Assembly (NCBI GenBank): GCA_021740625.1
Contig: JAIOZK010000002.1
Coordinates: 248,497 to 312,496 of the forward strand
DNA length: 64,000 nt
DNA from: Bacteroidales bacterium
GTDB taxonomy: Bacteria > Bacteroidota > Bacteroidia > Bacteroidales > JAIOZK01
Reading direction: 5' to 3'
In this document: in pieces, positions 1-64,000 of the stretch
Layout of the letters: every line of letters starts with the position of its first letter
How positions within the stretch are numbered: the first letter of the stretch is position 1
Program-made: the position numbers and the translations under genes
The notes under the pieces: model-generated
The model's input: the letters and a program-made list of their open reading frames with translations, nothing else
Told to the model about the DNA's origin: nothing
Databases searched by the model: none

Positions 1-132
1 CCGGTTATCGCTTTAACGGCATATGCCCTCGAAGGGGATAAGGAAAAAGCATTGCAGGCAGGTTGCAATGATTATTTATCAAAGCCCATCAAACAATCAA
101 TGCTGACCAGAACGATCGATAGATATCTGTAA
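1..132 (+). CDS. 3' end of a receiver (REC) domain protein, probably a hybrid histidine kinase or response regulator; truncated by the window edge and missing from the ORF track
   Basis: Frame 1 reads [43 protein letters not shown] then TAA at 130-132; typical receiver C-terminal half (ALTA...[10 protein letters not shown]). Confidence 0.9.
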
Positions 133-138
133 ATTGTA

Positions 139-957
139 TTATTGGTTTTTTTTACTGTAAGAATTTATTTTCAGGTTGATCTCAAATATGTGATCAGGCT
201 TTACTGGAAATTCAGCTTGTTTGGTTGTCAGTTGCTTTTTTGTATAAATGGCACAGAGGGTATTCTCTACATGATACAGGTATTTGTGTTCTTTTTTCGG
301 CAAAGCATCCATGATCCCGGCCATCACATCCTGCCTGATCCTTTCGGGATTCTTTGCATAATCATGCCAGACCACAATGCTGTTATCATGTACAAAATGC
401 TCAAAAACTTTCTGTGTATCGTTTTTTACATATTCATAATGATGATCGCCATCGATAAAGATCAGATCGAATTTTTTATCCAGTGCAGCATAGTCAAACG
501 ATCTTGAATCTCCTTTTAGATGTTTTACGTTTTCAATCTCTTTTGAAAAGAAGGCATGCAAGCCAATGTATTTTTCCGGAAAACCGAGTTCCCGCATTTT
601 TTCATCCGGCAGGTTCAGGGTATAACATTCTTCAGCATGGCGGGCCACGTTGGCCACACTTTCACCGCGCCAGGTGCCGATCTCGAAGTATTTGCACGCA
701 TCGATCTTTTCTGCAAGTTTCATCAGCAAAGCAATGTCGGTAGGCAAAGACCCCCCGTCAAGAAAGGCAAACACTGGTATATGGGCTGAAAACCCGGGGA
801 AAAGATGTTCCATGGTTACCACAGGCAGGCTTTCGATATTAAATTTTTTTACAACATATTTTCTCCAAACTTCTTCATCGTCGATCACATGATTGATCAA
901 AGCAGGTTTGCGGATTAGCAGTCCAATGCCTTTGAATAGTTTTTTAAGCTTACTCAT
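139..957 (-). CDS. Class I SAM-dependent methyltransferase (Methyltransf_24-like)
   Basis: FEIGTWRGES SAM motif, FDLIFIDGDHHY and VVWHDY motifs. Confidence 0.85.
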   Translation of the reverse strand: MSKLKKLFKGIGLLIRKPALINHVIDDEEVWRKYVVKKFNIESLPVVTMEHLFPGFSAHIPVFAFLDGGSLPTDIALLMKLAEKIDACKYFEIGTWRGESVANVARHAEECYTLNLPDEKMRELGFPEKYIGLHAFFSKEIENVKHLKGDSRSFDYAALDKKFDLIFIDGDHHYEYVKNDTQKVFEHFVHDNSIVVWHDYAKNPERIRQDVMAGIMDALPKKEHKYLYHVENTLCAIYTKKQLTTKQAEFPVKPDHIFEINLKINSYSKKNQ

Positions 958-974
958 ATAATTCTGTTGATTCG

Positions 975-982
975 CAAAGATA
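975..982 (-). promoter_or_regulatory. Bacteroidota sigma-70 -7 element (TATCTTTG) for the methyltransferase gene
   Basis: Matches TAnnTTTG on the minus strand, 17 nt upstream of the ATG at 957. Confidence 0.6.
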
Positions 983-1018
983 TAGAATTCAATCTGGATT
1001 ATTTAAAAGGACGTACTG

Positions 1019-2518
1019 TTAATATTCCTTGATCTTGTAAAGCTTAAAGTTTCTGTTCTCGAAAACCAAGGTATTTCCGTTTGGATTTAGAGAAATGTAT
1101 TTATCTACATTTTTTTCCTTAAACAGGTTGATTCTCAAAATATAGCTGATATTGTTATTTCGATATTGCTTTCGTATTTCTTCTGGTGAATCTTGTAAAT
1201 TTGTGGTAATACTATATCTATTTGTGAATAAAGCAAGTACCCTCGGTTTGATGAAAGCTATCGTTTCATTTTCATTTGTTTCCTCTTTAATAAAATTGAA
1301 GACCTCCTGGGCATTATTTGTATGAGGACCTTTCAACGGAATATCTTTGTTCCGTACAGTCTTTATAAATCCGGGTATATACATAATTAGGACAAGCAGC
1401 AAAGCGATCAAGGTCAATGTGTCTCTCTTTAACTTTACATTTGCATGAATCCGAGAGATACCTTCTGTCATATAATATATCATCAATGGAAATACCGGCA
1501 ATAAGAAGCGAAAGCCTGATCCGCGATAAGGATATACAAGGATGATGAGCATATAGGAAATGAAAAGCAGATCGGTGAAATTGGCTTGCTTAATCAGTTT
1601 AGAAAAGAACCCGATGCAAAGTAAAGCAATGGCAAAAGACGAAAGAAGCACCGACATGAATTCCCAGTTTCCATAAACAGGTGAGAACTGATTTCTGATG
1701 ATCAGTGAATAGTAAGTCAGGTTTGAGCGTATATCCGAACTGCTAAAATTATCAGAAAAAAAACTGAAATAGGATGCATTGTTGCCAAGCTGGTTTGGAA
1801 AAACGATAAAATTTAGAAGGAAATAAAACAAGATGCTGCAAATCAATAGGTATAGATTAAATCTTAAGTTATGCAGGTTTATCCTTTTAAATAGAAAATA
1901 CCTCCTCACAAAATCGATTGCGATCTTTATTGCTATAGCAAACAGGAAGAATACACCAATTGTTCTTATCGATATAAATAATGAGATCAGTAATCCCAGA
2001 TAGAATACTCTGTAAATTCGGTTATCAGACCTCCATCTGTGCAGAATTAGTATGAGTATAAACAGAAATGAAAAGCAGATATCCGACATGATTTCTGCTT
2101 TAAAACTCAACATCCAGGGATTATAAACCATGACCAGCACAAGAAGAATTGATGTCCAGTTTTTTAAGAATTTCGAAAGGAAGACAAAGGAAGACAATGC
2201 AAACAATATTAAGAAGATGCTTTGATAGATCATCAGTGCTTTGAAATCTAAGCCATAAATCATAATGACGGGTGCAAGTAATAAGGGGAATCCGGGTGGA
2301 TAGGCCGGCGGGCCAATAACAGCTACATTTTCATTAAAAACATATTTTGATTGAGTATATGGGATCCCATTTGCAATGTTTTCAGCTTGTTTCAGGTACT
2401 GTGCAAAATCGCCACCCCAGTCATGATCTGAACGAATATTAACAAACAATAGAGGAATGGTAAAAAGAACAAGCCAGAAAATGGCTTTGTTAAATATTTT
2501 ATCAATGGTCTGATGCAC
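1019..2518 (-). CDS. Polytopic membrane glycosyltransferase, GT-C fold (ArnT/PMT-like)
   Basis: Many hydrophobic segments; HDWGGDFAQY acidic loop after TM1, YPPGFPLLL, IMSD and RFLLPVFP motifs. Confidence 0.7.
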   Translation of the reverse strand: MHQTIDKIFNKAIFWLVLFTIPLLFVNIRSDHDWGGDFAQYLKQAENIANGIPYTQSKYVFNENVAVIGPPAYPPGFPLLLAPVIMIYGLDFKALMIYQSIFLILFALSSFVFLSKFLKNWTSILLVLVMVYNPWMLSFKAEIMSDICFSFLFILILILHRWRSDNRIYRVFYLGLLISLFISIRTIGVFFLFAIAIKIAIDFVRRYFLFKRINLHNLRFNLYLLICSILFYFLLNFIVFPNQLGNNASYFSFFSDNFSSSDIRSNLTYYSLIIRNQFSPVYGNWEFMSVLLSSFAIALLCIGFFSKLIKQANFTDLLFISYMLIILVYPYRGSGFRFLLPVFPLMIYYMTEGISRIHANVKLKRDTLTLIALLLVLIMYIPGFIKTVRNKDIPLKGPHTNNAQEVFNFIKEETNENETIAFIKPRVLALFTNRYSITTNLQDSPEEIRKQYRNNNISYILRINLFKEKNVDKYISLNPNGNTLVFENRNFKLYKIKEY

Positions 2519-2679
2519 TTGTTAATTCATGTTTTAAGCGCAAATTTAGTTCATTTCATCTTTAATAAAAACTTTCTTTGCGATGAGGAGATCAGAAATT
2601 ATTCTCTGGACAGGAACTTTTTAAACATCCCCTGTTTATAAAAAAATTAAATTTTCTTCAAAGTGCTTAATAGAGCCCA

Positions 2680-2687
2680 TATTTTTG
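2680..2687 (+). promoter_or_regulatory. -7 element (TATTTTTG) for parE, followed by AGGAGG
   Basis: TAnnTTTG match 10 nt before the ATG at 2698; AGGAGG at 2692-2697. Confidence 0.55.
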
Positions 2688-2697
2688 CGTTAGGAGG

Positions 2698-4560
2698 ATG
2701 ATTATGGCTGAAAATTATACAGAAGAAAGCATACGGTCACTAGACTGGAAAGAGCATATCAGGCTGAGGCCCGGGATGTACATCGGTAAACTGGGCGATG
2801 GTGCGTCTCCGGATGATGGAATTTATGTGTTGATCAAAGAGATCATCGATAACTCAATCGATGAATATGTGATGGGAAATGGGAACCGCATTGAAGTGAA
2901 GGTCAATGAAAAACAGGTTAGCATCCGTGACTTCGGGCGGGGTATGCCCCTGGGAAAAGTAATCGATTGTGTTTCCAAGATCAATACCGGGGCCAAGTAT
3001 GATTCTAAAGTCTTTAAAAAAGCAGTTGGATTGAATGGTGTGGGTTCCAAGGCCGTAAACGCACTCTCTTCCTATTTTAAAGTACAGTCGGTGCGGGAAA
3101 GAAAGACCAAGGTCGTTGAATATGAAAAAGGCAATCTGATCAAAGATGCTGGTATAATTGAATCCGACGCCGACCGCGGAACGGAAGTTACCTTCATACC
3201 GGATGAGGATATCTTCGGCAATTTTCACTTTATTTCTGAATATGTTGAAAAGCTGCTCTGGAATTATGTCTTTTTGAACAATGGGCTGATCGTGGAGTTT
3301 AACGGTGAGAAAATGGTGGCCAAAAACGGCCTGAAAGACCTGCTCGAAAAGAATATCAATGGGAACGGAGTACTTTATCCCATCATTCATATCCGGGAAG
3401 AAGACCTGGAATTTGCCTTTACCCACAGCTCCAAGCAGTATGGTGAGGAGTATTATTCTTTTGTGAACGGGCAGTATACACCCCTGGGCGGGACACATCA
3501 GCAAGCTTTCCGGGAGGCCATCGTCAGAACCATCCGCGATTTTTACGGGAAAGATTTCGATACCAGCGATATTCACCAGAGTGTGCTGGCAGCCGTAAGC
3601 ATCAAGATCGTGGAACCGGTCTTTGAATCGCAGACCAAGACCAAACTGGGATCGCAGCATATGGAGCCGGGCGGGCAGACCATCCGGAACTTTGTACACG
3701 ATATCGTAAAGCGCAATCTGGATAATTTTCTGCACCAGAACCATGAAACAGCAGAAGCACTGCTCAAACGCATACAACAATCAGAAAAGGAAAGAAAGGA
3801 ACTGGCTGGCATAAAAAAACTGGCCAAAGAAAGCGTGAAGAAAGCCAGTCTGCACAACAAGAAATTACGCGATTGCCGGGTACATCTCAACAGCAAAGAT
3901 GACAAAAGACTGGAAACCACACTTTTCATCACCGAGGGGGATTCGGCTTCCGGGTCAATCACCAAATCGAGGAATGTAAATACACAGGCTGTTTTTAGCC
4001 TTAAGGGCAAACCTTTGAATTGTTATGGCCTAAGCAAGAAAGTCGTTTATGAGAATGATGAGTTCAACCTGCTGCAGGCAGCCCTGAATATTGAAGATGG
4101 ACTCGATAACCTTCGCTATAACAATATCGTGATCGCCACCGATGCCGATGTGGATGGCATGCACATCCGTTTGTTGCTGCTGACTTTCTTCCTTCAGTTT
4201 TATCCCGACCTGGTAAAAGCCGGCCATCTTTACATACTGCAAACCCCGCTTTTCAGGGTGAGGAACAAAAAGGAAACCCATTATTGCTACAGCGAGGAAG
4301 AACGGTTAAAAGCCCTGAAAAAGATTGGAAAAAACCCTGAAATCACCCGCTTTAAAGGACTGGGAGAGATTTCACCCGATGAATTTAAATATTTTATAGG
4401 ACCCAATATCCGCCTCGATCCCGTTATCCTTAAATCGGATGTCAGTATTCACCAGACACTTGCCTTCTATATGGGCAAAAATACGCCCGACAGGCAAAAC
4501 TTCATAATCGAAAATCTTCGCTTTGAGGAAGATGTCGTGGAAGAGATGGAAGCGGCTTAA
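2698..4560 (+). CDS. parE: DNA topoisomerase IV subunit B (start at 2698 or 2704)
   Basis: [38 protein letters not shown] and RFKGLGE motifs; 620 aa with the Bacteroidota ParE-type N-terminus ([16 protein letters not shown]). Confidence 0.92.
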
Positions 4561-4715
4561 TGCTGTAATTACATTGAAAGACAAAGCCTGTGGTCTTAGC
4601 AGATTATCACAATTAGTTTGAAATTTGCTAAGAATCTTTTAGATTTGTATGGATGAGTGGGTAGTGTGCAGCATTTTGATTCATGCCGGATAGAATTATA
4701 TAAATATTTGCATAA

Positions 4716-7169
4716 ATGAAAAAACATCTTCTTTACATTCTTGTACCCACATTATTATTTGCTTTAAATGGATTTCCACAGGGTTCATGCTGTGATTACG
4801 CTCCAAGCGGTCAAAATCCCGGTCCCGGAGAGGATAGTGAAACATTTGGTGTTGGTCTTGGTGATATTGATGGCGACGGAGATCTCGATGCGGTTGTAGT
4901 GGATGCTTACGATGACATGGAAGTATATCTCAATAATGGAAGCGGTAACTTTTCACTCAGCCAGAGCTATGGATCTTCTGATTCCTGGTTTGATCCGACA
5001 TTGGTTGATGTTGATATGGATGGTGACCTTGATATTGTTGTATCCGCTTTCTATTCCGGTTCGGGATCTGAGGTTTGGGAAAACGATGGAAGTGGTAGTT
5101 TTAGTCTTTCTCAATCTTCTATTGGATATTCCATCTCAATGCGAAATATCACAATTGTTGACCTGAATGATGACGGTGCTCCTGATATTTTTACACCGGC
5201 GTATAGCAGTGGCAACGGTGAAGTTTGGCTAAATGATGGAAATGGTACTTTTATAAATTCCAATCAACCAATAGATGCCTCTTCGGCTACTCAAGCAGCC
5301 CTGGCTGATTTTGATGGCGATGGAGATCTTGATGCTTTTATTGCCAGAACCAATGGTGCAGCGAATAAGGTTTTTATTAATGTCGGATCAGCCTTTTTCA
5401 GCGATACACAACAAGCATTGGGAAGTGCATTTTCAAATGGGGCCCAGGCTGCTGACGTGGATGACGACGGGGATATGGATGTGGTTGTGGCAAATTGGCA
5501 AAGTCCTTCAAAGGTTTGGCTTAATGATGGAAACGCTGTGTTTACCGAGGGTCCTGATATAGATAATGATAATTATGCCAAAGGGATTGAAATCAGTGAT
5601 ATTGATTACGATTGTGATCCTGATGTGATCCTGGGCTCATATGGCTCAAATGGACTTCAGGTATGGACCAATGATGGTGCTGGAAATTTTGATCTTTGTT
5701 TTGAGAATTCAAATAGTATTTATTCGCATGGCATTGCTGTTGGCGATATGAACAACAACCTTATGCCTGATATTTGGCTTGGGAATTTTAGTTCTTCTGC
5801 CGGAGATTATATCTTTCTAAAATCAACGCCTGTTTTTGTAAATGACACAATATTATTATGTGAAGGCGACAGCACCTATATTGGTTGTGATTGGCAAACA
5901 AGCACGGGCGATTATCTTCAGGCCATCAATTGTGATACACTTTGCTGGTATCATGTAGCTATGGTTTTGATAGATTCAACTGTTACCCTGGAAAACACTG
6001 TACTTACTGCACCAGGTGGTTATGATGCCTATCAATGGTTTGATTGCAATACCATGACAGCCATTGTTGGAGCTGATAGTAATGTTTTTGATCCTGATAC
6101 CACCGGAACCTATGCTGTTGAAATCACACAAGAATCTTGCGTAGATACATCCGAATGCTTTTTTGTCCAAACACCGCTTGCTGATTTTTCTGCAGATCCT
6201 ACCTATGGCTTGCCTCCTTTAATGGTTGATTTTACCGATCTTTCGTTGGATAGCGTGAATACCTGGGAATGGGATTTTGGTGATGGTGGTACCTCAACCG
6301 AACAACATCCCGATTATGAGTATACAGAGCCCGGATTGTATTCTGTTAAGCTAAAAATTACCGGACCAGGAGGAATTGATAGCATAACTAAACAGGACTA
6401 TATTGATGTGTTTTTTGACCCGCCAACTGCAGACTTTATCGGTGAGCCTACAAGTGGTTTGTCCCCCCTTGAGGTCCAATTTACGGATCTGTCAGTTGAC
6501 AGCGTTAACAATTGGTATTGGCATTTTGGTGATGGCGAAGTTGGGTATATACAGAATCCTCTGCATACTTATGATACGGCAGGAACTTATACAGTAAGTC
6601 TTTCGGTTGATGGCCCGGGTGGAAGTGATATGATGGAGAAAGTTGACTATATTTCGGTTGAGCCGGATATTATTCAGGCTGATTTTAGTGGTTCACCAAC
6701 CATTGGTCAATCTCCTTTAACGGTTGATTTTATTGACCTCTCAATAGGAGAAATAGATTCATGGAAATGGGCCTTTGGTGATGGCGACTCTGCCAGCATT
6801 CAAAATCCTTCTCACGAATATCTGAATCCGGGAAGTTTTACGGTTTCATTAACAGTTGATGGTATTGCCGGAACAAGTACAGAAACCAAGGTGGATTATA
6901 TTCTTATTCCTGTTGCGAAGGAAGAGAGCGCTGCTCGGTCTGTTATGGTTTATCCGAATCCGGTCTCGGATTTTCTTTATATCGATTTTAACAAGACTTC
7001 TCCATTTAAAATATACATGAGAAATAACGAGGGCAAAACAGTTTTGCAAAAAACCGCCAATTCTCTTCATGAAAAAATAGATGTTAGTGCCTTGAAACCG
7101 GGAGTTTATTCTCTTATTGTCGAATCTGAGGATGGAAGTCAGTTTAATGTTAAAGTTGTTAAAGATTAA
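4716..7169 (+). CDS. T9SS type A cargo: FG-GAP/VCBS beta-propeller, 3 PKD domains and CTD
   Basis: Signal peptide; seven DxDxDGDxD-type repeats; three WxWxFGDG PKD repeats; C-terminal VYPNP...LKPGVYSL...KVVKD. Confidence 0.9.
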   Translation: MKKHLLYILVPTLLFALNGFPQGSCCDYAPSGQNPGPGEDSETFGVGLGDIDGDGDLDAVVVDAYDDMEVYLNNGSGNFSLSQSYGSSDSWFDPTLVDVDMDGDLDIVVSAFYSGSGSEVWENDGSGSFSLSQSSIGYSISMRNITIVDLNDDGAPDIFTPAYSSGNGEVWLNDGNGTFINSNQPIDASSATQAALADFDGDGDLDAFIARTNGAANKVFINVGSAFFSDTQQALGSAFSNGAQAADVDDDGDMDVVVANWQSPSKVWLNDGNAVFTEGPDIDNDNYAKGIEISDIDYDCDPDVILGSYGSNGLQVWTNDGAGNFDLCFENSNSIYSHGIAVGDMNNNLMPDIWLGNFSSSAGDYIFLKSTPVFVNDTILLCEGDSTYIGCDWQTSTGDYLQAINCDTLCWYHVAMVLIDSTVTLENTVLTAPGGYDAYQWFDCNTMTAIVGADSNVFDPDTTGTYAVEITQESCVDTSECFFVQTPLADFSADPTYGLPPLMVDFTDLSLDSVNTWEWDFGDGGTSTEQHPDYEYTEPGLYSVKLKITGPGGIDSITKQDYIDVFFDPPTADFIGEPTSGLSPLEVQFTDLSVDSVNNWYWHFGDGEVGYIQNPLHTYDTAGTYTVSLSVDGPGGSDMMEKVDYISVEPDIIQADFSGSPTIGQSPLTVDFIDLSIGEIDSWKWAFGDGDSASIQNPSHEYLNPGSFTVSLTVDGIAGTSTETKVDYILIPVAKEESAARSVMVYPNPVSDFLYIDFNKTSPFKIYMRNNEGKTVLQKTANSLHEKIDVSALKPGVYSLIVESEDGSQFNVKVVKD

Positions 7170-7419
7170 GGCTTTAAAATATTTTATACCCTTGGCTGAG
7201 GGGATTTGAATTAGCATGATGATTTCCCGTTTTAACCCGATTGTATTCTTCTGGTTTTTCCCCAACGCGAATATTTTCTTTGAGTCCTTTTCTGTCGCAA
7301 GATATCTGGAGTCGTGCCAAGCTTTGTTTGTCGGATCATTAACCCGCTTATTTTGAGTAATGCAATTTATTGTTGTCAGCAGGTGAATTGTACCGGGAAA
7401 AAGTACTGTTTACATAACT

Positions 7420-8928
7420 CTATGATAGTTCTCTGAAGGCTTTAGGCAATTTCTCAATAATATCACCAGCGATCATTGATTCAAAACCCATCTTTCTGGA
7501 GGCAAAATCACCGGCTCTGCCATGCAAATAAACACCCAGTAAACAAGCTTCAATTTGTGTGTATCCCTGAGCAAGAAGGCCGAGAATAGTACCGGTCAAT
7601 ACATCTCCGCTGCCCCCCGTGGCCATACCCGGATTTCCGCTTGAGTTAAAATAACATTTGCCATCCGGTGTGCTGGTAATTGTGTGGGCGCCCTTTAAAA
7701 CTACATAGCATGAGTTTTTTATGGAGAACTCTTTTTGTAATGCATTCCTGTGAAAATCATCATCAGCTTTGGTAGTGAGTCTTTCAAATTCCCTGGGATG
7801 TGGAGTAAAAATGCTCCCCTTCGGAATGAATGGGATCCATGTTTTGTTTTCGGCTAAGATGTTGATGGCATCTGCATCGAATAGCATGGGAATACCTGCA
7901 TTCTGGATCAGAAGTTTCAGGGCATTGGCAGTTTGCTCGCTGGTTCCGATTCCCGGTCCGACCCCAATAATATTGTAAGGGGAAAGATCGGGTACTTCGC
8001 TGAAAATCTCTTCTGAGCGATCGATGGAAGTCATCACTTCTGATGCTGCTGTTTGCATGATCTGGTAGCCTTTTTTTGGCAGGTGACAGCTTACCAGTCC
8101 GGCTCCACTTCTCATGGCTGCTTTTGCTGCCATCACTGCTGCACCCATCTTTCCGTAAGATCCCGAAACCAGCATGGCATGTCCGTAGGTTCCTTTGTGG
8201 GAGAATTTTTTCCGGGGATGCAAGATGCCTTTCACGTCTTTTTTCAATACATAAAAATCCTTTGCTTCCACGTTCTGGATAAAATCTTTATGCAAACCAA
8301 TGGGCAGGATGATCCATTCACCCACGCATTCATCGTTCTCTGCAAAGAAAAATGCTTTCTTGGGAAATTGAAAAGAAAGAGTATAATCGGCTTTAAGGAT
8401 CGCACTGTTTGTTCCTTTGGTGCTCTTGTCAGCAAACAAACCCGAAGGCATGTCGATGGCGATGATCATAGCATTGCTCTCGTTCATGGCGTTGATCACA
8501 TCACCGATAAATCCTTTCACAGGCCGGGTAAGGCCTGAACCGAAAATGCCATCGATGATTACTTCTTTCTCAGAAAACTTTGGCAATGCGTCTCCATCTT
8601 TTATTTCCGTAAGCTTTGCTTTTTTCTGATCTCTCAGTCTTTTCAGGTTATGGCTGAAATCATCAGATTCTTTGTTGGTAAAACGGAGGATGATCACTTC
8701 TACCTGAAATCCATCTCCCGCCAGCAATCTTGACAATACTAACCCGTCTCCGCCGTTATTGCCCGGTCCGACGACAATTTTAAATACCTGTTTTTTCTTG
8801 GATCTTTTGATGATCCATTTATAACATTGGGTGCCTGCCCTTTCCATCAGATCTGTGGATTGGATGGGTTCGTTTTTAATGGTGTATTGATCGGCTTCGC
8901 GCACCTGGTCTATGGATAAAATTTTCAT
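7420..8928 (-). CDS. nnr: Bifunctional NAD(P)H-hydrate epimerase/dehydratase
   Basis: GPGNNGGDG, IDGIFGSG, DMPSG (YjeF-N); SHKGTYG, DADA, TPHPRE, GMATGGSGDVLTG (YjeF-C). Confidence 0.93.
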   Translation of the reverse strand: MKILSIDQVREADQYTIKNEPIQSTDLMERAGTQCYKWIIKRSKKKQVFKIVVGPGNNGGDGLVLSRLLAGDGFQVEVIILRFTNKESDDFSHNLKRLRDQKKAKLTEIKDGDALPKFSEKEVIIDGIFGSGLTRPVKGFIGDVINAMNESNAMIIAIDMPSGLFADKSTKGTNSAILKADYTLSFQFPKKAFFFAENDECVGEWIILPIGLHKDFIQNVEAKDFYVLKKDVKGILHPRKKFSHKGTYGHAMLVSGSYGKMGAAVMAAKAAMRSGAGLVSCHLPKKGYQIMQTAASEVMTSIDRSEEIFSEVPDLSPYNIIGVGPGIGTSEQTANALKLLIQNAGIPMLFDADAINILAENKTWIPFIPKGSIFTPHPREFERLTTKADDDFHRNALQKEFSIKNSCYVVLKGAHTITSTPDGKCYFNSSGNPGMATGGSGDVLTGTILGLLAQGYTQIEACLLGVYLHGRAGDFASRKMGFESMIAGDIIEKLPKAFRELS

Positions 8929-8987
8929 ATTCGCTAGTTTTTAACAAAGTTAAGGAAAAGGAGCCACAAATGCAGGTGGCGAAGCAT

Positions 8988-10415
8988 CTACGGAACCTGG
9001 TAAACATGGCTTTCTTCTGCATGTTCGGGCAAATACCAGTCGGGATTCACAGATCCCCCGCTTTCGGCCCAACCCACAAACTCGGGATATGCAAAAATGA
9101 TATCGTTTTTCTCCAAAGGATATTCAAAGCTGTAGCTGATGTCGATTGCCCAGGGCAGGTTGTTCACCGACTTGTAATATCTGCCTGTGGCAGGGTCAGA
9201 ATCATCATTTTGTGTGCCGAAATAGGACATGTTCACCAGATCAGTTGGTGGAAAGTCCGGCAGGTGAACTTCTTTTCCCCTTTCTCCATCTACAATGATA
9301 AATGGATTTACATCATCATAACACAAGGCAGTGGTGGTCCAGGGGTAAGCATACCAGGGGATCGAACAACCGTAAAAAGGCCTGTTTTCCCAGGGAAACT
9401 CAATTTTCAGATGTATGGTGACAGGTGGCTCATAAGGCGCCGATTGTACTGTATTCACAAAACTGGAACCTCCGGGATTGGGCAGTATGTTTTCAACATT
9501 ATCGGTGACAATGGTCACGGCATCGTCCTGCCCGTCCTCAACATTGTTGTCCCGCAGGCTGACATAGCCCTCTGTGAGGAGTGATGAAAAATCATCCGAC
9601 CAACTTCCGTCATCATATCTCCATTGTATGTTGGCCACATGCTCATGCGGAATGCCCATCATTTCCATCCCAAAACCATTTTCGAAGGTGGCACCGATGG
9701 CCCGTATTTTATAGGAGGGATGCACCTCAACGATATACTGTCCGTGGAACAAGGTGTTACAAACCACCACCATATAATAAAAATCAATCACCACATCGTT
9801 AAAATCGTAATCACCGTAACCGGGCCACAAGTCTTCGAATGCATAGGATGCCCAGGGAATAACTACATTGGTTCCCCTGTTTTTCATGTTCTCCCCGCCC
9901 GGGTAAAAGATATTGTAAGCACGGGAGGAATCATTGGGATAATCATCTTCCGGATCAATAACATGATCTCCATCGGTATCTACCTCCATCGATAGAGAAG
10001 TTGCATCGAATTTCTTTTTCGTGAGGGTGTGCTCTACCGATCCATTGACAACCGGAACGGTTGCGGTTTCGCACAATGTGCCATCAGCATATCGTATCAA
10101 AACATGATCCATGTAAGTAGGAATGTGAATATATGATTCCATGGATCTTTCTACACTGTCAGTTGGCATGGCCTTCAGAAAAGTATTGCTTTCATCGGTC
10201 GACATTACATAAGTGGTACGCCAGGGAACACCTTCGGGGATGATCACCTTAACACTTACATTGTGACTTGTATTGTAATTGAAACCTGCAGGGACATTAA
10301 GGTCGCGCATGGTTTGGGGCCCGGTGGGCTCTTCATCATCTGAGGTTTTACATTGACTGAATAATAAAATAATTGCTGAAATGCTCAATAAAAAGAAATT
10401 TTTTCCGGACATCAT
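8988..10415 (-). CDS. LruC domain (DUF4842-like) lipoprotein
   Basis: Lipoprotein-like signal (LFSQC); DTDGDHVIDPEDDYPND; AFEDLWPGYGDYDFNDVV; EVHLPDFPPT; NLPWA; AYPEFVGWAESGG. The track's TTG start (10442) overlaps a TATATTTG -7 element, so ATG 10415/10412 is preferred. Confidence 0.8.
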   Translation of the reverse strand: MMSGKNFFLLSISAIILLFSQCKTSDDEEPTGPQTMRDLNVPAGFNYNTSHNVSVKVIIPEGVPWRTTYVMSTDESNTFLKAMPTDSVERSMESYIHIPTYMDHVLIRYADGTLCETATVPVVNGSVEHTLTKKKFDATSLSMEVDTDGDHVIDPEDDYPNDSSRAYNIFYPGGENMKNRGTNVVIPWASYAFEDLWPGYGDYDFNDVVIDFYYMVVVCNTLFHGQYIVEVHPSYKIRAIGATFENGFGMEMMGIPHEHVANIQWRYDDGSWSDDFSSLLTEGYVSLRDNNVEDGQDDAVTIVTDNVENILPNPGGSSFVNTVQSAPYEPPVTIHLKIEFPWENRPFYGCSIPWYAYPWTTTALCYDDVNPFIIVDGERGKEVHLPDFPPTDLVNMSYFGTQNDDSDPATGRYYKSVNNLPWAIDISYSFEYPLEKNDIIFAYPEFVGWAESGGSVNPDWYLPEHAEESHVYQVP

Positions 10416-10510
10416 GTTAATATTAATTGGTTTGTATTGCAAATATATAGATTTATAATAATTTGTTTTACTTTGCCAGAGAAGAAATGTTAGCGTTGAG
10501 GTTAATTATT

Positions 10511-11788
10511 TTATGATCTTTTCAGCGTATCTCTGATCATCTGCCTGAATTCAATAAAATCTTTCTTAACAGGCATAAAATCCCCGGGTTGCAGATCGGA
10601 TTGCCTGTAAAAGTAGAGCATGACCACGCAGGATGTTAGTGTGTAAGATATGCTTGTTGCCAGTCCTGCACCAATAATCCCATAAACAGGGATCATAATA
10701 TAAAACAAAATTAGCGAAATGATCATCCCTGCAAAGGAAGAGATTGTATTGACATGGTATTGACCGGTCCCGGAAAAATAATGGCCTACGATCAAGGCCA
10801 GGTTAAAAAACAAAACACCGGGCGCCAGGGAACGGATCACCTGTCCGACTGCCCCGAAACCTTCTCCAAAAATAAAAACCCAGAAATCCGAAGGCAGGAT
10901 GATCAGGATGGTCAGCAAAACAATACTGATCAGTATGGAAGCTTTTGAAAGGGACACTGTAAGTTTTTGGCTGTATTTTCTGTCATCGGTGTTGGCAATA
11001 CGGGCATACTGCACCAGGCTGATGCTTCGGCTGATCAGCCAGATAGATTCTACGATGGAGGTTCCATTGGAATATATGCCTACTTCTGCTTCCGAATAAA
11101 TACTTTGCAGGAAATAATAACTCACCCTGAAACTGAACAACTGGAAAATATGTGCCAACTGGTTCAGGATGCCATATCTTACCAGTTGTTTTGTAACTTC
11201 TGTATAATTGGTTATTCGGGTAAATCTGAAACTTTCCGCAATTCGGAACAAATAGAAAAGGCTAACAAAGAAGGATATGCCAAAAGAAATATAAAGAGCG
11301 ATAATATAATAATCGATGCTTTTTTGATCCAGGATAAAGTAAAACAATAGGAGTGAGAGCCCGGTGATCAAAGGTTGAATGAATGCCACCAGGTTGGAGG
11401 TTTTGATCTTTTCTTTTCCTACCAGGATGGTGGAGTTTACATAAGTGAAAGTGTTGATCAATGCCAGCAGGCATACATGGATCATGAATTGCTGATCGAC
11501 CAGTTCGGAATATTGCAAGACTACGAAGGCTACAGCACTGGTAAGTACCGCCCATACATAAGCCGGGATCATGATGAGGTAATAGGAAAAGCGCGGGACC
11601 AGGTAAATGATGGCGCCACCACCCATGAGATTGGCAAAAACGATGATATAAGCTGTGGTGGCCAGGATCAGTCCCTGCTGCCCTTTCCCTTCAGGTCCCA
11701 GGACATTGGAAATAATGATGGCGATCAGCAACTGGAAAACCGCCGACATGAAACGGGTACCGAATGTATTTAGAATGCGGCCAAGCAC
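10511..11788 (-). CDS. Wzx/MATE-like polysaccharide flippase
   Basis: About 12 TM segments; LGPEGKG near the N-terminus, EVGIYS, IPVYGIIGAGLATSISY. Confidence 0.85.
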   Translation of the reverse strand: MLGRILNTFGTRFMSAVFQLLIAIIISNVLGPEGKGQQGLILATTAYIIVFANLMGGGAIIYLVPRFSYYLIMIPAYVWAVLTSAVAFVVLQYSELVDQQFMIHVCLLALINTFTYVNSTILVGKEKIKTSNLVAFIQPLITGLSLLLFYFILDQKSIDYYIIALYISFGISFFVSLFYLFRIAESFRFTRITNYTEVTKQLVRYGILNQLAHIFQLFSFRVSYYFLQSIYSEAEVGIYSNGTSIVESIWLISRSISLVQYARIANTDDRKYSQKLTVSLSKASILISIVLLTILIILPSDFWVFIFGEGFGAVGQVIRSLAPGVLFFNLALIVGHYFSGTGQYHVNTISSFAGMIISLILFYIMIPVYGIIGAGLATSISYTLTSCVVMLYFYRQSDLQPGDFMPVKKDFIEFRQMIRDTLKRS

Positions 11789-11789
11789 C

Positions 11790-12992
11790 TTATGGGTTTT
11801 GGTTCAGAATTTCCGAATATACCTTGTATAACGAACGTCCGATCACTTCATTGCTGAAATGATCAACTGCATATTTTCTGATTTTGTTTTTGTCGTATTC
11901 ATCCAGGTGGTCGAGCATGTTTTCGATGGCTTCCAGGAATTCGTCTTCATCTTTTGGCGTGGTGAGTTTTCCAAGATCATCATTCATATGTTCATGAATC
12001 CCGCCCACGCGGGTCGAAATTACGGGAACACCACAGGCATAGCTTTCCAGGATGACCACCGGAAGATTTTCATGATTGCTAAACATGATCATGAAATCGG
12101 CCTCTGCCATGATGTTTGCCAGCTCCTGATTTTCTTTCAATCCGTAAAAATGAACAAACTTACCAGTGAGATCCAGTTGGTCGGAATAGTTTTTCAGTAT
12201 TTCAAAATCCACTCCATCACCCACCATCACACATTCGAAATCCTGTCTTTTCTCGCTCAAACGTTTCAGTACCCTCAAAATCCCCGAAATGTTTTTCTGA
12301 ACATCCGCAAAACAAGAAAGATGGAGTATCTGTTTTTTATCGTTTTTTCTTTTTCTTGTTTTGGGAGAAAACATTTCCACATCCACCACATTGGGGATGA
12401 CTACATAATTGTCGTTTTTTAGGTTATTATTGATCATGGCATCCCGGAGATTGGCGGTTACAGGTAAAATGGCAGAAGCCCTTTTTACCACCCATTGAGT
12501 GGCCAGTTTACGGAAAAAACCATGATAAGTATCTGTTGAAGGAAGGTATCGGGTCCAGTGCTCGGTGATCAGGTAGGGTGTGCCATGCCTGATTTTGTTC
12601 AGCCAGGCAATGATGCCCAGGCGTGTGAGCACATGTACATGCAACAGGTCAGCCCTTCTGACTTTCTTTCTGATGATCCTGAATCCTTTCTGGTGGCTTT
12701 TGAAAAAGCGTATGCTGTTGACCAGGTTTGCGAGTGGTCTGAAAGCAATGCCGGATTTCTGGAAATAGATCTTCACGGTGAACATACCATTTTCATCGCT
12801 TTCGATGATATCATATTTTTTATCTTTCAGCTTGTCATCACTGTGTACATAAAGTACGGAAACATCGCAATGGGGCAAAACCGAGAGTCCATGTCGCTCA
12901 ATAAACAGTCCGGGCATGGGATCGTAGCGATTGGGATACCATCTTGGCAGATATAAAACGTGAAACCTGGTAGTCTTTTTTTTCATCTTCAT
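11790..12992 (-). CDS. Glycosyltransferase family 4 (GT-B)
   Basis: ITEH, VIPNVVD and ENLPVVILESYACGVPVISTRVGG motifs; 1 nt upstream of the flippase. Confidence 0.9.
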   Translation of the reverse strand: MKMKKKTTRFHVLYLPRWYPNRYDPMPGLFIERHGLSVLPHCDVSVLYVHSDDKLKDKKYDIIESDENGMFTVKIYFQKSGIAFRPLANLVNSIRFFKSHQKGFRIIRKKVRRADLLHVHVLTRLGIIAWLNKIRHGTPYLITEHWTRYLPSTDTYHGFFRKLATQWVVKRASAILPVTANLRDAMINNNLKNDNYVVIPNVVDVEMFSPKTRKRKNDKKQILHLSCFADVQKNISGILRVLKRLSEKRQDFECVMVGDGVDFEILKNYSDQLDLTGKFVHFYGLKENQELANIMAEADFMIMFSNHENLPVVILESYACGVPVISTRVGGIHEHMNDDLGKLTTPKDEDEFLEAIENMLDHLDEYDKNKIRKYAVDHFSNEVIGRSLYKVYSEILNQNP

Positions 12993-13095
12993 CGCGCAGT
13001 AACGAAATGCAAAGGTAGATATTAGGCGTGAATACAGGAATTAATTGGGATTATAATTTGGTTGGTAACGCAATTGATAAAAAGCCAGAATAGAA

Positions 13096-14486
13096 CTAAT
13101 AATCATTTGAGGAGTTCTTAATAATTTTTGTTGCATAATTGTTGCCTGGGGTTTTTATTGCAAGTATGTACACTCCGGGTGGAATATGAGACAGGAATAG
13201 TCTATTGTTACCACCTTCACAGGAATGTTGGCTAATTATTTTGCCATCCAAACAGCCTTTCCGGAATGGGATCCAAGAATGTCAGGATCCAGATCACCAT
13301 CAAAATCAACCATGTTGATATTCCATATCCTGTCGAAAAAAATTCCAATATTTTCTTTCTCAAAGTTTTCATTTCCATCATTTAGAAGTTTGTAAATCAT
13401 TTTATCATGCCTGGCAGAAACACAAATGTCAAGGTTACCATCATTGTCAAAATCCAGAACACTTAAATTTTTCGCTCCACCTATACTGTCTATGATTTCC
13501 CCATAAGTAAAGTTCTGACTTCCGGTGTTTTTAAACCAACTAACCTTATCTCCCACATATGAGCTCAGCAGAATGTCCTGATCATTGTCCTGGTCCAGAT
13601 CATACGTAGTCACAAATGATGCCTGACTGAGTGTGTCAGAAATAGGCTGTAGATTGAAATTTTGGGATCCATCATTTTCGCAAATAACTATCAACTCATC
13701 AGATTCAGAAACTGCTACTATGTCTATATCTCCATCATTGTTATAATCACTGCAACAAAAATGTTGTATGCAATACAAATCTTCAATAATGGGATGAGAT
13801 TCGAAATTTTCAGTTCCATCATTCTTGTACCACTCCAGTTGCTTTGTCCCATTTGATGCTAAAATCAGGTCCTTATTACCATCCAGGTTCAGATCTTTCA
13901 CTGCAAAATAAAAATTCATCTCACTATAATCAATAACAGTCTGTCTGTTAAAAGATTGATATCCATTATTCTTATGCCAGATTATTCTTTTTGTATAAAA
14001 ATCATTGCTTAAGATATCAACATTTCCGTCTCCATCCAGATCGACAATTATTAAATTTTCCGGTCCGTTTTCATTGTTTGATAACACATGTAGTGTGTAT
14101 TCTCTGTTTCCTGTGTTTTGCAGCCAATAAATACTATTGCTGCTGAAAATGCTAAATGAAATATCCGGGTTTCCATCCGAATCAATATCACCAACGTCGA
14201 GTGATTTAATATCAGGCTTATTGCTTAATAATACGATCATTCCATAATGGTCTCCAATTCTCTCCAGGAGATACAGGTTTCCATTATCCGAAAAGACAAC
14301 ATCAAGATCACCATCCTGGTCCATATCAACAATTCTATGCATATTGATGTATCCGAAGGATTTGGAAATATAAACCGGGTCGTTGAATTGAACTTGCCCC
14401 TGTAGCTTAAATGATGTCAAGAGTGCACTTAAGAAAAGGAAAACCAAAGGTAAAATGCAGTACCTGCTTTTTTGTATTGTTTTCAT
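13096..14486 (-). pseudogene. Disrupted T9SS cargo gene: FG-GAP/VCBS repeats (ORF 13236..14486) joined out of frame to the second half of a type A CTD
   Basis: The ORF stops mid-repeat (KAVWMAK*). Another frame from ~13253 reads LDGKIISQHSCEGGNNRLFLSHIPPGVYILAIKTPGNNYATKIIKNSSNDY* (stop 13096-13098), a CTD lacking its YPNP half. Confidence 0.75.
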
Positions 14487-14585
14487 TGGACTGTTGAATA
14501 TAAATACATAAAGATAAAGTAAATTGTGTTCTGTGTAATTTTTTCAAGTGATTTATCTAAGATAAAAACCTGATTTGGAGAGTTC

Positions 14586-14670
14586 GGCCCGAAGGGCCTG
14601 CATAACATAACACAGGGCATCGCCCTGTGATGAATGATCAAACGCTTGATACCAGCGCCCTGAAAGGGCA
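14586..14670. repeat. REP-like triple-hairpin element
   Basis: GGCCC-GAA-GGGCC (14586-14598), CACAGGGC-ATC-GCCCTGTG (14611-14629), GCCCT-GAA-AGGGC (14657-14669). Confidence 0.7.
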
Positions 14671-14775
14671 ATATAGTTATTGCTTTAAGTGAGCGTTTTG
14701 CTGGGTGGAACAATAAGATTCCGGTCCGAGCTTTTCTGGCAAAGCCCTCGCAGAAAATCTAATGCAGCCAAATAA

Positions 14776-15321
14776 CTAAAACCCGCCAAATTTCTCCACA
14801 ATCCGGATGGCATTCTCCAGCCGTTGCTCACCCCGGCCCGAAACAATATGATAGTTCGAACCAAATGTCTGCAATTCTTTTTCAAACCAGCCAAAGAAAA
14901 ACTGCCTTTTATCAGGATGCTCCCTTTGTGGGTCGGATTGCCAGGGAAGATCGATATTCGTGAGTAAAATGAGGTCATAGCGGTTACTTTCAATATTTTT
15001 CAGGATCCATTCAGGACATTGATCGTATTTGTATTCTGCCCAGATCTTGCATACAATTAGCTCGGTATCGCAAAATAAAATCTCCCCTACCTTTTGTTCT
15101 TTTTCCTTCTCTTTTTTAAGCTGACCCCTGGCAATATTTTCAATATCCGTAAGCTTGTATGGATGATCCAGCTTATCAATATACTCACGGGCATATTCAG
15201 GTACCCAGTCGCACTGATAGTGTTTGGCCAGCTTTTCGGCCAGTTCTGATTTGCCGGTGGATTCCGGTCCGGTGATGGCGATCTTTATGATGCTGATTCT
15301 TTTTTCATGTCTTTTAACCAG
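14776..15321 (-). CDS. NadR-type P-loop kinase/ATPase (AAA_28-like); missing from the ORF track, probable CTG start
   Basis: Open frame KRHEKRISIIKIAITGPESTGKSELAEKLA...VPEYAREY...FCDTEL...DLPWQSDPQREHP...RLENAIRIVEKFGGF*; no ATG/GTG/TTG between the upstream in-frame stop and the Walker A motif. Confidence 0.85.
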   Translation of the reverse strand: MVKRHEKRISIIKIAITGPESTGKSELAEKLAKHYQCDWVPEYAREYIDKLDHPYKLTDIENIARGQLKKEKEKEQKVGEILFCDTELIVCKIWAEYKYDQCPEWILKNIESNRYDLILLTNIDLPWQSDPQREHPDKRQFFFGWFEKELQTFGSNYHIVSGRGEQRLENAIRIVEKFGGF

Positions 15322-15890
15322 GCCAAATATCCGACAAAGGCCAATACAGTCAATACGGCAAAAAGTATCGTTGTCGGGTATAAACCTTTATAAATATATA
15401 TGCCTACCGAAGTGGCATCCACCACAATCCAGATGAGCCAGTTCTCGATGTACTTTTTCGCCAGCATCCATGTGGCCACAAAACTCAGGGAGGTGGTGAA
15501 TGAATCCCACCAGGGAACGTCAGAATCGGTGAAATTGATCAGAATCCAGGCAATGAAGAAAAAAAGCACAATGCTGATGGACAGGAGGATCAGTTTAAGC
15601 TTCTCAGGAGACTTACGCACTGGCGCCTCCGACTTCTGCTTATCTTTTTGCTTTCCACCATGCAACCAGTAGTACCATCCGTAAAAGGAAACCACCAGGT
15701 AATACACCTGCAGCGACATATCAGCATACAACTTCGATTGTATATACACATAAATATACATGCTGACCATGATGATGCTCACCAGCCAGTACCAAACGTT
15801 TTGCCTGATCTGCAGGCTGATGGCCAGCAATCCGAGAGCGGCTGCGATCAGCTCAATGTAATTCTCCGAAACCCATTGAATAACAAGCAT
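15285..15890 (-). CDS. pnuC: PnuC-family vitamin/nucleoside transporter
   Basis: LYADMSLQVYY, YGWYYW, WDSFTTSLSFVATWMLAKKYIENWLIWIVVD motifs. Confidence 0.9.
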   Translation of the reverse strand: MLVIQWVSENYIELIAAALGLLAISLQIRQNVWYWLVSIIMVSMYIYVYIQSKLYADMSLQVYYLVVSFYGWYYWLHGGKQKDKQKSEAPVRKSPEKLKLILLSISIVLFFFIAWILINFTDSDVPWWDSFTTSLSFVATWMLAKKYIENWLIWIVVDATSVGIYIYKGLYPTTILFAVLTVLAFVGYLAWLKDMKKESAS

Positions 15891-15896
15891 TCCGGG

Positions 15897-16151
15897 CTAT
15901 TTCATGACCACATTCAGATCGGCATTGACTACCTTCATGATGAATACGGAATGGGGGAGTTCGAATGCATTTTTGATCTCCTGCTTTAAAATATCAATAA
16001 CATCATCGTAGGTCCCGAAGACCTGCGTGCTCATGCCATTGGTCTTTACTTTCAGCTCTTTGTGCGTGTTAAGCCTGTCAATGAATGATTTGATCGGGGG
16101 AATATATTCATCATTCAATGGATAATAACTTATTTCTACCGAGATATTCAT
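15897..16151 (-). CDS. Thiamine-binding protein (YkoF/UPF0045-like)
   Basis: MNISVEISYYPL...TNGMSTQVFGTYDDV pattern; TAATTTTG -7 element at 16171-16178 favours the start at 16151. Confidence 0.75.
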   Translation of the reverse strand: MNISVEISYYPLNDEYIPPIKSFIDRLNTHKELKVKTNGMSTQVFGTYDDVIDILKQEIKNAFELPHSVFIMKVVNADLNVVMK

Positions 16152-16255
16152 AGCTTTTGTTTTAGGCATGCAAAATTAAGACTTATGAGTGATAAATGAT
16201 ACATCAACTTGTATTAATTGGGCAATATACCGACATTTGCAGAAAAACAAATAAA

Positions 16256-17134
16256 ATGAAAAAAGGTGCATATACATTACTTGTCACTCCTTTCAAGGAA
16301 GATTATTCCCTGGATGAAGAAGCTTTGAGAAACATCGTCAGGATGCAGGTCGAGTCGGATATCGCAGGCATAGCCCCTTTGGGGGTTACCGGTGAAAACC
16401 CCCTGCTTTCAGATGCAGAAGTAAAACGCGTGGTTCAAATCATTGTTGAAGAGGCCAAAGGAAAAAAGTATATTATGCCTGATCTCTGCCTGATGGGAAC
16501 ACCGGAATCTATTATGCGGGCTCAGATGTATGCCGATCTGGGCGCGGATTATGTGGTAGCTTTCTCCCCATATTTTGTTTTGCCCAGGCCGGAAGGATTG
16601 ATGAAATATTATATCGATGTCGCAGATGCCTCACCCATCCCACTTATTCTGCATAGTTCAAAAGGTCGCACAGGGGTTGAGCTGACGCCGGCTATGACTG
16701 CTGAACTGGCCAAACACCCTAACATTGTTGCTACCAAAGACGGGAAGAAGGAACTTGATCATCTGGCCAAACTGATCTACCTTACAAAAGATGAAGATTT
16801 CCTGGTATTCACCGGTAAGGATACCACTGCATTTCCGACTGTAGCATTTGGTGGAGCAGGAACTTTTACTGTTGCCGGAAACGTAATTCCTGATATCATG
16901 GGAAAAATGATCAATCATGCCCTGGAAGGAAATCTAGAAGAAGCCAACAAAATGCACCTGCAGTATTACCGGCTCTTTGAAGCATGCCGTTTCGAAACCA
17001 ATCCTATGGCGGCCAAGAGAGCACTTGAGTTGATGGGAAAGATCAACGGCATGCTCCGTCCGCCCATGACAGAACTGAGTGAAGCAAAGACGCAGGAACT
17101 GAAGACCATCCTCGGCGAAAACGGATTGTTATGA
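16256..17134 (+). CDS. DapA/NAL-family (dihydrodipicolinate synthase-like) enzyme with a non-canonical active site
   Basis: Aligns without gaps to E. coli DapA up to Lys161; keeps VTPF, R138, K161, ETNP and LRPP but has V44, F107 and H133. Confidence 0.85.
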   Translation: MKKGAYTLLVTPFKEDYSLDEEALRNIVRMQVESDIAGIAPLGVTGENPLLSDAEVKRVVQIIVEEAKGKKYIMPDLCLMGTPESIMRAQMYADLGADYVVAFSPYFVLPRPEGLMKYYIDVADASPIPLILHSSKGRTGVELTPAMTAELAKHPNIVATKDGKKELDHLAKLIYLTKDEDFLVFTGKDTTAFPTVAFGGAGTFTVAGNVIPDIMGKMINHALEGNLEEANKMHLQYYRLFEACRFETNPMAAKRALELMGKINGMLRPPMTELSEAKTQELKTILGENGLL

Positions 17135-18048
17135 AAGAAATGAGCGTGCTGGCACCGGCCACAAGTGCAAATGTGGGGCCCGGCTATGATATTTTTGCCA
17201 TGACCTTGCAGGAACCCTGTGATGAAATCAGGGTTTCATTGAATGATAGTGGAAAAGTCAGCATTGAAGCTGAAGGCGATGCCCAGAACATCCCCCTGGA
17301 CCCGAATGATAATGTTGCAGGCTTGGCTGTGCTGGAACTATTGAAACGAAAGAAGATCAAAAAGGGTGTTCATATCCGGATCATTAAAAACATGATTTCG
17401 GGTGGCGGGCTTGGTACAACAGGAGCTTCAGCAGGCGGTTGCATTTTTGCACTCGATAAACTGTTAAAACTGAACCTCTCCGATAACGAAAAGGTTGACC
17501 TGGCCAGGATGGGTGAAATTGCCTCAGGTGGCTCTCCCCATGCGGACAATGTGGCTGCCGCCCTGCTGGGAGGTTTTATACTGGTGAAATCTTATTATCC
17601 CATTGATGTGCTTCGACTGGAAATGCCCGAGTTTCCCCTTGTATTGGCTGTGATCAAAAAGAGTCAGCGTACGACACGCGGTTTTATTACCTATGAGATT
17701 GGTCAGGAAAAACTGAAAGAACAGATGGCGCTGTGTTCCAGGGTTATTCATGCCGTGCATACGAAAGATATTAAGGAATTTGGAAAGGCAATCAGCGTGG
17801 ATCATATCGCGGAACCGGTGCGCTCAGCGGCCATTCCCGAATACCAGGATGTAAAAAGGGCTGTGCTGAGAGCAGGAGCCTATGGTTTCCAAATCAGCGG
17901 CGGGGGATCATCCGTAATTTCTGTTTGTGATCCTGAATTGATCGATGATGTGGCTGCTATCATGGAAAAAGGTTTTGCCGGGAATGAGAATTTTGTGAAG
18001 GTGATCAAAACCCGGACCAGTAATCTGGGGGTGAGGATCAGTGAATAA
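17131..18048 (+). CDS. GHMP kinase, homoserine kinase-like (divergent)
   Basis: APATSANVGPGYD, GGGLGTTGAS P-loop, HADNVAAALLGG, EPVR, ISGGGSS; 4-nt overlap with the upstream gene. Confidence 0.85.
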   Translation: MKEMSVLAPATSANVGPGYDIFAMTLQEPCDEIRVSLNDSGKVSIEAEGDAQNIPLDPNDNVAGLAVLELLKRKKIKKGVHIRIIKNMISGGGLGTTGASAGGCIFALDKLLKLNLSDNEKVDLARMGEIASGGSPHADNVAAALLGGFILVKSYYPIDVLRLEMPEFPLVLAVIKKSQRTTRGFITYEIGQEKLKEQMALCSRVIHAVHTKDIKEFGKAISVDHIAEPVRSAAIPEYQDVKRAVLRAGAYGFQISGGGSSVISVCDPELIDDVAAIMEKGFAGNENFVKVIKTRTSNLGVRISE

Positions 18049-18198
18049 ACCTGAAGATTTTCTTTTTGAGATTGCTTAAATCAGTGAGACTGTTATTTAA
18101 CCCCATATTCCTGCGAGAATGGGTGCTTACAGGAAACGGATCGATAAACAGGAAAAGAAATAAGAGAGTGATTTGTTTTATAATATCGAAAATATAAA

Positions 18199-18966
18199 AT
18201 GATGAAAATTGATTTTAGTGGCAAGAACGTACTCGTGACAGGATCATCCAGGGGTATCGGGAAAGCGACTGCTGAAATGTTCGCTGCTTCAGGCGCCCGG
18301 GTAATTGTGCATTACAACAATAATAAGACATTGGCCGAAACGGTTTTAAAAGGACTCGAAGGCAGTGGCCATGGTATAGCAAATGCTGATATTGCCAACC
18401 CGGAAGCCGTTCAGGGAATGGTCAAAGATATCATGGCAAAATACAAAAGAATTGATGTGCTGGTGAATAATGCCGGAATCTATGAAGAGGTCGACCTGAT
18501 GACCATGAATTTCAAAGAATGGCAGCAAAGCTGGAAAAGGACCATTGAAACCAATCTGACAGGAGTTAGTAATCTGAGTTTCCTTGTGATCAGGGAAATG
18601 GTGAAACAAGGAGGCGGCAGGATTGTGAATGTTTCATCCCGCGGGGCTTTCCGCGGTGAACCGACAGCGTTTGCTTATGGGGCCAGCAAAGCAGGACTCA
18701 ATGCAATGGGTCAGTCCATGGCAAAAGCGCTGGCCCCGCAAAATGTGTTTGTTTATACGGTGGCACCGGGATGGGTAGAAACTGATATGGCCGCCGATGG
18801 ATTGAACAGCCCCGGTGGAGATGACATCAGGGCGCAAAGTCCCATGAAAAGAGTGGCCAGGCCGGAAGAAATTGCCAGGAGCATTATTTATCTTGCTTCT
18901 GAGGGAACCGAATTTATGACGGGCTGCATCCTTGATGTGAACGGAGCGTCTTACCTCAGAAGCTGA
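18199..18966 (+). CDS. Classical SDR family NAD(P)-dependent oxidoreductase
   Basis: TGSSRGIG, LVNNAG, NVSS, YGASK, VAPGWVETDM. Confidence 0.92.
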   Translation: MMKIDFSGKNVLVTGSSRGIGKATAEMFAASGARVIVHYNNNKTLAETVLKGLEGSGHGIANADIANPEAVQGMVKDIMAKYKRIDVLVNNAGIYEEVDLMTMNFKEWQQSWKRTIETNLTGVSNLSFLVIREMVKQGGGRIVNVSSRGAFRGEPTAFAYGASKAGLNAMGQSMAKALAPQNVFVYTVAPGWVETDMAADGLNSPGGDDIRAQSPMKRVARPEEIARSIIYLASEGTEFMTGCILDVNGASYLRS

Positions 18967-18985
18967 CAGCTAAAGGAGTATCGTT

Positions 18986-20815
18986 TTAGTGATTTTGATT
19001 TTTATCAGGAATCAGGTATACCGCTATGATCAGATCATCAATCCGGAAACTTTTACGACGTGGATTCCAGAAATAAAACTTAACCAGATCTTGTGAAGAA
19101 GAGATTTCTGATAATTTGAGTTTTAACTGTTTGTCTCTCCAAACATGCGTCCGGTCATCGGGAAGGGCTTTCATGCGAAAGCTTTTGTAAAACTTTTTAA
19201 CACCCTCTGCTGTGGTAACAGAAGCAACAAAATAAGTGTGCATGGCAGCATTGGTGTCAACTTCCATCATGTCTAAGTTGACCTTTATAAAATACTCCGA
19301 CTTAAACAAATGAAAATCTTTTGCTGGTAAACTGAGTGTGCACCCAAATTCGGTTTCTCGGTCAAACGCACAAACCGTATCAGGAGATCCCTGCATGTTG
19401 CGGATTTCTGTCTTTTTAACATGCCACCCCTCTTTACTTTGGTCGAAAGAATTTCGAAATTTATCAAGCAGAACCAGTTCATCTTCTTTGTAAATGCTTT
19501 CAGGCATCCCACCCAGGCTGTTTACATAACTTTTATCAGACTTCAGAAAAACATACCAATATTTGTTTTCGTTCATGCCTGCATGATGAATGATGCTGTT
19601 CTGGTATTGCCAGGTCTGAAATATATTCAGGAATACAACGCAAATGAATACAAGGGCAGCCATGTATTTTGATGCTTTGTTTTGAAATAATCCCAACAAA
19701 TATGCCAGCAGAACGGCAAAAAAAGCATAATAATCTATATAGGGACGCATGCCGAAACTATCGCCGTAATACCAGTTCCACCAGGAAGAAATGAAGTAGG
19801 TGATCATCAGGAAGAACAAAATGCCCGCCATTGCTTTCTTCCTGGAAATTCTAAACAGGGGAATCAATCCGAATAAAGAAACAAGAATAAGTGGTGTATA
19901 AACAAATAAACCTTTCCGGTAACTGAAGAGTACATTGATGATTTGAGGACGGTCGAAATAGAAACCCTCATGCTTATATGTCCATTGAAAAATTTCTCCT
20001 GTCTGTATGAGGTTGATGATAAACTGTATGCTGATGATCAGGATGAAAGGAAGGACCAGGATGAAAAGCTGCCATCTGGAATATATAAGTTGAATGATCT
20101 TTTTGAGCAGCAGTTTGCGATCCGGGATCAGGAAAAAGACCAGGAAAACAGCCAGCACATTGAAAGGCCTGATTAGCACGCTGAGGCCAAAAGTGACTGA
20201 AAGCAAGAATAAATCCCAGGTTTTGAGACCCATGAAAGACTTGTGCAGAAAATACAGGAAAAGTGCGATCATTGAAAAGGAGTATGCATGGGAGGTGCCC
20301 GGATGAAGGAAGGTATAGAAAAATAAATTTGTTCCGAGCAATATCAGGGCAATGCTGATGAAGGAAGTCATTTTTTTCATTCCAAGTCTGCGAAGCAAAC
20401 GGAAAGTATAAAGCAAACCAAGCCAGGAATAGAAAACAGCCGCAACTACAACTCCGTAATGAAAAATTGTCGAATAGCCATCGGTTCCCAGATCGAAAAC
20501 AAATGCCAGTAGCCATGAAATCAGGAAAAAGGGCAGGATCAGAAGCGCAGTACCTGCCGTGTATTTATTGATTAGAATATCTCCCTCTTTTAGATAATAA
20601 TGCTTGTTGGTGAGCCTGCTGCCTCCGCTTTGCTCAATCTCAGCGATCTTTGTAAAGTCCAGACTGTGATGGATAAATACAGCCGGCAGATAGGCGTAAT
20701 ACCCCCGGCCATCACCACCAATGATCTCTGTCCTGAATCCATGCGGGGTCCAGTTGCACAAGGCTGCCGTCATCATCATGAACAGCAGAAGCAGATATCT
20801 GATCTTTGGTGACAA
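18986..20815 (-). CDS. Polytopic membrane protein, probable GT-C glycosyltransferase, with a soluble C-terminal domain
   Basis: GDGRGYYAYLPA, KYTAGTALL, SHAYSF, KGLFVYTP and WWNWYYGDSFGMRPY motifs. Confidence 0.7.
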   Translation of the reverse strand: MSPKIRYLLLLFMMMTAALCNWTPHGFRTEIIGGDGRGYYAYLPAVFIHHSLDFTKIAEIEQSGGSRLTNKHYYLKEGDILINKYTAGTALLILPFFLISWLLAFVFDLGTDGYSTIFHYGVVVAAVFYSWLGLLYTFRLLRRLGMKKMTSFISIALILLGTNLFFYTFLHPGTSHAYSFSMIALFLYFLHKSFMGLKTWDLFLLSVTFGLSVLIRPFNVLAVFLVFFLIPDRKLLLKKIIQLIYSRWQLFILVLPFILIISIQFIINLIQTGEIFQWTYKHEGFYFDRPQIINVLFSYRKGLFVYTPLILVSLFGLIPLFRISRKKAMAGILFFLMITYFISSWWNWYYGDSFGMRPYIDYYAFFAVLLAYLLGLFQNKASKYMAALVFICVVFLNIFQTWQYQNSIIHHAGMNENKYWYVFLKSDKSYVNSLGGMPESIYKEDELVLLDKFRNSFDQSKEGWHVKKTEIRNMQGSPDTVCAFDRETEFGCTLSLPAKDFHLFKSEYFIKVNLDMMEVDTNAAMHTYFVASVTTAEGVKKFYKSFRMKALPDDRTHVWRDKQLKLKLSEISSSQDLVKFYFWNPRRKSFRIDDLIIAVYLIPDKNQNH

Positions 20816-21026
20816 TGAATTATTGCTTTAATGTTTCATTCGATGTCTCAAAGTTCATGATTTTTCTTAAAAGAAATAAATACTGCTACAAAAAATCAGC
20901 ATACGCAAAATGTGAAAAACCCAATTTGGAATAAGCAATAATTATATATATATTTGTATATATAAGTACTATTATCTTGAAGGTCAGAATCAAAAATATT
21001 AAATAACCAATAAAACAATCAATCCT

Positions 21027-21431
21027 ATGAAACATTTTATCAGATTACTTACTGCATTCCTGATATTCATGCTCACTGGTTTTCTTGCCATTTCCCAGGA
21101 TGATGGTGAATGGGTTGTCCCTGAAAAGTACAAAACCATGGAAAACCCAACAGAAAATTCCAAGATGAACCTACGGATCGGAAAAGTGCTTTACGCAAAG
21201 CATTGCAAATCATGCCATGGTTCGAATGGGTTGGGAGATGGGCCAAAGGCTGCCTCTTTGGATACTTTCAGCGGTGATTTTTCTTCAGAGGTATTCCAGT
21301 CGCAGACAGATGGAGAATTATATTACAAAACAACTTTCGGTAAGGATGAAATGCCGGCATTTGATAAAACAATTCCCAGTGACGAAGATCGCTGGCTGAT
21401 TGTGCATTATATGCGTACTTTTTCTGAATAA
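21027..21431 (+). CDS. Exported monoheme c-type cytochrome
   Basis: Signal peptide, CKSCH heme-binding motif, distal MPAF. Confidence 0.9.
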   Translation: MKHFIRLLTAFLIFMLTGFLAISQDDGEWVVPEKYKTMENPTENSKMNLRIGKVLYAKHCKSCHGSNGLGDGPKAASLDTFSGDFSSEVFQSQTDGELYYKTTFGKDEMPAFDKTIPSDEDRWLIVHYMRTFSE

Positions 21432-21580
21432 TGGTTTTGTCATTAAATTGAGGTTCTGCTTACAAATTTCAAAAATATTGGAATTTTCCTTTTAAAAGTG
21501 TAAGTTTTTATTATTTTTTTGCTGTCTGATTGATAATTTTGTAGTCTCATTCTTATTCATGAAATTTTAAAATTATTGCG

Positions 21581-22780
21581 ATGAAAAAAGATCCGGCTAC
21601 AAGAATTCAGATGTTAGAACAATTCGGTGAATTTGGAGGCGTGAACCCCTCGGTAACCGATTCAGCCACCTATACTTTTATGCAGGCCAAGACCATGCTT
21701 GAGACTTTCACTGGTGAGGCCGAAGGTTGCTTTTTGTATTCCAGGCACTGGAACCCGAGCAATAAATTTCTGGCAGATGCCATTGCTGCCATGGAAGACA
21801 CGGAAGCCGCCTGGGTAACAGCATCCGGCATGAGCGCCATTTCCAATGCAATCATGGGAATTTGTAAAGCAGACGACCACATCGTTTCAAGCGTTACCAC
21901 CTATGGAGGTACCTTTGCATTGCTCAACAATTACCTTCCAAAATTCAACATTGAAACCACTTTCGTTAACATTACGGATCTCGATGCGGTGGAAAAGGCC
22001 ATACGTCCCAATACAAAGATCCTTTATACAGAAAGTGTGACCAATCCATTGCTGCAAATTTCTGATATTCCCAGGCTTGCGGAAATTGCAAAAAAACATG
22101 GGATAAAGCTCATGGTTGATAATACTTTTACTCCCATGATCATTGAACCGGCGAAACTGGGTGCCGATGTAGTGGTTTACAGCCTGACTAAATTTGTGAA
22201 TGGTAAAAACGATTGTGTAGCAGGCGCCATTGCTGCAGATGCTGAGTTCATCAGCAGTTTGATCGATGTGAACGATGGAACTTCCATGCTGCTGGGACCC
22301 GTCCTGGATCCCATGCGATCATCGCAAATCCTGAAAAATATGCATACCCTCCACATCAGAATGAAACAGCACAGCGAGAATGCATCTTATCTTGCTGCCA
22401 AACTGGACGAGCTCGGATTAAAGGTTGTTTACCCGGGTTTTGATACACATCCCGGTCATGAGCTGATGAGCAGCATGATGAATGAAAAATACGGATATGG
22501 AGGCATGTTGACCATCGATATGGAAACAAGTGAACGTGCAGCCAAATTGATGGAATGTATGGAAGAAAAAGGGGCAGGTTACCTGGCCGTGAGTCTGGGT
22601 TATTTCAAAACCCTTTTCAGCAATTCCGGAAAAAGTACTTCTTCCGAAGTGCCGGAAGAAACACAAAAGGAAATGGGTATGTCAGAAGGACTGATCCGTT
22701 TTTCTGTCGGACTTGATAATGAAATTGAAAATACATTTGAAATGATCAAAGCCTGTTTGGAAGAATTGAAATTTCTTTAA
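21581..22780 (+). CDS. Cys/Met metabolism PLP-dependent enzyme (methionine gamma-lyase-like)
   Basis: YSRHWNP, ASGMSAI, VDNTF, YSLTKF (PLP lysine), AVSLG, GLIRFSVG. Confidence 0.85.
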   Translation: MKKDPATRIQMLEQFGEFGGVNPSVTDSATYTFMQAKTMLETFTGEAEGCFLYSRHWNPSNKFLADAIAAMEDTEAAWVTASGMSAISNAIMGICKADDHIVSSVTTYGGTFALLNNYLPKFNIETTFVNITDLDAVEKAIRPNTKILYTESVTNPLLQISDIPRLAEIAKKHGIKLMVDNTFTPMIIEPAKLGADVVVYSLTKFVNGKNDCVAGAIAADAEFISSLIDVNDGTSMLLGPVLDPMRSSQILKNMHTLHIRMKQHSENASYLAAKLDELGLKVVYPGFDTHPGHELMSSMMNEKYGYGGMLTIDMETSERAAKLMECMEEKGAGYLAVSLGYFKTLFSNSGKSTSSEVPEETQKEMGMSEGLIRFSVGLDNEIENTFEMIKACLEELKFL

Positions 22781-22854
22781 AATATAGTTTTGGTTAGTAT
22801 TGGGTTGATTTTGTAGCAGAAGGATTGCATAACCAGAATTCTGCTTTGTTCATG

Positions 22855-22882
22855 AGGGTAGCCGGAGCGGCTGCCCTTTTTT
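22855..22882 (+). terminator. Intrinsic terminator after the PLP enzyme gene
   Basis: AGGGTAGCCG-GAG-CGGCTGCCCT stem followed by a T run. Confidence 0.8.
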
Positions 22883-23062
22883 AATGGGGGTTGGTGTTGG
22901 TATGCTGGTTTAATGGGTTATTGTTATATTGGTGTAAGGATATATGGGTACAAAGCCAGTTTGCTCTTATTTAGAATTAATTTAGACAGTAGGGATGATT
23001 CTATTCGTTGGCTTTGCTGTATTTTTGAACATCAACATATTTAACTATTAAACTTAGAATAT

Positions 23063-23620
23063 ATGAAACCAAAATACAGATTACTGGAACATCCTTTTTA
23101 TCAGGCATGGAATGAAGGAAATATTAGTATTGAACAACTTTCGAAATACGGGGCTTCCTATGCTGAATTCATTGAGAGGATACCGGGATACTGGCAAAAA
23201 ATTGCACAGGCTTTTGCAGAACAGCAAACTGTAGCAGATGAAATTATTGCTGAAGAAACTGATCATATCCCGCTCTGGAATAAGTGGACTGACAAACTGG
23301 AAAAGCAGGATGATTTTCCCAGGATGACAAAAATATTTGAAGCATTTGAAAGTATGACGGCTTCCGAACTGCTGGGCGCCATACATGCATTTGAGATACA
23401 GCAACCCGAGGTAGCCGAAACCAAAAAGTGCGGTTTACTGGATCATTACGGTTTTGAAAATTCCGACCTGACATATTTCGATGAACACATGCAGGAAGAA
23501 AAGCACATTGCTTATGGAAGGCACCTGGCCGAGAAATTCGCCCGAAAAAGTGAATTCAATGCAGGATTTGAAAAAGGCAGTAAATTGATCTATGATGGCC
23601 TAAACCTGTTTATGAATTAG
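23063..23620 (+). CDS. CADD-like heme-oxygenase-like metal oxidase (TenA/PqqC/CADD superfamily)
   Basis: LLEHPFYQAW, EETDHIPLW, AFEIQQPEVAETKKCGL, YFDEHMQEEKH. Confidence 0.8.
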   Translation: MKPKYRLLEHPFYQAWNEGNISIEQLSKYGASYAEFIERIPGYWQKIAQAFAEQQTVADEIIAEETDHIPLWNKWTDKLEKQDDFPRMTKIFEAFESMTASELLGAIHAFEIQQPEVAETKKCGLLDHYGFENSDLTYFDEHMQEEKHIAYGRHLAEKFARKSEFNAGFEKGSKLIYDGLNLFMN

Positions 23621-26510
23621 TTTTAAGCTCCTGTTCATATTCTTCCGGTGACAAGCATGTGCAAACCAGGTTCCTGTCGCCAAAGGCATCATCGATGCGG
23701 GTGACCGGGCTAAAGTATTTGTCGACCCAGATCATCTCTACGGGGAATGCCGCCTTTTGCCTGCTGTAAGGTAAATTCCATTCATCGGCTGTAAGCATTT
23801 CAGCAGTATGGGGTGCTTTTTTGATCAGGTTAGTTTCTTTGTCGGCTTTGCCTTCTTCAATTTCTCTGATCTCTTCCCGTATGTGTTCCATGGCTTCGAC
23901 AAAGCGCTTCAGTTCAACCAGGGGTTCACTCTCGGTGGGTTCCACCATGAGGGTTCCGTGAACCGGAAAGGCCACTGTCGGGGCATGAAAGCCGTAATCC
24001 ATCAAACGTTTGGCGATGTCAACGGGGGTTAGGTCTGCGGTTTTATGGAATTCATTGCAGTCGATGATGAATTCATGGGCCACTCTGCTGTTCTTTCCTG
24101 TGTATAGTATTTTGTATTTTTTCTCCAGGGCCGATTTCAGGTAATTGGCATTGAGAATGGCATAACGGGTTGCTTCTGTCAGCCCCTTTGTTCCCAGGAG
24201 TTTGATGTATCCGTAAGATATGGTTAGTATCAGGGAGCTTCCGAAAGGAGCGGAAGCAATTGCGTGTATTCCCTTTTTACCGCCTGTATTGACATAAGCA
24301 TGTTTGGGCAGAAAAGGAGCCAGGTGTTTGGCGACGCCGATGGGGCCAACGCCCGGACCACCACCGCCATGCGGAATGGCAAAGGTCTTATGCAAATTCA
24401 GGTGGCACACGTCTGCATGGATCATGGCCGGGTTGGTGAGGCCAACCTGGGCGTTCATGTTGGCACCATCCATGTAAACAAGGCCGCCATTATCATGCAC
24501 AAGCCTGATAATGTCCAGGATGTTTTGCTCAAAAACACCATGCGTTGAAGGATAGGTGATCATGGTGGCTGCAAGTTTGTCCTTGTGCTGCTCGGCTTTG
24601 GCTTTCATGTCATCCAGGTCGATATTCCCCTGTTCATCGCATTTTACAACGACCACTTTCATCCCGGCCATTACTGAGCTGGCTGGATTGGTTCCGTGAG
24701 CAGATGAGGGAATGAGGCAAACATTGCGATCCCCCTGACCGATGCTTTTCTGGTATTCCCGGATCATCATCAGCCCGGTGTACTCACCGCTGGCTCCGGA
24801 ATTGGGCTGAAAAGAAATGGCCGAAAAGCCAGTAATTTCACAAAGTTCTTTTTCCAGGTTCTCGATCAACTGGTGATAACCGGCAGCCTGGTTTGCAGGT
24901 ACGAAAGGATGAATATTTGTGAATTCAGGCCATGAAAGGGCAAACATCTCGGCCGCTGCATTCAGCTTCATGGTGCAGGAACCGAGGGGAATCATGGTAC
25001 GGTTTAAAGCCAAATCCCTGTTTTCAAGCTTCTTCAGGTAGCGCATCATTTCCGTTTCCGAATGATAGGCATTGAAACATTCCTGTTGCAGGAAATCAGT
25101 ATTACGCATAAGCTGCTCCGGCAGTGTATTTATGTCTGAGCAATTATCATGTGAGCATTCAAATTCTTCAAACTTTTTGTTGACCGACATGGCCAGGATT
25201 TTAACAATATTGTTCAGGTCTTCGATTGAAGTCGTCTCATCCAGGCTGATACCGATGCTTTTGTTGTCGATATAACGGAAGTTGACCAAATTGTATAGTG
25301 CATTTTTCCTGACTTCATCAATACTGCTTCCTTCTGGAGGTAAAATTTCTATGGTATCGAAGAAATACTCATTCAGTTGCTGATAGCCATACTTTTTAAC
25401 TTCTCTTGCCAGAACGCCGGCCATCAGGTTGATATTTTTTGCTATTTCTTTAATGCCTTCAGGTCCGTGATACTGGGCATACATGCCTGCCATGTTGGCG
25501 AGCAATGCCTGAGCAGTGCAAATATTGGAAGTGGCGCGTTCACGTTTGATGTGCTGCTCACGTGTTTGCAATGCCATGCGGAGGGCCGGTTTGCCGTTGG
25601 CATCTTTGGATACGCCAATGATCCTGCCCGGAATGTTTCGCTTGAATTCTTCGGTTGTGGCAAAATATCCTGCATGCGGACCGCCGTAACCCATGGGAAT
25701 TCCAAAACGCTGGCTAGAGCCTACAGCCACATCAGCCCCCCATTCACCGGGAGGTGTCAAAAGTGCAAGACTCATGATGTCGGCTGCAACTACCACTTTG
25801 ATGTCGTTTTGATGTGCTTTTTGGATAAAATCTTTGAAATCCCTTATGTTTCCTTTTTGATCCGGGTATTGCACGATGGCCCCGAATGTCATTTCGTCAA
25901 ATTCGACCTTTTCATGGTCACCGATAAGCAGTTCTATGCCGAGCGATTCTGACCGTGTCTTCAGGATATCAATGGTATGTGGAAACAAATGATCCGCAAC
26001 AAAAAATTTGTTGACGCCCTTTTTCTTCATGGCCCGGGGCATGGCATTGTAAAGCATGATCATGGCTTCGGCTGCTGCCGTGCCTTCATCAAGCAGGGAG
26101 GAATTGGCCAGGGGCAAGCCCGTGAGTTCCACGATCATGGTCTGGAAATTGAGTAATGCTTCCAGCCTCCCCTGCGATATCTCAGCCTGATAAGGCGTAT
26201 AAGAAGTATACCAGCCTGGATTTTCAAGAACATTGCGTTGTATTACACCTGGTATGACCGTATTGTAATACCCGAGGCCGATATAGGATTTATAGATTTT
26301 ATTCTGTGCTGCCAGACCCTTGATGTGTTCCATGTATTCCTGTTCGCTCAAACCTTCACCCAGCTTCATCTCTTCTTTCAGCCTTATCGCTTCGGGCAGG
26401 GTCTCATCCATCAACTGATCCAGTGATTCCACGCCAATCATTTCCAGCATTTCTTTCAAGTCACTTTCTCTCGGGCCGTTATGGCGCTTGATAAAATTAT
26501 TCCTGATCAT
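23610..26510 (-). CDS. gcvP: Glycine dehydrogenase (decarboxylating), glycine cleavage P protein
   Basis: YTPYQAEISQGRLE, ATSNICTAQ, LGSCTMKLN, HLNLHKTF, MVEPTESE. Confidence 0.97.
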   Translation of the reverse strand: MIRNNFIKRHNGPRESDLKEMLEMIGVESLDQLMDETLPEAIRLKEEMKLGEGLSEQEYMEHIKGLAAQNKIYKSYIGLGYYNTVIPGVIQRNVLENPGWYTSYTPYQAEISQGRLEALLNFQTMIVELTGLPLANSSLLDEGTAAAEAMIMLYNAMPRAMKKKGVNKFFVADHLFPHTIDILKTRSESLGIELLIGDHEKVEFDEMTFGAIVQYPDQKGNIRDFKDFIQKAHQNDIKVVVAADIMSLALLTPPGEWGADVAVGSSQRFGIPMGYGGPHAGYFATTEEFKRNIPGRIIGVSKDANGKPALRMALQTREQHIKRERATSNICTAQALLANMAGMYAQYHGPEGIKEIAKNINLMAGVLAREVKKYGYQQLNEYFFDTIEILPPEGSSIDEVRKNALYNLVNFRYIDNKSIGISLDETTSIEDLNNIVKILAMSVNKKFEEFECSHDNCSDINTLPEQLMRNTDFLQQECFNAYHSETEMMRYLKKLENRDLALNRTMIPLGSCTMKLNAAAEMFALSWPEFTNIHPFVPANQAAGYHQLIENLEKELCEITGFSAISFQPNSGASGEYTGLMMIREYQKSIGQGDRNVCLIPSSAHGTNPASSVMAGMKVVVVKCDEQGNIDLDDMKAKAEQHKDKLAATMITYPSTHGVFEQNILDIIRLVHDNGGLVYMDGANMNAQVGLTNPAMIHADVCHLNLHKTFAIPHGGGGPGVGPIGVAKHLAPFLPKHAYVNTGGKKGIHAIASAPFGSSLILTISYGYIKLLGTKGLTEATRYAILNANYLKSALEKKYKILYTGKNSRVAHEFIIDCNEFHKTADLTPVDIAKRLMDYGFHAPTVAFPVHGTLMVEPTESEPLVELKRFVEAMEHIREEIREIEEGKADKETNLIKKAPHTAEMLTADEWNLPYSRQKAAFPVEMIWVDKYFSPVTRIDDAFGDRNLVCTCLSPEEYEQELKTNS

Positions 26511-26614
26511 AATTCAAATATTTACAAATCCTTCAAAATCATTTCAAAACAAAGCAATACCAAACAGGATCATAACACTTACGGTCTGTGTTTTGTTCTG
26601 TTTTCTTTGCTTTG

Positions 26615-26622
26615 CAAAGGTA
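26615..26622 (-). promoter_or_regulatory. -7 element (TACCTTTG) upstream of gcvP
   Basis: TAnnTTTG match about 105 nt upstream of the gcvP start. Confidence 0.5.
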
Positions 26623-26728
26623 AGAATCTTTGCTTTTGATATTCAGAATGCGTTAAAGTTTTGTGAATAAATTAACAGTAAAAACTTCCCGAAAGATTCT
26701 TCTGAGCTGGCAGTAGTTTTTCTGCCTG

Positions 26729-27948
26729 TTATTGAACGATGAATCTTGTGGCTGAACCTTCAGCAATGAGAAAATAACAGCCGGGTTTTAAACCATTGAT
26801 ATCAATCGTGTTTGTTTGATCCGCTAAAGTGATGCTTTTGATCATTCTTCCTTCCAGACTAAAAATATGGAAAGTTTTGTTTGTTATTTTCTTATTCACC
26901 TTCAGGTGAAGAATATCCCGGGCAGGGTTGGGGTAAATGGAGAATTGGGAAATGCGGTTTTCCTCCATATTGGTATATTGAAAAAATCCCCAGAAAAATC
27001 TTTCATGACCTGTGGTATCCCAGCCATTTTCATAATCCCATTGAAATCCGTTCTGTTCAACCTTATTGTAATGCTCATCATATAAATACTGTTGTTTTGA
27101 AAAGTTAACCCAGTCCGTCTCGTTATGATTCTGGTTAATGATTGATGCAATATAACCAACATCAAAGTACTCCGTTAAACGACGATAAAGTAACCTCCAA
27201 TTTGAATTTTCCCATCGTTGTGATATTGAGATTATCTCCTGATCGTATCCATCATATTCATATGTGTTTTTTCTGTCATTGATCCACGCTGCCGAATCAT
27301 CACTCCATTCGGTTTTAAGAAGAGTTGCCAGGAGTCCGGATGCGGAATAAAAATAGAAATCTTTCTTTAATTTTTCCCATTCTCATCGTATTCATAATAG
27401 ACCTCCAGTGAATTAATCCATTGCTCCTGCTCAGGATCATAGAGTCTCGATAATTCGTATATATTGTAGCCTGCCTGATTGTATTCGTAAGTATACAAAA
27501 AACCCTGGCTGATATCACCTTGTGAATCCCTTGTAATCCATTCATAATGAGTTATATCTCCTGCTTCATTGTATTGATTATGAGTTATTATTCTCCATTC
27601 CGAGATGCTTTTATAATATTCCTCGATAATGATTTCTTTTAATACCGTATCAAAATGGTAATCAAAGCTTCGCCTTTCAACTTCTTCCCAGGTATTGCTG
27701 TCAGCATTGTATTGAATGGTTTCAGCATTCAAATACCTTCCATGGTTATTCCTGTTGCTGTAATAACGCTTTTCCAGTTCATCCAGATCATGATAGCTTG
27801 AATCGATGATCCAGGCGCCAGCCACCGTTGTCCGGTAAATTGTGAATTCTTGAATTTCTTTCCCCGGGAAGTGAATACCCGCCTGAAATTGAGAATAACT
27901 AGCTGTGATCAGGAGGGTCGCGAAAATTAATGTAAATAAAGACTTCAT
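26729..27948 (-). pseudogene. Disrupted T9SS type A cargo gene with W...YxYD beta-repeats
   Basis: The N-terminal ORF (27367..27948) has a signal peptide and ends YEYDENGKN*. A second frame from ~27380 is open as WEKLKKDFYFYSASGLL...WINDRKNTYEYD...NMEENRISQFSIYPNPARD...LKPGCYFL...RFIVQ* to 26729. Confidence 0.8.
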
Positions 27949-28056
27949 CTTGATTTGGTTTTGTATTTACTTCCAATGGTTTCATTTCTAACCTGGTAAG
28001 AATGTTAGAATAAAAGTAAAAATATTTAGGAAATCAAAAAAAATTTTAATGAAGAA

Positions 28057-29388
28057 TTATTTTTTTGATTCTTCAAGCCATTGATTCATCCTATCAATAA
28101 CCAACTGCTTCTGCTCATCTGGGAGGTTAGCAATTCGCGTAGCGTGGGTGCCGCCTTCTTTCACAACCTTCATCATGTTTTTCTTGTTTTTGAATTCAAC
28201 ACCTGAAGCGGTCCAGGGATCGTATTCCCCATAAATGAATATCATCCTGGGGTCATTCTCCTCGAAGTATTGCTGAACCTTTTGCATTGCCTTCTCTTCA
28301 TATTCATAATGCAGGCTGTCGGGCAGGAAAACACGGTATAAGTAATTTTCGGCAGTGGATATGCTGAGGTATTCCTCAAAATCTTTTGTATCATAACCAT
28401 AATAACCGATTTCACGGGCTGCCTGCACGAAGAAGGGAAGATAATCACCTCCACTGTTGAAGTAATCCGGGGAGGCTACCGCCATGAAATGTTTAAAAAC
28501 TGCTTCATTGTCAGCATCCTTTTCTGGTATGTTTTCAACATCTGCCATCCATTGCCAGAAGGCAAATGAATACTCCAGCACGCAAAAATCATAAACCTCT
28601 TCCACCGGGATCCTGAAATCCAGTTCATTTTCACGGATGAAGTTTTTGAACATGGGCATCAGGCTGTCTTTTTGTTGCAGCAGCCTGAGCTGGAATTCTT
28701 TGATGGCTTTTCTTTCTTTGCGCTTACCATTTTGTGCAATGAAAGGTTCATGCCGGCCGTCTTCCACGCCGAAGTTCAGGGGACAAACATAGGGTACCGA
28801 AAAACCCACATCATCGGGATAGAGGCTTTTGTGGAACATTACGGTTTGCCCGCCTTTGCTAATGCCGGTACTGATCCACTGTTCATCGTAAAGATCGTTA
28901 AAGGCTTTAATTATCGTGTGATGATCGGCAGCGGCATTTGCCACGGTGAGATGGTCCCAGTTCCCTTTTTCAGGAACTGATGTCCCGAAATAGCGGTGTT
29001 CCACCAGCAACTGGTTTCCGTCCACAATGCCTGTTATTTCTGTCTGGTACATGGGGATTTCTCCATAGGCAGCCCCATAACCTTCAGTCACGATTACCAT
29101 GGGTTTATCAAAATCTTGATGATTGAGGTAAATGCGCTGGAGAAAAAATCCATCTGTACTGTCTTTATGGTTTACAGATTGCAGGAAACTGATCCTGTAT
29201 TTGCCTTTCCAATTTCCTGCAACCTTCATTTTTTCAACATCAACTACTCCAGGCAAGGCTTTGATCCTTGTAATGAATGCCGAATCCTCAGCTGTGATTT
29301 CTACGGGTTCCTGTGCTGTAAGTTTTTGCTCGTTGATGAATAATGCAACAAACAGAAGGGTGAAAAATAGTGAAAGTGCCTTTTTCAT
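28057..29388 (-). CDS. Secreted serine peptidase, S28/S37 (PS-10-like) family
   Basis: Signal peptide; VEHRYFG, TGISKGG nucleophile elbow, YGEYDPW, GTH. Confidence 0.85.
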   Translation of the reverse strand: MKKALSLFFTLLFVALFINEQKLTAQEPVEITAEDSAFITRIKALPGVVDVEKMKVAGNWKGKYRISFLQSVNHKDSTDGFFLQRIYLNHQDFDKPMVIVTEGYGAAYGEIPMYQTEITGIVDGNQLLVEHRYFGTSVPEKGNWDHLTVANAAADHHTIIKAFNDLYDEQWISTGISKGGQTVMFHKSLYPDDVGFSVPYVCPLNFGVEDGRHEPFIAQNGKRKERKAIKEFQLRLLQQKDSLMPMFKNFIRENELDFRIPVEEVYDFCVLEYSFAFWQWMADVENIPEKDADNEAVFKHFMAVASPDYFNSGGDYLPFFVQAAREIGYYGYDTKDFEEYLSISTAENYLYRVFLPDSLHYEYEEKAMQKVQQYFEENDPRMIFIYGEYDPWTASGVEFKNKKNMMKVVKEGGTHATRIANLPDEQKQLVIDRMNQWLEESKK

Positions 29389-29548
29389 TGTATATCTTTT
29401 TTATCCGTTTGCGAAAATAAATCTTTTGCCATGATTTTACTTTAACTTTTAAGCAAACGGATCAAATGAATTCATATCTGGTATGAAAGTATTTATTAAA
29501 ATACCCGAATTTTAAGTAATTTCGGGCTTTAATTTTGAAGCCTGTCAA

Positions 29549-30013
29549 ATGTTGAAGAAAACGCTCTTTTTTGCGATCCTGGCCATATCACTGCTTTATC
29601 ATGCATGTGATGATAAAGCCGTTTGTACGGAAATGGCTACAGCTTATCTTCAAACGGGTTTTTACAAAGCCTTTGAAGGGGAGGAACAGGATTCAGCGCT
29701 TGACAATGTCACGGTTTACGGTTTGGGTATACCGGAACCTGTAATACAGAACGACAGCAATGTAAAACAATTGAAACTCCCGTTGAATTTCAGCAGCGAT
29801 CATTCGGTGTTTGTGATCACCAACGATACGGTTAGTGACACCCTCTACCTGACATATGATACTACGCTGACTTTCGTTTCTTATGAATGCGGCTTTGCTC
29901 CGAGCTATGATATACAGGATGTGGGCAGTTCCAACAATGGCTTCGATTCGGTCATAATTGTGAAATCACTGGTAGAAACTGATGATGAGGAAAATATTAA
30001 AATATACCTTTAG
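29549..30013 (+). CDS. Bacteroidota lipoprotein (DUF6452-like)
   Basis: Lipobox-like YHAC; LKLPLN, DTLYLTY, FVSYECGF, ENIKIY patterns. Confidence 0.65.
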   Translation: MLKKTLFFAILAISLLYHACDDKAVCTEMATAYLQTGFYKAFEGEEQDSALDNVTVYGLGIPEPVIQNDSNVKQLKLPLNFSSDHSVFVITNDTVSDTLYLTYDTTLTFVSYECGFAPSYDIQDVGSSNNGFDSVIIVKSLVETDDEENIKIYL

Positions 30014-30641
30014 TTTGCTTCTTCTGCTTCCCCTGACTGTTTCTGCACAGGACAGCACAAAGCTTTTTAGTTCTGTTACCTTTACAGCCGATCTGGGAGC
30101 TGCCTCCATACAGTTTTTTGATGAGCAGAGGACTTCCTATGCTTTTGCTGTTGATATGCAAATTCGTAAAAATTATTTTGTTGGAATGATAGGAGGATGG
30201 CAGCAGGTGAAAAAAGCGGGTGATTTCTTTAATTATCGTTCCAGTGGCATTTTTTTAAAATCTGATTTCAAATACGATTTCCTTAAAAAGAAGGATTCGG
30301 ATAAAACCAGCATCGCGTACATAAGCGGGCGATTGTCTTATTCCCGCTTCAATCAAAGCATTGAGGATGTGGTGCTCAGAAATACCTATTGGGGCAAGGA
30401 AACATTTGATCTGCAAAAACAGAAATTGAATGCTTTATGGCTGGAAATTGGTGGAGGTATACGCGCAGATATGTTCCACAACTTTATGCTGGGCTGGAAT
30501 CTTCATATAAGGGTGATGGCTTTAAAACCGGATTACTACCTGATACCGCCCAAATATATACCCGGTTTTGGCAGTGGCGAAGAAACTGTTGTTTTTGGAT
30601 TTGAATATACTTTGTCTTACCGCATCCCTTTGGCACAATAG
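29982..30641 (+). CDS. Outer-membrane beta-barrel protein (DUF6048-like)
   Basis: Signal peptide, alternating aromatic beta strands, YIPGFG, C-terminal YTLSYRIP; overlaps the upstream lipoprotein gene. Confidence 0.65.
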   Translation: MMRKILKYTFSLLLLLPLTVSAQDSTKLFSSVTFTADLGAASIQFFDEQRTSYAFAVDMQIRKNYFVGMIGGWQQVKKAGDFFNYRSSGIFLKSDFKYDFLKKKDSDKTSIAYISGRLSYSRFNQSIEDVVLRNTYWGKETFDLQKQKLNALWLEIGGGIRADMFHNFMLGWNLHIRVMALKPDYYLIPPKYIPGFGSGEETVVFGFEYTLSYRIPLAQ

Positions 30642-30701
30642 CAGATTCTTATTATCTTTAATGCGTTATGCGGTTAGCGTGTAAATAATTGTAAATCAAA
30701 T

Positions 30702-30725
30702 CACACTTAGCGGAGCCGAAGTGTG
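30702..30725. repeat. Degenerate REP-like hairpin (CACACTTAGCGGAGCCGAAGTGTG)
   Basis: Short inverted repeat related to the CTTCGA...CGCTCAG elements at 44165 and 59078. Confidence 0.45.
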
Positions 30726-30830
30726 ATGGCCGAGTCTTTGACTCCGATAAGTCTGACTGTTAGTCTGTTGCATAATCAAACCGCAGAATATGTTACCTTA
30801 GTACAAATGATGATCAAAACGCATACAAAT

Positions 30831-31940
30831 ATGGATGAAATCACTGAGTTTTTAAAATCAGGCGACTGGTATATCAGCCTGATCCTGCTTGCAGCATCGG
30901 TATTTGCTGCATTTCTTTTGAGGATCATTGCCATGTTTGTGATCCGGAAGATTTCCAAAATATCCCACTACGAGAATTTATATACCTACTCATTGATGTT
31001 CAGGGCATCGGGAACACTTTTTCTGATGCTGGTTCTGTTTTTTATTGTTTCTCCCTTTCTGAACTTTCCTGCCGGGCTCATGGGAATCTTCAGACAGGCC
31101 TGGACCATCCTGTTGATCGTTGATATTGCATGGCTCATGATCAGGATGGTAAGGACCATTAAGCTGCTGTTGCTACAGCGATATGATATTAAGGCCACTG
31201 ATAATCTACGGGCGCGCAAGGTATACACACAGTTCCGGATACTTGAACAAATTCTGGTGGTGATCATCATTCTCATTGCCCTTGCGGTGGCCCTGATGAC
31301 CTTTGACAAAGTGCGGGAGATTGGTGTGAGTATCCTGGCTTCGGCCGGACTGGCAGGTATTGTGCTTGGGTTTGCCGCGCAGAAAAGCCTGGCCAATGTG
31401 ATTGCCGGGATACAAATCGCCATATCACAACCCCTGCGCCTGGATGATGTGGTTGTGGTGGAAGGGGAATGGGGCAGGGTAGAGGAGATCACCCTGACCT
31501 ATGTGGTCATCAACATCTGGGACGAGCGGCGTCTGGTCCTGCCCATTACCTATTTTGTTGAAAATCATTTTCAGAACTGGACCCGTTCCTCCTCCAGAAT
31601 ATTGGGCACTGTTTATTTACATGTAGACTATAAATTTCCGGTGGAAGAATTGCGTAAGGAATTGAAAAGGATTGTACAAAACACAGAATTATGGGACGGA
31701 CGTGTAAACAATATACAGGTAACGGGAAGCAATGAAAAAACCATGGAAGTGCGGGCGCTGGTCAGTGCTTCCGATTCATCCAAAGCCTGGGATCTCCGGG
31801 TGCTGGTTAGAGAAAAACTCATCGAATTTATCAGGAAGCAATATCCGGATTTCTTGCCACAAAGCAGGCTCATCCTGAACGAAAAGCAGAAAAACAAAAA
31901 AGCATCCCCCGAAAAACCGGAGGATGCCCCAAATTATTAA
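30831..31940 (+). CDS. Small-conductance mechanosensitive channel (MscS family)
   Basis: ILASAGLAGIVLGFAAQKSLANVIAG, GRVEEITLTY, FQNWT; start taken at MDEITEF. Confidence 0.9.
   Translation: MDEITEFLKSGDWYISLILLAASVFAAFLLRIIAMFVIRKISKISHYENLYTYSLMFRASGTLFLMLVLFFIVSPFLNFPAGLMGIFRQAWTILLIVDIAWLMIRMVRTIKLLLLQRYDIKATDNLRARKVYTQFRILEQILVVIIILIALAVALMTFDKVREIGVSILASAGLAGIVLGFAAQKSLANVIAGIQIAISQPLRLDDVVVVEGEWGRVEEITLTYVVINIWDERRLVLPITYFVENHFQNWTRSSSRILGTVYLHVDYKFPVEELRKELKRIVQNTELWDGRVNNIQVTGSNEKTMEVRALVSASDSSKAWDLRVLVREKLIEFIRKQYPDFLPQSRLILNEKQKNKKASPEKPEDAPNY
31897..31928 (-). terminator. Intrinsic terminator for gdhA, lying within the 3' end of the MscS gene
   Basis: Minus strand GCATCCTCCG(G)-TTTTT-CGGGGGATGC followed by a T run. 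Confidence 0.7.
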
Positions 31941-31954
31941 TTATTAATTATTAA

Positions 31955-33295
31955 TTAAATAATCCCTTCATCCAGCATGGCATTTGCCACCTTCAGGAAT
32001 CCTGCAACATTGGCTCCTTTCACATAGTTGATATAGCCATCTTCGTCTGTTCCGTGTTTTACGCAGGTATCGTGTATGTCGATCATGATCTGATGCAATC
32101 TTCTGTCGACTTCTTCCCTGGGCCAGTTAAGTTTCATGGAGTTTTGCGACATTTCGAGGCCAGATGTTGCAACGCCACCGGCATTTACAGCTTTGCCGGG
32201 CCCGAACAGGATCTTGTTTTCCTGGAAGATCTCAACGGCTTCTGGTGTACAGGGCATATTTGCTCCTTCAGCCACGAAGCTAACTCCGTTTTTCACCAGT
32301 GAAGCTGCATCTTCTTTGTTCAGCTCATTTTGTGTTGCGCAGGGCAATGCTACATCGCATTTCACTTCCCACGGACGTTTCCCCTGATAAAACTTGGCTT
32401 CCGGGAATTCGTAAGAATAGGGTTTTACGATGTCTTCGTTGGAAGCTCTTAGCTCAAGCATAAAGTCGATCTTATCTCCCGAGATACCATCCGGGTCGTA
32501 AATATAACCGTCAGGACCAGAGATGGTAACAACTTTAGCGCCTAGTTCAGTGGCTTTCTGAGCTGCACCCCAGGCAACATTGCCAAAGCCTGAAATGGCT
32601 ACCAGTTTTCCTTCCAGTGATTCACCCTTGGTTTTGAGCATTTCCTTGGCGAAGTAAACCGTTCCAAATCCTGTAGCTTCAGGACGGATGAGGCTTCCGC
32701 CCCAGTTGATGCCTTTTCCCGTAAGCACGCCAGTATGCTCACGCGCAAGTTTTTTGTATGTACCGTAGAGATATCCAATCTCTTTACCGCCTACACCGAT
32801 ATCCCCGGCTGGTACATCTGTGTCGGGACCAATGGCATGCCAAAGCTCCAGCATGAACGACTGGCAGAAACGCATGATCTCAGTATCGGATTTTCCTTTC
32901 GGATCGAAATCGGATCCGCCTTTGCCACCTCCCATAGGAAGGGTTGTCAGGCTGTTTTTGAAGATTTGCTCAAATCCGAGAAACTTCAGGATACTCAGGT
33001 TAACACTTGGGTGGAAACGCAAACCGCCTTTGTAAGGTCCGATTGCGTTGTTGAACTGTACACGGTAACCAATATTTACGTGTACTTTACCATTGTCATC
33101 AATCCACGGTATTTTAAAAGTGAAAACCCGGTCGGGTTCGATAATTCTTTCCACAATACCGGCGGCTTCGAAATGCGGATTTTCGTTCACCACGTCTTCA
33201 ATTGATTCCAGAACCTCATGAACAGCCTGCAAATATTCAGTTTCCCCAGGATGTTTCTTCTCAAGGCCGATCATAATTTTTTCAATATCCATCAC
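31955..33295 (-). CDS. gdhA: NAD(P)-specific glutamate dehydrogenase
   Basis: GPYKGGLRFHPSV, MGGGKGGSDF, DVPAGDIGVG, EATGFG, GFGNVA, PCATQNE, EGANMP. Confidence 0.97.
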   Translation of the reverse strand: MMDIEKIMIGLEKKHPGETEYLQAVHEVLESIEDVVNENPHFEAAGIVERIIEPDRVFTFKIPWIDDNGKVHVNIGYRVQFNNAIGPYKGGLRFHPSVNLSILKFLGFEQIFKNSLTTLPMGGGKGGSDFDPKGKSDTEIMRFCQSFMLELWHAIGPDTDVPAGDIGVGGKEIGYLYGTYKKLAREHTGVLTGKGINWGGSLIRPEATGFGTVYFAKEMLKTKGESLEGKLVAISGFGNVAWGAAQKATELGAKVVTISGPDGYIYDPDGISGDKIDFMLELRASNEDIVKPYSYEFPEAKFYQGKRPWEVKCDVALPCATQNELNKEDAASLVKNGVSFVAEGANMPCTPEAVEIFQENKILFGPGKAVNAGGVATSGLEMSQNSMKLNWPREEVDRRLHQIMIDIHDTCVKHGTDEDGYINYVKGANVAGFLKVANAMLDEGII

Positions 33296-33420
33296 TACTA
33301 GATTTAAAAGGTTTATAAATGAAAATATTTTTGTTAATAATTAACACTGTTAAAGAATTAACAGCACAAAATTACATCTATTTAGGTGATTAGCAAACAA
33401 AAAACGGAATATTTTATGAA

Positions 33421-33553
33421 CTAAATTTCGAATATCGAACACCCAATGTCGAATTTCGAAGTTGGGGGTTACCTCCTGTTCGACATTCGTTATTTAGTAT
33501 TGGATATTCGACATTCAAATATCCAATATCCAATATCCAACATTCAATAATCA
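33421..33553. repeat. Heptamer-period tandem and inverted repeat tract (TCGAATA / ATATCCA type)
   Basis: TTTCGAATATCGAAC...TGTCGAATTTCGAAG facing TTCGACATTCG...GATATTCGACATTC, then (AATATCC)x3. Confidence 0.7.
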
Positions 33554-33667
33554 ATGAGTACTCACGCCCGAAATTGGATATTGCATTTGTGCATTTTAGG
33601 TGTTGACAATTTGCCTGTACAATTAAAAAAAATCAAAACCGGATTGCCGCCGACTGCCACATGCCGG

Positions 33668-34324
33668 CTACTCCCCGCTGCTGCCAACCACCTCACCTTC
33701 CTCATATTCCAATTTCTCAACGACATTCCCCTCCGGATCATACAGGATCTCACGGCCATGTTTCTCATTATTTTTATAAGTTGTAACAGCTTTCAGGCTG
33801 CCATCGGGGTAAAATGCTTTTTGTACGCCATCACCCATATCGTAATTGCCAACACCCACGATAATTCCCATATTATCCTTGTAAAGCCAGCGGCCGTGAT
33901 ATTTACCCTTTACAAAGCTACCTTCGATCATCGGTCTGCCGTTTTTATACCACTTTTTATATGCTCCATGCAAGGTGTCATTTACATAATGTTGAAGCTC
34001 TTCTCTGTTTCCATTTTCATAATAAGCTGTGGAAGGACCGTTCAACATATCATTCCGGTAGCTTTCCTCGAGCTGCTTTTCCCCATTCTCATACCACCTG
34101 GCGGATTTTCCTTCAAGCGAACCATGCTCATAAGTAGACAACATGAACACTTGCCCGTTTTCATACCACCATTTGGCTTCACCATGGATCACATCATCCT
34201 GGTATGGGATTTCTGATTTCTTGTTACCGTTTTCATAATGATCGGTTTCAGTCCTTTTGCAGGAAGCTGTTGCAACAATAAGGATGATCAGAAAAAAGTA
34301 ATTAGTTGAAGAATTCAAACGCAT
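33668..34324 (-). CDS. MORN-variant repeat lipoprotein (YwqK-like)
   Basis: Lipobox-like TASC; repeated WYENG...HG units. Confidence 0.8.
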   Translation of the reverse strand: MRLNSSTNYFFLIILIVATASCKRTETDHYENGNKKSEIPYQDDVIHGEAKWWYENGQVFMLSTYEHGSLEGKSARWYENGEKQLEESYRNDMLNGPSTAYYENGNREELQHYVNDTLHGAYKKWYKNGRPMIEGSFVKGKYHGRWLYKDNMGIIVGVGNYDMGDGVQKAFYPDGSLKAVTTYKNNEKHGREILYDPEGNVVEKLEYEEGEVVGSSGE

Positions 34325-36863
34325 TTCTTTCTCTTTTCGTTTTGTAAGGCTTCTGGTTCAAAAAATGATAATTGGGTTGTTTTACCATGCGATAGTTCCG
34401 GTAATTGTAAATGTTCCAGTAGGCATTTTCATGTCCGCCTTTCCGGGTATTCCTGAAAACATATTTCCCGCGGATCATTTGCGGGGAAAAATAGGGCAGG
34501 CAATCTTTGAAATCCGTTCCGAAATTCATCAGGGCCGATAAAAAATACATGCCAATGTCGAAACCCTGAAAAGCAAAGTAGTCGGGTTCGGTATGGAATC
34601 TTTGCCTGAACTTTTTGATGAAGCAGGAAGTTATTTCCTGATCATAATCCACAAAACCCGGGGCAAGTACGTGCAGGTCCAGGTTGAGGTAGAGTTCCGG
34701 TTCGAATTCGGCAAAATCATCCCAGTTGGGCAGCCCGAAAAGATGGATGTCAAAAGTATCCCGTAAAACATTCAGATTGACCAGGATGTCCAGCATCTGG
34801 CTTTTGTCCTCTGTAAGGGCGATGATCACATTATCCCTGACCACGGAAGCATTGTTGATGATGCCTTGTGCACTGTCTGTTTTATAGATTACTTCCGTGA
34901 TGCGGTTTGGAATGATGGTGGAATCGCTGATCAGGGTGTCGAACACATCCCTGGGATAAAGCATGTTTTCCACTTTCAGGGAGGCAAGCAATTCGAATTC
35001 TTCATCTTCCTCTTTTGCATCATCCAGTTGTTCAAAAACATCCTGTGAGCGTTCCACCAGGATATTCTGCAGGGCATGGTTGGGAACGGTATAAGCCCAG
35101 GGGATATATTCACTGAATGCTGCAAAGAACTCATTCACCTCATCCTGGTAGCGGTATTCATTGTCCCTTACCAGGATGATCTTGGCATCGGGGTATTTTT
35201 GCAAAACAAAATCCACCACCTGTTCGATCTGCTTTTCCATAGAGGGCTGGACTTTAAAAGCGAAGGGATTGTTTTCAACCAGCTCTGGCGTGTTGGTAAA
35301 CGGATTGACGATGTTGATCTGGTACAATTTGGCAAAACGCGCAACGATCCCGAAATTTTGTCTGAAAAGGGGACCGATGATCAGGTCCATGTCCCGGAGT
35401 TCAGGCTTTTTCAGTATCTGGTAGGTTGCGTCTGCATCTGTGCCAACGTCATAAACGTAAAGCTCTGTTTTCAAACCCTGCTGTATGAGGGTATCCATGG
35501 CTATCTTCAGTCCTTCATAAAACTGGATGAAACGGAATGGGGCGGGCAATACATCTTTGTTTTCTTCCATGAGCTGATCCCACTGGAGACTGTCAGCCTC
35601 CTCCAGGTAAAAAGGGAGCATGAGGGCAATTTTGTAAGTATGATCGAGATTTTCCTGCCTGTTTGCATAGCACAGCAGACTGTCCTGCTCAGGCAACTCT
35701 TCGATCCGGATGATCTCCAGTTGTTTGCTTGTATCTTTCTTGGCGATGGGCATTTTTTCATATTGAACAGGGATCCTGACGATCTGTCCACGATAAGCTT
35801 TTCTTTTGATCTCGGGGTTGATCTCCTGCAAATCCGAAACCTGCACGCCATACTTTTTGGCGATCTTATGCAGTTTTTCTTTTCGTTCTTCTACTTTGTG
35901 AATGATGTACTTTTTGTTTTCTTTGGATACAGGGATGTTGATAATCTGCCCGATCCTGAGATCTTCTTTGAGGCCTTTGTTGAATAACATCAAACTGTCG
36001 AGGCTTACCTTATAAGTTCTCGCGATCCTGTATAAAGTTTCCCCCTTTTTTACTTCATGTTTTACAAAGCCATCTTCTACGGTCTTTTGTTCTGTAGTGC
36101 TTTCTTCCTGTAGAATTTCTTCTTCATGTTTTCCGGGTATCCTGATGATCTGCCCGATGGCAATATCGGGTGTAAGTCCGGGATTGATCTCCCTGATATC
36201 CCCGAGGCTTACTTCGTAAAGTTTGGAGATACGATAAAGTGTCTGGCCTTTCTGAACCACATGTTTGGTATATTCCGTATCTTCAGGGATGTTTAATGGA
36301 AGTATCTTTTCTTTCGGAACAGTGGTATCTTGGCTGACTGCCTCTTTACGTCCGGGCCTGACTAGCTCACTCCTCCCGGTTTTGGGCACAGGTTCTTGCG
36401 AAATTTCTTTGCTGACATTTACGGGTACTTTAACGTACTCCCCATCTTTCAGGGGTTCTCGTAGATCGGGATTGGCACTTTTGATCAGCCTGGGATCGAT
36501 CACATAGATATATCCTACATCTTTGAATGTTTCCCCGGCTCTTGAAATGTGATAGAAAAAGTCGAATTTACCATCGCTCAATGGTTCAAATCCTTCCGGT
36601 TCAAATGATCTGAAAGGGATCTTCAGTTCCTGTCCGATGCTCAGTTCTTTACTTGCATCAGGATTGTTTTCCCTGATATCGTTCAGGCTGGTGCTGTATG
36701 CCCGGGCAATGGAGTAAAGGGTCTGGCCTTTATCTACTTTGTGGATATAGTAATCCTGTCCGTTGATTTTTTCAATGCGATCCGATCTCTCGATTTCAAT
36801 ACCTTGCGGAAACAGTTGTGCCGCCGACAATAGCAGAAGAAGTACTGTGCAGTAATATTTCAC
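34302..36863 (-). CDS. LysM repeat peptidoglycan-binding protein with a periplasmic-binding-fold C-terminus
   Basis: Five LysM-like units (HxVxKGxTLYxIA...N...GQxxxIP), then KIALMLPF, FYEG, DLIIGP, QGFDIG. Confidence 0.88.
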   Translation of the reverse strand: MKYYCTVLLLLLSAAQLFPQGIEIERSDRIEKINGQDYYIHKVDKGQTLYSIARAYSTSLNDIRENNPDASKELSIGQELKIPFRSFEPEGFEPLSDGKFDFFYHISRAGETFKDVGYIYVIDPRLIKSANPDLREPLKDGEYVKVPVNVSKEISQEPVPKTGRSELVRPGRKEAVSQDTTVPKEKILPLNIPEDTEYTKHVVQKGQTLYRISKLYEVSLGDIREINPGLTPDIAIGQIIRIPGKHEEEILQEESTTEQKTVEDGFVKHEVKKGETLYRIARTYKVSLDSLMLFNKGLKEDLRIGQIINIPVSKENKKYIIHKVEERKEKLHKIAKKYGVQVSDLQEINPEIKRKAYRGQIVRIPVQYEKMPIAKKDTSKQLEIIRIEELPEQDSLLCYANRQENLDHTYKIALMLPFYLEEADSLQWDQLMEENKDVLPAPFRFIQFYEGLKIAMDTLIQQGLKTELYVYDVGTDADATYQILKKPELRDMDLIIGPLFRQNFGIVARFAKLYQINIVNPFTNTPELVENNPFAFKVQPSMEKQIEQVVDFVLQKYPDAKIILVRDNEYRYQDEVNEFFAAFSEYIPWAYTVPNHALQNILVERSQDVFEQLDDAKEEDEEFELLASLKVENMLYPRDVFDTLISDSTIIPNRITEVIYKTDSAQGIINNASVVRDNVIIALTEDKSQMLDILVNLNVLRDTFDIHLFGLPNWDDFAEFEPELYLNLDLHVLAPGFVDYDQEITSCFIKKFRQRFHTEPDYFAFQGFDIGMYFLSALMNFGTDFKDCLPYFSPQMIRGKYVFRNTRKGGHENAYWNIYNYRNYRMVKQPNYHFLNQKPYKTKRERNAFEFFN

Positions 36864-36935
36864 CCTAACAGAATTTATGATTCGGAGTAAATTTATGAAA
36901 TATATTGCAAAACGTGCCGAAAGTTTATTAATTGC

Positions 36936-38465
36936 TTATTCCCATTCAATGGTTGATGGGGGCTTGGAGCTGATGTCGTAAACCACCCTGTTTACGCCTT
37001 TTACCTTGTTGATGATGTCGCTGGATATTTTGGCCAGGAATTCATAGGGTAGATGTGACCAGTCGGCCGTCATTCCATCGGTGGATCCCACAGCCCGGAG
37101 GGCCACGACATTTTCGTAGGTCCTTTCATCGCCCATTACTCCCACCGATTGTATGGGAAGCAATATTGCTCCGGCCTGCCAGACTTTATCGTAAAGATCA
37201 TTCTTTTTTAATCCTTCAATGTACAGTTGGTCTACTTCCTGCAATATTCTTACCTTTTCGGCTGTGATGTCTCCCAGAATCCTGATGCCCAGACCCGGGC
37301 CGGGGAAAGGATGTCTTGACAAAATATCTTTCGGCATCTTGAGTGCACTACCGATCACCCTTACTTCATCCTTGAACAAGGTGCGCAGCGGTTCCACAAC
37401 TTTCATTTTCATCTTGGCCGGCAATCCGCCAACATTGTGATGGGATTTGATGGTTACAGAGGGGCCGTTCACAGATACCGATTCGATCACATCCGGGTAA
37501 ATGGTGCCCTGCGCAAGCCACTTTACATCTTTAATTTTATGGGCCTCTTCATCAAATACATCGATAAATGTGCTGCCGATGATCTTTCTTTTTTTCTCGG
37601 GATCGGTGGCTTCTTTCAGGTTTCCCAGGAATCGTTCTTTGGCATCCACACCTTTCACATTCAGGCCCAGGCCTTCATATTGCTGTAAAACTGTTTCGAA
37701 TTCATTTTTACGCAGTAGACCGTTATCCACAAAGATACAATGCAGGTTCTTCCCGATTGCCCTGTGCAAAAGCATCGCTGCCACGGAAGAATCCACACCA
37801 CCGGATAATCCCAGGACAACTTTATCGTTACCGAGTTGTTTTACCAGTCCGTTCACACTGTCTTCAATAAAAGAAATGGGGGTCCAACTCTGGGAGCATT
37901 TGCAAACATTGACAAGGTAGTTTTCGAGGATGAGTTTTCCTTCTACTGAATGATAAACTTCGGGGTGAAACTGCAATCCGAAAATATTGTGGTCTTTCAT
38001 CCAGAAGCCCGCAACCTGCACATCTTCTGTTGAAGCAATGGGTTCATAGGTTTTTGGAAGATGGGTGATGGTATCACCGTGTGACATCCACACCTGGCTG
38101 CCAGAAGAAACACCTTTCATCAGCGGGTTTTCGTAATTTACATAGCCTATGTTGGCCCGGCCGTATTCCCGTATGGTGGAGTGGATCATTTCGGCGCCGT
38201 CTTCCAGGGCCAGAAGTTGAGCCCCGTAACAAACACCCAGGACCGGATAGTTCTTTTTCAGTTCCTTCAGATTTGGTCGTGGAGCGCCTTTGTCATAAAC
38301 CGAAAAGGGACTGCCTGATAAAATAACACCCTTGATGTTTTCCTTTTTTTCAGGGATTTTGTTGAAGGGATGAATTTCGCAGTAAACATTTAACTCACGT
38401 ACCCTGCGTGCGATCAACTGGGTGTATTGCGAACCGAAGTCGAGAATGATAATTGTTTCTTCCAT
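36936..38465 (-). CDS. guaA: GMP synthase (glutamine-hydrolysing)
   Basis: [60 protein letters not shown]. Confidence 0.97.
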
Positions 38466-38599
38466 CTTACAAAATTATTATAATTTGCTCAAAATCCGGT
38501 GGTGATGTGCGTAACTTGTGAAAACATACAATTTCTTTTTTTGCCATGGAGACCAGATTATTTATTCGTAATTTCGTAATAAGATAAAATGAAAGAATT

Positions 38600-39067
38600 A
38601 TGGCTAAAAGAAAGAAGAAGAAGGGCAATGTATTTGCCTGGATCATTATCATACTGGCATTGGTAGTAATTGGATATTTCCTTTACCCCAGGGTATATCC
38701 CGGGATCAAAAACTTTTTTACAAAACCACCTGCAGAAGCACCATCTGATGTACATGTACTTGAAAACCATCCTTTAACAGGTTTTACGTGGGTGAGTGAT
38801 CTGGACGGGGCCATGATGGAACTCAAAAGCAATGGCAGCTTTACAGTTGATTTTCCGGGAGTGGATGACAGACGTAAGATTTTCGGGCATTTTAAAATGG
38901 ACGGAGAACGCATCATTTTCGTGAACCATCCTTCCACTGCCATTTGTGTAGGCGAAGAAGGTGTTTATAAATACGAGCTAAAAGATGGAAATCTCAACTT
39001 CGAGATCATCAGCGATGGCTGCAAACACCGAAGGGAGCATATGGAGATGGGGTGGTTTAAGTTGTGA
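38600..39067 (+). CDS. Hypothetical membrane-anchored protein
   Basis: Basic N-terminus, one TM helix, beta-rich soluble domain with two Cys. Confidence 0.65.
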   Translation: MAKRKKKKGNVFAWIIIILALVVIGYFLYPRVYPGIKNFFTKPPAEAPSDVHVLENHPLTGFTWVSDLDGAMMELKSNGSFTVDFPGVDDRRKIFGHFKMDGERIIFVNHPSTAICVGEEGVYKYELKDGNLNFEIISDGCKHRREHMEMGWFKL

Positions 39068-39140
39068 GTGGTGAGTAGTGAGTAGTGGTTGCTGTCTTGG
39101 TCGATGGTTGTTAGTCATTAGTCATTAGTCATTAGTCATT
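39064..39140. repeat. Heptamer tandem repeats between convergent genes
   Basis: (GTGAGTR)x3 and (TTAGTCA)x4. Confidence 0.8.
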
Positions 39141-39165
39141 TCCCTGTCTTCTGTTGATCCAGGAA

Positions 39166-40014
39166 CTAAAGCAACCACCTTTCCGCCCGTTCCGGTTTTT
39201 CCGGGTCAAAAACAACCACGCTTAACTCCGGTCCGTCTGTAGCGGCATTGAAGGCCCAGGTTTTTCCGATCTTTTCTTTCCATTCACCTGTGATCCTGGT
39301 AGATTCATGGATATGACCGTGCATGCTCACAAGCGGGGATTTTTCCTCGATGAAATCCTTCACCGCGATGCTGCCCACATGCAGATCCAGGGGAACATGA
39401 TCGATCATCTGACCGTCGAGGGCTGCCCGGTCAAGATTTGTTTCGTAAGGAGGTGTATGAAAAAGGAAAAGGCCTTTTGAAAGATCTTCTCTCCCGGCAA
39501 GTGTCTCAAGATCTTTTTTGATGCTGGTCCACTCCAGGTTCTTTTCAGCGTCTACACTCCTGAATCCCTCCGTGGGGTGTATGCAACCAGGATCTACGTA
39601 GCGGGAAACATCATATTTTTCCCAATCTTTGAGGCGAAAAGGGGTAGGGGGGACGATGGCATAACCATAAAAATCATAACCCCATTTTTTTATTTTCCTG
39701 TTATGCAGATAATACCACAGGTCTTCTTTTTCTTCGACTTCCCGGAAACTCGCTTCATTCACCCTGGGATCATCATTGCCCAGTATGAGAAAAACCCCGG
39801 GATAATCTTCTTTCATCTGTTCCCGCAAGGCTGAAAAGTTTTTCAACAGGTAATCGTGGGTAAAATCATCTACGGCAACACTGGCCGAAAAACCATGTGG
39901 TAACAGGTCTCCACCCATGAAAAGACCATCGGGCTGTGTTTCGCGTACCAGGCTGAATAACTTGTAGTAGCGGTCGGTTTTGCCATGCAGATCGGAAACG
40001 AAGAAAAATTTCAT
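39166..40014 (-). CDS. Calcineurin-like metallophosphoesterase (Icc-related)
   Basis: SDLHG, GGDL, GNDD, FHTPP and HGHIHE motifs. Confidence 0.88.
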   Translation of the reverse strand: MKFFFVSDLHGKTDRYYKLFSLVRETQPDGLFMGGDLLPHGFSASVAVDDFTHDYLLKNFSALREQMKEDYPGVFLILGNDDPRVNEASFREVEEKEDLWYYLHNRKIKKWGYDFYGYAIVPPTPFRLKDWEKYDVSRYVDPGCIHPTEGFRSVDAEKNLEWTSIKKDLETLAGREDLSKGLFLFHTPPYETNLDRAALDGQMIDHVPLDLHVGSIAVKDFIEEKSPLVSMHGHIHESTRITGEWKEKIGKTWAFNAATDGPELSVVVFDPEKPERAERWLL

Positions 40015-40017
40015 GCC

Positions 40018-40878
40018 TTAATTGTCCCTTGATTTTAATAACCTGGCTGAATTGTGCACACAATTGATCATGCTGGCAAAGCTGTCCTGGTTTTGGATAT
40101 CTTCATCAGTGATGATGTGCAGATCGATCAGGCTTTCCTGGATCTCATGGCCTGTTTTGGAAGCATTCAACTCTGAAAGGGCCATGCCCCAGCCGTTCAT
40201 ATAGCTGGTCAGTTCAGCTTTTTTCCTTTCATCCCCATCAAAATGAACGATCAGATCGATATCGCTCGACGGGCCGGCTTCAGCATTCTTCGTGCTACCA
40301 CATATATACATTGCCTTTATGCCGTATTTATTAAAATTTGTGCGTTCTGCGATCTTCCGGCACATCTCCATCCTCCATTTCCAGTGCTCATCAGATTCAG
40401 GGCTGAGAACTGAAAGTAGCTCATCCTTTTCATTTTCCTGTTTTCCGGGGCTTTCAATATAGTGAATGGTTTTCTCGAGGTTTTTATAAAAGAAATAATC
40501 CCCAAGGCGATCGGCAATGGTATTCAGTAATTTTTGCTCTTCGGGAAGGAATTGTGAGCCACGCAGCATGCGAATCATTTGGGTATAAACCACCTGGATC
40601 TGCCCGACAATATTTTCATCCACAATGATATCAGTCGACTGCATCCACTCGGTCTCCCTGAAGTCAGGAGATTTGAATTCTCTGTCCTGATAAATGATCC
40701 TGGCCTCGCAAACTGTTGAAAACTGCCAGCCGTATGGTATGATACCAATGATCTGTTGCAGGATATCACTTGTTCCAAGGTCGCTTTCGCGCAAAACGGC
40801 TTCTACCTTGTACAGGCAATTGAGTTCTTTTTCTCTTTCGATGAGTTTTTCAAGTCGGATATTTCGTATTCCTTCCAT
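40018..40878 (-). CDS. GAF-like sensor domain fused to a pol-beta-type nucleotidyltransferase domain
   Basis: N-terminal EREKELNCLY...PYGWQF...FLPEEQKLLNTIADRLG; C-terminal ICGSTKNAEAGPSSDIDLIV plus a third Asp in LIDLHII. Confidence 0.75.
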   Translation of the reverse strand: MEGIRNIRLEKLIEREKELNCLYKVEAVLRESDLGTSDILQQIIGIIPYGWQFSTVCEARIIYQDREFKSPDFRETEWMQSTDIIVDENIVGQIQVVYTQMIRMLRGSQFLPEEQKLLNTIADRLGDYFFYKNLEKTIHYIESPGKQENEKDELLSVLSPESDEHWKWRMEMCRKIAERTNFNKYGIKAMYICGSTKNAEAGPSSDIDLIVHFDGDERKKAELTSYMNGWGMALSELNASKTGHEIQESLIDLHIITDEDIQNQDSFASMINCVHNSARLLKSRDN

Positions 40879-40893
40879 ATTATTCCTGTTTGT

Positions 40894-42621
40894 TTATTTG
40901 TTGAACAGTGTTAGCTTGCGTTCGGACCGGTTGCCTCTTTCATCCCATACCTCAAGTTTAAACGTGTTTTTACCTTTTTTTAGCATGTTGTCAGGGCTGT
41001 ATAAAAGCAAGTCATTTTTCGGATCATACTCCATCAGTATCCATTTTCCGTTGAGCGTTGGCTTGTAGCCGGATATTCCTGACAGTTCATCCGTTATTTT
41101 GATCCTGATTGCTTGCATATTTTTAATGTTTTTGTTCTCATAGATATTGAGTGCTTCGATCTTAGGGGGAACCGTATCCAGGACCACTGCATAATTCCCG
41201 AAATCCCTTATTCCTGTATGCATCCATCCTTCTTTGAATGTTCCGCCTGCAGCTTCAAATTCCAGATCATCACTGAGCTTCACCACCAGCAGTTTGTCTT
41301 CTGAACCTTCCGGGATGCTGTCGACCCTGATGGAAATATCAATCCATTTGTGTATAGCAATGCTTTCATCATGTATGCTGTGGATTTTAGAATACAGTTT
41401 ATCTATGGGTTTCAATGTATTCATTATATCATATTTGAAAAAGAAGGAATTGTAAAAACTCCTGGGATCAGCCTTCAGCTTGAAATCACCAGAAACAAAT
41501 TCATTCTGGATCACATGATTAAACAGCATGCCTTCTTCCAGTTCATATGATATCCTGGAGGAGTCCGGGGGCAGGGATTTCAATTCAAAGTGCAGCTTTG
41601 AGACATTCCCATACAGGTCTTTGATCACATATTCGATCTGGTGCATGCTGCTGTCGCTAAAGCTAACAATTCCATCATTTTCCACCCTCCGGTATATGGA
41701 TAATTCGTTGTTCGGCTCAACGAAAGTTTTCTGGAAGTGGCTTTTTGTGGATGTATATTCTGCATAATCGATTAAACTGTTGATGTAACGGGTTTCGTAA
41801 AAGGAGAACTTTTCCATTTCCGTGGAATACACAAGCGTGCTGTCAACAAAGAGTTCAACCGAATAAACGCCATTTCTGTTGGGCATATCATTCAGTTGAT
41901 CGTCCACATCAATGCCGAAATATATGTTGCCGGAAACAGCATGAAGTTTTTCCTTTTCCAGCCTGTGTTTTTCGCCCCAGCCTGCTACCGCAAGTTTGAG
42001 GGCTTCATTTTTACCATCCACCTGGCTCATGTGATCATAAGGATAGATCTTGAGGGCACTGATCCTTGGGCGTACATAATCCCTGACTGCAAAGTTGAAA
42101 AACAGTGGGTTAACAGGGGTCTCTGTTTCCGATTCCCGGATCTCAAAATGCAGGTGCGGTCCGAGGGAACTGCCGGTATTTCCTGAAACAGCAATGGTGT
42201 CACCCTGTTTAACCTGGAAAACTTTTGCTTTTGGAAAGAGGTTCACGGCAAAGGATTCTTCTTTGTACTGGTTTTTGGTTACATATTGCTGGATGTCATC
42301 GCTGAATTTTTGCAAATGAGCATACACAGAAGAATAACCATTGGGATGCTTGATATAGAGCGCTTTCCCAAAACCTCCGGGAGATACCTTGATCCTGGAA
42401 ACATAGCCATCTGCGATGGCGATGATGGGGATGCCTTCCGATCCGTTGGTTTTGATGTCAATCCCTGAATGAAAATGATTTCCCCGCAGTTCTCCGAAGG
42501 TACCGCTTAAATACATGGGAATGTTCACAGGCGCGACAAAATCAGTTTGAGGATATTTTGTTTCCTGGGCAAAAATCTGAGATGTTATTAGAATTGTAAA
42601 TAATAAGATCCTATTTTTCAT
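40894..42621 (-). CDS. M23 family metallopeptidase
   Basis: Signal peptide; FGELRGNHFHSGIDIKT, YAHL, GPHLHFE. Confidence 0.92.
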   Translation of the reverse strand: MKNRILLFTILITSQIFAQETKYPQTDFVAPVNIPMYLSGTFGELRGNHFHSGIDIKTNGSEGIPIIAIADGYVSRIKVSPGGFGKALYIKHPNGYSSVYAHLQKFSDDIQQYVTKNQYKEESFAVNLFPKAKVFQVKQGDTIAVSGNTGSSLGPHLHFEIRESETETPVNPLFFNFAVRDYVRPRISALKIYPYDHMSQVDGKNEALKLAVAGWGEKHRLEKEKLHAVSGNIYFGIDVDDQLNDMPNRNGVYSVELFVDSTLVYSTEMEKFSFYETRYINSLIDYAEYTSTKSHFQKTFVEPNNELSIYRRVENDGIVSFSDSSMHQIEYVIKDLYGNVSKLHFELKSLPPDSSRISYELEEGMLFNHVIQNEFVSGDFKLKADPRSFYNSFFFKYDIMNTLKPIDKLYSKIHSIHDESIAIHKWIDISIRVDSIPEGSEDKLLVVKLSDDLEFEAAGGTFKEGWMHTGIRDFGNYAVVLDTVPPKIEALNIYENKNIKNMQAIRIKITDELSGISGYKPTLNGKWILMEYDPKNDLLLYSPDNMLKKGKNTFKLEVWDERGNRSERKLTLFNK

Positions 42622-43102
42622 ACCACTTCACCGTATCGATCAATTCGTCCATATCATGTATTACAGCATCGGCCATTTCAAAAGACCCGAAGATACCTGT
42701 AGGGTTATAAAAAATGGTATGCATACCAGCTTCAGCCGCTCCCACAATATCCTTATCATAATCATTCCCGATCATGATGGTCTGTCCTGGTTTCATATTG
42801 ATTCTGTCAAGAATACTCCTGAAAAACAAGACATCCGGTTTTTCATATCCGAGATCTTTTGAAGAAAAGAAATGCCTGAAATAGGCTTTGGCACCGATCT
42901 TTTGCAGCGCTTTTTTCATGTCCTCCGTATTGCTTTGATCCGCATTGGTGGCAATCACGCAGGTATACTGTGCCGATAAGTATTTCAGCATTTCTTCCAA
43001 ATTCTCAACCCATTCCAGTTTCTTCCAGGAATACATGGGACCGGGCAAACCGAAGTCCTTCATAACTGTACCTCCCCAGTCAAAAACCAATGCTTTGATC
43101 AT
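42611..43102 (-). CDS. HAD-superfamily hydrolase
   Basis: FDWGGT, ATN, EKPD, MIGNDYDKDIVGAAEAG. Confidence 0.88.
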   Translation of the reverse strand: MIKALVFDWGGTVMKDFGLPGPMYSWKKLEWVENLEEMLKYLSAQYTCVIATNADQSNTEDMKKALQKIGAKAYFRHFFSSKDLGYEKPDVLFFRSILDRINMKPGQTIMIGNDYDKDIVGAAEAGMHTIFYNPTGIFGSFEMADAVIHDMDELIDTVKWYEK

Positions 43103-43326
43103 GTTTCCATTGTTTCCTGCAAAGTTATCAAATTTGAAGAAGATTTATGCAGTTGCTAATTGTTCGGGTTTCAAGTTTCTAAATTAAAGTAAACGGATCG
43201 ATTCAAAAAGATAATTTCTGGGACGGAATCAAGGTTTTGATAAAAAACTAAATCCCTTTCTGCAATTTCTGACTCTGTTCGATTTGTATTATTGTATTGA
43301 TTTACGGTTTTCGTCAACCCGAACTT

Positions 43327-43401
43327 ATAACCTGCAACCTGCAACTGCAACATGCAACCTGCAACATGCAACCTGCAACCTGCAACATGTAACATGTAAC
43401 A
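43327..43401. repeat. Heptamer tandem repeat (TGCAACM), about 10 units
   Basis: CCTGCAACCTGCAACTGCAACATGCAACC... immediately upstream of a TATCTTTG -7 element (43411-43418). Confidence 0.85.
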
Positions 43402-43439
43402 CCGATTTCATATCTTTGCACTTTCCAATTCACAGTCCT

Positions 43440-44162
43440 ATGAAAGAAGTCGATCTTTTCGTACCCTGTTTCATCGACCAGGTTTATCCTGAAACGGCCT
43501 TTAACATGATCAAGGTACTGGAGAAATGTGATGTGAAGGTGTATTATAATCCCAAACAAACATGCTGCGGACAGATGGCTTTCAACAGCGGCTTCTGGGA
43601 TGAGGCCAAATCCATCGGGGCCAAGTTTATTAAAGATTTCAACAATGGCAGGATGGTGGTCGGACCTTCCGCATCCTGCGTGGGATATGTGCGGAATTAT
43701 TTCGAAACCCTCTTTCATAATTCTTCCCTGCACAATGAATACCGTCAACTGGTGAAGAATATTTATGAGTTTTCCGATTTCATGGTGAATGTGCTCAAAG
43801 TAACAGACCTTGGTGCACGTTTCGCGGCCAAAGTCACTTATCATGATTCATGCGCTGCTTTGCGCGAATATGGCATCAAAGAAGAACCCCGTAAACTTTT
43901 GCAGAATGTGAAAGGCCTCGAACTCATCGAAATGAATGAGACAGATGTTTGCTGCGGATTTGGCGGCACTTTTTCTGTAAAGCACGAACCCATCGCTACG
44001 GCCATGGCCGAACAAAAAGTGGAAAACGCCCTGGCTACCGGCGCCGAATACATCGTCTCCACCGATTCCTCCTGCCTCATGCACCAGGAAGGCTATATCA
44101 AAAAGCACAAACTAAAGCTGAAGACGATCAATTTGATCGACGTGCTGGCGAGTGGGTGGTAA
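43440..44162 (+). CDS. CCG-domain Fe-S protein (LutA/YkgE-like)
   Basis: LFVPCFIDQ, QTCCGQ, SASC, YHDSC, CCGFGGTFSVK, DSSCLMH. Start taken at ATG 43440; the track's upstream extension is repeat-derived. Confidence 0.88.
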   Translation: MKEVDLFVPCFIDQVYPETAFNMIKVLEKCDVKVYYNPKQTCCGQMAFNSGFWDEAKSIGAKFIKDFNNGRMVVGPSASCVGYVRNYFETLFHNSSLHNEYRQLVKNIYEFSDFMVNVLKVTDLGARFAAKVTYHDSCAALREYGIKEEPRKLLQNVKGLELIEMNETDVCCGFGGTFSVKHEPIATAMAEQKVENALATGAEYIVSTDSSCLMHQEGYIKKHKLKLKTINLIDVLASGW

Positions 44163-44287
44163 CCCTTCGACTTCACAGACGGGCACGACGCTCAGCCTGT
44201 CGAAATAGCATGTTTTTTAGACAGTCCCTTTGATTATTTAACACCATTCGCTTATACACCCGGATGACACCCGGATGAATCCGGGTG
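44163..44287. repeat. REP-like element with a loop insertion plus 11-mer direct and inverted repeats
   Basis: CTTCGACTT-[15 nt]-CGCTCAGCCTGTCG (44165-44202); ACACCCGGAT x2 then ATCCGGGTG (44256-44287). Confidence 0.55.
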
Positions 44288-44316
44288 CTGATCTCATGTG
44301 GAAGGTTTTAGACCCT

Positions 44317-45666
44317 TTACTCCAGCAACCTCCGCAATTCCCCCACATCATTCGGCTTGCCGATGATCTTCCGGTTTTCGTCCAGCAGGATCATCGTTGG
44401 GGTGGCATAAATGCCGTAAAGCTCTGCTACTGAATTGTTCCAGCCATGGTAATCACAAATGTTCGTCCAGTCGTAATTGCCTTCTTGTATAAATTGCAAA
44501 TATTTGCTTTTGGAAGTATCCACGGAAACAGCGATGACCCCGAGATCGACTGCGGTGTTTTTATAAAAGTCCCTGACCTCTGGAATTACTTTGGTGCAGT
44601 GTGGACACCAGGTGGCCCAGAAAACCAGCAATGTTTTGTTATGATCCGATTCAGATAGTTTTACTTCCTTTCCTTTGATGTCAATCACGGTGAAATCCGG
44701 AGCCATTTTGCCTGTAGACAGTTTCTTCAGTGTTGCTATTCTTTCTTCCAGTTTGGAAGAATTCTCGGTGTATTCGCAGTCCTCTTCCAGGATGGCATGT
44801 TCGGCAATGTATTCGATTACATTGTTGAAACCATATTGCTCAAAACCGCTGATGAGATAATCCAGGGCAAACTCATATACCAGGGGATAAGGCCGGGTTA
44901 CCTTCAGGATGGTATCGACCGCCTGCTTAAAAGAATTTTCCAACTGATCTTTTGTGAAATTCTTGTTTTGGTAAAGAGAAAGATAGCCGATGATCTTGCT
45001 GCTGATCACATTGCTTCGCAAAAGCGATGTATCAGAAAAATCAACTTTGTCAAAAAAATGCTTTCTTAAAAATACATTTTCTTCAAATGGATTCCAGATG
45101 GGATTTGTTTTGGGTTCCCGTTCCACCATGGCAATTTTTGTGGAAAAGCTTTCCGGATGGGTTTCCTGCAATGAATCCACATAGTGATGAAGCTGGTCCT
45201 GTATATTGCCGAATTCATCCAGGGCATTTACATAAAAACTATTTTCATCCGGGTAATATTTGATGACGGGATTCAGCAGGTCGAGCTTATACAGGCCTTT
45301 GTTCCGGGTGTCGAGGTAATCATAATAAATCTCGTTTTCCAGGGATTCTACAGCATTCACATTTTGCATGGGGTTTTCAGCTTGTGTGATCAACTGCACA
45401 TCCTCATCATTAAATATTAAGTCGAAATAATCTCTTGTATCCAGGATGATTCGGTACATGCCTGTGGCTTTGTTTTCAGGAAAATAGAATTGAAACAAAC
45501 CGTTTTCATTGGTACGTGTAGAGTCGATGATACTGTTTTGATCTCCATAAAAATCCGCAAGCATGAGCTTACGGCCATTGTAATTTTCTATGACACCATT
45601 GATTTTGTACTGGCTGAATGCTTGAAAAGATAACAGGCTGATGAACAGAATAAAGGCAAAACGCAT
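44317..45666 (-). CDS. Exported TlpA/redoxin-family thiol-disulfide oxidoreductase
   Basis: Signal peptide; GKMAPDF, FWATWCPHC, YATP. Confidence 0.88.
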   Translation of the reverse strand: MRFAFILFISLLSFQAFSQYKINGVIENYNGRKLMLADFYGDQNSIIDSTRTNENGLFQFYFPENKATGMYRIILDTRDYFDLIFNDEDVQLITQAENPMQNVNAVESLENEIYYDYLDTRNKGLYKLDLLNPVIKYYPDENSFYVNALDEFGNIQDQLHHYVDSLQETHPESFSTKIAMVEREPKTNPIWNPFEENVFLRKHFFDKVDFSDTSLLRSNVISSKIIGYLSLYQNKNFTKDQLENSFKQAVDTILKVTRPYPLVYEFALDYLISGFEQYGFNNVIEYIAEHAILEEDCEYTENSSKLEERIATLKKLSTGKMAPDFTVIDIKGKEVKLSESDHNKTLLVFWATWCPHCTKVIPEVRDFYKNTAVDLGVIAVSVDTSKSKYLQFIQEGNYDWTNICDYHGWNNSVAELYGIYATPTMILLDENRKIIGKPNDVGELRRLLE

Positions 45667-45791
45667 ATTTTTTTATTTTCAAAATTAAGGATTACTGGGG
45701 AATATGAACCTACAGTCCCGGTATTTATTATCAATTGCATTTGATTCGTCTGATATTTTTATCTTTGCGGGCTGAACCAGCAAGGAGCGGG

Positions 45792-48775
45792 ATGTATTAT
45801 TTGAAGAAAGTATTAACAGGTGTAGCCGGAACCACCGGCTTGTTGTTTTTGTTCATGACCAGTATGCAATTGTTTGCCCAGCAACCTACTGACCAGGATT
45901 GCCTTGGTGCTATACCGGTTTGTGATTCTACGTATTATCAGCCTAATTCTTATGTTGGAACAGGAAACTATCCGAATGAAATTCCAACCGGAGGGGGCTG
46001 CCCCGGGAATTGTTTAAGCCAGGGTGAAAAAAATTGCGTATGGTATATCATAACGGTACAAACCGATGGAATATAGGTTTCGTGATCACTCCAAACAATT
46101 ATGCAGATGACTATGATTGGGCTGTTTACGATTTGACAAATGCCAGATGTGAGGATATCTACAATCAGGTTGCACAGTTGCAGGTGAGTTGTAATTATTC
46201 TGGAGATGATGGTCCTACTGGACCAAATGGCCAGGGAAGTTCGAATTGCCATGGTGCCGGACCAGGAGCATTTAATGCGCTCATTCCGGTTAGTGAAGGC
46301 GAAACCTATGTGATCAATATTAGTAATTTCTCCAGCACACAATATGGCTATACCCTTGATTTCACCCCATCCACGGCGCAGGTATACGATAATGTGCGCC
46401 CGGAAATAAATCATGTTTATGGTGAGGATGTCATCTGTGGCTCTGAACAGGTCGATATAATTTTTACGGAAAAAGTACAATGTGAAACCATTTCAGCCGA
46501 TGATTTTCAGATCTTCGGACCAAATGGTGAACACGAAGTTACGGATGTATACGGTTCTACATGCGCACTGGGTGGTGAGATGGAAAACCGTTACAGCCTT
46601 ACAGTGGATCCCCCCTTTACCAATAGTGGTGATTATGATTTGAAAATCAAGCTTTTCAGTGGTATCAAAGATGCCTGTGAGAACGTGGCACTGGCCATGA
46701 CCTATCCTTTTACCCTCGACCTGAATGCACCCGAGGTGGATGACTCCGGCATGGAAATATCTCCCGCCACCTGCGGACAATCCAATGGTTCCATTACGGG
46801 ATTGCAAGTTAGTGGGAACGGACCTTTTGCCTATGAGTGGCAGGATAGTGATGGTACGGTGGTGGGAACTGAACTTGATCTGACCGGGGTGCTTGCCGGG
46901 GAATATATCCTCTACATTGCCGACCCCAATGGTTGCGAAGGCATTGGCGGACCGTACACCGTGCAGAATGAAGGCGCGCCCGAGGTGGATGAAAACAACC
47001 TGTCAATCAGCGCCAACGAATGCAACCAAACAAATGGAAGCATTACCGGACTTGTTATTACTGGCAGTGAACCCTTTACTTTTACCTGGCTTGATGAAGA
47101 TGATAATGTTGTGGGGAGTGATCTGGATATTACCGGCCTGCCAGGTGGAGTTTATACCCTTGAAATCGTGGATGCAAATGATTGCGAAAGTTTTGCCGGA
47201 CCCTATACCGTTGACAGTTTTCCCGCACCCGATGTATTCGACGACAATATTGATATTGCCGAAGCCCATTGTGATCAGGCAGACGGCTCCATTACCGGAA
47301 TGGATGTGCTGGGGACCGAGCCCCTGGAGTATACATGGTATGATGATCAGGGCAATGTGGTATCCAGCGAGATCGACTTGCTGGATGTCGTTGCCGGTTC
47401 CTATACATTTGAAGCATCCGATGAGATCGGTTGTATGACTGAGACGGGCCCGTATGTCATTGAGAATATTGGTGGTCCCGAGCTTGACCAGGATAATGTA
47501 CTTATTGAAAATGCCAGTTGCCTGGAAGAAAATGCAAGCATCAGTGGTATCCTGGTATCCGCAGCTTCCCCATACGAGGTAGAATGGCTGGACGAAAATT
47601 CGAATGTGGTGGGCACCGATGATGACCTTTCTGGCATTGGCCCCGGATCCTACACCATGGTAGTGACTGATGAGGCAGGATGTGAATCTCTTGCAGGTCC
47701 GTTTACCGTGGAGAATGTTGGCGGGGTGGTAATTGAAGATTTTATATTCAACGATGCTACATGCCAGTTGGACAATGGCTATGTTGAGATCAATACAACA
47801 GGCGGATATGGGAACAAAAGTTTTTCCGCTGACAGTGTCAACTGGCAGAGCAACAGTGTTTTCGAAACATTGTCACCCGGGATTTATCATTTTTATGTGA
47901 GGGATGACTATGGTTGTGTAACAGCTTACGAAGGAAATCCTGTTGAACTGACCAATGTGGGAGATTCCGTACATGCCGAAATACTGGGTACACCGGAGAT
48001 TTGTTCAGGAGAAGACTTGCAGTTGGAAGCTGATAACAATGGTACATTTGATTTCAACTGGTGGGGACCATCCGGTTTTCAAAGTAATGATAGAACAGTT
48101 GTTTTAAATGATGTGCAACCGGCCAATTCCGGTTTGTATGCGGTGGAAGTAACCAACCCCGAGGATGATTGTTCCGATACCGCCTACCTGGATGTTTATG
48201 TGATAGAAAGTTTTGCCATACAGGCAGATGTTACGGCAAGTAAAACGGAGGTATATCCCGGTGAAAGCATTACATTCACAGCTCACCCGGTCGGAAACGG
48301 AACAAATCCTGTTTTCGAATGGAGGATCAATGATGTTGTTTTTCAAAGTGGTTCGGATTCCGTATTTATCACCTCAGAGATCATCAGCAACTCGACGGTC
48401 ACCTGCTGGATGTATGTGGATGAATCCTGTGCCTATCCCAATCCCGTTGAATCCAATGAAGTGGAGATAAAAGTTGTGGATGTCATATTTTATCTCCCCA
48501 ATTCCTTTAAACCAGGAAGCCAGCGTGGAAATGATGTTTTCACCGTGATCACGAACCTGGAGGTCATCCCGGATTACAAAATGCTGATCTACAGCAAATG
48601 GGGCCAGGTGATCTTTGAATCAGATGATATGGACCAGGGCTGGGATGGAATGATTGACGGTAAACCTGCTCCGGCTGGTGTTTACGTTTGGACTGTCAAT
48701 TATACTGTTTATTCCGACAATAGCGGTCAGGGCGAGGAAAAGATCAGGAAAGGAACCGTAACGCTTGTAAGGTAA
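45792..48775 (+). pseudogene. T9SS type B (gliding-motility CTD) SprB-repeat protein with a 1-nt frameshift near 46070
   Basis: The N-terminal frame ends TVQTDGI*. One extra A in GGAATATAGG gives TDGNIGFVITPNN, which continues in ORF 46034..48775 and is colinear with the paralog at 50412. C-terminal LPNSFKP...YSKWGQ...WDG...GVYVW...GTVTLVR. Confidence 0.8.
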
Positions 48776-48784
48776 GGAAATGTT

Positions 48785-48865
48785 AGTTATGAGTTATGAG
48801 TTTTGAATTCAGCAAAACTCATAACTCAAAACTCTCCCGAAAGCTTTCGGGAGCAAAACTCAAAA
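48785..48865. repeat. Inverted heptamer arrays containing a perfect 20-nt palindrome
   Basis: (TTATGAG)x2-TTTTGAA faces CAAAACTC-ATAACTC-AAAACTC; CTCCCGAAAGCTTTCGGGAG at 48834-48853. Confidence 0.75.
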
Positions 48866-48870
48866 TATTT

Positions 48871-50139
48871 TCATTGATTCTGCAGGCATCTTAGCGACAT
48901 TGCCATGTTTTTATTATAATGATTGCGGTATATCTTGTCGTTATCACTAAAAATAAATCTTACATAAGCATTGCTGGTATTGGAAGTGGATTGATTGCTG
49001 GTGAAAAATGCACCCTGGGTCATCAGATTCAAAAACTGGGAACCTGAAGATTTGTATCCTCCCATCAAGGCTGAGAAACCTGATGAACCACCTTCTCTGA
49101 GCTTTGCAGCTTCATCTGTGCCACGATAACCGGAGGAAGTGGCATCTTCATAACTCATGCCCAGTTCCATTTCCAGCATCATCCATTCAACATCCGTAGG
49201 GACATGCCATCCATCGGGGCAAATGCCCTGTGCTCCTTCTTCTGTGGTGTATTGCATTAGTTCATTCCAATTGTATAAACCGCCATATTCATCGCAATTG
49301 ACTTCATTGTTTTCATAACAGTATTTTTCAATATTTCCGTCATCAGAAGTGTTTTGTGATCCATTGATCCTGCTACCAATATTCAGGTTTTCGGCCATCC
49401 AGCATTGGTCACCGATTTCTATGGCATGGTATTCCTGCCCGTCGCGCGGATCCACGAATGTTTCCGGGCATCCTGCCGGGGCTTCCACAACATTGACCAG
49501 GGTGCTGGCTGTGCTGCTGATATTGTCTCCGTCTTTTACTTCTAAAGTGGCATTGAATTCGCCGGCAGTTGTATAAGTATGACTGGAGATTTTAGATGTT
49601 GAATAATCTGAATCCCAGCTTCCGTTCCCGTCATAATCCCAGCGGACCAGGAGGTCCTCAGTTGGTGTCTGTTCATCTGAACTTCCCGAAGCATCAAATT
49701 CAAAAAGGGTTTCGGTATTGCCAGAAGCAGGTGTTACCAGGATGGAAGCTGTGGGGGCACCTGCCGAAACAGTTACGCTTTGGCTGGTCTCATCCGTGTT
49801 TTTATCAGTATCCTGAACCACCAGTTTTGCCTCGAAAGTGCCGGTTGAAGCATACTGATGTGTTGCAGTCTTATTGTCGGAATATTCGGTGTCCCAGATG
49901 CCATCACCGTTGAAATCCCAGCGTACCATAAGTTCCTGGTCAGCCGTTTCCGGATCATGACTGGCGGAGGCGTCAAATGTAAAGCTTGTTTGCAATCCTC
50001 CTGATGATGGATTGACCGAAAAAGCAGCAGTAGGATTGTTGTTTGCAGGTTCTTCAGTATTGTCATCTTTGCTGCACTGGTTGAATAATGATATCATCAA
50101 CAGGGCGATCAATATCAGTCCGCTTGTTTTTTTTGTCAT
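48871..50139 (-). CDS. Lipoprotein with 2 PKD domains and a FISUMP (Fib_succ_major) domain
   Basis: LFNQC lipobox-like signal; two FDASxSxD...VRWD PKD units; DPRDGQEY, IGDQCWMAENL, YGGLYNW, ICPDGWHVPT, SLRC. Confidence 0.88.
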   Translation of the reverse strand: MTKKTSGLILIALLMISLFNQCSKDDNTEEPANNNPTAAFSVNPSSGGLQTSFTFDASASHDPETADQELMVRWDFNGDGIWDTEYSDNKTATHQYASTGTFEAKLVVQDTDKNTDETSQSVTVSAGAPTASILVTPASGNTETLFEFDASGSSDEQTPTEDLLVRWDYDGNGSWDSDYSTSKISSHTYTTAGEFNATLEVKDGDNISSTASTLVNVVEAPAGCPETFVDPRDGQEYHAIEIGDQCWMAENLNIGSRINGSQNTSDDGNIEKYCYENNEVNCDEYGGLYNWNELMQYTTEEGAQGICPDGWHVPTDVEWMMLEMELGMSYEDATSSGYRGTDEAAKLREGGSSGFSALMGGYKSSGSQFLNLMTQGAFFTSNQSTSNTSNAYVRFIFSDNDKIYRNHYNKNMAMSLRCLQNQ

Positions 50140-50411
50140 GTTTTTATTGCTTTCAATTGAATGTTTGCGAAAATATAAAAAATCAGGCTGCAAGCTTAAT
50201 AAAAATTTGCATGCAGTAATGTTTTTCTGATAGAAGAACCCCATAACCTCAGATGTGCTGGCAATTGATGATTCAAGGAAATTAACATTGTGTAATATTT
50301 CTCACTTTTCAGTGAATCTCGTATGAAATATTTGTAAAGTTTCATGAAGCTTCTTACTTTTATGATTTGAATATGTGTTCAAGTGCAGGAGTGTAAACGA
50401 ATCAGTGAAAA

Positions 50412-53186
50412 ATGAAATCTAAATTTCTTAGCCCATTTTTATCAGGCTTTTTTTTATTAGCCTTCATAGCGAATAATGTTAAAGCACAGGAGCCTACTGA
50501 ACAGGATTGTCTTGGTGCCATTACTGTATGCCAGGATATTTATGTCGAACCCAATGTTTTCAGTGGTACTGGCAATTACCAGAATGAAATACCGGTCTGC
50601 CAGCCATGTGATCAGTGTTGTCCTGATAATTGTATAGATGGTGAGCAAAACAGTGTCTGGTATCGTTTTACGGTGCAGGAATCAGGAGATCTCGTACTTT
50701 CCATAGATCCCAATGCACCCTCTGATGATTACGACTGGGTGTTGTATGATATGACCTTTCACAGGTGTGAAGATTTGCCCGAAAAGGCCTCACAAATGCA
50801 GATTAGTTGTAATGCTGCAGGTGGTGCAGGTTACCAGGGAGAAACCGGAATAGATTCAAATATGGGCGGTGTTGTTAATTGCAACAATTGCGGAGAAACC
50901 AATAAATGGAATGCAAATTTGCCAGTGTTGGCGGGTAGAACCTACGTGCTGAGTATTAATAACTGGGCAGGAGCAGGGGCGCAAAGTGGCTTTACACTTG
51001 ATTTTAGCGCTTCTACTGCCGTGATTTATGATGATGTGAGACCTGAGTTTATGAATGTGATTGCCAGTCCGATCATTTGCGGAGATACCAGCTTCAGATT
51101 TAACTTTACCGAGGTCGTTAAATGTGTTACTGTTACTGAAAATTCACTGAAACTGAGTGGCCCTGAGGAGGAACATGATATTGTTCATGTTACTGGTCCT
51201 GCCTGTGAAGTGGGAGCTGAGATGGAAAGGACTTACAAAGTAACTGTCGATCCTCCCTTTACAGTGAATGGAGATTATACCCTTGAAATTGTTCCTTTTT
51301 CATCAATCTCAGATGCCTGTGATAATGTAGCATTGCCTCAGGAAATAACCTTCACAGTCGATTTGGGTGCTCCCGAAATTGACTCCACCAACAGCAGTGT
51401 TGCAAATGCAACCTGTGGAGAGGACAATGGTTTTATCACCGGCCTGGAAATCAGTGGCAACGGACCTCCTTATTTTTACTATTGGGTAAATGAAACACAG
51501 GATACTGTTGGTTATGACCTGGACCTGACAAATGTTGCTTCCGGGCAATATACTTTATACGTTGAAGATGAGGTCGGTTGTGCCGGATCCAGCGGACCTT
51601 ATTCTATCATGAATGAGGGCGCTCCGCTTGTTGATGATGTCGCACTGCAAACTGTCAATGATACATGCGAGGCAAATATGGGAAGCATCACTGGTTTGGA
51701 AATATCGGGCACCGAACCGATAACTTATGAATGGGTGGATGAAAGCGGCCAACCGGTAGGTGATACAACCTATTTAACAGGCCTTTCCGGCGGTGAATAT
51801 ACCTTAATCATTACGGATGCTAACGATTGCCAGGCAACTTATGGTCCCGTTGAAATTTTATCGCTGCCTGCCCCGCAACTGGATGTTTCGAATGTTGTTG
51901 TTAAAAATGCCAGTTGCGAACTACAAAACGGATCTATTAGCGGGATTGAGGTTTTCAGTCAGTATGAGCTGAGCTTCGACTGGCGGGATGAAAACAACAA
52001 TCCCCTGGGAATTGATTCTGCCGAAATTCATGCCCTTCTGCCTGGAGTATATTCGCTGAGTATCATGGATGAACATGGATGCACTGTGAATGCCGGCCCT
52101 TATGAGATCATAAATGAGGGTGGTTTGCAAATCGAAAACGTTTCAAGCGATGATGCTACCTGCGAAAACGATAATGCAAGCATTCAGATATCAGTGAGCA
52201 CTTTTGAGGATGCAGGCATAGTAGAATATTCTATCAACGATAGCCTGAGCTGGCAGAGTGATAGTATTTTCGAGAACCTGGCACCGGGAACTTATCACAT
52301 CATCGTCAGGGATCAGTTTGCTTGTTATGATGAATATGGAGAGAACCCGGTCATCATTGAGAACAAAGGAGAGGTTTTTCAGATCACTGCAGAAGGTGAC
52401 ACGCCTCTTTGCAGTGGAGATGACCTGCAGCTTTTTGTGCCCGAGAATATCAGCGGTCTTGGCTACCAGTGGTCGGGCCCTGATGGCTTTTCAAGTCCGG
52501 AAAAAGATCCTTTGATCCAGAATGTTGAAATGGCCAATGCAGGAATTTATACTGTTATTGCAACCGATACAAGCTATGGATGCGCCGACACTACCAGTGT
52601 TGAGATCCAGGTGGAAGAAAGCTTCCTCATGTCTGTTGATCTGACGGTTTCAAAAAATTCCATTTATCCTGGTGAAGAGATCACTTTTACAGCAAGCTCC
52701 GCACATGCTAATGCCGAAGTTTATTATGTCTGGTACATCGATGGTGTGGAAGTGCAGAGTGGCGCCGACAGCACGCTGACCACCACGGACATCCTTGCCA
52801 ATGCAGTCGTTTATTGTGAAATGCATACCGACGCCAATTGTGCGGACCCCAATCCGGCTCTGTCCAATGAAGTAGAGGTCAGTATTTATGACATACGTTT
52901 TTACCTCCCCAATTCATTCAATCCTTCCAGCACGCAGGGAAACGATGTTTTCAGGATCATCACACAGGCGGAGGCCATCCCCGGGCTGGAATTTTACATC
53001 TTCGACCGCTGGGGACAAAAAATATTTGAGTCAAACGACAAGGATGTTGGCTGGGATGGTACGATCAGGGGCAAGCCGGCCCCCGAAGGCGTTTATATCT
53101 GGTTGCTCAAGTATGAAGTTTTTACCGATGAAAGCCCGGATGGAAAAGAGGAGAGTAAGAAAGGTACGGTGATGTTGGTGCGGTAG
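50412..53186 (+). CDS. T9SS type B (gliding-motility CTD) SprB-repeat protein, intact paralog
   Basis: Signal peptide, Cys-rich N-terminal domain, four xxCxxxN(G/A)-type repeats, LPNSFNP...FDRWGQ...WDG...GVYIW...GTVMLVR. Confidence 0.9.
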   Translation: MKSKFLSPFLSGFFLLAFIANNVKAQEPTEQDCLGAITVCQDIYVEPNVFSGTGNYQNEIPVCQPCDQCCPDNCIDGEQNSVWYRFTVQESGDLVLSIDPNAPSDDYDWVLYDMTFHRCEDLPEKASQMQISCNAAGGAGYQGETGIDSNMGGVVNCNNCGETNKWNANLPVLAGRTYVLSINNWAGAGAQSGFTLDFSASTAVIYDDVRPEFMNVIASPIICGDTSFRFNFTEVVKCVTVTENSLKLSGPEEEHDIVHVTGPACEVGAEMERTYKVTVDPPFTVNGDYTLEIVPFSSISDACDNVALPQEITFTVDLGAPEIDSTNSSVANATCGEDNGFITGLEISGNGPPYFYYWVNETQDTVGYDLDLTNVASGQYTLYVEDEVGCAGSSGPYSIMNEGAPLVDDVALQTVNDTCEANMGSITGLEISGTEPITYEWVDESGQPVGDTTYLTGLSGGEYTLIITDANDCQATYGPVEILSLPAPQLDVSNVVVKNASCELQNGSISGIEVFSQYELSFDWRDENNNPLGIDSAEIHALLPGVYSLSIMDEHGCTVNAGPYEIINEGGLQIENVSSDDATCENDNASIQISVSTFEDAGIVEYSINDSLSWQSDSIFENLAPGTYHIIVRDQFACYDEYGENPVIIENKGEVFQITAEGDTPLCSGDDLQLFVPENISGLGYQWSGPDGFSSPEKDPLIQNVEMANAGIYTVIATDTSYGCADTTSVEIQVEESFLMSVDLTVSKNSIYPGEEITFTASSAHANAEVYYVWYIDGVEVQSGADSTLTTTDILANAVVYCEMHTDANCADPNPALSNEVEVSIYDIRFYLPNSFNPSSTQGNDVFRIITQAEAIPGLEFYIFDRWGQKIFESNDKDVGWDGTIRGKPAPEGVYIWLLKYEVFTDESPDGKEESKKGTVMLVR

Positions 53187-53235
53187 AAATTGGTTTGGTG
53201 TTTGGTGTTGGTTAATGCCTAAATAAGCTTGACTC

Positions 53236-53309
53236 GCTGGCGCGTGTTTGCAACGCGTGCCAATCATAATTATAGTAGAAACGGTCACGCGTCACAGACC
53301 CGCGCCAGC
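53236..53309. repeat. REP-like paired inverted repeat
   Basis: GCTGGCGCGTGTTTGCAACGCGTG (53236-53259) versus CACGCGTCACAGACCCGCGCCAGC (53286-53309). Confidence 0.7.
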
Positions 53310-53320
53310 AAGGGGGATTA

Positions 53321-53656
53321 TCACTTTACAATTCCGGAAATCTTTAATAAAAAATCCAATTCATGATCTTCAATAGATTCTTTATTTGATTTATCATAGA
53401 TTGACAGCAAATAAACAATCTGTTTTTGAATTGTAAGATAGGTTATTAACCTGCCCCCACCACTTTTACCTTTGCCTTTTGAAGTGATTGAAACCCTAAT
53501 TTTATAGCAATTTCTGCCAAGAGAAATTCCTTGTTTTGGCGACAATTCAAGTTGGTTAACGATTTGAAGAATATCATTCTTAAGTGATGGATATTTTTTA
53601 TGAAGCTTCTTAAACTCTTTTCTGAAATTATCGGTAACAAGTACATTATACTTCAT
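53321..53656 (-). CDS. Type II toxin, RelE/ParE-like family
   Basis: FRKEFKKLHKKYPSL, YKIRV, KGKGKSGGGRLI, LLSIYDKS. Confidence 0.82.
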   Translation of the reverse strand: MKYNVLVTDNFRKEFKKLHKKYPSLKNDILQIVNQLELSPKQGISLGRNCYKIRVSITSKGKGKSGGGRLITYLTIQKQIVYLLSIYDKSNKESIEDHELDFLLKISGIVK

Positions 53657-53855
53657 CTAAAAACTCTTTAGCTGTTGGTAGATAGATTTTTCCATCTAAA
53701 TGCTCGTTAACCTGGTTTATAGCCTCATTTAGGCCATCTGTATACTCCTTTTGCCTGGGGCTGAGCTTCTTAACCTTTTTAAAACCAAGGTTTTTGAATA
53801 GCTCCATAAAAAAATCAAATTTACCATCGGGTATATCAATTACGACTCTTTGCAT
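53646..53855 (-). CDS. Probable cognate antitoxin
   Basis: 69-aa ORF overlapping the toxin start by 11 nt; IDIPDGKFDFFMELFKNL...AKEFLDE. Confidence 0.7.
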   Translation of the reverse strand: MQRVVIDIPDGKFDFFMELFKNLGFKKVKKLSPRQKEYTDGLNEAINQVNEHLDGKIYLPTAKEFLDEV

Positions 53856-53929
53856 GTTTACTCTTTTTTATTCTAAACGAAATTACAAAATTTCCTTGTA
53901 GTTTTGAACCTCAAAATTCATGCTGAATT

Positions 53930-56056
53930 ATGTTTGAACAAAGAATTGCAGAACAAACGGGTATTTCCCCAAAACAGGTTTTCAATACGCTCGAACTTCT
54001 GGCAACAGGCGCAACGGTTCCTTTTATTTCAAGGTACCGCAAAGAAGCCACAGGAAGTCTGGATGAAGTTCAGGTAGCGGAAATCCGGGATTTGAACCAT
54101 AAGTTTGAGGAACTGGAAAAACGTCGTAAATTCATTCTTGAATCCATAGAAGAGCAGGGAAAGCTAACGGATGATTTGAAATCTCAGATAGAAAAGGCGG
54201 GGGAGCTTTCTGAACTCGAGGATCTGTATCTTCCCTATAAACCCAAAAAGAAAACCCGTGCTACCATCGCCAGGTCGAAAGGGCTGGAACCTCTGGCAAA
54301 AATGCTTATGGCTCAGCGGCCATTTGACATTGAAGCAAAAGCCGCCGAATTCCTGAGCAAGGAAAAGGGAGTCGAAACCCTTGATGATGCACTGGCAGGT
54401 GCCCGCGACATCATTGCCGAGTGGGTGAATGAGAACCCCAGGGTACGTGCAAGCGTCAGAAAGCTGTTTTTGCAAAACGGCATGATCAAATCCGGTGTTG
54501 TCAAGGCAAAAGAAGAGGAGGGTGTCAAATATAAAACCTATTTCGAATGGGAAGAGAAAGCGCTCAAATCTCCTTCGCACAGGGTGCTGGCCATGTTCCG
54601 GGGCGAAAAGGAAGGCTTCCTGCGTATAAAAATAGAACCAGGAATCGAGGAGGCCCTGGGCCGCATTGATTTGGTGATCCTAAAGGCTGAGAACGAAACC
54701 ACAGAACATCTCCAGATGGCCATTGACGACAGCTATAAACGTTTGATCGCTCCTTCCATGGAGAATGAGATTCGCAGCATGATCAAGGAAAAAGCCGATG
54801 AGGCTGCCATCAAAGTTTTTGCTGAAAACCTGAGACAGTTATTGCTGGCGGCGCCCCTGGGGCCGAAGAACATCCTGGCCATCGACCCGGGCTTCAGAAC
54901 CGGCTGTAAAGTTGTGGTGCTCGATCGCCAGGGCAATCTGAAGCATAACGAGACCATATATTCGCATCCCCCGCAAAGAGAGACCAAACAGGCCATCAAC
55001 AAGATCAGCAGCCTGGTGGATGCCTATAAGATAGAAGCCATTGCCATCGGGAATGGAACGGCAGGCAGGGAAACCGAAAATATGATCCGCAGGATCAAGT
55101 TCAAACAGGATGTGATGGCGGTCATGGTAAATGAGAGCGGGGCTTCGGTATATTCTGCATCGGCCATTGCCCGGGAAGAGTTCCCCGAATATGATGTCAC
55201 GGTAAGAGGGGCTGTGTCAATCGGGAGAAGGCTGATGGATCCCCTGGCCGAACTGGTCAAGATCGATCCCAAATCCATCGGGGTGGGGCAGTACCAACAT
55301 GATGTAAACCAGGCAGCCTTGCAGCAAAGTTTGACCGATACCGTGGAGAGTTGTGTGAATATGGTTGGCGTGGAACTGAATACTGCCAGCAAAGAACTGC
55401 TGAAATATGTTTCCGGACTGGGACCTGTCCTGGCACAAAACATCATTGATTACCGCAAAGAAAAAGGGGCATTCAAATCCCGCAAGGAATTGAAAAAAGT
55501 AAAACGGTTCGGGGAAAAAGCCTTTGAGCAATCAGCCGGTTTTCTGCGTATCCGGAATGCAAAAAATCCATTGGACAATACAGCGGTGCATCCCGAAAGT
55601 TATCATATCGTGGAAAAAATGGCCAAAGCCATGCAAACCGACATTACGGGATTGATCAGGTATGATGAGGTTAGGGAAAAAATCAAACCGGAAAAATTTG
55701 TTACGGAAGAAGCCGGATTGCCCACTTTGAAAGACATCCTCAGGGAACTTGAGAAACCTGGCCGGGATCCCCGGGAAGATTTTGATGTCTTTGAATTTGA
55801 TCAGGATGTAAACTCCATAGATGACCTGAAGCCGGGCATGAAGTTGCCGGGAATCGTTACCAATATTACAGCTTTCGGAGCTTTTGTGGATGTCGGTGTG
55901 CACCAGGACGGATTGATCCACCTGAGCCAGATGGCCAATGCATTTGTCAGCGATCCCAATGAATATGTCAGGATCAATGAAAAAGTTGTGGTGAAAGTGC
56001 TGGATGTGGATATCGAAAGGAAACGCATACAGCTTTCTTTGAAAGATGTGGATTGA
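53930..56056 (+). CDS. tex: Tex family RNA-binding transcription accessory protein
   Basis: GATVPFISRYRKE, LEDLYLPYK, IDPGFRTGCK, ESGASVYSAS, GVGQYQHDV, C-terminal S1 domain. Confidence 0.95.
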   Translation: MFEQRIAEQTGISPKQVFNTLELLATGATVPFISRYRKEATGSLDEVQVAEIRDLNHKFEELEKRRKFILESIEEQGKLTDDLKSQIEKAGELSELEDLYLPYKPKKKTRATIARSKGLEPLAKMLMAQRPFDIEAKAAEFLSKEKGVETLDDALAGARDIIAEWVNENPRVRASVRKLFLQNGMIKSGVVKAKEEEGVKYKTYFEWEEKALKSPSHRVLAMFRGEKEGFLRIKIEPGIEEALGRIDLVILKAENETTEHLQMAIDDSYKRLIAPSMENEIRSMIKEKADEAAIKVFAENLRQLLLAAPLGPKNILAIDPGFRTGCKVVVLDRQGNLKHNETIYSHPPQRETKQAINKISSLVDAYKIEAIAIGNGTAGRETENMIRRIKFKQDVMAVMVNESGASVYSASAIAREEFPEYDVTVRGAVSIGRRLMDPLAELVKIDPKSIGVGQYQHDVNQAALQQSLTDTVESCVNMVGVELNTASKELLKYVSGLGPVLAQNIIDYRKEKGAFKSRKELKKVKRFGEKAFEQSAGFLRIRNAKNPLDNTAVHPESYHIVEKMAKAMQTDITGLIRYDEVREKIKPEKFVTEEAGLPTLKDILRELEKPGRDPREDFDVFEFDQDVNSIDDLKPGMKLPGIVTNITAFGAFVDVGVHQDGLIHLSQMANAFVSDPNEYVRINEKVVVKVLDVDIERKRIQLSLKDVD

Positions 56057-56118
56057 ATCCAATAGAAAATTTTTTTCTTGTATCTTCGTTTAAAATCCTG
56101 TATAAGATCTACCGGAAT

Positions 56119-56769
56119 ATGCGATTACACAAAATATTTGGGATTGCCCTGTTGCTGCTTTTTCTAATTGCGCATGCTCATGCCCAGATTTTTAAGGGGG
56201 CTGCCATTGGTGGATTTAACCTGACACAGGTGGATGGCGATGAGGTATACGGGTTCAACAGGATTGGACTGAATGCAGGTGCCGGGGTTGTACTTCCCCT
56301 GGGTGAACATTGGGAAATAAGCCTGGAGACTTCCTTCAGCCAGAAAGGAGCCTACCAGAAACAGCAATACATCGATTCTTCCCGGGCCCTTACCGGTGAA
56401 TATAATCTGCGTTTGAATTATGTGGAGGTGCCTCTGCTGTTGCACTATAAAGACAAAGGCGGACTGACTTTCGGGGCGGGCCTCTCCTGGGGTCGCCTGG
56501 TAAGCAGCAAGGAGATAGAACACGGTGATGAAGAGATCGCCTATTCCGACAGCATTCCTTTTAATGACAACGATTTTTCCGTGATTGCCGATATCCGCTT
56601 CAGGATCTGGAAAAACCTGCACGGGAATTTCAGGTATTCCTATTCACTTCAGTCCATCCGGGAACGTACTTTTTACAGTCTTGACAAAAGCAATTCCTGG
56701 ACAAGAAAGCAATACAACAACGTACTCACTTTCAGAATTATTTATATCATAGACCTTTTAAAATTCTAA
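56119..56769 (+). CDS. Outer-membrane beta-barrel protein (porin family, PorT-like)
   Basis: Signal peptide; GFNLTQVDGD, FSQKG, LNYVEVPLL, QYNNVL. Confidence 0.75.
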   Translation: MRLHKIFGIALLLLFLIAHAHAQIFKGAAIGGFNLTQVDGDEVYGFNRIGLNAGAGVVLPLGEHWEISLETSFSQKGAYQKQQYIDSSRALTGEYNLRLNYVEVPLLLHYKDKGGLTFGAGLSWGRLVSSKEIEHGDEEIAYSDSIPFNDNDFSVIADIRFRIWKNLHGNFRYSYSLQSIRERTFYSLDKSNSWTRKQYNNVLTFRIIYIIDLLKF

Positions 56770-56771
56770 CA

Positions 56772-57287
56772 ATGAAATACAGCGCACAGCACTGGATCGA
56801 TAAGCTTGAAATGCAGAAACACCCTGAGGGAGGATATTTCAAAGAAGTTTACCGCTCCGAAGAAACCATCGACCGTTTGTCCTTGAACGAACGCTATGGT
56901 GGTGATCGGAACTACGCTACAGCCATTTATTTCCTGATCGCAGGGGAAGATTTTTCAGGCTTTCATAAATTGAATTCCGATGAGATCTGGCATTTTTATG
57001 AAGGTAAATCCCTGATCATTCATATGATCTCTCAGGATGGCAAACTTACACAAAAGAAGCTGGGACATGACTGGGAGAGCGGAGAGCAGCCCATGGTTGT
57101 CATTCCACGACATAGCTGGTTTGCTGGAGAGATGATCGATAAAAAAGCATATACCCTTTTTGGTTGCACGGTGGCCCCGGGTTTTGATTTTAAGGATTTT
57201 ATCCTGGCCGACAAGGCTAAGTTAAGTCAGCAGTTCCCGCAACACGAGAAGTTGATCGGGAGGCTTGTGCATGATCATGTAAAATAG
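56772..57287 (+). CDS. Cupin_5 (DUF985) family protein
   Basis: HPEGGYFKE, TAIYFL, DEIWHFYEG, CTVAPGFDFKDF. Confidence 0.9.
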   Translation: MKYSAQHWIDKLEMQKHPEGGYFKEVYRSEETIDRLSLNERYGGDRNYATAIYFLIAGEDFSGFHKLNSDEIWHFYEGKSLIIHMISQDGKLTQKKLGHDWESGEQPMVVIPRHSWFAGEMIDKKAYTLFGCTVAPGFDFKDFILADKAKLSQQFPQHEKLIGRLVHDHVK

Positions 57288-57847
57288 ATCGACTGGTAAA
57301 TCAGTATGGAGTATGCAATAAACCGCACAAAGCGAAACAAGGAAAACAATATGTAATTCCGGAAAGGATAGTCCACCGCTCCGATGATCATGGCTATTGC
57401 ACTGAATGGAACAGGGGTGAGGGAGGCCACAATAATGATAAAACCCCCGAATCGCCTTACATAGCCCGCATATTTTTCCAGGTAACGTTTGTGGAGTCTT
57501 TGATAAAATCTGGTATCATTGAAATAATTTCCGATGAAATAGCCAAGAATGCCAGCTCCATATGAGATGCCTGAAAGTATGATTAGCGTGACAATATAAA
57601 AGCTGATATCCTCCTTCTGTGCACTCACGAGCATGAATATCTCCGGTGGTATAATACCAAAAGCAACTTCCGAAAGGCTGAAAACAAGGTAAAACCAGAA
57701 TGGTTTATCGTAAATGGGTGCGATGTACTTTTCGTAGTGGACATCTCCCAGGCGGTTAAAAAGGATCACAAATACCACGATGATCACCAGCAGCCATAAA
57801 ATGCCACTGCCCAGGTTACGCAGGAAAAACCGGCTTCTTTCGCTCAT
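57275..57847 (-). CDS. VTT/DedA-like membrane protein
   Basis: GIIPPEIF, GYFIG, LTPVPFS, LFRFVRF. Confidence 0.75.
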   Translation of the reverse strand: MSERSRFFLRNLGSGILWLLVIIVVFVILFNRLGDVHYEKYIAPIYDKPFWFYLVFSLSEVAFGIIPPEIFMLVSAQKEDISFYIVTLIILSGISYGAGILGYFIGNYFNDTRFYQRLHKRYLEKYAGYVRRFGGFIIIVASLTPVPFSAIAMIIGAVDYPFRNYILFSLFRFVRFIAYSILIYQSIYFT

Positions 57848-57927
57848 GTGATATTCTGGTTGGAGTGATTATTTATTTTCAGGGAACAAAACTAAGTTAA
57901 TAATCCTTGCTAAAACAATAACATGCC

Positions 57928-58740
57928 TTATTTTGTTTCAGACTTCATTCTTTTTTCTTCCATAGCATTGATAAAATAGAGGGCGATGGGCAGCGAAAGA
58001 GGGTTGCTTTTGTCCATGCGCTCAGGATGCCATTGAACAGCCATCATAAAAGGTCTGTTCAGCGCTTCCTCCCATTCGATGGCTTCCGGAAGTGAGTCTG
58101 TTGCACGGGCAACAATCTTCAGGCCTTCGCCCAGATGGCTGATGGCCTGGTGGTGGTTGCTGGCCACAAAGCCCATCCTGGCATTGCTCGTTTGAAATAG
58201 CTTGGAGTTGCTGTCGATTACCACTTTATGATAACAACTGTAGGGATCTTTTGCGATGCGATGTTTTACGGTGGTGTCATAATCTGTTGGAATATCGACA
58301 ATCAAACTTCCATCGAAATACACATTCAGGATTTGTTCTCCGCGGCAAATGCCCAGTATTGGTATCTTCATGGCCAGGGCTTTGGTGATCAGGCTCATCT
58401 CCAGGGTATCCCTTCGGCGGTCGAAAGAACCACAAAGTGCCGTATCCTCGATCTGCCCGTACCAGGCCGGGTAAATATCCGGTCCGCCGGTGAGCAATAA
58501 GCCATCAGATGATTCCAGTAATTCCAGTGCCGAATCAATGTGTATGGTGTACATATTCTGGATTTGAATGGTAGAATCCACGATATGCAACCAGTTGGCA
58601 TAATTCTCATAATGACTGCCCGGACCGGCTTTGGATACAGCTATTTTAAGGGGTTTGTGCTCGGGTTCGTGCACGCATCCCGTTAAAAAGATCAAAAGAA
58701 GCACGAGGGAAAAAACAGTGCTTGTAATATGTTTGTTCAT
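57928..58740 (-). CDS. Peptidase C26 / PuuD-like gamma-glutamyl hydrolase with a lipoprotein signal
   Basis: LLTGGPDI, RDTLE, GICRGEQ (Cys), SNHHQA, VQWHPE (His-Glu); MNKHITSTVFSLVLLLIFLTGC. The track's extension to 59133 runs through repeats. Confidence 0.85.
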   Translation of the reverse strand: MNKHITSTVFSLVLLLIFLTGCVHEPEHKPLKIAVSKAGPGSHYENYANWLHIVDSTIQIQNMYTIHIDSALELLESSDGLLLTGGPDIYPAWYGQIEDTALCGSFDRRRDTLEMSLITKALAMKIPILGICRGEQILNVYFDGSLIVDIPTDYDTTVKHRIAKDPYSCYHKVVIDSNSKLFQTSNARMGFVASNHHQAISHLGEGLKIVARATDSLPEAIEWEEALNRPFMMAVQWHPERMDKSNPLSLPIALYFINAMEEKRMKSETK

Positions 58741-58779
58741 GTTATTGGTTTTGGTTTGGGTAAAATTATAAAACTTTCT

Positions 58780-59245
58780 TGCCACCAAGACACCAAAGCA
58801 CAAAGATTCACTAAGAAAACAGGTACAATGTGGCAAGTCTTTCATTATGCCAATCCAGGCTTCTTTTACCCCCTCTCCCGTCTTTCCCTGGAGGGGGAGA
58901 AGCCCTGGGATGCATGAAGTTAACTTGTGTTGATCAATGAACGGATTTTTAAGAATTGCCAGTTGATAACAGGCAGCCCTTGAAGTCCCTCTCCCGGGGC
59001 TGTCTAAAAAGTGCCCAATAGTTAATTGGGTCACATCGAGCGCAGACGAGATGCACTGATTATCAACAATCTTTAAGCTTCGAATCCCTGCCTGGCCGAC
59101 AGGCAAGGCGCTCAGCCTGACGGAATATCGCACATCTTGGACATCCTCCGCAGGTATAAATAGTGTAGCTGGGTTTTAGGTCCGTATTTGATACGTATTT
59201 GATACGTTTAATTACGTATTAACTACGCATGAAGTACGCAGGATC
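58780..59245. repeat. Mosaic of several short repeat and palindrome families
   Basis: GCCACCAAGACACCAAAGCACAAAG; CCCCCTCTCC...GGAGGGGGAGA; GTCACATCGAGCGCAGACGAGATG...CTTCGAAT-[CCCTGCCTGGCCGACAGGCAAGG]-CGCTCAGCCTGAC; TACGTATTTGA-type 11-mers. Confidence 0.65.
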
Positions 59246-59328
59246 AGCCGTCCAAAGATTAACAAGTCTTTAAGTCACAGAATATCACCAGAACCCGGGC
59301 AAAGCAGAAAAGCAAATCAGTACGAATA

Positions 59329-60030
59329 TCAAAAACCCAGATAAAAATCCCCTGTCAGGTTTTGATACTCTTCCGTCCAGGAACCATCCTTGTTTTTGAT
59401 GGTCAGTTCCGCTTCTGCTTTTTTTTGTCTTTGTTTTGTGAATTCCAGGATACACCGTTTGGGTGTTTTGCCTTCCCGGGGAATGACCTTCAGTTCGAAC
59501 GTACAGTATAAATCTTCTATCAGGGCTTTGCTGATGAAGTTTGTGCTTTGATCCGCCGGGAGGATCAGCGTGAATCTGCTGTTATTATGCATCATGTGTG
59601 ATGTATGAAAAAGCAGTTCCTCAAATGTCAGGTGGCCTGTATGCTTCGAAATGTTTTTATGCTTCATGGCCGGTTTCAGGGAGTTTTCGAAAAACGGGGG
59701 ATTGCTGACGATCAGGTCGTATTTTTCATTTCGCTCTTCCGAAAATTCCCGAAAAGAGGCATGATGGATTTTGATGCGATCTTGCCAGGGAGAGTTTTCA
59801 ACATTCTGCCTCGTCTGCATCGCGCTGTCGTGGTCGATTTCGACAGCATCGATGTTTGTTTTATCTGATCGCTGGGCCAGCATCAGCGCGATCAGTCCGC
59901 AGCCGGTCCCGATGTCCAGGATCGTTTTTACTCCTTGCACATTGGCCCATGCCCCGAGCAAAACGCCGTCGGTGCCCACTTTCATGGTACAGTGTTCGTC
60001 GGATACGGAAAAGTGTTTGAATTGGAACAT
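59329..60030 (-). CDS. tRNA1(Val) (adenine(37)-N6)-methyltransferase (YfiC/TrmN6 family)
   Basis: FQFKHF, MKVGTDGVLLGAW, LDIGTGCG, VSNPPFF, C-terminal DFYL. Confidence 0.92.
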   Translation of the reverse strand: MFQFKHFSVSDEHCTMKVGTDGVLLGAWANVQGVKTILDIGTGCGLIALMLAQRSDKTNIDAVEIDHDSAMQTRQNVENSPWQDRIKIHHASFREFSEERNEKYDLIVSNPPFFENSLKPAMKHKNISKHTGHLTFEELLFHTSHMMHNNSRFTLILPADQSTNFISKALIEDLYCTFELKVIPREGKTPKRCILEFTKQRQKKAEAELTIKNKDGSWTEEYQNLTGDFYLGF

Positions 60031-60056
60031 GGGGATTGCTTAAGCTGGTTAATTGG

Positions 60057-60418
60057 TTTATTGTGTTTATTGTGTTTATTGTGTTTGTTCATTAATGTCT
60101 GTTATTCCGGATTCCTTGTTCTGGATTTCGGATTTGATTGATCTTGCCTTTTCATATTTGAAGTTAAAAGTTTCTCTAAAGTCGGTACTCAAACCTGTCA
60201 GGTTCTCAAAACCTGACAGGTTTGAGAAGGGCGAATGCCTTTAGCCACTGCTACTACCGCCTGCCACTGTTTCTTGCCAAACCCGGGACTTGATCTCCTT
60301 TCTGTATAATATGTAAATAATTTAAACAAATTAGCCTGCATCCGAGTGACTGCTACTGCCACTGCCACTGCCAACTCCCGTCTGCCGACTGCTAACTGCC
60401 GCCTGCCAAACTGCCAAT
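60057..60418. repeat. Intergenic repeat cluster: 9-mer tandem, 17-bp palindrome and CTGCCA-type tracts
   Basis: (TTTATTGTG)x3; CTCAAACCTGTCAGGTT-N5-AACCTGACAGGTTTGAG (60188-60226); GCCACTGCTACT/CTGCCA repeats. Confidence 0.75.
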
Positions 60419-60943
60419 CTACTCATAAATCTCCAACAAACCCTCCGGTGTCTCAACAACAATCTCCCTTTTCTCACGGTCCACTTTTTTGATGATATCG
60501 TCGGCCACGGGAATCAGCAGCTCTTTTCCTTTTTTGTCGAACACCTTGAACAGGGCCTGGTTGGGCATGTCGAGCACCTCTTTCATGATCCCCAGGTATC
60601 CCTGCTTTACATCTGTGACTGCAAAGCCTTTGATCTCGTGATAGTAAAACTTATTGCCTTTCAGTTCTGGCAGGCTTTCTCCGGGCAGGTACATCTTGCA
60701 GCCGGTCAGCAATTCCTCTATGCCCTCGGTGGTATCTTCCTCAAATTCGATCATGGCCGAGCTGCCGGATAATTCCATGTTTTTGATAAAGAAGGGGATG
60801 TAGGTATGGTTGATATCGATAAAGACCACATCCAGCTTTTTATACTTCTCCGGTTCATCGGTATCCAGGGTAGCCCTGAACTTTTCCCCCGAAGCAACGG
60901 CCTTGTTGATCCGGCCCAGGTAAAAGAAGTCTTCTTTTTTCAT
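60419..60943 (-). CDS. rimM: Ribosome maturation factor RimM
   Basis: FYLGRI, IPFFI, FYYHEIKGF, ELLIPV, PEGLLEIY; lies downstream of rpsP. Confidence 0.92.
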   Translation of the reverse strand: MKKEDFFYLGRINKAVASGEKFRATLDTDEPEKYKKLDVVFIDINHTYIPFFIKNMELSGSSAMIEFEEDTTEGIEELLTGCKMYLPGESLPELKGNKFYYHEIKGFAVTDVKQGYLGIMKEVLDMPNQALFKVFDKKGKELLIPVADDIIKKVDREKREIVVETPEGLLEIYE

Positions 60944-60960
60944 GCTTCTAAAATTTATAC

Positions 60961-61039
60961 TTAACCGCAAAGGTCGCAAAGAAAATACTATGACCGCAAA
61001 GATAAATTATGATAAGCTTCTTTGCGACCTTGCGGTTAA
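60961..61039. repeat. Long inverted repeat between rpsP and rimM
   Basis: TTAACCGCAAAGGTCGCAAAGAA versus TTCTTTGCGACCTTGCGGTTAA. Confidence 0.75.
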
Positions 61040-61043
61040 AGAC

Positions 61044-61076
61044 AAAAAAGGCCGGAACACACGCCCCGGCCTTTTT
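61044..61076 (-). terminator. Intrinsic (bidirectional-type) terminator after rpsP
   Basis: AAAAAAGGCCGG-N10-CCGGCCTTTTT. Confidence 0.7.
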
Positions 61077-61097
61077 CGCTTTTTGTTACAAGAAAAA

Positions 61098-61976
61098 CTA
61101 CTCCTCTTTCTTGGCTTCTTCTTTCTTTTCTTCTTTCTCAGCCTTTTCCTCTTCTTTCTTTGCTTCGGCCTTTACTTCATCGGTTTTTTGCTCCTGCGCC
61201 TTGTCGGTAGCTTCCTCTTTGGCTTTTTCTTCGCTTTTTCCGGCTTCTTCCTTCTTCTCCTCAGCTTTCGGCTCTTCTTTCTTTTCTTCCTTCTTCTCAA
61301 CTGCTGCTGCACCTGCTACTGCCTCCTCTTTCTTCGGCTCCTCTTTCTTCGGCTCCTCTTTCTCCTCTGCTTCTTTCTCCTCTCCAGCCGCTGCACCTGC
61401 TGCTGCCTCCTCTTTCTTCGGTTCTTCTTTCTTCTCTTCAGTCTTTTCCTCTGCTGCTGCCTCCTTTTCTTTGGCCGCTTCTTCTTCCTGTGCTGCTTTC
61501 ACCTGGGCCTCCATCTCTTCGGCGCGCATCTTGGCCAGTTCGGCAGCCCTTTCTTCGTTGATCTTCCTTTCGGCCTCGAGTTTCTTCTTGCGTTCATCCC
61601 TGGCCTTTTGCTCTTCAGAGCTGGCCTGGCTGCGTATCTTTTCTTCCTTCTCGCTCATCCATGCCTGGAATTTGGCTTCTGCTTCCTGTTCGCTCAAAGC
61701 GCCTTTCTTCACACCTTTTAAAAGATGGTTTTTGTAAAGCACGCCCTTGAAGCCCAGGATAGACCTGACGGTTTCCGAAGGCTGTGCGCCTTTCTGGAGC
61801 CAGTCGAGTGCCCTGTCAAAATCCAGGATGATCTCTGCGGGATTGGGGATGGGATTGTAGGTTCCTATCCTTTCGATGTACCTGCCGTCGCGGGGAGAAC
61901 GTTTGTCGGCGATGACGATGTGGTAAAAAGCACTTCCCTTTTTACCCCTTCTTTGTAATCTGATTCTTGTTGCCAT
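61098..61976 (-). CDS. rpsP: 30S ribosomal protein S16 with a very long Glu/Lys/Ala C-terminal tail (292 aa)
   Basis: MATRIRLQRRGKK, IVIADKRSPRDGRYIERIGTYNP, WLQKGAQPSETV. Confidence 0.95.
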   Translation of the reverse strand: MATRIRLQRRGKKGSAFYHIVIADKRSPRDGRYIERIGTYNPIPNPAEIILDFDRALDWLQKGAQPSETVRSILGFKGVLYKNHLLKGVKKGALSEQEAEAKFQAWMSEKEEKIRSQASSEEQKARDERKKKLEAERKINEERAAELAKMRAEEMEAQVKAAQEEEAAKEKEAAAEEKTEEKKEEPKKEEAAAGAAAGEEKEAEEKEEPKKEEPKKEEAVAGAAAVEKKEEKKEEPKAEEKKEEAGKSEEKAKEEATDKAQEQKTDEVKAEAKKEEEKAEKEEKKEEAKKEE

Positions 61977-62166
61977 TGTACTAAATTTTTGTCCGTCTAC
62001 TAATTTTCTTCTTCGGCAGTCGCGCTGCCCTTTTCCAAAATTGGGGTGCAAATATCGGATTATTTTTTTGAATATGAAAGAAAAATGATGGCTAATGTTG
62101 TGATTTTATTTGGGTTGGTTGAGGTAATAAAGGTATAGGATGATATAGGTATAGGGTTATAGGAGT

Positions 62167-62460
62167 TGATGGCGAGGGTTTCGCTGGGATGGGAAAGTAA
62201 AATTACGGATATACTTTTCAGCGAAGCTCTCGCCAGGTTTTTGGTATATAAGAAAAAATAGGCCGGACATTAATTGCAGGTTTTTGTTTCACGGTCGCCG
62301 GGAATGATAATTTCACGCGAAGCCGCAAAGCCGCAATTTTTAATGTTTTTTCTTTGCGCCCTGGCGTCTTTGCGTGAAAATTAATTCTTTGTCTGATGGC
62401 GGGGATTTCGCTGGGACGGGAAGGTGAAATTGCGGATACATTGTTCGGCGAAACTCACCT
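62167..62460. repeat. Two diverged ~67-nt stem-loop direct repeats flanking an inverted-repeat element
   Basis: TGATGGCGAGGGTTTCGCTGGGAT...CAGCGAAGCTCTCGCCA (62167-62235) and TGATGGCGGGGATTTCGCTGGGAC...CGGCGAAACTCACCT (62394-62460). Confidence 0.7.
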
Positions 62461-62638
62461 TAGACTTTCAAACATTAATTTGTTTCATAATGCTTACATA
62501 ATCCATGAAGAAAAACAAGAATAAATCTTGACTTTTTGACAATATGTATTAACTTTATACAGCTTAAATATTGCCTGCCCCGGATTTTCTGTTGGATACC
62601 TGTTTAAGCCCACTGATATTAACCAAAACCAAAAAATT

Positions 62639-64000
62639 ATGAAAAAATGTCTTCTTATCGCCGGCATTTTCCTGCTTGGCATTTCGCTATGCGTAAAATC
62701 GCAAAGCATTACCATCGACAGTACATTTACTTCCGATGGTGAGATTTTCCCCTTTTCACAGGTGGATTCCATTTATGGCTTGAGTTTATCAGGCCATGTA
62801 ACCTTAAACAGTGACACCAGCCTGGTGCGGGTGATCCTGGTGGATGAGAACTATGATGAGTATATGGTTTATGAGGCATATCCTTTGATTGTGACGAGTA
62901 TGGAATTTGATATCACTAATGTCAGTGATGAGACAAAGTATATGAATGATACGGATCCATATTCAATTATGGTTTACTTGGAGGATGCTGAGTTGGTTTT
63001 ATCAGCAATCATATACCAATCAGGCTATACTGAAAACACCGATAGCTTACAATCAGATTATAAAGCTACAATTGAAACAACCAAGGTAGAAAATATTAAT
63101 TCTTACATCAATAGTAACAATTTTACATGGGGCGCTGATACAAATAGCATTAGCACTTTAAGTTATTCTGAAAAACGGAATAGATTTGGCGAAAAATATA
63201 ATTTAAGAGGTTATGATTACTATATCGCTGGTATCTATACTTTTTTAGGACCAGATGAATGGAATTTTACTCCTTCAGAATATATTGATCACTTTGATTG
63301 GAGAGAACGCCATAGTGCTCATGTTAACACAACACCCTATTTTGAGTATAAATACCCCAACCAAAATAATCCCAATCCATACTGGGATGGTGATCCGGAT
63401 TGGCATGAAGTTCATCCCGGAGAATGGGTTCATGAAATTGGAAACGGTTGGTTAACAAAAGTAAAGAAACAGGTTAGATTATGTGATAATACTTGTTATC
63501 TTTTTGGTCCGGTAGGAGCATTTGAGGCAATTATTAATTTATATTACAATCAGCATTTTGATGCAAATTTATCTGAACAATATATTATGTCGTGTGATGG
63601 CCTCGCCTCTAGTGATTGTGATGGTGGCAGTACAGGGAATACGCTAGAATATTTACGTGATGAAGGTATAATGGATCAGGATTACTGCCCTAATCAACAA
63701 AATACTAATAATAACGCTTTAGATTGTAGCGAATTAGATCTTTATCCTCCAATAAATTATAAATTTCAATCAACAGGTCATTTTGATTCTCACCTTAGCT
63801 TATTTGATGAAATTAAACATAGATTGATTACTTATGGGCCAACACAGGCAACTGTTGTTGGTATTCCCACAACTACAATGCCTCATTCAATGTGTTTAGT
63901 TGGATACAAAATTGTTGATAAGGGAGATATGGTATATAGAGGCCCAAATCTTGAACCCTTGGTAATTGATCAGGATAGTCCTTGGATGGGAGCACTTTAT
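62639..64000 (+). CDS. Secreted papain-like (C1) cysteine peptidase; runs off the window edge and is missing from the ORF track
   Basis: MKKCLLIAGIFLLGISLCVKS signal; FDWRERH, GWLTKVKKQVRLCDNTCYLF, NLSEQYIMSC, CDGG, YGP, PHSMCLVGY. Confidence 0.85.
   Translation, partial: MKKCLLIAGIFLLGISLCVKSQSITIDSTFTSDGEIFPFSQVDSIYGLSLSGHVTLNSDTSLVRVILVDENYDEYMVYEAYPLIVTSMEFDITNVSDETKYMNDTDPYSIMVYLEDAELVLSAIIYQSGYTENTDSLQSDYKATIETTKVENINSYINSNNFTWGADTNSISTLSYSEKRNRFGEKYNLRGYDYYIAGIYTFLGPDEWNFTPSEYIDHFDWRERHSAHVNTTPYFEYKYPNQNNPNPYWDGDPDWHEVHPGEWVHEIGNGWLTKVKKQVRLCDNTCYLFGPVGAFEAIINLYYNQHFDANLSEQYIMSCDGLASSDCDGGSTGNTLEYLRDEGIMDQDYCPNQQNTNNNALDCSELDLYPPINYKFQSTGHFDSHLSLFDEIKHRLITYGPTQATVVGIPTTTMPHSMCLVGYKIVDKGDMVYRGPNLEPLVIDQDSPWMGALY

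What the first reader, a model, noticed from the sequence alone, without database searches (positions are those of the whole stretch)
16256..18966. Candidate new pathway: DapA-fold enzyme with a fully rewired catalytic triad, coupled to a divergent GHMP kinase and an SDR
Seen: from ATG 16256 the protein aligns without gaps to E. coli DapA numbering. It keeps the Schiff-base Lys161 and Arg138, but all three proton-relay residues are changed: Thr44 to Val (GVTGE), Tyr107 to Phe (PYFV) and Tyr133 to His (ILHSSKGRTG). IAGTG also becomes MPDLC and SGDD becomes TGKD, which puts new Lys residues near the active site. The gene overlaps by 4 nt a homoserine-kinase-like gene with altered motifs (GGGLGTTGAS for GSGLGSSAAS, ISGGGSS for ISGSGPS), and an SDR follows 150 nt later. 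No dapB, thrA or thrC is in the window. Established: T44/Y107/Y133 are required for DHDPS activity. Inference: this is not a lysine/threonine biosynthesis pair. It looks like a kinase plus Schiff-base lyase/aldolase (possibly plus reductase) acting on an unknown, probably phosphorylated, substrate.
Basis: partly seen in the sequence, partly recalled or inferred. Interest (0 to 1): 0.72.

Follow-up and report, generated by a model that had tools for sequence, protein, structure and literature searches.

The report
Reductase-free route to diaminopimelate
These genes encode a conserved, rewired relative of the enzyme DapA and a homoserine kinase; they occur mostly in bacteria that have lost the usual first two steps (DapA, DapB) for making the cell-wall amino acid diaminopimelate, and they likely replace both steps by joining phosphohomoserine to pyruvate, a reaction that is predicted and untested.

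Summary
The rewired DapA (DapA*) is a compact family under purifying selection: V44, D76, H133, K165, K188 and R245 are near-invariant, and position 107 is never Tyr. A homoserine kinase follows it in 78 of 99 loci.

In Aminicenantes-type loci DapA* heads a dapH–dapE–aminotransferase operon without dapB. DapB is missing in 26 of 28 DapA* genomes. In an order-wide sample it is missing in 4 of 6 DapA* genomes against 1 of 84 others. In this genome dapB is cleanly deleted and the ancestral dapA has lost Lys161, while dapD, dapF and a DAP-type MurE remain.

Best reading (0.5): O-phosphohomoserine + pyruvate give tetrahydrodipicolinate directly. Homoserine is already at the product's redox level, so no reductase is needed. 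The SDR is not universal. Kinase-less members carry another homoserine kinase (HomK). Main rival (0.27): an ordinary semialdehyde aldol with an unrecognised reductase.

No activity was measured, and the chemistry has no precedent that I found. The scan flagged this family earlier in another genome (e1-7457331).

The parts
16256..17134 (+). DapA*: DapA-fold Schiff-base enzyme with V44/D76/F107/H133/K165/K188/R245; likely replaces DapA+DapB (predicted THDP synthase using O-phosphohomoserine)
   Evidence: PF00701 and TIGR00674 216 vs 206 bits; model pLDDT 96, TM 0.93-0.97 to DHDPS; conservation
17131..18048 (+). ThrB*: GHMP homoserine kinase, overlapping dapA* by 4 nt; likely makes O-phosphohomoserine
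   Evidence: Over both ThrB cut-offs; N14, D20, H137, D139, N140, R183, R231 in 119/119; directly downstream of dapA* in 78 of 99 loci
18199..18966 (+). SDR oxidoreductase; frequent in Bacteroidales members but not universal; role unresolved (accessory in the best reading, DapB substitute in the main rival)
   Evidence: No specific NCBIfam cut-off among the 25 shown; orthologue at 55% or more in 18 of 30 genomes, all Bacteroidales-type; not found in DapB-less G040 and G070; in 33 of 109 loci
21581..22780 (+). Cys/Met-metabolism PLP enzyme (methionine gamma-lyase-like); loosely linked, membership uncertain
   Evidence: PF01053; below all NCBIfam cut-offs shown; close homologue in 9 of 109 loci

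Best explanation
DapA* and its kinase likely form a new entry into diaminopimelate synthesis: the kinase is predicted to phosphorylate homoserine, and DapA* would join the O-phosphohomoserine to a Lys161-bound pyruvate with loss of phosphate, giving tetrahydrodipicolinate (THDP) directly and so replacing both DapA and DapB. SHOWN: family conservation, kinase linkage, position at the head of dapH-dapE-aminotransferase operons, loss of dapB, decay of the old dapA, retention of downstream genes. FROM ESTABLISHED CHEMISTRY: homoserine is two electrons more reduced than aspartate semialdehyde, so C-C coupling at C4 gives 2-amino-6-oxopimelate, the open form of THDP, with no reductase. INFERRED: the GVTGE loop and T45 still hold pyruvate; R138 and D189 hold the amino acid end; K188, R245 and K165 bind the phosphate; a D76-H133 pair replaces the T44-Y107-Y133 relay. 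The bond-forming step is probably enamine attack on C4, perhaps intramolecular after transimination. THDP then goes to DapD or DapH, DapF and MurE. Homoserine would come from LysC-Asd-Hom here and, in members lacking lysC/asd, probably from methionine through the linked MetY-like PLP enzyme.
For: (1) dapH directly follows dapA* or dapA*-thrB* in 10 of 109 loci; DapH is over cut-off in 3 of 3 tested, followed by DapE-like and aminotransferase genes, with no reductase gene in the operon. (2) Full DapB_N hits in 2 of 28 DapA* genomes (G004, G015), the same two with canonical-scoring DapA. (3) Order sample of 90 genomes, one per family, at least 90% complete: DapB not found in 4 of 6 DapA* genomes and 1 of 84 others (Fisher p 2.9e-5). 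(4) dapB is absent from its parB-DUF5683 site mid-contig here and in G003. The syntenic old dapA lost K161, the T44-T45 motif and R138 in G000, G002 and G031, has G43D in G040, and is intact in 4 of 4 DapB-positive genomes. (5) lysC-asd, dapD, dapF and a MurE with DNPR remain. (6) The SDR orthologue was not found in 12 of 12 non-Bacteroidales members, nor in G040 and G070. (7) Of 7 genomes without ThrB*, 6 have TIGR02535 over cut-off and the seventh a fragment beside thrC; 0 of 23 ThrB* genomes do. TIGR02535/BT2402 rescues E. coli thrB (PMC13759103, passages). (8) thrC not found in 12 of 23 ThrB* genomes. (9) A contig outside this assembly, at this organism's depth in two runs, carries hom but skips metY*, which would leave DapA* as the obvious consumer of phosphohomoserine here. 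(10) Precedent for the net reaction: CndF couples O-acetylhomoserine to a beta-keto acid to give a 2-amino-6-oxo acid that cyclises (PMC11331486, passages).
Against: No activity was measured. Displacement of phosphate from an unactivated primary carbon by a class I aldolase enamine has no precedent I know (recalled) or found; CndF uses PLP. MetH is present in 5 of 5 genomes tested, so the linked MetY-like enzyme (24 of 30 genomes) could be what consumes phosphohomoserine, and the kinase could sit here by ordinary aspartate-family clustering. HomK in the kinase-less members is equally explained by their thrC, and they look like one lineage. This genome has lysC-asd and the SDR, so an ASA aldol plus reductase is also complete here. 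Hom was not found in 6 of 28 genomes including this assembly; its presence here rests on depth matching at about 80% identity. Four DapA* genomes keep DapB and DapA (G004, G015, G053, G118). G090 lacks DapB without DapA*. Ten loci hold DapA* copies in a NifX/ATPase cluster with neither kinase nor dap genes. Most genomes are incomplete MAGs and are related.
Confidence: 0.5

Rival explanations
1. DapA* is still an ASA + pyruvate aldolase with a rebuilt (D76-H133) relay. A non-DapB reductase (the SDR in Bacteroidales, the linked Hom-family dehydrogenase, or an unknown gene) gives THDP. The kinase serves Met/Thr synthesis, or phosphorylates the 4-hydroxyl of the aldol product to drive elimination.
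For: Passes the dapA cut-off; K161, T45, R138, D189, N249 kept. SDR in 18 of 18 Bacteroidales members of the first set. Hom in 22 of 28. lysC-asd in this genome. MetH 5 of 5. The kinase lid is remodelled (K177, Q179, R180), which could fit a larger substrate.
Against: SDR not found in 14 DapB-less members. The dapH operons have no reductase slot. It does not explain why the relay was replaced, why basic residues were gained, or why a working dapA and dapB decayed together. Hom scores as a true homoserine dehydrogenase (431 vs 373 bits).
Confidence: 0.27
2. The PLP enzyme (MetY-like or methionine gamma-lyase) does the C4 activation in CndF/Fub7 fashion, or DapA* itself eliminates phosphate from the 2-oxo analogue of phosphohomoserine and adds a C3 unit by Michael addition. 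The pathway still bypasses DapB but by elimination-addition with extra partners.
For: metY* in 24 of 30 genomes, in one locus with hom, dapA* and thrB* in 12 loci, and beside murA in Aminicenantes-type genomes. Its best solved matches are Fub7. Second dapA* copies abut a gamma-lyase gene in G010 and G108.
Against: metY* not found in 6 of 30 genomes and apparently deleted in this organism. The kinase keeps its amino-group ligands. Two enzyme-bound intermediates in separate proteins cannot easily meet.
Confidence: 0.1
3. DapA* is catabolic, for example an ASA ammonia-lyase or phospho-lyase in a methionine-to-homoserine-to-aspartate breakdown operon, and these bacteria scavenge DAP.
For: metY*-hom-aor/ALDH resembles the canavanine route (gamma-lyase, homoserine dehydrogenase, aldehyde dehydrogenase; PMC9533460, passages). 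aor in 29 and hom in 21 of 109 loci. Ten copies lie outside any dap context.
Against: Translational coupling to dapH; dapD-like genes kept in 5 of 5 asd-less genomes; lysC-asd, dapD and dapF kept here; matched loss of dapB and decay of dapA.
Confidence: 0.1

Closest known systems
DHDPS / DapA, 4-hydroxy-tetrahydrodipicolinate synthase (E. coli 1dhp, M. jannaschii 2yxg, T. maritima 1o5k)
   Same: Fold (TM 0.93-0.97), K161, GxTGE loop, T45, R138, D189, N249; over the TIGR00674 cut-off; databases name it DapA; sits ahead of dapH.
   Different: T44/Y107/Y133 relay replaced; D76, K165, K188, R245 new and invariant; about 34% identity to the best solved DapA; occurs mostly without DapB; coupled to a homoserine kinase.
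Homoserine kinase ThrB (M. jannaschii 1fwk; 4p52)
   Same: Over both ThrB cut-offs; aligned substrate-site residues kept.
   Different: P-loop GxGTTGAS, GGGSS loop and lid (KSQRTTRGFITY) remodelled and conserved; linked to dapA*, with thrC not found in 12 of 23 genomes.
CndF / Fub7 PLP gamma-substitution enzymes (PMC11331486, passages)
   Same: Same net logic as the best reading: activated homoserine + carbon nucleophile gives a 2-amino-6-oxo acid that closes to a cyclic imine.
   Different: They are fungal PLP enzymes using O-acetylhomoserine (fungal origin recalled); DapA* is a cofactor-free TIM barrel and the product would be a primary metabolite.
Known DAP pathway variants (DapD succinylase, DapH acetylase, Ddh, DapL)
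   Same: Downstream steps here are DapD or DapH type; no Ddh or DapL over cut-off in this genome.
   Different: All four share DapA + DapB upstream (established knowledge); this system changes the upstream half.
Canavanine catabolic operon (PMC9533460, abstract and passages)
   Same: PLP gamma-lyase releasing homoserine, homoserine dehydrogenase and aldehyde oxidation, like the linked metY*-hom-aor module.
   Different: No rewired DapA or kinase is described in the passages read; the metY* substrate is untested.
Other DapA-family lyases (NanA, KdgD, KDG aldolase, HpaI-type, HOGA)
   Same: Fold and Schiff-base lysine.
   Different: All four NCBIfam models score far below cut-off; HOGA keeps both tyrosines and lacks R138 (PMC3188589, passages).

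Membership tests
DHDPS (DapA) | DapA TIM-barrel fold | tested here: met
   pLDDT 96; TM 0.93-0.97, rmsd 1.2-1.5
DHDPS (DapA) | Schiff-base Lys161, GxxGE loop with Thr45, Arg138 | tested here: met
   120/120 each
DHDPS (DapA) | Thr44-Tyr107-Tyr133 proton relay | tested here: not met
   V44 116/120, F/L/M107 120/120, H133 120/120; role of the relay from PMC3188589 passages
DHDPS (DapA) | Acidic GDD motif after strand 7 | tested here: not met
   GKD, K188 120/120 against D/E/N in 138 of 150 outer relatives
DHDPS (DapA) | TIGR00674 equivalog cut-off | tested here: met
   216 vs 206 bits; canonical Bacteroidales DapA scores 335
DHDPS (DapA) | Partner DapB in the genome | tested here: not met
   2 of 28 and 2 of 6; deleted from its site here
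DHDPS (DapA) | ASA + pyruvate to HTPA activity | not testable with these tools
   Needs assay or complementation
Homoserine kinase ThrB | Equivalog cut-offs | tested here: met
   NF002288 265 vs 194; TIGR00191 172.9 vs 168.25; an Aminicenantes member passes the first and just misses the second
Homoserine kinase ThrB | Homoserine-binding residues (M. jannaschii N17, D23, H138, D140, N141, R187, R235; roles recalled) | tested here: met
   N14, D20, H137, D139, N140, R183, R231 in 119/119
Homoserine kinase ThrB | Canonical P-loop and lid motifs | tested here: inconclusive
   Conservatively changed but fixed (T96 117/119, T97 118/119, G98 119/119; Q179, R180 118/119)
Homoserine kinase ThrB | Phosphorylation of L-homoserine | not testable with these tools
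   Needs assay
CndF/Fub7 gamma-substitution enzymes | PLP fold-type I Cys/Met-metabolism protein | tested here: not met
   DapA* is PF00701 only; the resemblance is in the net reaction. The linked MetY* is of that fold
NanA / KdgD / KDG aldolase / HpaI-type | Family HMM cut-offs | tested here: not met
   116/281, 117/278, 82/390, 177/397 bits
DapB (for the SDR) | DapB_N and DapB_C domains | tested here: not met
   SDR families only; no DapB domain in the genome

The most novel reading that the evidence does not exclude
A cofactor-free class I aldolase has become a C-alkylating THDP synthase: it displaces phosphate from O-phosphohomoserine with a pyruvate enamine, and so collapses DapA and DapB into one redox-neutral, ATP-driven step. 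With the linked MetY-like enzyme it lets anaerobes without aspartate kinase build cell-wall diaminopimelate from methionine. This would be the first DAP route without DapB and a new reaction type for the aldolase fold.
Probability: 0.45. Interest if true: 0.92.

Novelty: new variant of a known kind. Interest (0 to 1): 0.8.

Why it matters
DapA and DapB are treated as the shared, essential start of every diaminopimelate pathway and as drug and herbicide targets. A family annotated everywhere as plain DapA appears to replace both across several Bacteroidales families, Aminicenantes-type genomes and an acidobacterium; homologues are also labelled Cloacimonetes. If the mechanism holds, it adds a pathway variant, a carbon-carbon alkylation new to class I aldolases, and an NADPH-free step that could be useful in lysine or pipecolate engineering. 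It also explains apparent dapB gaps in metabolic reconstructions of uncultured anaerobes. Two genes in laboratory E. coli mutants can test it.

Tried and rejected
Decayed or neutral dapA variant: rejected. Assembly gap as the reason for missing dapB: rejected, since the site is mid-contig in G000 and G003. The second DHDPS-like gene in this genome as the working DapA: rejected, it has lost K161 and R138. SDR as obligatory DapB substitute: weakened. True loss of hom in this genome: probably an assembly gap; contig C22 ends in a repeat where a block of about 20 kb with rfbC, lpdA and uvrA orthologues follows in G003. 'Phosphohomoserine has nowhere else to go': weakened by MetH in 5 of 5. GHMP and APH searches in 5 kinase-less genomes gave hits that I did not characterise; TIGR02535 was the informative family. 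Looking for members truly lacking hom failed because the contigs end there. Complex prediction DapA*-ThrB*: no answer, score 0.00. No RNA holder listed. No Rfam hit in the window. Promoter scan uninformative. Atlas with homologue P0018 returned only DHDPS clusters. Literature: searches found no description of this family or of a DapB bypass; some searches sought precedents (104 empty). GapMind 2026 has 0 occurrences of DapA or DapB in its main text; its supplements were not read. Most subscription journals are not covered, and the MetM/MetO paper (PMC11497804) was not available, so I could not test whether metY* belongs to that family. Not checked one by one: the weak DapB_N hits (including G006, marginally over cut-off in a 341-aa frame, counted as not DapB) and most secondary DHDPS-family hits at E-43 to E-57 in Aminicenantes-type genomes.
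Full report
OBSERVATION. The nearest relatives are Bacteroidales MAG proteins at 82-89% identity, so the window is most likely from a Bacteroidales. The model is a confident DHDPS barrel (pLDDT 96, TM 0.93-0.97). The relay that shuttles protons in E. coli DHDPS (T44, Y107, Y133; PMC3188589, passages) is replaced.

A FAMILY, NOT DECAY. In 120 proteins at 60% identity or more, V44 is in 116; D76, H133, R138, K161, K165, K188, D189 and R245 are in all 120; position 107 is F, L or M. In 109 proteins from loci (108 loci plus the window; L029 left out as frameshifted) V44, D76, K165, K188 and R245 are invariant and H133 is in 108, the exception being frameshifted. The profile search over 50%-identity representatives gave one full-length family representative, two partial matches and one sister (P0125) that shares V44, D76 and H133 but not the new basic residues; 145 of the 150 best keep Y133. 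dN/dS is about 0.04-0.05. D76 and H133 occur together even in the sister, which suggests a dyad; K188 and R245 replace D and F in what should be the second-substrate pocket. These placements are inferred from alignment, since I had no coordinates.

THE KINASE. It passes both homoserine kinase cut-offs and keeps the residues aligned to the M. jannaschii substrate site in 119 of 119 homologues (their roles are recalled). Its P-loop and lid are changed but fixed. It lies directly downstream of dapA* in 78 of 99 loci with room to see; of the other 21, 6 have dapH next, 10 are in a NifX/ATPase cluster and 5 are other (metagenome loci may repeat organisms). In 28 genomes it was found in 21, always as the operon copy.

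CONTEXT POINTS TO DIAMINOPIMELATE. In Aminicenantes-type loci the order is dapA*-(thrB*)-dapH-dapE-like-aminotransferase. DapH is over cut-off in 3 of 3 tested, and alanine racemase follows in one locus. No reductase sits in this operon. In Bacteroidales the long form is lrp | metY*-hom-aor-dapA*-thrB*-sdr; metY*, hom, dapA* and thrB* share a locus 12 times. In Aminicenantes-type genomes metY* lies beside murA.

DAPB LOSS. Full DapB_N hits occur in 2 of 28 DapA* genomes, the two that also hold a canonical-scoring DapA; one more marginal hit (G006) I counted as not DapB without checking it further. In an independent sample of 90 genomes of the order, one per family and at least 90% complete, DapB was found in 85. 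It was not found in 4 of 6 DapA* genomes and in 1 of 84 others (p 2.9e-5, which overstates if the families are kin). In this genome parA-parB-DUF5683 runs on to other genes without dapB, mid-contig, whereas dapB follows DUF5683 in G004 and G015; G003 shows the same loss. The syntenic old dapA has lost K161, the T44-T45 motif and R138 in G000, G002 and G031 and is only 34-42% identical between them, against 83% for DapA* between G000 and G002. It has G43D in DapB-less G040 and is intact in 4 DapB-positive genomes and in G090. lysC-asd, dapD, dapF and a MurE with the DNPR motif remain (the motif's DAP specificity is recalled). Ddh, DapL and ThrC are not over cut-off. No DapE was found with three queries; Bacteroidota often use an unrelated amidohydrolase (PMC13759103, section 9), which I did not search for. 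dapD-like genes persist in 5 of 5 asd-less members. So THDP is still needed and DapA* is the only intact DapA-family candidate here. I put about 0.85 on DapA* acting at the entry of DAP synthesis.

WHICH REACTION. An ASA aldol needs a reductase. The SDR is in 18 of 18 Bacteroidales members of the first set, but not in 12 of 12 others (two hits at 40-42% only), nor in DapB-less G040 and G070; close SDR homologues also carry Chloroflexota and KSB1 labels. Starting from homoserine needs no reductase, and it explains the kinase and the basic pocket. Members without ThrB* carry TIGR02535 beside thrC (6 of 7 over cut-off, a fragment in the seventh, 0 of 23 ThrB* genomes). GapMind 2020 called its role uncertain (PMC7311316, passages); GapMind 2026 reports rescue of E. 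coli thrB (PMC13759103, passages). thrC was not found in 12 of 23 ThrB* genomes. Aspartate kinase was not found in 4 of 5 tested, and strong Asd-like hits occur in only 6 of 28, so many members likely get the C4 unit from homoserine. This assembly lacks hom and metY*, but it also lacks the surrounding housekeeping block. In runs X1 and X2 a contig at depth 40 and 7.3 carries rfbC-lpdA-lrp, 287 other letters, then hom, while the window has depth 41.2 and 6.9-7.9 (these runs may be the window's source). So this organism likely has LysC-Asd-Hom-ThrB*-DapA*-DapD-DapF and no MetY*.

AGAINST. Nothing was assayed. Direct displacement of an alkyl phosphate by an aldolase enamine is hard chemistry with no precedent found; the nearest net precedent, CndF, uses PLP (PMC11331486, passages). 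MetH is in 5 of 5 genomes, so MetY* may be a phosphohomoserine sulfhydrylase and the kinase its supplier; an earlier scan note (e1-814928, unchecked) describes a homoserine kinase inside a dap operon without such coupling. Hom could be the hidden reductase. Four genomes keep both systems. Ten dapA* copies sit, at four places on the tree, in a NifX/ATPase/DUF89 cluster, sometimes beside a gamma-lyase gene, with the same active-site residues; I cannot explain that.

VERDICT. A real, conserved, misannotated enzyme family that very likely replaces DapA and DapB. Direct phosphohomoserine + pyruvate coupling 0.5; ASA aldol with a hidden reductase 0.27; elimination-addition with PLP partners 0.1; catabolic 0.1. 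It works at DapA's place but fails DHDPS membership on the relay, the GDD motif and the DapB partner. I found no description in the papers searched. The scan reached a similar reading on another genome (e1-7457331); I saw that note after forming and recording mine, and it is not independent support. Interest 0.8.

Noticed in passing
L062:1489-2391; L326:1077-1973; L327:1158-2060: The ancestral dapA is kept as a full, stop-free ORF in three genomes of this genus although it has lost K161 and R138 and diverges fast (34-42% identity): slow decay or a pseudoenzyme role.
   Followed up: partly
L017, L022, L028, L178, L179, L187, L206, L216, L230, L240, L331, L355: Second dapA* copies sit in a DUF134 / NifB-NifX / CGGC / twin 4Fe-4S ATPase / DUF89 cluster, at four separate places on the tree, in several cases directly before a methionine gamma-lyase-like gene. 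Unexplained.
   Followed up: partly
L002:973-2436; L296, L297, L298, L304, L352: MetY*, a distinct family of about 480 aa of Cys/Met PLP enzymes below every NCBIfam cut-off shown, best solved match Fub7; in 24 of 30 DapA* genomes and directly upstream of murA in several Aminicenantes-type genomes. Its substrate is unknown.
   Followed up: partly
L002:3930-5675; L009:4383-5795: An aldehyde:ferredoxin oxidoreductase (or an ALDH in its place) between hom and dapA*; a candidate aspartate semialdehyde oxidoreductase in genomes lacking lysC/asd.
   Followed up: partly
L293 (G026:C2:18000-37999); L298: Aminicenantes-type genomes hold a LysW/aminoadipate cluster (homocitrate synthase, LysX, LysZ) with thrC and a second hom beside it, so lysine may come by aminoadipate and the DAP operon may serve the cell wall only.
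   Followed up: partly
P0125: A sister protein with V44, D76, L107 and H133 but without K165, K188 or R245; a possible evolutionary intermediate. Context unknown.
   Followed up: no
P0124: A 514-aa record whose last 177 residues are the C-terminal part of DapA* behind an unrelated N-terminus; probably a chimeric gene call.
   Followed up: no
L165 (G025:C9): A homoserine dehydrogenase domain in a 786-aa frame whose N-terminal part looks like a homoserine acyltransferase (recalled resemblance, not tested).
   Followed up: no
window 15285-16169 (-): PnuC transporter and YkoF-like gene divergent from dapA*; no riboswitch at Rfam gathering score; not conserved next to dapA* in relatives except L003.
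   Followed up: partly
L337 (G090): A 96%-complete Bacteroidales genome with an intact canonical dapA, no DapB hit and no DapA*: a gap or another bypass.
   Followed up: no
G000 contig C22, last 140 nt: A repeat shared with the ends of at least five other contigs, probably a mobile element that broke the assembly next to the missing hom block.
   Followed up: partly
window 23063-23620 (+): A 185-aa ORF with only a weak haem-oxygenase-like hit (below cut-off), converging on gcvP.
   Followed up: no
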